A stretch of DNA of 32,398 nucleotides, taken from Candidatus Njordarchaeota archaeon (lineage in GTDB: Archaea > Asgardarchaeota > Njordarchaeia > Njordarchaeales > Njordarchaeaceae). The stretch is from the NCBI GenBank assembly GCA_029856055.1, contig JAHQWF010000025.1, forward strand, positions 1 through 32,398. Direction: 5' to 3'. This document shows positions 1 to 32,398 of this stretch, piece after piece. The notes below the pieces were generated by a model. That model was not told the DNA's origin. It saw nothing but the letters and a program-made list of their open reading frames with translations, and did no database searches. The position numbers and the translations under genes are program-made. How positions within the stretch are numbered: the stretch's first letter is position 1; every line of letters begins with the position of its first letter.

Positions 1-164
1 GTTACGTAATGGCATTGCCCCCCACATTAGTATTACGCAAGTATTCTCATTAACTGTCTCGAAGAAATAAGTTACGGCTAATTAATGCCGTTTAATCAGC
101 AATTGCGGATTCGTTGAGGCTTAGGGACTTGTAGTTTTACGGTTCAATTATCGGTTTCCTTGGT

Positions 165-371
165 TTATGTTTTCTGGGTTGTTTGGATTAGGTTGTTTAT
201 GATCAATGTGATTATGTCTTCCATTCTTATTATTCCTTTGAATTCGCCTTTTGTGTTTACTACGCCTATTGTTCTTATTTTGTTGTTCAGCATGATGTTG
301 AAGGCTTCTTTTATTGATGTTTGTTCGCTTACGCGTTCGGTGATGATGAATGGGATATCTTTTATTTTCAA
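165..371 (-). CDS. Small single-CBS-domain protein
   Basis: 68 aa with a CBS pattern (VSEQTSIKEAFNIMLNNKIRTIGVVNTKGEFKGIIRMEDII). TTG start; the frame is closed upstream by a stop at 423-425, so no second CBS unit is encoded. Confidence 0.7.
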   Translation of the reverse strand: MKIKDIPFIITERVSEQTSIKEAFNIMLNNKIRTIGVVNTKGEFKGIIRMEDIITLIINNLIQTTQKT

Positions 372-552
372 TTCTTTATGAAGCGGAGAATGATTTGCGT
401 TTGGGATATGGGTGATAATGCATTAGTTAAATATTATTGTTTTTTATGAAAAGTGTTTGAAGAAATGCATAGGTTTAAGTACTTTGCGTTGCGGTTTTTG
501 TTGCTTGGAGCCTTTCTGGCTCTGTAAATAATTTAGTTTGGAGGTTAGATAA

Positions 553-948
553 TTGGAAAATGTTGATTCGAATTTTACAAAGGTAAGTGAGCTTAAGACG
601 AGGTCTAGAGGTGTTAATCTAAGAGTTCATGTCCTGAATATTCTGGAGCCGAGGAGTGTTTTCTCTAGGTATACTGGTGAGCGTCATACTGTTACTGAAG
701 CTTTAGTTGGTGATGATACTGGTACTGTTCTCTTGACTTTGTGGGATAAGGATGGGGAGAAGGTTGAGGTTGGTAAGACTTATGATTTACGTAATGTCAG
801 AGTGACTGTTTTCAAGAATTCTATTAGGTTGAGTTTGGGTAGGAATGGGGAGATTTCTGAGAGTCCTGTTGAGATTTCTGAAGAATCTGTTAATAAGGAT
901 AATAATGTTTCTGAGAAAGTTGTGACCAGGAGTAAGAGTTATTACTAG
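553..948 (+). CDS. ssb: Single-stranded DNA-binding protein, single OB fold (crenarchaeal SSB/RPA-like)
   Basis: KVSELK..VNLRVHVL..VTEALVGDDTGTVLLTLWD..N..V..F...RL.LGRNGEI is the archaeal single-OB SSB signature. GGAGG at 540-544 precedes the TTG start. Confidence 0.9.
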   Translation: MENVDSNFTKVSELKTRSRGVNLRVHVLNILEPRSVFSRYTGERHTVTEALVGDDTGTVLLTLWDKDGEKVEVGKTYDLRNVRVTVFKNSIRLSLGRNGEISESPVEISEESVNKDNNVSEKVVTRSKSYY

Positions 949-957
949 AGTTATTTC

Positions 958-1842
958 TTACTCTAGTTTCTCTAAGCTCTTCTTACTTTTTCCTTTTAAT
1001 ATGTTTTCTACTATGCGTTTCATTTTTAGGGCATCCTGTTCTAGTATTGGAGATTCACTTATTATTGTTGCTTCTAATTCCTCTTCAACCATTATATCTG
1101 CTAGTGGTATGAATTTTGGTCCGTATCCTTCTCCGAGGGGATGGTGTTTTCTCTCGCCTTTTTCCGAGTACTCTATTTTTGTGAAATGTATGTGTAGTGG
1201 GTTGAAAGCTTTTTTACCTATTTCTTCCTCTAGCATCTCTAATATCTTTTCGTAGTCTTTGCGCGTGTTTAGTATTCCCCCCTCACGAGCATGGATATGG
1301 GGGAAATCAAGTACAGGTTTGGAGTTAGGTATCTCTTTTACCATTTCTATAACTTCGTCGAGTGAACCAAGTTGGGATTTCTTACCCATAGTTTCGGGGC
1401 CTATTAATGGTTTTAATTTCTTTTTTCTCGCTAGATCAGCGACCTCTTTTATAGCGTTTATGGCAATTTCTAGTGCTTCGCGCGGTTTCCTTAATCCATA
1501 GTATCCTGGATGGAATACTACTATGTATGCATCTAGCCAATGCGCTACTTCTAGTGCCATTAGTAATCTCTTTTTTGACGCTTCTATTGTTTCTTCTTTT
1601 TCTGAACTGAAGTTTATTGCGTATGGTGCATGTAGTGATAATAATACATCGTTTTCTTTAGCCTCCTTATTTATTTCTAGCGCCTTATCTTTCTTTATGT
1701 TGATTTGCCTTACTTGCTGCACTTCGAGAGCGTTAAGACCTATTTCACGTAGGAATGCTGGGACTTTTACTATATCGCCTTTAAATCCCAGTGGTTTTCC
1801 AGCTGGGCCGAATCTCACTTTTAATTTCTTTGCTGGGGTCAC
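958..1842 (-). CDS. nfo: Endonuclease IV / AP endonuclease family 2 (TIM barrel)
   Basis: Metal-ligand motifs HAPYAIN, FHPGYY, PETMGK, DFPHIH, HIHF, HH and ESP; archaeal-type N-terminus RFGPAG. Confidence 0.88.
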   Translation of the reverse strand: MTPAKKLKVRFGPAGKPLGFKGDIVKVPAFLREIGLNALEVQQVRQINIKKDKALEINKEAKENDVLLSLHAPYAINFSSEKEETIEASKKRLLMALEVAHWLDAYIVVFHPGYYGLRKPREALEIAINAIKEVADLARKKKLKPLIGPETMGKKSQLGSLDEVIEMVKEIPNSKPVLDFPHIHAREGGILNTRKDYEKILEMLEEEIGKKAFNPLHIHFTKIEYSEKGERKHHPLGEGYGPKFIPLADIMVEEELEATIISESPILEQDALKMKRIVENILKGKSKKSLEKLE

Positions 1843-2004
1843 TTAGGTCTCCTTGCCTAATTTGTTGGAGAACTAAACATTTAATCTATTATGTCTTAAT
1901 TCTATGAAATACATGTTTTTTAAGTAAATGAGAAAATTTATTTATGTTTAAAGCGTTTATTTTTGTAAGACTTTATATAGTTTATTTTTGGTAGGAGATC
2001 TTGT

Positions 2005-3078
2005 ATGGAAGAAACTTTAATCAGTGAATCTATTAATTGGTTTCAAGCATTTGTAATGGCTTTATATAGCGTAACAATAATGTTTTTCGGCGTGGGTATT
2101 CTTTCTGAACGATATAGTGAGATAGTATCGCTCTATAATTTGCTGGCTGGTGACTTCTCTCTATATATCGTATGGCTGTCTTATGGTATATTAATTCTAG
2201 GTGTTTTATCCCTAGTTCTAATGGGTTTTTCCCTAGGGTTTCATCACTATGATTATGCTCTAATCTATTTAGGATTAGCCTTTTTATTAACTGGTGTTTT
2301 TGATATCGCTTATCTAGGTATCTTATACCTAGTAGGCACTGCCCCCATGAATAATGTTTTTTATATAGTATTGTTGGCTAGTGTATTGAAATTAGTAGCT
2401 GGCGCCTTGTCTATCAAATTATCTAGAGATTTGGGAGAAAGTCCTAATTTTATCCCGTTAGTAGCTATTGCTCTCGCTATACCATTTATTAGTGGCTTAA
2501 CAGTTTTTATGGATCCTGGCTATACAGCAGCAGATGTATTTGAGATGATTTGGGATTACGCTTACAACACTGTTTCTTTTGGTATACAGGACATTGTGTA
2601 TCTTTCATTAGGGGGTTACTTATCTACGATAGCGATTTTATCAGTATTGTTTTCACTTATCTTAGCCAATAGAGCTGGAGATCCGAGAAGTAGTTTTGGG
2701 GCTAAATTATCATTAACTTTCGGGGCTTTCAGCGGTATACTAGGTATTCTACTTTCATCTCTTGGTAATGCCTTAGAAAAAGCTAAGGAGATCATCATGT
2801 ACAATGTCAATGCTGAATCCTCTGTTCTTAATCATTACTTTGAAGCTTTGAACATAGTCACTTTCTTCGGGTTGCTTTTACTGGCTTTTTTCATTTTATC
2901 AAGTTACTACGTAGTTGTACCTACCCCGAGAGAAGGGAGAAGAGAGAGGTCGGTAGAGGAAACAATCGAGCGCGTTACAGTTACAGCTGAGGAGAAAAAA
3001 GAGGAAGGAGGCGAGGAGATAATTGAAGGGCTCGAGGAACTTGAATTTGAAGAGTTTGAAGATCTAGAAGAATTTTAA
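2005..3078 (+). CDS. Hypothetical polytopic membrane protein with a highly acidic C-terminal tail
   Basis: About 8-9 hydrophobic segments, then EEKKEEGGEEIIEGLEELEFEEFEDLEEF. AGGAG lies upstream of the ATG. No family recognised. Confidence 0.8.
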   Translation: MEETLISESINWFQAFVMALYSVTIMFFGVGILSERYSEIVSLYNLLAGDFSLYIVWLSYGILILGVLSLVLMGFSLGFHHYDYALIYLGLAFLLTGVFDIAYLGILYLVGTAPMNNVFYIVLLASVLKLVAGALSIKLSRDLGESPNFIPLVAIALAIPFISGLTVFMDPGYTAADVFEMIWDYAYNTVSFGIQDIVYLSLGGYLSTIAILSVLFSLILANRAGDPRSSFGAKLSLTFGAFSGILGILLSSLGNALEKAKEIIMYNVNAESSVLNHYFEALNIVTFFGLLLLAFFILSSYYVVVPTPREGRRERSVEETIERVTVTAEEKKEEGGEEIIEGLEELEFEEFEDLEEF

Positions 3079-3150
3079 AGATAAGAGCTATACTTCCTTC
3101 ACTAATATTATTGCTTATATTATTTAATCTAAGCATCGTGGTGATTTGAC

Positions 3151-3612
3151 TTGTCAGCACCTAACGTTGTTTCCTTCTCTATAGTTACGTCTAAAGAGAA
3201 TTTTGCCAGGATATTCCTGGTAGATAGTCCAAGCAATTTGGAGAAGAATATAAATATGGTTAAAGAAGTTTTCTCGAGAACTAACATAAAAGATTTCTTG
3301 GTAAGTTTCAAGAAACTCATTGATAGCTTAAGTGGTGCTGTAGAGGAAAAAGATATAAAAGACGCTGAATGGGTAGTAGCGTTCGATAAGGTTGGTGATA
3401 ATGGGATACTTTTAGTTGACTTAACTAAGCTTGCAGAAAATATGTACTTGCTTTATCTAAGTAGATCTGTCTGGACTAATCCTCGGGATCCTGGAGAGAA
3501 GCAAGTATCTTTTGAGGCGCATTTCTATGCTAAGGATGGTGTAGTTAGGGATTTTCAGAGGGTGCTAATAATTAGAGGGAACGTGATTTATGATGCTCCG
3601 ATAAAGAAATAA
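3151..3612 (+). CDS. Hypothetical protein (153 aa)
   Basis: GGTGA ribosome-binding site 6 nt before the TTG; typical codon usage; converges on the next gene with a 3-nt gap. Confidence 0.7.
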   Translation: MSAPNVVSFSIVTSKENFARIFLVDSPSNLEKNINMVKEVFSRTNIKDFLVSFKKLIDSLSGAVEEKDIKDAEWVVAFDKVGDNGILLVDLTKLAENMYLLYLSRSVWTNPRDPGEKQVSFEAHFYAKDGVVRDFQRVLIIRGNVIYDAPIKK

Positions 3613-3615
3613 TTA

Positions 3616-4125
3616 CTATTCTTTCTCGGGGTAAAATGTTTCTTTTAGGAATTCAAATACTTTATTCCAAGCTTCTTCTAGGTTTTTTCCAATGATTATT
3701 TCATCTAGATACTTGAATCTCGCTGGCTTTAATTTATCTGGTTTTTTATCAATTGCGACAAATACTGCCTTTGTGTTAGGGAACAAGTGCTTAAATATTT
3801 GAGCTGCTTCATTAGCTGAATCAGCAGCTGCCCGTTTAGCGATTGTGTCGACGAGGAATATTATGTAGGGTTTATCTCTCGGGCTTGATCTCCTATATAT
3901 TACTACCCCGATTTTGCTTAAAGCATGCTTTAGTAGTGGTCTCTTTATATCTGAAGTATCTAAGAATCCACCTTCTATCCATGATGTTATTAGTTTACCT
4001 CTATCCACCTTATACATGCCTGCTAGCTTGACGTCTTGTTGCAAGAATTCTTCCTTAAAACCATACATTATCTCTTTCTCTAGATCATTTCTCAGGGATT
4101 CTTTAGGTTTTTTCTTAGAGGACAT
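3616..4125 (-). CDS. Hypothetical alpha/beta protein (169 aa)
   Basis: GGTGA immediately upstream of the ATG; last gene of an apparent nnr operon; protein-like composition. Confidence 0.75.
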   Translation of the reverse strand: MSSKKKPKESLRNDLEKEIMYGFKEEFLQQDVKLAGMYKVDRGKLITSWIEGGFLDTSDIKRPLLKHALSKIGVVIYRRSSPRDKPYIIFLVDTIAKRAAADSANEAAQIFKHLFPNTKAVFVAIDKKPDKLKPARFKYLDEIIIGKNLEEAWNKVFEFLKETFYPEKE

Positions 4126-4142
4126 AAGTCACCACACCAGAA

Positions 4143-4460
4143 TCATAGGTTGTATCTAAGTAACTCCTTATTTTGATATAAAATAATAATGTTCCGTAAT
4201 TCTTTATCGATACTCTCGATAGTTATTTTGAATGATATTTTAGCTAGGCACTGTATACACATACCCGCCGTGCGAATTATATGCAGGTTAATTACAAGCG
4301 ATGTATCTTGTAGTTCATATGAATAACTTACCTTATGGCAAGGATCTGGGGCTATAATGAATCCATTGATTATCAATTTGTTGTCCAGCCTAGTTACTGT
4401 TGCGGTTGAATCAACTGCACTAGTGCATGTAGGTTTTAGTGATTCAAGTTTTATATCCAT
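4143..4460 (-). CDS. Hypothetical small beta-rich protein with four Cys (PTC, PDPC, CIQC)
   Basis: ATG starts 2 nt after the nnr stop, with GAGGT upstream; alternating hydrophobic beta-strand pattern. Confidence 0.7.
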   Translation of the reverse strand: MDIKLESLKPTCTSAVDSTATVTRLDNKLIINGFIIAPDPCHKVSYSYELQDTSLVINLHIIRTAGMCIQCLAKISFKITIESIDKELRNIIILYQNKELLRYNL

Positions 4461-4462
4461 TA

Positions 4463-5983
4463 CTACGTACCTCTAATATCCCTTAACGCTGAAGGTATCT
4501 CATCAATAACATCTGTAGCTAATAGCTCATAGCTTTTTTTCCTGAAAGCTAGATCTCCAGCATAACCAGATACGAAAGCTCCAGCACAAGAAGCTAGGAA
4601 TAAGTCATTGCATTGAGCCATGAATGCAGCGGTTATGCCGGATAAGACATCCCCGGTTCCACCAACGGTCATTCCTGGATTACCAGTAGTGTTAAATTTA
4701 ATAGTTTTCCCATCGGATATGACATCAATATGCCCCTTTAGAATAATTGTGATGCCGTGGTTCTCAGCCATTTTCCTAGTGATCTCTCCTCTGTCCTTGA
4801 GTTCTAGGGGGGGTTTCTCACCAAATAGTATATTAAATTCACCAGCATGAGGCGTAACAACTATTTTTCCTGAAGGAATGCCATGCTTGGCTATAGCTTT
4901 TAATCCATCAGCATCAATAAGGAGAGGAATACCCTTACTAGCAATAAATCTGGCTAGATCAGCTGCTGCTTCCAGAGTTTCCTCGGCCAGCCCTATTCCT
5001 GGCCCCAATACTACAGTGTCGAAATTACTAATTATTGGTTTTAATAGATCTATGTTCTCCAAACCTAGTGAATCGCCAGGCAATGGTTTAACTATTAAAT
5101 TAGGGGAAAACGATCTGATAACATTAGAAATGAGTTCGGGTGCAGCTACAATTACTAAATCAGCCCCAGTTCTAAGAGCCGCCATAGCGGCTAAAGCTGG
5201 TGCGCCAGAGTAATCCTTGCTCCCCCCTATTATTAGTATCCTGCCGAAGTCTCCCTTATGCGACCACTCAGTTCTTTTCTTTAAGCAGTTAATAACATCG
5301 CCTGGACCGACTAATAAATCCGCTTCTGGAGGTATCCCGATACTGCGTATGATTACTTTGCCCACTTCCTCTTTATCAAAACCTTTCTTAGCTTCATGAA
5401 AAGTAATTGTATAATCTGCATTCACCGTCTCTCCTGTTTTTCTCCCCTCAAAAACATTGAAGCCGCTAGGTACATCAATAGAAACTATTTTGAATCCGAC
5501 CTGGTTTTTTAATTTATTTATCTTTCTTATGGCTTCTAATGCTAATCCTCGCGCAGAACCTTTTATACCAACTCCGAGTAAAGCGTCTACTACTACATCT
5601 ACTTTTTCTAGTACTTCTTCTAGTTTATGGATTTTTGATGAGTCATCTATCTCAATGATTTTAATGCTAAATATCATTCTCCTAAGTATCTCATAGTTTT
5701 TTCTGGCTATTTCTGATCTAATTAGTGATGGCTTACCCATTAGGACCACAGTGACATCGTAATTCATTGATGCCAGGTGTCTAGCAGCCACGAAGCCATC
5801 TCCGCCATTATTGCCAGTACCGCATATAACAGCAATTCTTCTCTTATCTCTGAACTTGCTAGCTACGAAATCCGCAACATTTTTTCCAGCGTTCTCCATT
5901 AATAAGAGAGTATCCACGCCTAGAAATTCCGAGTTTTTATCTAATCTATAAACATCGCTTGGTGACAAGTATTCCGGCATCAT
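4463..5983 (-). CDS. nnr: Bifunctional NAD(P)H-hydrate epimerase/dehydratase (YjeF N and C domains)
   Basis: LMENAG, CGTGNNGGDGFVAARHL, VDALLGVG and SIDVPSG (epimerase); SHKGDFG..GGSKDYSGAP, IDADGL, TPHAGEF and GGTGDVLSG (dehydratase). Confidence 0.95.
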   Translation of the reverse strand: MMPEYLSPSDVYRLDKNSEFLGVDTLLLMENAGKNVADFVASKFRDKRRIAVICGTGNNGGDGFVAARHLASMNYDVTVVLMGKPSLIRSEIARKNYEILRRMIFSIKIIEIDDSSKIHKLEEVLEKVDVVVDALLGVGIKGSARGLALEAIRKINKLKNQVGFKIVSIDVPSGFNVFEGRKTGETVNADYTITFHEAKKGFDKEEVGKVIIRSIGIPPEADLLVGPGDVINCLKKRTEWSHKGDFGRILIIGGSKDYSGAPALAAMAALRTGADLVIVAAPELISNVIRSFSPNLIVKPLPGDSLGLENIDLLKPIISNFDTVVLGPGIGLAEETLEAAADLARFIASKGIPLLIDADGLKAIAKHGIPSGKIVVTPHAGEFNILFGEKPPLELKDRGEITRKMAENHGITIILKGHIDVISDGKTIKFNTTGNPGMTVGGTGDVLSGITAAFMAQCNDLFLASCAGAFVSGYAGDLAFRKKSYELLATDVIDEIPSALRDIRGT

Positions 5984-6079
5984 TAAACACTGGCTAGAAC
6001 TTAACTCAGTAGATTAAGTATTAGTAATTTAACTTAAAACATATTTAATCGTAAAATAATCTGATTGAGAACTTCTCCA

Positions 6080-6140
6080 TAAAATGATGAAGCGAACAGA
6101 CTGCGACGTAAAGGATGAGCGTCCCAGCTCTTCTGATCTC
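6080..6140 (+). ncRNA. Box C/D methylation-guide sRNA, predicted to target the 23S rRNA A-loop (U2552, E. coli numbering)
   Basis: C box ATGATGA 6084-6090; guide AGCGAACAGACT; D' GCGA 6103-6106; C' AGGATGA 6112-6118; guide GCGTCCCAGCTCTT; D box CTGA 6133-6136. C-to-D span is 53 nt, a GC-rich island in an AT-rich spacer. Guides complement the conserved 23S sequences CUGUUCGC and GAGCUGGG. Confidence 0.85.
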
Positions 6141-6214
6141 ACCATAAATATATATATGAATCCATGAAAAACAGAAAAAGTACATCAAAAATTAAATCTT
6201 AACAAGCAGAATAG

Positions 6215-7570
6215 GTGAGCAGCATGGGTCAGCAAAAAAAGAAAAAAGTAATAATAATGGGTGCGGCTGGGCGAGACTTCCATAACTTTAACGTATTCTT
6301 CCGAAACAACCCCGAATACGAAGTAGTATGCTTCACCGCAACACAAATCCCAGGAATAGAAGGAAGAACATACCCACCAGAACTAGCAGGACCACAATAC
6401 CCAAACGGAATCCCAATACACCCCGAAAACCAACTACCAGAACTAATAAAGAAACACAACATAGACTACGTAGTATTCAGCTACAGTGATGTTTCTCATC
6501 AGCATGTTATGGATAGAGCAGCTATCGCAGCAGCAGCAGGAGCAAGCTACATGCTGCTCGGACCAAAACACACAATGCTAAAATCAACAAAACCAGTAAT
6601 CGCAATAGGAGCAGTAAGAACAGGAGCAGGCAAATCGACCGTTTCTAGGAAGGTTGCGAGGATTTTTGCTAAGTGTGGCATCAAAGTAGTTGCGGTTAGA
6701 CATCCCATGCCTTATGGGGATTTGAGGAAGCAGATTGTTCAGAGATTCGCTAGTTACGAGGATTTGGATCGTTATAACGTGACATTTGAGGAGCGGGAGG
6801 AATACGAGCATTATATTGATAACGGATTCGTTGTTTATGCTGGAGTAGACTACGAGAAGATACTTAGGGAGGCTGAGAAGGAGGCGGATGTGATTATTTG
6901 GGATGGGGGGAATAACGATTATCCGTTCTACGTACCTGATTTATTCATTGTGGTGGCGGATGCTCTTAGACCGGGGCATGAGTTGACTTATTGGCCTGGA
7001 TCTGTGAATGTAAGAATGGCTGATGTCGTTATAATTAATAAGGCTGCAGAAGCGGATCTTGATTCTATTCTGAAGATTATGAAGAATGTCAAGGCGGTTA
7101 ATGAAAAAGTTCGCATACTAATTGGGGTATCAACATTGAAAGTGGATGATCCGAGCATGATTGAGGGTAAGAGAGTTATAGTGGTTGAGGATGGTCCAAC
7201 AGTTACTCATGGAGAAATGCCTTTTGGAGCAGGATATGTTGCCTCGATAATGTATGGTGCTAGGGAGATAGTTGATCCTAGGAAGTGGGTTAAACCTGGC
7301 ACGGATCTAGCTATGGCTTATGAGAAGTATAAACATATGAAGAATGTCTTGCCTACATTGGGTTACTCCGATAAGGAGAAGAAGGAGGTCGAGGAGGTTA
7401 TTAATGCTGCTGATGCTGATGTAGTTGTTTCAGGTACGCCTATCGACTTATCTAGAGTTTTAAAAGTGAATAAACCGATAGTTAGGGTTAGATATGAGCT
7501 TGAGGAATCAGGTGACAAGAAGCTAGAAGAGATAATTGGCGAGTTCTTAAAGAATAAAGGTTTGTTATAG
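6215..7570 (+). CDS. arcE: COG2403 P-loop protein (cyclic 2,3-diphosphoglycerate synthetase-like family), probably arginine synthetase type
   Basis: GAAGRDFHNFN, FTATQIP, P-loop AVRTGAGKS, RHPMPYGDL, EEREEYE, WDGGNND, VEDGPT.THG. The start may be the ATG at 6224. The specific function is inferred from family resemblance. Confidence 0.75.
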   Translation: MSSMGQQKKKKVIIMGAAGRDFHNFNVFFRNNPEYEVVCFTATQIPGIEGRTYPPELAGPQYPNGIPIHPENQLPELIKKHNIDYVVFSYSDVSHQHVMDRAAIAAAAGASYMLLGPKHTMLKSTKPVIAIGAVRTGAGKSTVSRKVARIFAKCGIKVVAVRHPMPYGDLRKQIVQRFASYEDLDRYNVTFEEREEYEHYIDNGFVVYAGVDYEKILREAEKEADVIIWDGGNNDYPFYVPDLFIVVADALRPGHELTYWPGSVNVRMADVVIINKAAEADLDSILKIMKNVKAVNEKVRILIGVSTLKVDDPSMIEGKRVIVVEDGPTVTHGEMPFGAGYVASIMYGAREIVDPRKWVKPGTDLAMAYEKYKHMKNVLPTLGYSDKEKKEVEEVINAADADVVVSGTPIDLSRVLKVNKPIVRVRYELEESGDKKLEEIIGEFLKNKGLL

Positions 7571-7651
7571 CTATATCTAATTAATTTTTTATTTAGTTTA
7601 GTTTTTAGGATAAGGTTATTCTTGTTATGTTTTCATGTAAAGGTAATCTCA

Positions 7652-8569
7652 ATGTTCGATGTTTCAGCTATAGGGAATCCTGTTTACGATATTATTATTA
7701 CTCCTTATGTCAGAACGAATGGTAGAGTGCTTTCTGGCTGTAGTACTAATGCAGCTCTAACTGTTGGTAAATTAGGTGGCAAAGCAGCTTTAATTGGGAA
7801 GATTGGGGATGACTTTAGGGATGACTTCATTTCTGTTGCTAGGAATTATGGTGTTACGCCGTTCCCGTTAGCTTCAAGGGAGACTGGAGGTTTCTATCTA
7901 AGATATATAGATGCAAGGATGAATGATAGAGAGTTACGGGTCTTAGGTATTGCTGATAAGATAAAGTTCGAGGAGGTTCCGAAAGAGGCATTGGAATCCA
8001 AATCGATAGTTCTAGGCCCAATTTTAAAAGAGTTGTCGCTTGATTTCGTTAAATCTCTGGTAAATGAGAATGCAGATAGCTTGATTGTGGTTGATCCCCA
8101 GGGATTAATTCGAGAGATTATAGATGGTAAGGTGGTTAGGGTGGCTAATAAGGAGACATATGAAATCATTAGGTTAACGCATGTCACTAAGCCAAATGAG
8201 CATGAGGCTGAAGTTCTCTTCCCAGGAATGGATATGCCGAGAATAGCTAAGAAGATCTATGAATTAAACAATTTTGCTGGTATAGTGACTGTGGCTGAGA
8301 GAGGATCTTACATAGCGTTTGATAAAGGGATATATCATGTACCAGCTTACAGAACTATTGAGCGTGATCCAACGGGATGCGGTGATGTCTATGCTGGTGC
8401 ATTCGCATACTATTTCATTAAGTACCAGGATTTACTAGAATCAGCTATATTCGCATCTGCAGCTGCATCATTCATGGTGGAAAGCACAGGGCCAGGATTC
8501 TCCATCGATCTTAGCAAAGTCATGGAGAGGTTTGAGGCATTACAAGAAAATGTGAAGAAGGTGTCTTGA
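7652..8569 (+). CDS. PfkB/ribokinase-family carbohydrate kinase
   Basis: IGNPVYD, GKIGDD, VDPQG, KPNEHE, VTVAERGS and anion hole DPTGCGDVY. I prefer the ATG at 7652 (AAGGT upstream) to the TTG at 7622. Confidence 0.88.
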   Translation: MFDVSAIGNPVYDIIITPYVRTNGRVLSGCSTNAALTVGKLGGKAALIGKIGDDFRDDFISVARNYGVTPFPLASRETGGFYLRYIDARMNDRELRVLGIADKIKFEEVPKEALESKSIVLGPILKELSLDFVKSLVNENADSLIVVDPQGLIREIIDGKVVRVANKETYEIIRLTHVTKPNEHEAEVLFPGMDMPRIAKKIYELNNFAGIVTVAERGSYIAFDKGIYHVPAYRTIERDPTGCGDVYAGAFAYYFIKYQDLLESAIFASAAASFMVESTGPGFSIDLSKVMERFEALQENVKKVS

Positions 8570-8570
8570 T

Positions 8571-9149
8571 TTGGGTAGGATACGGGACTGGTATGAGAGA
8601 ACTTTTCTTCCATTGGGAAGAATCCTAGCTAAAACTGGTGTGACACCGAATCAAATTACTTTTTTATCGGTTTTAATAGGGTTGCTACAGATATATTTCT
8701 TCTGGAAGAATGAGCTTATTATTGGCTTTCTATTTTTTATTCTCGCAGCTTTCATGGATGTCTTAGATGGCTCCTTAGCAAGAGCTACAAAGAGGGTAAG
8801 TAGATTCGGGCAACTACTAGATCACTTCTCAGATAGAGTTGTTGAATTCGAACTTATATTCGGGTTAATACTAGGGAAGTATATTCCTGGATGGCTAGGC
8901 ACGTTACTAATTTTCAGCATGATAATGCCGAGCTATGTGAGAGCTAGAGGTGAAGCTGTCTCAGGTATCTCTGGCCAAGGTGTTGGTTTCTTCGAAAGAA
9001 AAGAGAAGCTCGGGACTCTTATAGCTGGAATAATCTTGGAGTACTGGTTTAGTGGATGCATATTCTATGCGGCGATCATAGTATCCGTGTTTTCTTTGAT
9101 CACAGCCATTCAACGATTACTGTATTATAAAGGAAAAATAATAGAGTGA
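8571..9149 (+). CDS. CDP-alcohol phosphatidyltransferase (archaetidylinositol-phosphate-synthase-like)
   Basis: TPNQIT and the family motif DVLDGSLAR....SRFGQLLDHFSDR, plus SYVRARGE and G.FER.E as in AIP/PIP synthases. Starts 1 nt after the kinase stop. Confidence 0.88.
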   Translation: MGRIRDWYERTFLPLGRILAKTGVTPNQITFLSVLIGLLQIYFFWKNELIIGFLFFILAAFMDVLDGSLARATKRVSRFGQLLDHFSDRVVEFELIFGLILGKYIPGWLGTLLIFSMIMPSYVRARGEAVSGISGQGVGFFERKEKLGTLIAGIILEYWFSGCIFYAAIIVSVFSLITAIQRLLYYKGKIIE

Positions 9150-9153
9150 AAGC

Positions 9154-11565
9154 CTAAAGTATAATGCCTATTTTTGAATCACTTATATCTATAATTATGC
9201 CTTCCTTGGGTTCACCAAGAATTATTTTCTCACAATTATGCATTGCTTTGATATCCATAATAAATGGTTCAAGCGCCTCGGGTAAGTAAAGTTTCTTAAC
9301 AGGGGATTTAAGAGATAAATTCTTCGCCTTCTTCGCTTTCCATATAGCTGAGTTAACGCTTCGTAGTAATCCCGTTAACTCGAGTAACTCGGATTTCACT
9401 GCAAATGGTTCAGGGAAATGTTCAAGATGAATTGTCTTACCGTAGAGTTCCCGGTACAAGTAATCAGTAATAAAAGGTGTCACTGGCGCTAGCAACTTTA
9501 ACACAGTTTTTAACACTAGATGTAACGTCCACCAAGCTGCTTTCTGCTCTTTTTTAGAACCAATGGATCCGTATGCACGTGATTTAACTAATTCTATATA
9601 GTGATCAGCGAATATATCCCACACGAAATCCCTCACATAATTCACAGCAAAGAAATCTAGATCATCATAAAGTACTTTCACGCGATTAATTAAGTTACTT
9701 AATTCAGCTAGAATCCACTCATCACTGCTGCTTAACTCGATCTCGTCTCTTGAAGGCTCGGGGAACGATGAAATAAACCTAGCTATACTATAGAGTTTCT
9801 GAATAAATTTAGCGGCGCCCGCAATCCTATTCTCAGAAACCATTATATCTGCTCCCAACCTAGTCTCAGCAGCCCCCGCAAACCTCAAAGCATCAGCACC
9901 ATATTTCTTTACAAGTGGCTCAGGATAAATGATGTTACCAAGACTCTTACTCATTTTTCTACCATGCTCGTCCATCACTAATCCTGAAATCCAGACGTGC
10001 TTAAACGCGGGTTGCTTAGTAAGTTGATAAACACGAAGCAAAGTATAGTATAACCATGTTCTCACAATTTCTTTACCTTGAGGACGCAAACCAACCGGAA
10101 AAGCTCTCTTAAATAACTCTTCATCCCTAAGGTAACCAGAAATGAAAAGCGCTGAGATACTACTATCAAACCAAGTATCAAATGTACGCCACTCGCCTTT
10201 GAATTTTCTAGAACCACATACCGGACAGGCTTTGATAGGCGGGGGTTCGCGCCAAGGCTGATAATACTTACCAGGTTTAGGCAATATAACATGATCGTTC
10301 TCGCAATACCACAGAGGAACCTCGGTACCATAGTATCTCCTACGGGAAATGGGCCAATCAGATTTAACAGATTTAATCCAATTAATCAACATCTGCTTAT
10401 TATGAGCTGGATGAAACCTAATCATATCCGAGATCCTTAACACGTCCTCCAGGAAATCCAGCTGCTTAAGATAGTACTCTCGCATACTAATGAACTCAAT
10501 CCTAGTTTTACATCTCCAACAAATGGGAACCTTATGCTCTATTCTCTCAATCTTCTCAACGAGTCCTTGCTCCATCAAATTCTCTATAATCCTTTTGCGA
10601 GCCTCGGCAACAAGCAAGCCAGCGTATTTACCAGCTGCTTCTGTCATCCTAGCTTCAGTATTAATCGCCTTAACAGGCTTTAACCCAAGTTCACGGAACA
10701 ATCTAATATCCACCGTATCACCATAGGAACAAAGCATCATGGCGCCAGTACCAAACTCTGGATCCACCTCCTTATGGGGAATAATTGGTATCTCCTTATT
10801 GTAAGTTGGGACAATAGCTCTCTTACCATGCAGATGGGTGTATCTATCATCATCGGGATGAACTAGAATAGCGGCGCAAGCACAAAGTAATTCAGGCCGT
10901 GTAGTAGCAATAATTAAAGAGTCGCTTGAATTCTTGATCCCAAACCTAATGTACACTAAACTTGTTTCTTCTTCAGCATACTCAACCTCAGCATCAGCCA
11001 AAGTAGTATGACACCGGGGACACCAGTTATTAGGACGCTCATCCTCATAAATAAGCCCACGCTTCCACAACTCAATAAAAGTAGCTTGAGTCAAACTCCT
11101 ATACTTGGGGGAATCAGTACGATAAATCTCATCAGGTGAAAGAGAATTCATTGAAAAACCAAGCCGTCTACTAATAGTCAAGATATCATTCTCATATTTA
11201 TCCAACAACTCCCTACACAATTCAAGAAACTTATCTCTAGGAGTCTCAGTCATCCTAATCCCATGAATCTTCTCCACCTGAACCTCAACAGGCAAACCAT
11301 TCCTATCAATCCCCATAGGGAACAAAACCTCGAAACCCTTCATTCTCATCAAACGAGCAATGCTATCTATGGCCGCATAATGATACGCAAAACCCATATG
11401 AGGCGTCCCAGAAGCGTACGGGGGAGGCGTATCGATGGAGAATACGGGTTTTGGTGAGTTTTTGTTGAATCCATATATGCCCTCTTCTTCCCACTTCTTT
11501 ATGAGTTCTTCTTCTTTTTTTATGTCCCATTTTTTTTCCTTGAGCTTTGGTTTGTATTGCGACAA
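9154..11565 (-). CDS. valS: Valine--tRNA ligase, archaeal type
   Basis: FSIDTPPPY, HIGH-like HMGF, WCPRCHT, IATTRPEL, FGTGAMM, DWPISRRRYYG, DTWFDSS, RPQGKEIVRTW, KMSKS. GGAGGGG precedes the TTG start. Confidence 0.96.
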   Translation of the reverse strand: MSQYKPKLKEKKWDIKKEEELIKKWEEEGIYGFNKNSPKPVFSIDTPPPYASGTPHMGFAYHYAAIDSIARLMRMKGFEVLFPMGIDRNGLPVEVQVEKIHGIRMTETPRDKFLELCRELLDKYENDILTISRRLGFSMNSLSPDEIYRTDSPKYRSLTQATFIELWKRGLIYEDERPNNWCPRCHTTLADAEVEYAEEETSLVYIRFGIKNSSDSLIIATTRPELLCACAAILVHPDDDRYTHLHGKRAIVPTYNKEIPIIPHKEVDPEFGTGAMMLCSYGDTVDIRLFRELGLKPVKAINTEARMTEAAGKYAGLLVAEARKRIIENLMEQGLVEKIERIEHKVPICWRCKTRIEFISMREYYLKQLDFLEDVLRISDMIRFHPAHNKQMLINWIKSVKSDWPISRRRYYGTEVPLWYCENDHVILPKPGKYYQPWREPPPIKACPVCGSRKFKGEWRTFDTWFDSSISALFISGYLRDEELFKRAFPVGLRPQGKEIVRTWLYYTLLRVYQLTKQPAFKHVWISGLVMDEHGRKMSKSLGNIIYPEPLVKKYGADALRFAGAAETRLGADIMVSENRIAGAAKFIQKLYSIARFISSFPEPSRDEIELSSSDEWILAELSNLINRVKVLYDDLDFFAVNYVRDFVWDIFADHYIELVKSRAYGSIGSKKEQKAAWWTLHLVLKTVLKLLAPVTPFITDYLYRELYGKTIHLEHFPEPFAVKSELLELTGLLRSVNSAIWKAKKAKNLSLKSPVKKLYLPEALEPFIMDIKAMHNCEKIILGEPKEGIIIDISDSKIGIIL

Positions 11566-11953
11566 TAAGGCATCCCCTCCCTGTCTGTTTTGGTTGTGTT
11601 TTGTCTATGTAGTGTTTTAGTTTTCTTTTTTAATATATTTTTTTCTAAAAGGGAAGAAAATTCGCTAAGATTGACTCTGATTTTACTGTTACTTGTTTTT
11701 AAGTTAATAAACTGAGTATGGTCTCGCATCAGTATTTGAGATATTGAGGAGTGTTATAGATCAATTTCTTCTGTAAGAATTTCTTGATTAAAGTTATGTA
11801 ATCTAATTTTCTTAGGATTTGATGATTGGGTTTGGGTTTCTAATTGTTTATTTTTTATTGATACTAAAAATTGATATCTAGAATATTGAGTGTAAATTTT
11901 TATCATTCCTCTATTATTTTATTTAGTGTATCCAACTTTTAAGGTGTAATTAA

Positions 11954-12628
11954 ATGCTTACGCAGATAAAGAAGAAGGCTTTAACCGAGATGGTGGCTAA
12001 AGATTTATTGGAGAAATATGGCGTTAATTTCCCTAAGAGAGCTATCGCTAAGAAGCGTGAGGAGGTTGCTGAGAAAGCTAAACAAGTGGGGTTCCCATTA
12101 GTAATGAAAATACTTTCTCCCGATATAATACATAAAACGGATGTTGGGGGAGTAGTGCTGGATATAAAGAGTGAGGAAGAGGCTCTTAAGGCGTGGGGCG
12201 AGATCATGAGTAATGTTAAGAAGAAAGCGCCTAAAGCGAGGATTGAGGGTGTTTTATTGGAAGAAATGGTTTCGGGAGGTTATGAAGTGATAATTGGTGG
12301 TTTACGTGATCCAGTTTTTGGACCAGTCGTGATGTTTGGGGGTTTAGGAGGGATCTATGTAGAGCTTTTTGAGGATGTTTCATTCAGATTAGCACCAATC
12401 GATGAATTGGAGGCTGAAGAAATGCTTAAGGAGACCAAGGGTTATAAGATTCTCACCGGTTATAGGGGTATGCCTAAGGGGGATATAGAAGGGTTAAAGA
12501 AGTTGCTTGTTACTGTGTCTAAAATTATGGCTGAGCGGGAGGATATTCTTGAGTTGGATCTCAACCCAGTTAGAGTTTTTCCAGATAGGGTAGTCGTACT
12601 GGACGCTAAGATAATAGTTCGTGGGTGA
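11954..12628 (+). CDS. acdB: Acetate/acyl-CoA ligase (ADP-forming) beta subunit, ATP-grasp
   Basis: GFPLVMKILSPDIIHKTDVGGV, EVIIG..RDPVFGPVVMFG.LGGIYVE..EDVSFRLAP, ELDLNP, VLDA. Confidence 0.92.
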   Translation: MLTQIKKKALTEMVAKDLLEKYGVNFPKRAIAKKREEVAEKAKQVGFPLVMKILSPDIIHKTDVGGVVLDIKSEEEALKAWGEIMSNVKKKAPKARIEGVLLEEMVSGGYEVIIGGLRDPVFGPVVMFGGLGGIYVELFEDVSFRLAPIDELEAEEMLKETKGYKILTGYRGMPKGDIEGLKKLLVTVSKIMAEREDILELDLNPVRVFPDRVVVLDAKIIVRG

Positions 12629-12634
12629 ATTATA

Positions 12635-12886
12635 CTGGCTGATAATTCGATTGATAGATTAATTATTTTTATTCTAATATTATTTGCATGGGTTTTATTG
12701 GCTCTTGCTATTCCTTATGCGGCTTCACTAGCGTTAAAATATGTGTTGCGTACGATTAATCCTATTATAAGTAGCTTTATTTTGTTAGCTTTCTTAATTG
12801 TATTTGTGGTTACTTTATATCTATGGTTTTATATGGCTAGAAAATATGTGGAGTATAGAGTGAGAAGATTAAGGAGTGTTGAGTGA
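12635..12886 (+). CDS. Small two-TM membrane protein, probably CTG-initiated (83 aa)
   Basis: The frame of ORF 12698-12886 stays open back to a CTG at 12635, 6 nt after GGGTGA (12623-12628). The extension ADNSIDRLIIFILILFAWVL completes the first TM helix. Confidence 0.6.
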   Translation: MADNSIDRLIIFILILFAWVLLALAIPYAASLALKYVLRTINPIISSFILLAFLIVFVVTLYLWFYMARKYVEYRVRRLRSVE

Positions 12887-13269
12887 GTGTTATGTTTAGT
12901 ACTGGTTTCTTGGCTTACTTGAATTATCTTGTCTTGTTCTTTATTTTCCTCGTTATATATGGGTTAATGGCCTCCCTGTTTTATTATTCTCGGAGGCTGG
13001 ATTTTGAGTCTATAAAAGTTATTTCCGTGTTATCTGTTGTTTTTGTTTTAATAAAGATTGTTCTTGATTATGCTAATGTGTTTATTAGAGTGTTTTTTGA
13101 TTTATCACCGTTGATTTATCTCATTGATGCGTTTTGCTTGATCTTACTATCTCATTATCTAGATGTACCGCAAAGGTATTTACGTAGGATATCATGCATT
13201 TTTGTGTCAGTTATCTTGGCTGTGATTTTATATGACTTAACTTTTCTTCTCTTAGCTAGTTTAGTATAG
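12883..13269 (+). CDS. Hypothetical four-TM membrane protein
   Basis: Four hydrophobic segments; GTGA start/stop overlap with the previous ORF; lies within the acdB-mtnA run. Confidence 0.7.
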   Translation: MSVMFSTGFLAYLNYLVLFFIFLVIYGLMASLFYYSRRLDFESIKVISVLSVVFVLIKIVLDYANVFIRVFFDLSPLIYLIDAFCLILLSHYLDVPQRYLRRISCIFVSVILAVILYDLTFLLLASLV

Positions 13270-13283
13270 TGTAGTGAGCGGAG

Positions 13284-14402
13284 ATGAGAGTAATTCTTGA
13301 TGGTAAAGAATTAGATATTAGGGCTATTTGGTTAGAGGATAGGGATAGAGGAATAGTTAAGATGATTGATCAGAGGGTTCTTCCTTGGAAACTAGATTTT
13401 TTTGTGAGTAGATCTAGCGAAGATACCGCTATGGCGATTGAGAGGATGATTGTCAGAGGTGCGCCTACCATAGGGGTAACGGGGGCTTATGGAGTATACC
13501 AAGCTGTTCTTGAAAGTATTAATGAGAGAGAATTCATTGAGGTTCTTGAGGGAAAAGTTAAGAGGATTCAGCAAACTAGGCCGACGGCAGTTAACTTATT
13601 CAATGTGACTGAAAAGATGTTTCTTGAGATTAAGAAGCGTTACGAGGGGGGCTATTCTAGCAGGGAGATTATTGAGGTCGCTTATGACCTAGCTGAAAGG
13701 ATTGCTGACAAGGAAGTTGAGGCAAACAGAAAAATTGGTGAATATGGTGAGAAATTAATTAGGGATGGATCATCTATTCTAACGCATTGTAATGCTGGGG
13801 CATTAGCAGCTGTTGACATAGGTACAGCACTAGCACCGATAAGAACCGCGTATAAGAAAGGGAAAAAATTGGTTGTCTATGTAGATGAAACTAGACCTTG
13901 GTTACAGGGCGCTAGATTAACAGCATGGGAACTAGAGATGGAGGGGATACCTTACTATTTGATTTCTGATAATGCTGCGGGTTACTATATGTGGCGAGGG
14001 GAAATAGATCTTGTGATTGTGGGGGCGGATAGAATAACAAGGGGTGGAGACATTGCTAATAAGATAGGTACCTATAAACTTGCAGTAGTAGCTAATGAAA
14101 ATGGAATTCCTTTCTATGTTGCTGCTCCACTATCTACTTTCGATATGAGGATACAAGCAGGTAGTGAAATCCCCATCGAGGAAAGAAGTAGCGATGAGAT
14201 ACTTTATGTCAGAGGATATGATGATGATTTAATGGAAGTAAGGAGAGTGCTTGTTAGCTTGAAGGAGGCGAAAGTAAGAAATCCTGTTTTTGATATTACG
14301 CCGAGCAAATATGTCACAGGGATAATCACAGAGTTTGGCGTTCTAAAAAGTGAGAGGGATATTGAAGAAGCATTATCTAGATACAGGATTGATCATGATT
14401 GA
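13284..14402 (+). CDS. mtnA: S-methyl-5-thioribose-1-phosphate isomerase (eIF2B alpha/beta/delta family)
   Basis: IDQRVLP, VRGAPTIG, RPTAVNL, THCNAGALA, ETRPWLQGARLTAWEL, GADRI, NKIGTY, NPVFDITP. Confidence 0.93.
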   Translation: MRVILDGKELDIRAIWLEDRDRGIVKMIDQRVLPWKLDFFVSRSSEDTAMAIERMIVRGAPTIGVTGAYGVYQAVLESINEREFIEVLEGKVKRIQQTRPTAVNLFNVTEKMFLEIKKRYEGGYSSREIIEVAYDLAERIADKEVEANRKIGEYGEKLIRDGSSILTHCNAGALAAVDIGTALAPIRTAYKKGKKLVVYVDETRPWLQGARLTAWELEMEGIPYYLISDNAAGYYMWRGEIDLVIVGADRITRGGDIANKIGTYKLAVVANENGIPFYVAAPLSTFDMRIQAGSEIPIEERSSDEILYVRGYDDDLMEVRRVLVSLKEAKVRNPVFDITPSKYVTGIITEFGVLKSERDIEEALSRYRIDHD

Positions 14403-14410
14403 TTTAGATA

Positions 14411-15283
14411 TCATGTCATAGCAATTAGGTTTTGTTCCAACAAGAATGAAGCTATTTCTTCTATTTCTTCAACCGTTATTTCTCTTATGCGCTTATGCAT
14501 GTTTATTTTTCTTTCTAGCTTAGCTAGTAAATCTCTCCAATCCCTAACTTTCTCTTTAATAAATTGTTTAAGGATTGATCTAATTTTTTTATTTGTGGAT
14601 GCCGAGAACAAGATGCTTGTTGTTTTCTCGAATACCTCAAAGCGGACTTTATGTTGTTTTCTATCAGGCCAAATTTTGATCATCATTGAATCGACATCGG
14701 GTGTAGGAAAGAAATATTTGCGGGGAATAAACTCTATTATTTTCCCTTTTGCGAAATATTTGAATGCAGCGGAAATTCTACCCCAGTTTTTAGAACCAGG
14801 GTTTGACAGTAATTTCTTAACGTAATCTTGCTGGAGTATTAATATCGCGTGCCTGAAGTTTTCTCTGATGAATGATTCCTTAAGCATTTTTATAATTAAT
14901 TGAGATATGATGTTGTACGGGGGATTAGAAACAATAACATTTACGTCTTGGGGGAACTCGTACTTAAGCACATCGCACTGGATTATTTCGATCTTGCTGA
15001 GTAATTCACTGTTGCGGAGCCTCCATCTCATAGCGGAGACAAGTTTTTCATCTATCTCAATGGCATATACTTTTCTAGCGATTTTAGCTAGCTCTTCGGT
15101 TAAGTAACCTAATCCCGCCCCGATATCGAGCGCGACATCGTCCGCCTTAAGATCAGCTACTTTCACTTCTAAGTCAATTATTCTTTCTGAAATTATGAAG
15201 TGCTGACCCATCTCTGGTCTTAGAATTATACCAAAAGCGGAACAAATGTGCTCTATTTCTAGTCTTAGATTCAAGTAAATCAC
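14411..15283 (-). CDS. rsmA: 16S rRNA adenine dimethyltransferase KsgA/Dim1
   Basis: GQHF, DIGAGLGYLT, AIEID, SNPPYNI, WGRIS, F.PTPDVDS. Confidence 0.92.
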   Translation of the reverse strand: MIYLNLRLEIEHICSAFGIILRPEMGQHFIISERIIDLEVKVADLKADDVALDIGAGLGYLTEELAKIARKVYAIEIDEKLVSAMRWRLRNSELLSKIEIIQCDVLKYEFPQDVNVIVSNPPYNIISQLIIKMLKESFIRENFRHAILILQQDYVKKLLSNPGSKNWGRISAAFKYFAKGKIIEFIPRKYFFPTPDVDSMMIKIWPDRKQHKVRFEVFEKTTSILFSASTNKKIRSILKQFIKEKVRDWRDLLAKLERKINMHKRIREITVEEIEEIASFLLEQNLIAMT

Positions 15284-15292
15284 TTTTTAGTA

Positions 15293-15358
15293 AATATCAG
15301 TATTTTTTTCAATTTTCTTCATCGGTTGGACTCAGATGGTGGCGATCTCCTCATTTAA
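15293..15358 (-). ncRNA. Box C/D sRNA candidate directly upstream of rsmA
   Basis: Minus strand: C ATGAGGA (15354-15348), guide GATCGCCACCAT, D' CTGA (15335-15332), C' ATGAAGA (15322-15316), A-rich spacer, D CTGA (15300-15297). Span is 58 nt, with all four boxes in canonical order. Confidence 0.7.
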
Positions 15359-15539
15359 ACTAATAAATATATTCGTGCAAACTCAAATATTATGGTTTTC
15401 CTTACTTTTGATTGAGACAGGGTCCAGATATATTTTATCCATAGAGTCTTATTTATTGTATATGTAAAATCTTTACTTTTCTAAAATTGTTATAATTTAA
15501 TCGAATGTTCATTCTAAAAAATATGGCTTAAGGTAGATA

Positions 15540-16124
15540 ATGATGCCTAAAAAAGACTTTGTTGAGATAAGAATGCATGGCCGGGGCGGTCAAGGAGCTT
15601 GGACCGCCAGTATAATTCTAGCTCAAGCTGCTTTAGTTGAAGGTAAATATTCACAGTCTTTCCCAGAATTTGGTCCAGAACGATCTGGAGCCCCCGTTAC
15701 AGCATACGCGAGAATAGGTCCATCACCGATCGATATTCACGCGGGGATAACCAACCCAGATTATGTTATAGTAATAGATCCCACGTTAGTACATATGGCT
15801 ACTGTAGGTGTGAAAGAGAATGGTAAGATAATAGCAGCAAGCGCTAAGTCACCAGAGGAACTAAGAAGAGCGCTAAATCTCAGTGACAGCATAGAGTTAT
15901 GGGTTGTAGATGGAGTTAGGATAGCTATAGAGACTATAGGTATAGCCATAGCAAACACAGCAATGCTAGGAGCGTTTGTGAGAGCTACAGATGGGAAAGT
16001 AGTTTCCTTAGATGCATTAATAAAGGCAACAAGGAATGTTCTTGGACCCAGATTATCGGAGGAAGCTGTTAATAAGAATATTCAAGCTATTAAGCGTGCC
16101 TATGAGGAGGTGAAAAAAGGATGA
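15540..16124 (+). CDS. porG: Pyruvate/2-ketoisovalerate:ferredoxin oxidoreductase gamma subunit
   Basis: EIRMHGRGGQG, FPEFGPERSGAPV.AY.R, NTAMLGA. Confidence 0.93.
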   Translation: MMPKKDFVEIRMHGRGGQGAWTASIILAQAALVEGKYSQSFPEFGPERSGAPVTAYARIGPSPIDIHAGITNPDYVIVIDPTLVHMATVGVKENGKIIAASAKSPEELRRALNLSDSIELWVVDGVRIAIETIGIAIANTAMLGAFVRATDGKVVSLDALIKATRNVLGPRLSEEAVNKNIQAIKRAYEEVKKG

Positions 16125-16420
16125 GTGATAAAAAGCCTGGATGGAAGGAAATACCGATAGCTGGTGTGCCGTTTTTATCGAGTCTAGAGTATAAGACGGG
16201 AGACTGGAGAGTTTTCAAGCCAGTTATAGATGATAACAAGTGCATTAGATGCTTGTTATGCAATATCTACTGTCCAGATATGGCTATTAAGGTCGGATGG
16301 GATGAGACTGGAAATAAGGCCTTAGGGGTATTCGTTGACTACGATTACTGTAAGGGATGCGGTATTTGTGCAGACATTTGTCCAGTTAAGGCTATAGAAA
16401 TGGTTAAGGAGGAGAGGTGA
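16121..16420 (+). CDS. porD: 2-oxoacid:ferredoxin oxidoreductase delta subunit, 2x[4Fe-4S]
   Basis: KTGDWR..KP, CIRCLLCNIYCP, DYDYCKGCGICADICP; ATGA overlap with the gamma subunit gene. Confidence 0.93.
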   Translation: MSDKKPGWKEIPIAGVPFLSSLEYKTGDWRVFKPVIDDNKCIRCLLCNIYCPDMAIKVGWDETGNKALGVFVDYDYCKGCGICADICPVKAIEMVKEER

Positions 16421-17676
16421 GGAAAGTGTTGAGAGAGGAAATTGTTGAGCAGGAAGAGAGATTATTGAATGGTGATGAAGCTGTGGCTTGGGCCGCATAC
16501 CATGTAGAACCAGATGTAGTAGCTGCGTACCCGATTACTCCGCAGACGATCATCGTAGAGAGGTTCAGTGAATTCGTGGCCGATGGACTGGTTAGAACAG
16601 AGTTCGTTAGCGTGGAGTCAGAGCACTCAGCTATGAGCGCTTGTGTTGGAGCGGCGGCTGCAGGCGGTAGGGCATTTACTGCTACTGCTGCGAATGGTCT
16701 TCAATTGATGAATGAGATATTGTACATTGCTTCTAGTCTCCGTTTACCTATAGTAATGGCTATAGCTAATCGAGCTGTTAGTGGCCCAATTAACATTCAC
16801 TGTGATCATACGGATGCTATGAATGTTAGGGATGCAGGTTGGGTGATGTTATTCTGTGAAGACGCTCAAGAGGTCTATGACACTATTATTCAAGCTTTCA
16901 AGATAGCTGAGAACCCCAAAGTACTATTGCCAGTAATGGTTAATTTCGATGGGTTCCTTATAAGCCATACAGCTCAGAAAGTCAAAGTCTTTAAAGATCC
17001 CAGTGTTGTGAGAGAGAAATTCTTGGGTGGACCTAGAAAACCTGTTAAGATAAAGCTAATGGGTAAAGAGGTGGAGCTATCATTAAACCCGAAGAATCCA
17101 GTACCAGTTACTTTCGGCCCGCTCGACTTGTACGATTATTACTATGAACATAAAATGCAACAATTAGTAGCTATTCAAAATGCTTATGATGTTGTTAAAG
17201 AGGTTCACGAGGAATACGCTAAACTAAGCGGTAGGAGATATGGCAACGGTGTAATTGTGCCTTATAAGCTTGATGATGCGGAGATCGCTGTAGTCGCAAT
17301 GGGCAGTGCACCAGGAACAATGAGGTATGTCATAGACGAGATGAGGGAAGAGGGAATTAAAATAGGATTGCTAAGAGTCAGGCTATTCAGGCCTTTCCCA
17401 TATAAAGATATCATTGAAGCGTTGAGAAACGTGAAAGTGGTAGGTGTATTCGATAGAGCTCAGAACCAAGGTATGATGGGTGGGCCATTATTCCTCGAGA
17501 CAAGGGCAGCGTTATATGAGTTAGAATCAAGACCGGAAGTTGTAAACTACATATTTGGACTAGGTGGAAGAGATGCGCCGCCAGAAATGTTTAGAGAAGC
17601 ATTTGATGAGCTAGTAGGTATCTATAGGGGAACTATCAGCCCGTTTATAAGAAAGTATATTGGTGTACGTGAATAG
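16417..17676 (+). CDS. porA: 2-oxoacid:ferredoxin oxidoreductase alpha subunit
   Basis: AAYPITPQT, VESEHSAMS, NRA.SGPINIHCDH.D, DGFLISH, RLFRPFP, GLGGRD. Confidence 0.94.
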   Translation: MRKVLREEIVEQEERLLNGDEAVAWAAYHVEPDVVAAYPITPQTIIVERFSEFVADGLVRTEFVSVESEHSAMSACVGAAAAGGRAFTATAANGLQLMNEILYIASSLRLPIVMAIANRAVSGPINIHCDHTDAMNVRDAGWVMLFCEDAQEVYDTIIQAFKIAENPKVLLPVMVNFDGFLISHTAQKVKVFKDPSVVREKFLGGPRKPVKIKLMGKEVELSLNPKNPVPVTFGPLDLYDYYYEHKMQQLVAIQNAYDVVKEVHEEYAKLSGRRYGNGVIVPYKLDDAEIAVVAMGSAPGTMRYVIDEMREEGIKIGLLRVRLFRPFPYKDIIEALRNVKVVGVFDRAQNQGMMGGPLFLETRAALYELESRPEVVNYIFGLGGRDAPPEMFREAFDELVGIYRGTISPFIRKYIGVRE

Positions 17677-17690
17677 GAGGTGAGTATGAA

Positions 17691-18671
17691 ATGCAAAAAA
17701 AGTGGGTTCCAACCCCAGTAGAAATAGCTAAAAAACCTGATTATATTCTTTCTGGCCATAGATTATGTGCTGGATGTGCCGCACCAGTTGTTGTTAAATT
17801 AACTCTAAAAGCTCTACCTAACCCCGAAAATACAGTCCTAGTAAATGCAACTGGATGTCTCGAAGTAGCAACAACTATTTTCCCATACACGGCTTGGAGG
17901 AGACCTTGGATCCACAACGCATTTGAAAATGCAGCTGCAACGGCTTCAGGTGTTGAAGCGGCTTTCAAGGCGCTTAAAAAGAAAGGTGTTTGGAAGGACG
18001 AGGAGCCAACTATAGTAGTTTTTGGGGGAGATGGAGGTACCTACGACATTGGTTTACAGTCGTTAAGTGGAGCTATTGAAAGAGGACATAAATTCATATA
18101 TGTTCTTTATGATAATGAGGCTTACATGAACACAGGTATACAGAGAAGTGGTTCGACACCTTTCGCTGCAGCTACCACAACATCGCCGGCAGGAAAAGTA
18201 CTTCCAGGAAAACCAGAATGGAAGAAACCTATTGGTTTCATAGTAGCAGCGCACATGAATGCTTATGTTGCGACAGTTAATCCTTTCTACTGGCAAGATT
18301 TTGTAGTAAAAGTAAGAAAAGCATTTGAATATGACGGTCCAAGTTTCATTCACGCGATTTCTACATGTGACAGGGGATGGCGATTTGAACCAGTTCTCGC
18401 TATGAGGATCTCAAAATTAGCTACGGACACTTGCTTGCACCCACTATGGGAATTTGATCCAGAGACAAGAGAATATCATATTACTGGTCAGAGTCTTTAT
18501 CTAGCTAAGAATCCAGACAAGATTGTCCCAGTAGAAGAATACTTGAAACTACAAGGGAGGTTCAGGCACTTATTCAAGCCAGTGAGACGGGATGATTTAA
18601 TAAATGCGATACAGAATCGCGTAATGAAAGAATGGAAATATCTACTAAAGCTAGCTGGATTAGAGAGCTAG
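17691..18671 (+). CDS. porB: 2-oxoacid:ferredoxin oxidoreductase beta subunit (TPP-binding)
   Basis: GHRLCAGC, ATGCLEV, FENAAA.ASG, GGDGGTYDIG, YDNEAYMNTGIQRS, QGRFRHL; GGAGGTGA ribosome-binding site at 17676-17683. Confidence 0.94.
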   Translation: MQKKWVPTPVEIAKKPDYILSGHRLCAGCAAPVVVKLTLKALPNPENTVLVNATGCLEVATTIFPYTAWRRPWIHNAFENAAATASGVEAAFKALKKKGVWKDEEPTIVVFGGDGGTYDIGLQSLSGAIERGHKFIYVLYDNEAYMNTGIQRSGSTPFAAATTTSPAGKVLPGKPEWKKPIGFIVAAHMNAYVATVNPFYWQDFVVKVRKAFEYDGPSFIHAISTCDRGWRFEPVLAMRISKLATDTCLHPLWEFDPETREYHITGQSLYLAKNPDKIVPVEEYLKLQGRFRHLFKPVRRDDLINAIQNRVMKEWKYLLKLAGLES

Positions 18672-18683
18672 GCCCATTTTCCA

Positions 18684-19442
18684 TTAATTTATTTTTTCTA
18701 CTCCATATTTACCCCTAAGAGGAACAAATCTTACGTCTTCTAAGTATTCTATCTTATAATCCTCATCGCCATAGCCTGTTTTTCTTAGTCGAACTAACCG
18801 TTGCCAGAATCCTGATCCAATAGGCATTATTAGTCTTCCTCCAATCTTAAGTTGCTTAATCAATGGAGGTGGTATACGATCTCCAGCCGCAGTAACTATT
18901 ATTGCATCGAATTTTCGATCCTTATCGGGCCATCCTAGCGTTCCATCCCCCCATCTTACATCAACGCAATTTAAATAACATAGTTTCTCTAAGTTCCTCC
19001 TACCAAATTCATATAGCTTCTTTGATATTTCGATGGTACAGACTAATTTTTTATCCAGTTTTATTAATTCATTTTTCTCGTTTTTTGGGCAAACTATCTC
19101 AGCAATTAATGCAGCTTGATAACCGCTTCCAGTACCTACCTCAAATACTTCATCACCTGGCTTGATTTCCGAGTACTCAATAAGTAAGAGCGACATGCTT
19201 ATTGCCGAAATAGTAGCGTTATCGAGTAAGGGTAGTGGTTCATCTATATACGAGTATTTAACGTATTGTGGTAGAACGAAGGCTTCTCTAGGAACACGCA
19301 TAAACGCGTCTAAAACTCTCTTAGATACTAAATTTATACGTCTATAGAATTCTAGTAATTCTCTTTTGTTTCGTTGTAGTGATTCCCTTAGTTTTTTATT
19401 TACTTCAAATTTGGCTGGGGGACAAATATTTTCACGAGACAC
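18684..19442 (-). CDS. pcm: Protein-L-isoaspartate O-methyltransferase
   Basis: VPREAFV, Y.D.PLP, TISA, EVGTGSGYQAA, GDGTLGW, FDAIIVTAA, QLKIGGRLIMPIG, FVPL.G; GAGGTG upstream of the GTG start. Confidence 0.92.
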   Translation of the reverse strand: MSRENICPPAKFEVNKKLRESLQRNKRELLEFYRRINLVSKRVLDAFMRVPREAFVLPQYVKYSYIDEPLPLLDNATISAISMSLLLIEYSEIKPGDEVFEVGTGSGYQAALIAEIVCPKNEKNELIKLDKKLVCTIEISKKLYEFGRRNLEKLCYLNCVDVRWGDGTLGWPDKDRKFDAIIVTAAGDRIPPPLIKQLKIGGRLIMPIGSGFWQRLVRLRKTGYGDEDYKIEYLEDVRFVPLRGKYGVEKIN

Positions 19443-19576
19443 GTTCGCACCTCAAAGAATTTTTGAGCTAAGAGGGTAAATCCTTAAATTATTATTTATT
19501 TTTCAATTTAAATTAAGTAAATAAATAGTTTTCTTACAAGCATTTTTTCACTCTAAGGATATTAAGGTGTTTAAGT

Positions 19577-21385
19577 TTGGAAGAAAATGATGAAAAGAAG
19601 CGGGAGGGTAAAGAGAAATCATTGGAGGAGAGAATAGTCGAGAGTCTTTTATCAGGGGTTAGATTATCAGAGCGGGACCGTGTGGAAGAGACGGATCGAT
19701 TGGTTATTAAGGCTGACTCTTTAGAGTTTGAGGAGGGTTTTAAGCCTCCGGCAGTTGGAGAGGAGGTAAAATCTTTTGATGAGCTCATTAACGAGAGGAT
19801 AAATAGGGTCATCAATGAGGTTTCCGATACTCTTAAGGGATTCCAAGAGGAGTTCAAAGATACCCTTAAGAGACAGATTGTTGAATTACGCGGTAGTCTT
19901 AGGGATTTAGGTAAAGACATTGCAAGATCTTTCGCTGAAAAACTCAAGTTAAAGTATATGGAGAGACATCTGAAGCGTCTTTATGAAGATGTCACTGAGA
20001 AAGTACTTAGCGAGAGAGAAAGAGAGATTGTAAAGAATGTTTTCGAGGGAATAGTTCCTCTCTATAGGAATATTAGTAATAGATTAAAGTCTCTGCAGGA
20101 TGCATTAGAGGATATAAGAAGGCTGTATGGAGAGTGGGTATCAGGGTATACGTCTCTTTTAACGGAGGAAGTTCAGCGAGTTAGGGAAGATTCAGAAAGA
20201 TTGATGGAGGAGAATCGTGAACTTAAACGGGGAATAGGGGAGTGGAAAAAACAGGTTGAGGATCTAAAGAAGGAGTTAGAGGCTAAGATGAAAGAGATTA
20301 ATGAGCTGAAGAGCCAGAAGATAGTTGCAGAAGAAGTTAAAGAGCTTGAGGATAAACTTAGAGCACTAGAGGAAGATCTAGAGAATAAGGATAATGAGAT
20401 AGTTTCTCTGAAAAATCGTTTAGACGAGATAACAGCTAAATACGAAGAGCTTATGAAGGAGCGTGATAAATTACAGGAGGAGAATGCTAATTTAATGAGG
20501 AGATTGAAGGAATTAGAAAAACAATTAATGGAAAAGGAGGAGTTAGCTAAGAAGCTTAGAGAGAAGGAGGATGAGTTAATCAAGGTAAAAGAGGAGTATG
20601 AGAAGGTTTTGGAGCAATTAAGGGCTAAGGAGCTAAAGATAAAGGAGCTAGAGGGTCGATTAGAAACCATAAAGGAAGAATTGCCTAAACTAGATGAGTT
20701 AAAGAATCTAAGGGAGACTTATGAAGCCAAATTAAAAGAGAAGAATGATAAGATTAGGGCTTTGGAAGCTAAATTAGAGGAACTTAAAGGGCTAAAGAAC
20801 ATTGTTGAAGCATGGATTTCCGAATTAAGAAGCATTAAGGAAACAGTTTCTGCTGAGGAAGAAAAATTAATTGAAGTTGGAGTTGAAAAGGGATATGAAG
20901 AGCTTTTTAGAAGTTTAAAGGATGAATTCACTAAAATCAGGGAGGAATTATCCGCCAAGAGTAAGCAGTTAACAGAGATAGTGTCTGAGAATAAAGTACT
21001 GAAGGAGAATTTAGAAATGTTGAAATCGGAGGTTGAACAGTTAAAGAAGAGAGAGCAAGATTTATTAAATGAGCTTCAAAAGAAGAATGAGCTTGTACTT
21101 AAATTAGAAAGTGATAAGAATTTGCTAGAGAAAAATATTGAAGAATTAAAGAAACAGATTGATAAATTGGCACCCTTGGCAGAAGAAGTGGAGACGATAT
21201 TAAACTTATCTTGGATTGGTAAAGTCTATTTGATTCTGAAAGACGCCAAAAGAGCATCTCTAGAAGCATTAGCAGCAACTCTTGGGGTCAATAAAGCTCA
21301 ATTAACTAGAGAGCTATTAAAGCTAGCTAGAACTGGTATAATAAAAATCGAAGATAATACGGTTACCTATCTAGGTGCCGCATAA
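19577..21385 (+). CDS. Long coiled-coil protein with a C-terminal winged helix-turn-helix
   Basis: About 350 aa of E/K/L heptads, ending KVYLILKDAKRASLEALAATLGVNKAQLTRELLKLARTGIIKIEDNTVTY (wHTH pattern). No Walker motifs. AAGGTG precedes the TTG start. Confidence 0.8.
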   Translation: MEENDEKKREGKEKSLEERIVESLLSGVRLSERDRVEETDRLVIKADSLEFEEGFKPPAVGEEVKSFDELINERINRVINEVSDTLKGFQEEFKDTLKRQIVELRGSLRDLGKDIARSFAEKLKLKYMERHLKRLYEDVTEKVLSEREREIVKNVFEGIVPLYRNISNRLKSLQDALEDIRRLYGEWVSGYTSLLTEEVQRVREDSERLMEENRELKRGIGEWKKQVEDLKKELEAKMKEINELKSQKIVAEEVKELEDKLRALEEDLENKDNEIVSLKNRLDEITAKYEELMKERDKLQEENANLMRRLKELEKQLMEKEELAKKLREKEDELIKVKEEYEKVLEQLRAKELKIKELEGRLETIKEELPKLDELKNLRETYEAKLKEKNDKIRALEAKLEELKGLKNIVEAWISELRSIKETVSAEEEKLIEVGVEKGYEELFRSLKDEFTKIREELSAKSKQLTEIVSENKVLKENLEMLKSEVEQLKKREQDLLNELQKKNELVLKLESDKNLLEKNIEELKKQIDKLAPLAEEVETILNLSWIGKVYLILKDAKRASLEALAATLGVNKAQLTRELLKLARTGIIKIEDNTVTYLGAA

Positions 21386-21583
21386 ATTTAGTTAAAATTC
21401 AGTTATTTGGTCGTATACACGCATTTAGTTTTCATATACTTTAGTTTTTAGCCGTCTGATTTTTAGTGAACTTTATGGCTTTTTGCTTACAATCTCTCTG
21501 ACGAGAAAGAACAATTAAATAAAATTTATTAGTGAGCTTTTTTATCTAAGACTAAACAAAGGCTTGATGGTTGGAGAATAGAA

Positions 21584-23905
21584 TTGATATCCATTAATAG
21601 CTATAGATCCCGAGCTATTACACTTCTGTTTCTAGTGTTTCTATTGTTTTCAAGCATTATTATTCCACTAAAATGGGATAGTATTAGGACTCAATTGGAT
21701 CATGGTAACCTTAAAGATATAGAAGAGGATCAGGTAAGGAGCACTGCTCTAACTAATTACCTTGGAATCTATGTACGTGGAGAAAGTTATGTCAATATAT
21801 CTGGATCACTAGTTGACCAGAACGGTGAACCCGTAGCTAATACAGATATATTTGTATTTCTTAATATCTCGGATGATGAAGCCATTTTCATAGGGACATA
21901 TAAGACAGATATAAATGGGTCATTCAACATCTCATTTCTATTGCCAATAAATGTTCCAGAGGGAAACAGAACTATCACGATATATTCTGAACCTAATTTA
22001 AGAGCGGGGATAGGGGATGCTTGGGCATATTATTGGCTATACGTATGTAGTCGAGTTCATGTTAATGTTCTATTAGAGAAAAATGAAGCGGCGTTTTTTG
22101 AGAATAATGCCTCTTTTTCTATAAGTGTGATTTTCGACAATGGAAGCGTTGTCCAGAGAGAGAATATGTTAATTTCTGTAAGTGTAATTCACGAATCTAT
22201 GATAGAGAACGCTAGTTTAAGAACTGGACCCGATGGGGTGGCTAGAGGAATCGTAAATTTCACGTCGGTTGGGGAATATACTATCGAGGCGGTATTTAAT
22301 ACGAGTGAGCCAGATAACTATCTTGGAGATTTTGTGTTAGCTGACGGTCAATATGTGGTTGATGGATCAATATTAGGTGAAACTTTATCTACAGACATAG
22401 GTACTTTATCTGTGTATTTAGCTGATAGAATCATACTAAATTTCGAGAACACTCAAAGCAGGAGTCTCCAGGTTATCCGTGGAGAGGCCTCTATCAGCAT
22501 TCTTGGTCGTTACTTAAACATTAGTGGTTTTCCAGATCGGCATTTAGTTAATTTATCTGTAATATATCTCGGTACTAATGATAATTATTATGAGTTATTT
22601 GTAAGTAAGGTATTGTGGTCTGATGTAGATGGTTATTTTAAATATAATTTTGAGGTGAATGAATCTTTTCTACCTGGGAGATATATAATATCATGCGATG
22701 ATGTGAACGAGTCCACTGTAGATATTGTGGATCCGCTTGATCTATCCGTGTTTAGTAATATTTCTTTGAATATTGTTTATATGAGCCCAAATGTTAGTGC
22801 CACACGTATTTCTAGTGGAAGTTTAGTTGAAATATTTGGTTATGTTCGAGATGGGATCGATGGTACGGCTTTAGAGGGCGTAACAATTAAAGGAATTTTG
22901 GTAGATAATTCATTAGGGAGGGAGATCACGCTTAATCAGACCAATACAGATATCGAGGGCTCATTTATCCTTATGCTTGTTTTACCAGAGACTTTTGAAT
23001 CTGGAATAATCACATTAAAGATTCTTGCAGAAGGATTAAACTACTACCTTAGTGCTGAGCGCGAATTTTCCTTTGAGGTATATAATCACCTTATTTTAAG
23101 GTTAAGGATCGGTAATAACAGTTACATTTGGTCTTTGCGGGAGGGATTGGCTCTAGCGCAAAATGATACGGTTCTATACAATATTGAATTTCCAGCGAAT
23201 CTAACAGCTTATTTTGTAATAGTGGATGATTTTGGAAGAAGAATGAATGTATCCAGTATCACTATTTTAGTTAACGATACAGGGGTTGCTGAGTTTTTTA
23301 ATATCTCAGAGGCCATTTTTTACTTAGTTAACATAAATTCTACCACTAATATAACGCTAATTATAGGTGATCTAGACGTATCTGTATCACTATTGGTACT
23401 TGGAAGATTTCTTGGAAGTACCGAAGGCACAGGGCCTTTGCCTAATATACCGTTTTTTGCTATATTGGTTATCTCGATCCTCGCTGTGCCATTGATACTT
23501 ATAACCTTAATGAGTGAAATCAAGGTGATTACACATACTAGGAGCGAGTCTGAGAAAGATATTTTCGGCATAATATTAAACATTGAAAGAGCGGGAATGG
23601 AGAGGAAGTTTCTCGAGATGGCAGCGTTTATCAGAGCGTTTTTCAACAAATTAGCGACTGATAATGGCATCTCTGTATCCTCATATCTCACTACACGAGA
23701 AATTTATCAATTAATATTAGAAAAAAATGAAGAGTTTGCTGATGCTAAAGATCACTTAGAGTTCTTATTGCATTGTTATGAAAAAATAGTGTATGGTTTC
23801 AAGAGATTATCTGATAGGGAGTTACAAAAGCTTAAGACAGTGATATCGGATATCTATATTTTCTTAAAGAGTCTTATTGCGAGGAGAGAGAACAAAAATG
23901 CCTAA
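21584..23905 (+). CDS. Membrane-anchored surface glycoprotein with Ig-like repeats and a C-terminal DUF4129-like domain
   Basis: N-terminal hydrophobic signal/anchor; repeated G.L.D..G....T...G.F beta-sandwich units; TM helix near aa 620-645; tail LTTREI...L...YEKIVYG...LS..E. Confidence 0.8.
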   Translation: MISINSYRSRAITLLFLVFLLFSSIIIPLKWDSIRTQLDHGNLKDIEEDQVRSTALTNYLGIYVRGESYVNISGSLVDQNGEPVANTDIFVFLNISDDEAIFIGTYKTDINGSFNISFLLPINVPEGNRTITIYSEPNLRAGIGDAWAYYWLYVCSRVHVNVLLEKNEAAFFENNASFSISVIFDNGSVVQRENMLISVSVIHESMIENASLRTGPDGVARGIVNFTSVGEYTIEAVFNTSEPDNYLGDFVLADGQYVVDGSILGETLSTDIGTLSVYLADRIILNFENTQSRSLQVIRGEASISILGRYLNISGFPDRHLVNLSVIYLGTNDNYYELFVSKVLWSDVDGYFKYNFEVNESFLPGRYIISCDDVNESTVDIVDPLDLSVFSNISLNIVYMSPNVSATRISSGSLVEIFGYVRDGIDGTALEGVTIKGILVDNSLGREITLNQTNTDIEGSFILMLVLPETFESGIITLKILAEGLNYYLSAEREFSFEVYNHLILRLRIGNNSYIWSLREGLALAQNDTVLYNIEFPANLTAYFVIVDDFGRRMNVSSITILVNDTGVAEFFNISEAIFYLVNINSTTNITLIIGDLDVSVSLLVLGRFLGSTEGTGPLPNIPFFAILVISILAVPLILITLMSEIKVITHTRSESEKDIFGIILNIERAGMERKFLEMAAFIRAFFNKLATDNGISVSSYLTTREIYQLILEKNEEFADAKDHLEFLLHCYEKIVYGFKRLSDRELQKLKTVISDIYIFLKSLIARRENKNA

Positions 23906-25325
23906 GAAATATACGGTTATCAAGGTTCTTTTTTATCTACTCATAATCATTATTACTTACCCGATTATAGCAAGTGTATTAGGGTTTAATGTTAATTCTA
24001 CTCCTTTTTCTATTTATAATAATGGTGGTAATGGCTTAAGCTATCTTGCTAATGAACTGCGTGATAATGGATATGACCTGAAGACAATTTTATCTTCCCT
24101 CAAGATATTAAGAAGTATAAACACCACGGGTGTTCTTGCGATCATTGCACCTACAATAAAGTACGATATTCAAGAGGCCATAGCTGTGATAGATTTTTTG
24201 AACAGAGGAGGTAGCCTATTAATTGTGGATGATTTTTATGCGTCTAATTCCCTTCTCGGTAATATTTGGCTAATATTTAGCATAGCCCAGGTTTTCACCG
24301 GCCAAGACATAATCCTGGAGGGCATATATTTCAATACTACTGCTGTATTAATGGACGCAAGATCTTTCTATAAGACGCCAGCAAATCCAGTGATCATAAA
24401 TTTTAATGACTACTATGGAATATTAGGAAATAGAGTAAGAAGAGTTTTAACAAGTTTTCCATCATCCTTGTCATTAAAGGTTAGAGTTAATATTAATGGA
24501 TCTAGTAAAGAATTGATCACTAGTTTACCAGGAGAAATTAGTCTATTAAGCTCTACTGAAAACAGTTGGCTAGAGACAGATCTAGAGTCAGCAATAAAGA
24601 ATACCGCTAAGCCTGATCCGTGGGAATGGGGCGGTGCGTCATTCGGGCTAGGACTAGCTATAGAGCTGCCTAATGGTGGTAAATTAGTTATGATTTCTGA
24701 TCCAGATATATTTTCAAATAAACTAATTAAATTACCTGATTTTGATAACTTGAGATTTGTTCTATCTATAATGGATTGGCTTGCCGACGGAAGGAACGAT
24801 GTAACAATATTTTTTGATGAAGCTCATTTGCCGCACATGATGTATGATCCATTGCTTTCTCTCTCAATATGGTTTAAATTGATTACTGAAGTTTCATCTT
24901 CATGGATTATTGCTCCAATTGCACCAATAATCGCAATAATTACGCTGTTAGGTTACGTACCTAGGCTTAAAGGTTTCAGACCGAGGTTATTCAGTAGGGT
25001 TGAGAGAGTGCTAGAAAATTCTTGGACAAAATCTAGGATAAGATGGTATATACGATCAAGAGACTTTAAACAAGCTTGCTCTGTGATTTTAGATCATCTG
25101 ATATATAGTATCATAAGACGTTATGGGCTGCAAGAGACTGAGTGGGATCAAGTTATTGAAGATTTATTGAGTAGGAGAGTTGATTTAACTAGTTATAGAT
25201 ACAGGATTATGGCTTTTATGAATAGGCTTCATGATTACTCAGTAGGCAAGAAAAAAATAAAGGAAGATGAATTCCTTGAACTTCTAGAAGAGTACAAGGA
25301 TGTTAAAGCTTTAATACTGGGTTAA
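23898..25325 (+). CDS. DUF4350-family membrane protein
   Basis: N-terminal TM, FSIYNNGGNGLSYL, F..RGGSLLIVDDF..SN.LL, G.LVMISDPDIFSN, DNLRF, FFDEAH, second TM, helical cytoplasmic tail. The ATG at 23898 overlaps the upstream gene end. Confidence 0.82.
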   Translation: MPKKYTVIKVLFYLLIIIITYPIIASVLGFNVNSTPFSIYNNGGNGLSYLANELRDNGYDLKTILSSLKILRSINTTGVLAIIAPTIKYDIQEAIAVIDFLNRGGSLLIVDDFYASNSLLGNIWLIFSIAQVFTGQDIILEGIYFNTTAVLMDARSFYKTPANPVIINFNDYYGILGNRVRRVLTSFPSSLSLKVRVNINGSSKELITSLPGEISLLSSTENSWLETDLESAIKNTAKPDPWEWGGASFGLGLAIELPNGGKLVMISDPDIFSNKLIKLPDFDNLRFVLSIMDWLADGRNDVTIFFDEAHLPHMMYDPLLSLSIWFKLITEVSSSWIIAPIAPIIAIITLLGYVPRLKGFRPRLFSRVERVLENSWTKSRIRWYIRSRDFKQACSVILDHLIYSIIRRYGLQETEWDQVIEDLLSRRVDLTSYRYRIMAFMNRLHDYSVGKKKIKEDEFLELLEEYKDVKALILG

Positions 25326-25409
25326 TAAACTTAGTTAGTTAGCGTAGTAGCCATCAAATCATTTTTCTTAGTATTGCGGTATGAAATAATTAACAATTGG
25401 TAAGTTAAG

Positions 25410-26432
25410 ATGAGTGAAGACAATATTATTGGTGAAGAACAAATAATGGAGTCGGAAGAGAGTTTGGTAGTGGAAGAGAAGGTAATAATCGATGTGAATT
25501 TTATTCGCGATACATGGGAAAAGATAAGGGAGGAGATGCGTAAGGCAGTTGTGGGAATGGATAATGTGATTGAAGTTCTGTTTATAGGTCTCTTATCAGA
25601 AGGGCATATACTTTTAGAAGGACCTCCAGGTATCGCGAAAACTTATGCGGCTCAGAATTTTGCACATACATTAGGTTTAAGATTTAAGCGTGTTCAAATG
25701 ACACCAGATTTGTTACCTGCGGATATAATCGGTACTATGGTGTTTGATCCAAAGGAATTGAAGTTTAGATTCAAAAGAGGCCCTATTTTTACTAACATTC
25801 TATTAGTTGATGAGATTAATAGGGCGCCTCCAAAAACACAATCTGCTTTATTAGAAGCTATGGAGGAAAGACAAATTACTGTTGAGGGTGTAACTTATCC
25901 ATTGCCTAAGCCATTCATAGTTTTGGCGACGCAAAATCCGATCGAGATGGAGGGAACTTATCCGCTTCCAGAAGCGCAAGTCAGCAGGTTTATGCTTTAC
26001 CTTAAAATAGGGTACCCAAGCCCTGAGGATGAGCTAAAGATAATAAGGCTAAAGAACAAAACCCTAGAGCGCATAAACGTAAATACAGTTGTTAGTGGCA
26101 GAACGATTATTGAGATGCAAAAGGTCGTACAGAGAGATATTAGGGTGGATGATAAAATAATGAGGTACATAAGAGATATCGTTGTTGCATGCCGAAGAGA
26201 CGCAAGAGTGCTTCTAGGCTGCTCGCCGAGAGCCTCTATCGCACTATTAATGGCCTCAAAGGCTTATGCGGCAATGCAAGGAAGGGACTTTGTTATTCCA
26301 GATGACGTCAAACACGTTACTATGCCAGCATTGAGGCATAGAATAATTCTAAAACCTGAAATCGAGTTAAGCGGCGTTACTAGCGACGATATCGTGTTAA
26401 CTATTCTTAAGGCAATACCAGTGCCTGGTTAG
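25410..26432 (+). CDS. moxR: MoxR-family AAA+ ATPase (MoxR proper)
   Basis: GHILLEGPPGIAKT, RVQMTPDLLPADIIG, GPIFTNILLVDEINRAPPKTQSALLEAMEE, ATQNPIE.EGTYPLPEAQ, SPRAS, PDDVK, LRHRI. Confidence 0.95.
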   Translation: MSEDNIIGEEQIMESEESLVVEEKVIIDVNFIRDTWEKIREEMRKAVVGMDNVIEVLFIGLLSEGHILLEGPPGIAKTYAAQNFAHTLGLRFKRVQMTPDLLPADIIGTMVFDPKELKFRFKRGPIFTNILLVDEINRAPPKTQSALLEAMEERQITVEGVTYPLPKPFIVLATQNPIEMEGTYPLPEAQVSRFMLYLKIGYPSPEDELKIIRLKNKTLERINVNTVVSGRTIIEMQKVVQRDIRVDDKIMRYIRDIVVACRRDARVLLGCSPRASIALLMASKAYAAMQGRDFVIPDDVKHVTMPALRHRIILKPEIELSGVTSDDIVLTILKAIPVPG

Positions 26433-26443
26433 GTGAAAAAACT

Positions 26444-27847
26444 TTGATAACGCGTAGAGGCGGGCTTTTTGTACTATTTGGTGTGGCATTAGAGTTATTT
26501 GCTTTATCTTTCTATGCGATGCGTGATTTCGCTAATTTTATTTATGATACTTTTGGAATCGATTTAGCTTTGTATCTTCCTAACATATACAACCTAGTTT
26601 ATTTATCCCCTGCATTGATTATACTTTCTAGTATTATGTTGGTTAGTGCAACTATATCCTTTATACAATATAGTTTTTTTACTAGGATTGAATTTATCCA
26701 GATTAGGCGAGAATTATCGACAGATAGGTGTTTTGCAGGGGATTTCGTTACTGTAGTAATCAAAATAACAAATAAAAGTAGGTTTTGGATAGGTAATTTA
26801 TTCATTAGTGATATAATACCTGATACTTTTGATCTTGTTTTGGGGGAAAACTATATATCTACAGCGCTACCACCAAAATCTACTGCAAAGTTTTCTTACG
26901 TAATTAGAAGCGGTGTTAGAGGAGTTTATAAGCTTGGTCCCATGCAAGTCGTTTTACAGGACCGAGCAGGTTTTTTCATGAAGCAATATTTAGTTGAATA
27001 TTATGATGAGATACGGGTATATCCATCATATGAGGATGTGAGGCGTTTAGAATTTCTGCAAAAAGCTTATGGCACTATTTTGTTTGGAAGGTACAGAGTT
27101 CGCGAAAAAGGTCACGGCTATGATTTTTGGGGCATAAGAAAGTATGAAGTTGGAGACAGCGTTAGAGCAATTGATTGGAAGGCTAGTGCACGTACAGGAT
27201 CGCTCATGATTAGGGAGTATGAGGCTGAGAAAAACATTAAGCTATACATTTTTATTGATGCTTCATCTTCAATGAGTGCAGGATCGGTGAGATTAACTAA
27301 ACTGGATTACGTGGCTAGGGCTGCTGTTTTGTTGTCGTACTTAGCTAATAGAGCTCAGGATCTGTTTGGTTTAGTTGTGTTTTCTGACGGAATCAAGGAA
27401 TTTGTACCCGCAAATAAAGGTCGCAGACACTTTTATAGAATATTAGACACTCTTGCTGGAATTGACTCAGAGGGAGCATCTAATTTATCTAGAACAATGA
27501 AGGAATTCGTAATGCGTGAGAAACGTGCAGCACTAGGCATAGTACTATCTGATTTAGAAGGAGACCCAACGATAATTGAAGAAGCGGTTAAAGTTGCGTT
27601 AGCACGAAATGTTTTTCTGTTATTTATTGCTCCCATAGGCCCCTTATTTGAGAGAATACCGTCCGATGAGATCACGAGATCGTTCTTTGAGGTTGTCTTA
27701 ACCGAATATGTCAAGAGAAGGGAACAGATAAGGAGTCGGCTTGCGAGATATTCAGTACCTATAATAGATGTAGGGCCAGAAGATTTAATTGGGGTTGCTT
27801 TAGAGACGTTTCTAAAAGCCAAAGCTAGAGGAATAGGAATGATTTAG
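26444..27847 (+). CDS. DUF58 protein with N-terminal TM helices and a vWA/MIDAS domain
   Basis: RGVYKLGP, VYP, DFWGIRKYEVGDSVRAIDWKASAR, MIREYEAE, MIDAS motif IDASSSM, VLSDL; GGTGA upstream of the TTG. Confidence 0.9.
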   Translation: MITRRGGLFVLFGVALELFALSFYAMRDFANFIYDTFGIDLALYLPNIYNLVYLSPALIILSSIMLVSATISFIQYSFFTRIEFIQIRRELSTDRCFAGDFVTVVIKITNKSRFWIGNLFISDIIPDTFDLVLGENYISTALPPKSTAKFSYVIRSGVRGVYKLGPMQVVLQDRAGFFMKQYLVEYYDEIRVYPSYEDVRRLEFLQKAYGTILFGRYRVREKGHGYDFWGIRKYEVGDSVRAIDWKASARTGSLMIREYEAEKNIKLYIFIDASSSMSAGSVRLTKLDYVARAAVLLSYLANRAQDLFGLVVFSDGIKEFVPANKGRRHFYRILDTLAGIDSEGASNLSRTMKEFVMREKRAALGIVLSDLEGDPTIIEEAVKVALARNVFLLFIAPIGPLFERIPSDEITRSFFEVVLTEYVKRREQIRSRLARYSVPIIDVGPEDLIGVALETFLKAKARGIGMI

Positions 27848-27873
27848 TTGGCAAATTAAAGAGGCAGATTAAA

Positions 27874-29106
27874 TTGAGTGGTAATGAGTACTTAACGGGA
27901 ATAAATAAAGTAAAGAATAAATTAAGGATGTCTTTATATTTCCTTCAAGCTATAACTCTTATCATCTTTGTGTTTGTGATTTACTACTTTCTATCACTTA
28001 TACCCGAGGGCGTTTTCAGCTTAGATTATGTAATCCTAGTTATAAGGACTGTTAAAGAGATAATAGTTTTGGCTCTTGTAGTAATAGTGTATTACATAAT
28101 TTATCAAAGTATCAGAAAGTTTGACCCAGCTACTAGCGTTGAGATTTATATTGCCGTATTTTTATCGAATATAGCTATAATTTTTGGCATTGATCCAAAC
28201 TATGCGCTTGATGCAAATGCTTTTTATAATCATATAGCCAGTGCATTTAACCAGCCATTTAACCTAATATTTGGTTTTACTTCATTAGTTTTTATAATAT
28301 CTAGCATTCTAATAATTGGTTTCATTAGACGTGGCTCCCTCGAATCCCTGTTCACATTGCTAATAATAATGTATTTTGATTTAATTTTCTTGGGGTTGTT
28401 CACTGAGGTATTTCATATTGAGGGTGTATCTGGTTTTGAATTTACAAGCATAATCAATGTAATAAGAATCTTGTCAACTCAGGAAATTCTATTTTTTGTA
28501 ATAACGTTTATTCTAGTGGAATTTGGGCAGGTATATGCCTTCTTTTATTCTTATGCAAAGCCCCTGTCCGATAGATTAGAGCGCCTAATAGCTCAACTAG
28601 GAAGGGTAGAGAGAATTGTTGAGAGAGAACGGATGCAGCCTCGGGAAAGGAAACTGGAGGAAACCAAGTTTATAGAAGTTCTATCACCACTTGCTAAAAG
28701 CATTATACGTGATGCTTATGAGGGATACGCTTTCCTAGGGGAGGGGACATCACTGTATGTTAGTGCAAAGTTAAAATCTTATGTAAAGAGAATGCAGGAG
28801 AAATCTAGTGATTTTTTTGAGAGTATATCAGGGGTGCTTGCTACACCTAAAGTTATCACTATCATTATGTCTTTGCTATTATCTTTCTTTACGAAGGTAG
28901 CTATAGGATTAATAGTTGTTGTTGGGTCAACTTATCTACTTTTATTTGTGTTAAGTAGATTAGGAGGGGGTACAATAGTTGAGATGAATAGGGTCGAGGC
29001 TTATGTATATGTTAATATAGCTTTGATCTCTCTGATCTATCTGGCGGTTTTGATAATGTCTTTTAGATTAAAATTCAAAAGAAGGGAGGATATTAGGGAG
29101 CTTTAA
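27874..29106 (+). CDS. Hypothetical polytopic membrane protein, last gene of the MoxR operon
   Basis: About 6 TM helices, a charged helical loop of about 100 aa (LSDRLERLIAQLGRVERIVERE), then 2-3 more TM helices. Confidence 0.78.
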   Translation: MSGNEYLTGINKVKNKLRMSLYFLQAITLIIFVFVIYYFLSLIPEGVFSLDYVILVIRTVKEIIVLALVVIVYYIIYQSIRKFDPATSVEIYIAVFLSNIAIIFGIDPNYALDANAFYNHIASAFNQPFNLIFGFTSLVFIISSILIIGFIRRGSLESLFTLLIIMYFDLIFLGLFTEVFHIEGVSGFEFTSIINVIRILSTQEILFFVITFILVEFGQVYAFFYSYAKPLSDRLERLIAQLGRVERIVERERMQPRERKLEETKFIEVLSPLAKSIIRDAYEGYAFLGEGTSLYVSAKLKSYVKRMQEKSSDFFESISGVLATPKVITIIMSLLLSFFTKVAIGLIVVVGSTYLLLFVLSRLGGGTIVEMNRVEAYVYVNIALISLIYLAVLIMSFRLKFKRREDIREL

Positions 29107-29111
29107 TCATT

Positions 29112-31226
29112 TTAGTAAGAGACAGACTTATATTTTCCAGGTCTAGGTTCATATACATTTCCCTTGTTTTTCTCTCTATTCAGTACTTCTATAACAAAGT
29201 CTTCGCTTATTTTCTTTTGTTTTGCTTCTTCTATTATTCTTTTAATTGGAACTCCGTCGGGATACTCGCTTTCTAGTTCCCTAAGAATATCCATAACTTG
29301 TAGATATCTAGCTCTTTTGGAAGACGATACGCCGGTAGAGACTATCCCGATATCAATGTGTCCACTCTCGGGATCCCTGCCAACTTGAGATAGAGAGTAT
29401 GTCATTAATTCTATAGCGAAATCAGCGTCGCTTTCATCAGCCTCCTCCTTTAATAGCATTCTTGCGCGAGCCTCAGTTAATCTAACCAGAGCTTCTAATT
29501 GCCTGGCTGTGATTGCTACTGGGCTCATACCTAAGCTTTCCTCACTTTCTTCTTTGCTCATTGCTCGCATCTTCATGTAGAAATCTAATATTTTTTTAGC
29601 AGCTTCTTTAGTTAGTTTTGGGAATACATGTTCTTTAGCGTATAGGATATATTTCTTTAAGAATTCTGGAGAGAAGGGTGGTTCGGGACGTATATCTCTA
29701 GTATGTAATCCAAGTATGTGAGACGCCATTTTGTAATCTTCTTCTTTTTTAGGTATATCTACGAGCACAAAAATTAAGTCAAATCTTGAAAGAATTGTGG
29801 GGGGTAAATCAAGATTCTCTGCAAGATTCCTCTCGGGAAGATATCTACCGAATTTCGGATTTGCGGCGGCTAGTATTGAAGTTCTAGCATTGAGTGTGGC
29901 GACAATGCCTGCTTTGGCAATGGATATGCTCTGCTGCTCCATAGCCTCATGAAGGGCTCTTCTATCATCCCTGCTCATTTTATCGAACTCATCGATGCAT
30001 GCTATTCCTTTGTCTGCAAGAACTAGAACTCCTGCTTCGAGAGCCCAACCATCATCGCTCTTAACTACTGCTGCTGTTAATCCGGCAGCAGAGGAACCTC
30101 TTCCAGACGTGTATAGTGCCCTCGGAGAAATCTGTGCAACATATTTTAATAGCTGTGATTTTCCAGTTCCAGGATCACCAATTAGCAAAATGTTTATTGT
30201 TCCCCTGATTTTTGTTCCATCTGGTAGAACCTTTGGTACACCACCAAATAAAAGCGCTGCTATAGCTTTCTTAATACGTTCATACCCATAAATTGATGGT
30301 GCTATACTTTGATATATCTTATTTTCAAGGTCCTCGCTGTTTTTAAGTGATTCAATGATATCTTTTTCTTCCTCTGTTAGCTCTATCTCTTCTAATTCGC
30401 CACTTTCACTATCGATGTATAGTGTCTCTATTACTATATCAAATAAAGGTTTTTTTCCTGCGCGTAAACCGCGCTCTGGAAACGTCTTCACTACACCGTA
30501 TACTGTAACTCTGTCTCCTGGGCGAACTTTACTTGTCAAATCTCCTCTAACCACAGTAACTACGCCTTGTGGTAATTGCCCAGGCGGTAATTCTTCAGGT
30601 AATTCTTGTATTGTCAATTCCTGATACTCCTCATACTCAAGACTCTCTTTCATCATTTCAAATCGGTTTGGATTATTATTGTCACATGTCGGGTTAAGGC
30701 ATACTGTAGGCTTTTGGAATTCATCTTCAAATTCTAATGGGAAATTAAACCCGCATACTAAGCATCTAAACATAGCTCTTCTTAGTATTGGTTTTATTTT
30801 TATCGCTTTGACAACTATGCCTTTAAAATTAATTATTTTTCCTAGATTCTCAGCTCTATGCAATTCTCTTATTGAAATTGGTTTCCCGATGTTTTTTATC
30901 CGTACTCTGTACTTCCTTAATGTGTCTTCCGAGATGTCTTCTTGGAGCAATTTTATGCTTCTTCGGAATGCTACGTTAAATAGATTAATAACTTTTAATG
31001 GAGTTTTTAATAAGTTGTCTGCTAGTTCTTGGTCAAATAATGCTAGGTCTGGGAAATCAACTACTATGGATCTTCGTGTTTCGTCAGCTATAATTTGCAA
31101 TATTTCTTCACGATACTTATAGAAATCTTTTCCCTCTTCATCTAGAATCGTGAAGTTAAGCAAGAAGTTCATGAAACGTTCGATAATTTGTTCGTCTGGT
31201 AGTATCTCTCTAGAAGTAACCTCCAC
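29112..31226 (-). CDS. mcm: Replicative helicase MCM
   Basis: Zn finger CLVC..CLNPTC, QELPEELPPGQLP, PGDRV, IAPSIYG, Walker A GDPGTGKSQ, Walker B CIDEFDKM, HEAMEQQ.ISIAKAG, AAANP, SRFD, ITARQLE, C-terminal winged helix. No intein. Confidence 0.97.
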   Translation of the reverse strand: MEVTSREILPDEQIIERFMNFLLNFTILDEEGKDFYKYREEILQIIADETRRSIVVDFPDLALFDQELADNLLKTPLKVINLFNVAFRRSIKLLQEDISEDTLRKYRVRIKNIGKPISIRELHRAENLGKIINFKGIVVKAIKIKPILRRAMFRCLVCGFNFPLEFEDEFQKPTVCLNPTCDNNNPNRFEMMKESLEYEEYQELTIQELPEELPPGQLPQGVVTVVRGDLTSKVRPGDRVTVYGVVKTFPERGLRAGKKPLFDIVIETLYIDSESGELEEIELTEEEKDIIESLKNSEDLENKIYQSIAPSIYGYERIKKAIAALLFGGVPKVLPDGTKIRGTINILLIGDPGTGKSQLLKYVAQISPRALYTSGRGSSAAGLTAAVVKSDDGWALEAGVLVLADKGIACIDEFDKMSRDDRRALHEAMEQQSISIAKAGIVATLNARTSILAAANPKFGRYLPERNLAENLDLPPTILSRFDLIFVLVDIPKKEEDYKMASHILGLHTRDIRPEPPFSPEFLKKYILYAKEHVFPKLTKEAAKKILDFYMKMRAMSKEESEESLGMSPVAITARQLEALVRLTEARARMLLKEEADESDADFAIELMTYSLSQVGRDPESGHIDIGIVSTGVSSSKRARYLQVMDILRELESEYPDGVPIKRIIEEAKQKKISEDFVIEVLNREKNKGNVYEPRPGKYKSVSY

Positions 31227-31424
31227 TTTAATTACCTACGTTTAATGATATAATTCTCGAATTAGGTAGATGACTTTATTCTAAAGTGCGGTAACACATC
31301 TATATTATCTAAAACTATACAGTAGCTAATATAAATTTTCATGATACCTTTTTTAAAAATGAATATGTAAGTGAAAGTTAATTAGCTTGATAGTTCTCGA
31401 TAAAAGGTTCTGAATGTAGTAATT

Positions 31425-32390
31425 TTAGAGAATTAAAGTTTCATCATCATTTGGAATTACGACTTCAAACTCATTTTCTATGCCTAATCTTTCTAGAGTC
31501 TCTCTAACTATTTCATGAATTGCATTAAGTTCCTTATACCTTGGAGAGATATGGATTAATGCCAATTTTTTTACCTTAGCAAGCAATGCGGTTTCAATCG
31601 CGTCTTCAACAGTGCTGTGGAAGCGAGTTTCAGCAAGTTCCTTGTGATATTTCCTTATGAAAGTGCTTTCATGTATTAACAAATCTGCATTTTTCATTGC
31701 TTCAATAATATCTGGATCCCTAATAGGTCGCGTATCGCCAGTATAAACTATTTTCCTAGAAAATAGCGGTATTTTCAAAATATCATTAGGTTTTATTATT
31801 TTTCCATTAGGCAACTTTATACTGTGTCCTGCCACTAATTTCTTTCTAAGATTGGGCGGTATGTTCAGCTTATTAGCTTTTTCTACATCGAATATCGGTT
31901 TCTTCTTTTCAATGAGAATGTATCCTAGAGAACTGACATCGTGTTCTGTTCTAAAAGCTATGATATCAAATAGCTCTGTAGATGTGATTAAGCTAGGTTT
32001 ATTGAGATTTAATGCTTCTTTTATGTCTAGTATGAGTGGGATAGGAGTGATATTAAATAATTCGATTATGCCTCGAGTGAATTCTTTTGTTCCCTTTGGG
32101 CCTATGATGTGTACAATACCTTTTTTTCTTGCCAATGTTAATGTATGTATGATTCCTGGTAATCCACTAACATGATCAGTATGTAAGTGCGTTAAAAGAA
32201 TATTTAATGCTGATTTGACTGGGTGAAATTTTTTTCTAAATAAACTATATTGACATCCTTCTCCAGCATCTAAGACTATTAATTCATTTTTCATTTTGAT
32301 TGCGATTGAAGGTAATTTTTTCTGGCTGAATGAAGAAACGCCTCCTGTTCCTATAAAAGTTACTGCTATAGGTTCTGGCATTTGGCTCAC
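31425..32390 (-). CDS. rnz: Ribonuclease Z (tRNA 3' processing)
   Basis: FIGTG, DAGEG.Q, THLHTDH..GLPG, exosite arm (IPP..RKKL..G..I....G.II.P.D), YTGDT, IHESTF, HST, LIHISPRY. Start is the GTG at 32390 or the ATG at 32381. Confidence 0.93.
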   Translation of the reverse strand: MSQMPEPIAVTFIGTGGVSSFSQKKLPSIAIKMKNELIVLDAGEGCQYSLFRKKFHPVKSALNILLTHLHTDHVSGLPGIIHTLTLARKKGIVHIIGPKGTKEFTRGIIELFNITPIPLILDIKEALNLNKPSLITSTELFDIIAFRTEHDVSSLGYILIEKKKPIFDVEKANKLNIPPNLRKKLVAGHSIKLPNGKIIKPNDILKIPLFSRKIVYTGDTRPIRDPDIIEAMKNADLLIHESTFIRKYHKELAETRFHSTVEDAIETALLAKVKKLALIHISPRYKELNAIHEIVRETLERLGIENEFEVVIPNDDETLIL

Positions 32391-32398
32391 TATATTGT

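What the first reader, a model, noticed from the sequence alone, without database searches (positions are those of the whole stretch)
6280..6960. Abrupt A/C-to-G/T synonymous-site switch inside one conserved gene
Seen: from about 6280 to 6484 nearly every third codon position is A or C (ttc cga aac aac ccc gaa tac gaa gta gta tgc ttc acc gca aca caa atc cca gga...). A short T/G island follows at 6485-6513, A/C resumes to about 6636, then T/G endings dominate (gtt tct agg aag gtt gcg agg att ttt gct aag tgt...). The protein stays intact and GC content changes little, so this is a strand (amino/keto) asymmetry rather than a foreign-GC island. Inference: a focal, bidirectional, strand-asymmetric mutational footprint with origin-like polarity (keto-rich running 3' away from the centre on both strands). 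It could mark a recurrent site of DNA synthesis initiation, break resection/repair or recombination. I know no described mechanism at this sub-kb scale.
Basis: partly seen in the sequence, partly recalled or inferred. Interest (0 to 1): 0.8.

Follow-up and report, generated by a model that had tools for sequence, protein, structure and literature searches.

The report
Sharp strand-skew switch inside archaeal gene
A conserved archaeal gene switches abruptly from almost pure A/C to mostly G/T at its silent codon positions, and this turns out to be one of several real, inherited, kilobase-scale DNA-strand composition domains whose cause is not yet known.

Summary
In the 451-aa gene at 6215-7570(+), 66 of 69 third positions in 6280-6484 are A/C, 9 of 9 in 6485-6513 are G/T, 36 of 41 in 6514-6636 are A/C, and 222 of 312 after that are G/T. 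No codon-shuffled null came close.

It is not a mis-join. Independently built contigs span the gene without a difference, and a sister species at 93% protein identity has the same tract, island and switch.

It is not unique either. Fructose-bisphosphate aldolase/phosphatase, ValRS, an actin-like gene, a RuvB-like ATPase and thermosome carry similar tracts, and relatives have them in other genes. The domains follow the DNA strand, not the gene: they cross intergenic DNA and genes of opposite orientation, with mirror-image composition.

Four-fold sites keep the genome's AT/GC ratio, so this is an old equilibrium state, not a recent burst of transitions. Flanking skew does not flip at the switch, so it is not a chromosomal replication origin.

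Best reading (about 0.5): a long-lived, local, strand-asymmetric substitution pressure around fixed switch points, filtered by protein selection. The trigger is unresolved. No description was found in five literature searches.

The parts
6215..7570 (+). Intact 451-aa gene for a P-loop protein that carries the switch. It gives only a weak CbiA/ParA-type nucleotide-binding hit and matches no NCBIfam model.
   Evidence: ORF. Pfam PF01656 at E 6e-4, below its cut-off. 0 NCBIfam families. Orthologues found in 25 of 31 related genomes, the window's own genome included.
6280..6484 (+). First A/C ('amino') arm: 66 of 69 third positions are A/C. In the sister species it already starts near 6251.
6485..6513 (+). 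G/T island: 9 of 9 third positions are G/T, and all 10 codons are identical in the sister species, where the island runs on to about 6529. It can be read as the short keto arm of a first switch at 6484/6485.
   Evidence: The searches show four keto-to-amino differences at 6517, 6520, 6524 and 6529 in this genome relative to G005 and to contigs of runs X3 and X4.
6514..6636 (+). Second A/C arm: 36 of 41 third positions are A/C.
6634..6639 (.). Main switch point, between codons AAA and TCG of the Walker-A-like GAGKST motif. It lies at the same codon in the sister species.
6637..8400 (+). G/T ('keto') arm. It is 66-72% keto at third positions in 300-nt bins up to 7500 (222 of 312 over 6637-7570), runs into the next co-directional gene (7571-8566), and falls to background by about 8400. 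It is purer in the sister species.
10975..11433 (-). Second domain in the window. This is the keto tract of the valine-tRNA ligase gene (9157-11604, minus strand), codons 57-210, with 133 of 153 third positions keto in the gene's own sense. On the + strand this reads as amino. A weaker bias continues down to about 9600.
   Evidence: The sister species has it over codons ~60-380.
11434..12625 (+). Opposite arm of the second domain, keto-rich on the + strand. It covers the first 57 codons of ValRS (which are A/C-ending in that gene's own sense), the intergenic DNA, and the divergent + strand gene 11954-12625 (keto3 0.67).

Best explanation
The switch is the centre of a real, inherited, kilobase-scale domain of DNA-strand asymmetry. 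Left of a fixed point (6636/6637, with a minor one at 6484/6485) the + strand has lost nearly all G and T wherever the protein allows. Right of it the + strand is enriched in G and T. Equivalently, each strand is keto-rich 3' of the centre.

The most likely cause is a long-lived, locally confined, strand-asymmetric substitution pressure that drives amino to keto changes (C to T and A to G) on the strand that is repeatedly exposed or resynthesised on each side. Purifying selection on the protein removes almost all amino-acid changes, so the pressure shows mainly at silent sites.

Shown: the domain exists, is heritable, follows the strand rather than the gene, is at compositional equilibrium, and is one of a family of such domains in this lineage.

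Inferred: the pressure is mutational or repair-related rather than selective, and it arises from recurrent local opening of the duplex. The most plausible source of opening is divergent or antisense transcription, or R-loops, starting at the switch in a thermophile, where single-stranded C and A deaminate quickly. A short, non-chromosomal DNA-synthesis bubble or error-prone repair synthesis running outward from a recurrent break would give the same geometry.
For: 1. Reality. Logan contigs of runs X1 (3319 nt, depth 148) and X2 cover 6000-7571 and 6000-7495 with 0 differences. Runs from two other studies hold the gene: X3 has a piece over 6362-6706 that bridges the switch with 14 differences, and X4 has a 5952-nt contig with 169 differences.

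2. Inheritance. The orthologue in G005 (93% protein identity) has the same tract, island and switch. The same holds for the aldolase/phosphatase gene and ValRS. Orthologues in four other same-genus genomes lack the tracts. So do the other 79 of the 80 loci fetched for this gene; the one that has it, L109, is G005's own contig.

3. Strand level.
- In the aldolase/phosphatase locus the + amino domain covers a minus-strand small gene (keto-ending in its own sense), 420 nt of intergenic DNA (A .47, C .21, G .09, T .23) and codons 1-258 of the + gene.
- The + keto domain in that locus covers the rest of the gene and a convergent minus-strand gene that is A/C-ending over at least 300 codons in G005.
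- The ValRS domain in the window does the same.
- The synonymous first position of Leu also shifts: CTA .49 against TTA .22 in amino tracts (n=68 Leu codons), versus .20 against .38 in the background.

4. Mirror symmetry and equilibrium. Four-fold sites are A .71, C .24, G .02, T .03 in amino tracts. They are T .77, G .16, A .04, C .03 in keto tracts. Background is A .37, C .12, G .14, T .38. The AT/GC ratio is kept, as expected for a long-standing bias and not for a fresh wave of transitions, which would give about 1:1.

5. Persistence since the split from G005.
- Within the A/C arms, 8 of 14 silent third-position differences are A<->C. Only 6 involve a keto base, 5 of them transitions.
- Within-class transversions are comparable in count outside the arms: 20 G<->T differences in 310 codons. 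That these are similar per four-fold site is my estimate, since the number of four-fold sites was not counted.
- So the tract is not younger than the rest of the gene; transitions out of the class are suppressed.

6. The bias decays with distance from the switch.

7. Amino-acid changes derived in G000+G005 inside amino tracts run keto to amino 11 times and the reverse 2 times.

8. No enriched 5- or 6-mer in tract DNA (best z 3.7), no RNA fold signal (z +0.5) and no Rfam match.
Against: 1. In keto tracts the derived amino-acid changes do not follow the bias: 4 amino to keto against 8 keto to amino. The amino-versus-keto contrast is not significant (Fisher p 0.38).

2. Intergenic DNA inside a domain is far less pure (32% keto) than four-fold sites beside it (about 5%). 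A pure mutation bias should purify unconstrained DNA at least as much, unless that DNA is constrained.

3. The G/T island is identical in both species despite lying inside an A/C arm, which suggests local constraint or a second centre.

4. Sense transcription alone predicts a keto-rich coding strand from the start of the gene. The A/C head needs a dominant antisense transcript, for which there is no direct evidence.

5. The polarity rule is weakly founded. At |step| >= 17 of 25 there are 5 independent loci, all amino to keto. At 15-16 there are 9 against 5. Synonymous shuffles themselves gave 15 up against 3 down at >= 15.

6. No cis-element was found at the switches.
Confidence: 0.5

Rival explanations
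1. Selection on the nucleic acid itself. One strand is kept free of G/T (and the other of A/C) because the DNA or a transcript needs it, for example to prevent intrastrand pairing, to control R-loop formation, or to suit a strand-specific binding protein. Silent sites are the only freedom the genes leave.
For: Purity and boundaries have been kept in two species since their split, and the G/T island is identical in both. Intergenic DNA in a domain reaches only the same overall level (about one third keto) as coding DNA, not the purity of four-fold sites. Amino-acid changes in keto tracts show no directional bias.
Against: No enriched oligomer, no fold signal and no known RNA family. The tracts sit in unrelated genes and differ between close lineages, which is hard to square with a fixed function. 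In G000 the arms are partly decayed relative to G005. The mirror-image equilibrium composition is what a mutational balance predicts.
Confidence: 0.2
2. Recombination mosaic or biased gene conversion. The gene is pieced together from alleles written in two codon 'dialects', or heteroduplex repair is biased by base class. An example would be the archaeal mismatch nuclease NucS/EndoMS. From recall, it cuts G- or T-containing mismatches but not A:C. Repeated exchange at conserved motifs would then drive one strand to A/C.
For: The switches fall at conserved motifs (the P-loop here, and a site just before the PPPY motif in ValRS) where crossovers between diverged alleles are easiest. Edge differences between G000 and its relatives come in contiguous same-direction clusters: six amino-to-keto transitions in 6251-6290 and four keto-to-amino changes in 6517-6529. 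A NucS gene is present in the genome. Only silent sites are affected, as expected if the raw material is standing variation.
Against: No donor with such a dialect is known. Protein identity to genus relatives is the same inside and outside the tract (0.74 against 0.71-0.73). Both partitions place G000+G005 next to the same genus relatives. Within-class transversion counts are comparable inside and outside the tract, so the tract is not a recent import. No simple repair scheme I could write down gives the observed polarity (inference).
Confidence: 0.12
3. Translational codon selection: a fast or slow codon ramp, or wobble versus Watson-Crick decoding, acting on the mRNA of this gene.
For: A/C-ending against G/T-ending codons coincide with Watson-Crick against wobble pairing for G34 and U34 tRNAs (established knowledge). 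The A/C part lies at the 5' end of several genes.
Against: The domains continue into intergenic DNA and into opposite-strand genes with the complementary pattern. The synonymous first position of Leu shifts too. The purity is far beyond any known codon-usage selection.
Confidence: 0.03
4. Assembly or consensus artefact: a chimeric join at about 6640, or a base chosen systematically among strain variants.
For: The genome is a 147-contig, 78%-complete metagenome bin. Several tract genes lie near contig ends.
Against: Logan contigs of two runs cover the whole gene with 0 differences, at depths 148 and 96. Contigs from two further studies carry the same structure. A separate species bin has the same tract with 14 silent differences. 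An artefact of chemistry cannot respect codons.
Confidence: 0.02

Closest known systems
Strand asymmetry of vertebrate mitochondrial DNA (AC-rich L strand, GT-rich H strand)
   Same: Third positions of genes are strongly A/C-biased on one strand. This is attributed to deamination of C and A on the strand left single-stranded (abstract of PMC1794132 seen in the listing; the mechanism is from established knowledge). The compositions of the two strands mirror each other.
   Different: There the asymmetry covers a whole 16-kb genome with one replication mode. Here it is confined to arms of 0.2-1.5 kb inside a chromosome of at least 1.5 Mb, flips sign at fixed internal points, and reaches higher purity (2-3% each of G and T at four-fold sites).
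Skew jumps at replication origins (bacterial oriC, archaeal origins, skew jumps in human and yeast)
   Same: Same sign change: each strand is G/T-rich 3' of the centre, and the step is sharp.
   Different: Origin skew persists along the replichore and is small (SkewDB gives about 2.5% for GC skew, abstract of PMC8941118 in the listing). Here the flanks have the same sign on both sides of the switch, and the bias decays within 1-2 kb.
Transcription-associated strand asymmetry, and promoter-proximal hypermutation of the immunoglobulin type
   Same: The non-template strand becomes G/T-rich, with a sharp 5' boundary and a decay over 1-2 kb downstream (recalled from established knowledge, not from a call). 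The keto arm of this gene behaves this way.
   Different: The first 140 codons of the same gene have the opposite sign, so an antisense unit starting at the switch would be required. The magnitude is also far greater than reported transcription-coupled skews.
Kataegis, or strand-coordinated clustered mutation by cytosine deaminases on single-stranded DNA
   Same: Kilobase-scale, strand-coordinated changes that switch strand at a centre.
   Different: Those are single events that hit all codon positions, are C-specific with a sequence context, and switch with break-resection polarity. Here both A and C are depleted, only silent sites are saturated, four-fold sites are at AT/GC equilibrium, and the polarity is the opposite of tail deamination.

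Membership tests
Chromosomal replication origin (skew switch) | Amino-to-keto sign change of strand skew at a point | tested here: met
   Third-position keto fraction on the + strand goes from 0.02-0.30 to 0.72-0.80 across 6636.
Chromosomal replication origin (skew switch) | Opposite long-range skew in the two flanks (the two replichores) | tested here: not met
   The + strand is keto-rich (0.5-0.76) from 900 to 5700 and again from 7500 to 8400 and from 12000 to 15300.
Chromosomal replication origin (skew switch) | Origin-recognition repeats or an orc1/cdc6 gene beside the switch | not tested
   No repeat search was run at the switch. The neighbours are an NAD(P)H-hydrate repair-type gene and a sugar kinase, judged by eye from the translations.
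Transcription-associated strand asymmetry | Coding (non-template) strand G/T-rich along the transcription unit | tested here: inconclusive
   Met for 6637-7570 and beyond. The opposite holds for codons 22-140 of the same gene.
Transcription-associated strand asymmetry | A transcript start at the boundary of the asymmetry | not testable with these tools
   No RNA run holds the stretch. Contigs cannot show starts.
Deaminase hypermutation cluster (kataegis-like) | A recent burst of transitions hitting all codon positions | tested here: not met
   Four-fold sites are A .71 / C .24 and not about 1:1. The protein is intact and as similar to relatives inside the tract as outside it.
Horizontally acquired or mosaic gene segment | The segment has a different phylogenetic affinity, or lower identity to close relatives, or a different GC content | tested here: not met
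   Identity to four genus relatives is 0.74 in the tract against 0.71-0.73 elsewhere. The partition trees keep G000+G005 beside the same relatives, though resolution is low for the 129-column partition. GC is 0.42-0.47 against 0.42.
Assembly chimera | Independent contigs or reads break at the junction | tested here: not met
   Contigs of X1, X2 and X4 run through it, and an X3 piece covering 6362-6706 bridges it.
Translational codon-usage selection | The pattern follows the reading frame and sense strand of the gene only | tested here: not met
   Opposite-strand neighbours and intergenic DNA share the strand bias. The first position of Leu shifts as well.

The most novel reading that the evidence does not exclude
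These archaea, whose closest relatives are labelled as Asgard lineages of the Njordarchaeum kind, carry fixed, heritable sites scattered through housekeeping genes where the duplex is repeatedly opened and one strand on each side is exposed or resynthesised. Examples would be dispersed, eukaryote-like local initiation sites, or persistent bidirectional R-loop or antisense-promoter hot spots. This has gone on long enough to drive silent sites to about 95-97% strand purity. The tracts would then be a sequence-only map of a DNA transaction that has not been described in archaea.
Probability: 0.25. Interest if true: 0.9.

Novelty: new variant of a known kind. Interest (0 to 1): 0.75.

Why it matters
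Strand compositional skew is normally a weak, genome-scale signal used to find replication origins or to infer transcription-coupled damage. Here it is local (0.2-1.5 kb per arm), almost saturated, sharply bounded at single codons, and conserved between species. It is superimposed on essential genes without harming them.

If it is mutational, it reveals fixed hot spots of single-strandedness or resynthesis in uncultured thermophilic archaea close to the eukaryotic stem, readable from sequence alone.

If it is selective, it reveals an unknown constraint on silent sites strong enough to override codon usage over hundreds of codons.

There are practical consequences either way. Such tracts violate the stationarity assumed in codon models and nucleotide phylogenies of these much-debated lineages. 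They distort dS estimates: silent divergence here is about 12% of codons in the tract against 34% outside it. They may also contribute to assembly breaks in conserved genes.

Tried and rejected
**Replication origin.** Rejected as the main reading because the flanking skew does not flip.

**Break resection followed by deamination of the 3' tails.** Rejected on polarity, by inference. Error-prone repair synthesis outward from a break keeps the right polarity and is not excluded.

**Intein or homing-endonuclease site at the P-loop.** The 26 longer homologues found are fusions with carbamate kinase, ornithine aminotransferase and the like. None has an intein domain listed. The tool itself says finding none is weak evidence. 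The residue after the switch is Ser here, but Val, Ile or Asp at three other switches.

**Repeated motif in the tracts.** None found.

**Motif at the switches by eye.** None found.

**RNA structure or a known RNA family.** None found.

**Foreign donor.** Not supported.

**Step statistic for polarity.** With half-windows of 25 codons it has little power. At threshold 15 the whole genome gave 8 up and 0 down, but one synonymous shuffle also gave 8 up and 1 down. A first threshold of 19 found almost nothing.

**Divergent upstream neighbour.** 7 of 10 tract genes chosen after the fact have one, against 410 of 1057 genes genome-wide. My own binomial estimate is about 0.05. This is a hint only.

**Expression.** No RNA holder was listed for the stretch, so nothing can be said about expression.

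**G005 sample.** A sample of 148 kb showed no extreme 40-codon window, although two other contigs of that genome do carry tracts.

**Literature.** Five searches listed nothing that describes such tracts. I saw only listings and abstract starts and read no paper in full, and supplements are closed. The claim that this is not in print rests on those searches alone.

Full report
**What is there.** The window is contig C5 of a 1.55-Mb, 147-contig genome bin with 35% GC. The finding lies in an intact 451-aa ORF at 6215-7570(+). It encodes a P-loop protein with only a sub-threshold CbiA/ParA-type Pfam hit and no NCBIfam model. Counted in frame:

| Segment | Third positions |
|---|---|
| 6280-6484 | 66 of 69 A/C |
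| 6485-6513 | 9 of 9 G/T |
| 6514-6636 | 36 of 41 A/C |
| 6637-7570 | 222 of 312 G/T |

GC stays at 0.38-0.47 across these segments. The genome-wide third-position G/T share is 51%.

**Chance.** The longest run of A/C-ending codons is 53, and the poorest 65-codon window has one G/T-ending codon. None of 100,000 redraws from genome codon usage (longest run 21, poorest window 14) reached these values. Neither did any of 20,000 within-gene synonymous shuffles (longest run 20, poorest window 17).

**Not an artefact.** Logan contigs are built independently from public runs.
- Contigs of X1 and X2 cover 6000-7571 (X1, 3319-nt contig, depth 148) and 6000-7495 (X2, depth 96) with 0 differences. These two runs may be the source of the bin.
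- Runs from two other studies hold the gene. X3 has a piece over 6362-6706 with 14 differences that bridges the switch. X4 has a 5952-nt contig over 6224-7569 with 169 differences.
- All these runs are labelled sediment or hydrothermal-vent metagenomes.
- G005, a different species of the same genus (93% protein identity), has the same A/C tract, the same G/T island and the same switch codon, and its G/T part is purer.

**Who it is.** Record titles of the nearest relatives read 'Promethearchaeati archaeon' and 'Candidatus Njordarchaeum guaymaensis'. The lineage is therefore of the Njordarchaeales kind, an Asgard group whose placement is debated (listing).

**Specific to a clade at this gene, but general as a phenomenon.**
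- At this gene, orthologues in four other same-genus genomes show no tract. Of the 80 loci fetched for this gene, only L109, which is G005's own contig, has it; the other 79 do not.
- Within G000 there are other sharply bounded tracts. They occur in fructose-1,6-bisphosphate aldolase/phosphatase (about 241 codons with 16 G/T-ending, followed by G/T), valine-tRNA ligase in this same window, an actin-like gene, a RuvB-like AAA+ ATPase, thermosome and others.
- The aldolase/phosphatase and ValRS tracts are again shared with G005 and absent from the other genus members.
- G001 has tracts of its own, in EF-2 and RtcB. G007 (same order) and the complete genome G014 (same phylum) show the same signature.

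Counts of 40-codon windows by number of G/T-ending codons:

| Source | At most 3 G/T-ending | At least 37 G/T-ending | Windows |
|---|---|---|---|
| G000 (whole genome) | 168 | 102 | 384,859 |
| G001 | 60 | 94 | 100,924 |
| 79 diverse loci | 8 | 0 | 79,747 |

**Strand level, not gene level.**
- In the aldolase/phosphatase locus the A/C-rich stretch of the + strand begins in a small minus-strand gene, which is G/T-ending in its own sense. It runs through about 420 nt of intergenic DNA and through codons 1-258 of the + gene.
- The G/T-rich stretch in that locus runs through the rest of that gene, a 32-nt spacer, and a convergent minus-strand gene. That gene is A/C-ending in its own sense over at least 300 codons in G005.
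- In the window, the ValRS domain likewise spans the head of a minus-strand gene, the spacer and a divergent + gene.
- The synonymous first position of Leu shifts with the tract.

Together these observations exclude translational selection as the cause.

**Nature of the bias.** Composition at four-fold sites:

| Sites | A | C | G | T |
|---|---|---|---|---|
| Amino tracts | .71 | .24 | .02 | .03 |
| Keto tracts | .04 | .03 | .16 | .77 |
| Background | .37 | .12 | .14 | .38 |

The two tract types are mirror images, and both keep the background AT/GC ratio. A recent wave of transitions would give about equal A and C. The tracts therefore look like an equilibrium under a persistent force.

Between G000 and G005, the 119 codons of the two A/C arms and the G/T island between them have 102 identical, 14 silent and 3 replacement differences. 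The 310 downstream codons have 179, 106 and 25. Of the 14 silent differences, 8 are A<->C. The downstream part has 20 G<->T differences. By my estimate, within-class transversions are about equally frequent per four-fold site in both parts. The tract is then as old as the rest of the gene, and what is missing is transitions out of the class.

Relative to G005 and to the contigs of X3 and X4, G000 has four keto-to-amino changes in 13 nt at the 3' edge of the island. Relative to G005 it also has six amino-to-keto transitions in 6251-6290 at the 5' edge of the tract. The fuzzy boundaries therefore move, while the amino-to-keto switches stay fixed.

**Geometry.** Across each clear switch, the + strand goes from 2-30% to 60-96% keto at third positions, and the bias fades within 1-2 kb. 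The strongest junctions all run amino to keto in the 5'-to-3' direction. These are the focal locus (seen in both G000 and G005), the RuvB-like ATPase gene on contig C64, L068, L040 and L115, and all have a step of at least 17 of 25. However, five weaker steps run the other way, and the shuffled null is itself lopsided, so the rule is only suggestive. Long-range skew has the same sign on both sides of 6636, which argues against a chromosomal origin.

**Mutation or selection.**
- For mutation: derived amino-acid changes in amino tracts run 11 keto-to-amino against 2 the other way. There is no motif, no fold and no RNA family. Tracts turn over between lineages.
- Against mutation: keto tracts show 4 against 8 in the wrong direction. 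Intergenic DNA inside a domain is only 68% amino. The island is perfectly conserved.

I therefore put about 0.5 on a local strand-asymmetric substitution pressure, 0.2 on nucleic-acid-level selection and 0.12 on recombination or repair bias. NucS is present in the genome, but its mismatch preference is recalled and was not tested. The remainder goes to translation or artefact.

**Trigger.** Divergent or antisense transcription from the switch fits the polarity, the sharp inner edge and the decay. It also fits the fact that 7 of 10 tract genes have a divergent upstream neighbour, against 39% of genes genome-wide. That set was chosen after the fact and the excess is marginal. The model could not be tested because no RNA run was listed.

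**Comparison with the known.** The closest analogues are mitochondrial strand asymmetry, origin skew jumps, transcription-coupled asymmetry and kataegis. Each shares the amino/keto logic or the geometry, but none combines local scale, near-saturation, equilibrium composition and conservation between species. Five literature searches listed no description of such tracts. I saw only listings and abstract starts.

**Verdict.** This is a new variant of strand compositional asymmetry whose mechanism remains open.

Noticed in passing
window 9157-12625: A second bipartite strand domain lies in the same window. ValRS (minus strand) has 57 A/C-ending codons followed by 153 codons with 133 G/T-ending. 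The opposite arm runs on into the divergent + gene. The sister species has the G/T tract over about 320 codons.
   Followed up: yes
window 6215-7570 (protein): Longer homologues of this P-loop protein are fused to carbamate kinase (PF00696), ornithine aminotransferase (PF00202) or ornithine/aspartate carbamoyltransferase domains. This hints at a role in arginine or ornithine metabolism rather than the cyclic-diphosphoglycerate synthetase I first guessed.
   Followed up: no
window 1-32398: There is a background strand skew. Third positions of + strand genes are mostly 48-67% G/T, and those of minus-strand genes are mostly 30-49% in their own sense (ValRS is the exception). The + strand of this contig is therefore moderately keto-rich throughout, as for a leading strand.
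   Followed up: partly
window 12698-13269: A raw G/T-rich stretch here is explained by two small, very hydrophobic ORFs (rich in Phe, Leu, Val and Ile). It reflects amino-acid composition and not a silent-site tract.
   Followed up: partly
L097 18143-18766 and L103 19457-19999 (G007): These ORF-like stretches have over 90% A/C at every third position, and their translations look odd and low in complexity. They may be spurious ORFs in A/C-rich non-coding DNA, where stop codons are rare.
   Followed up: no
L078 7580-8362 and 16157-17281 (G014): Two glycosyltransferase-like genes about 8 kb apart on the same strand of a complete genome are tracts over their whole length. One is about 90% A/C-ending and the other about 80% G/T-ending.
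   Followed up: partly
L192 (G001 C1 327348-329771) and L193/L196 (G006): The ValRS match in G001 contains one in-frame TGA. G006, listed with 12% contamination, holds two ValRS copies (65% and 67% identity to the query), which suggests two strains in that bin.
   Followed up: no
G000 C147 9295-9561 (L013 793-990): A small minus-strand ORF with a CPxC...CPxC zinc-ribbon-like end sits between two + strand genes, inside the A/C domain upstream of the aldolase/phosphatase gene. It is conserved in G005.
   Followed up: no
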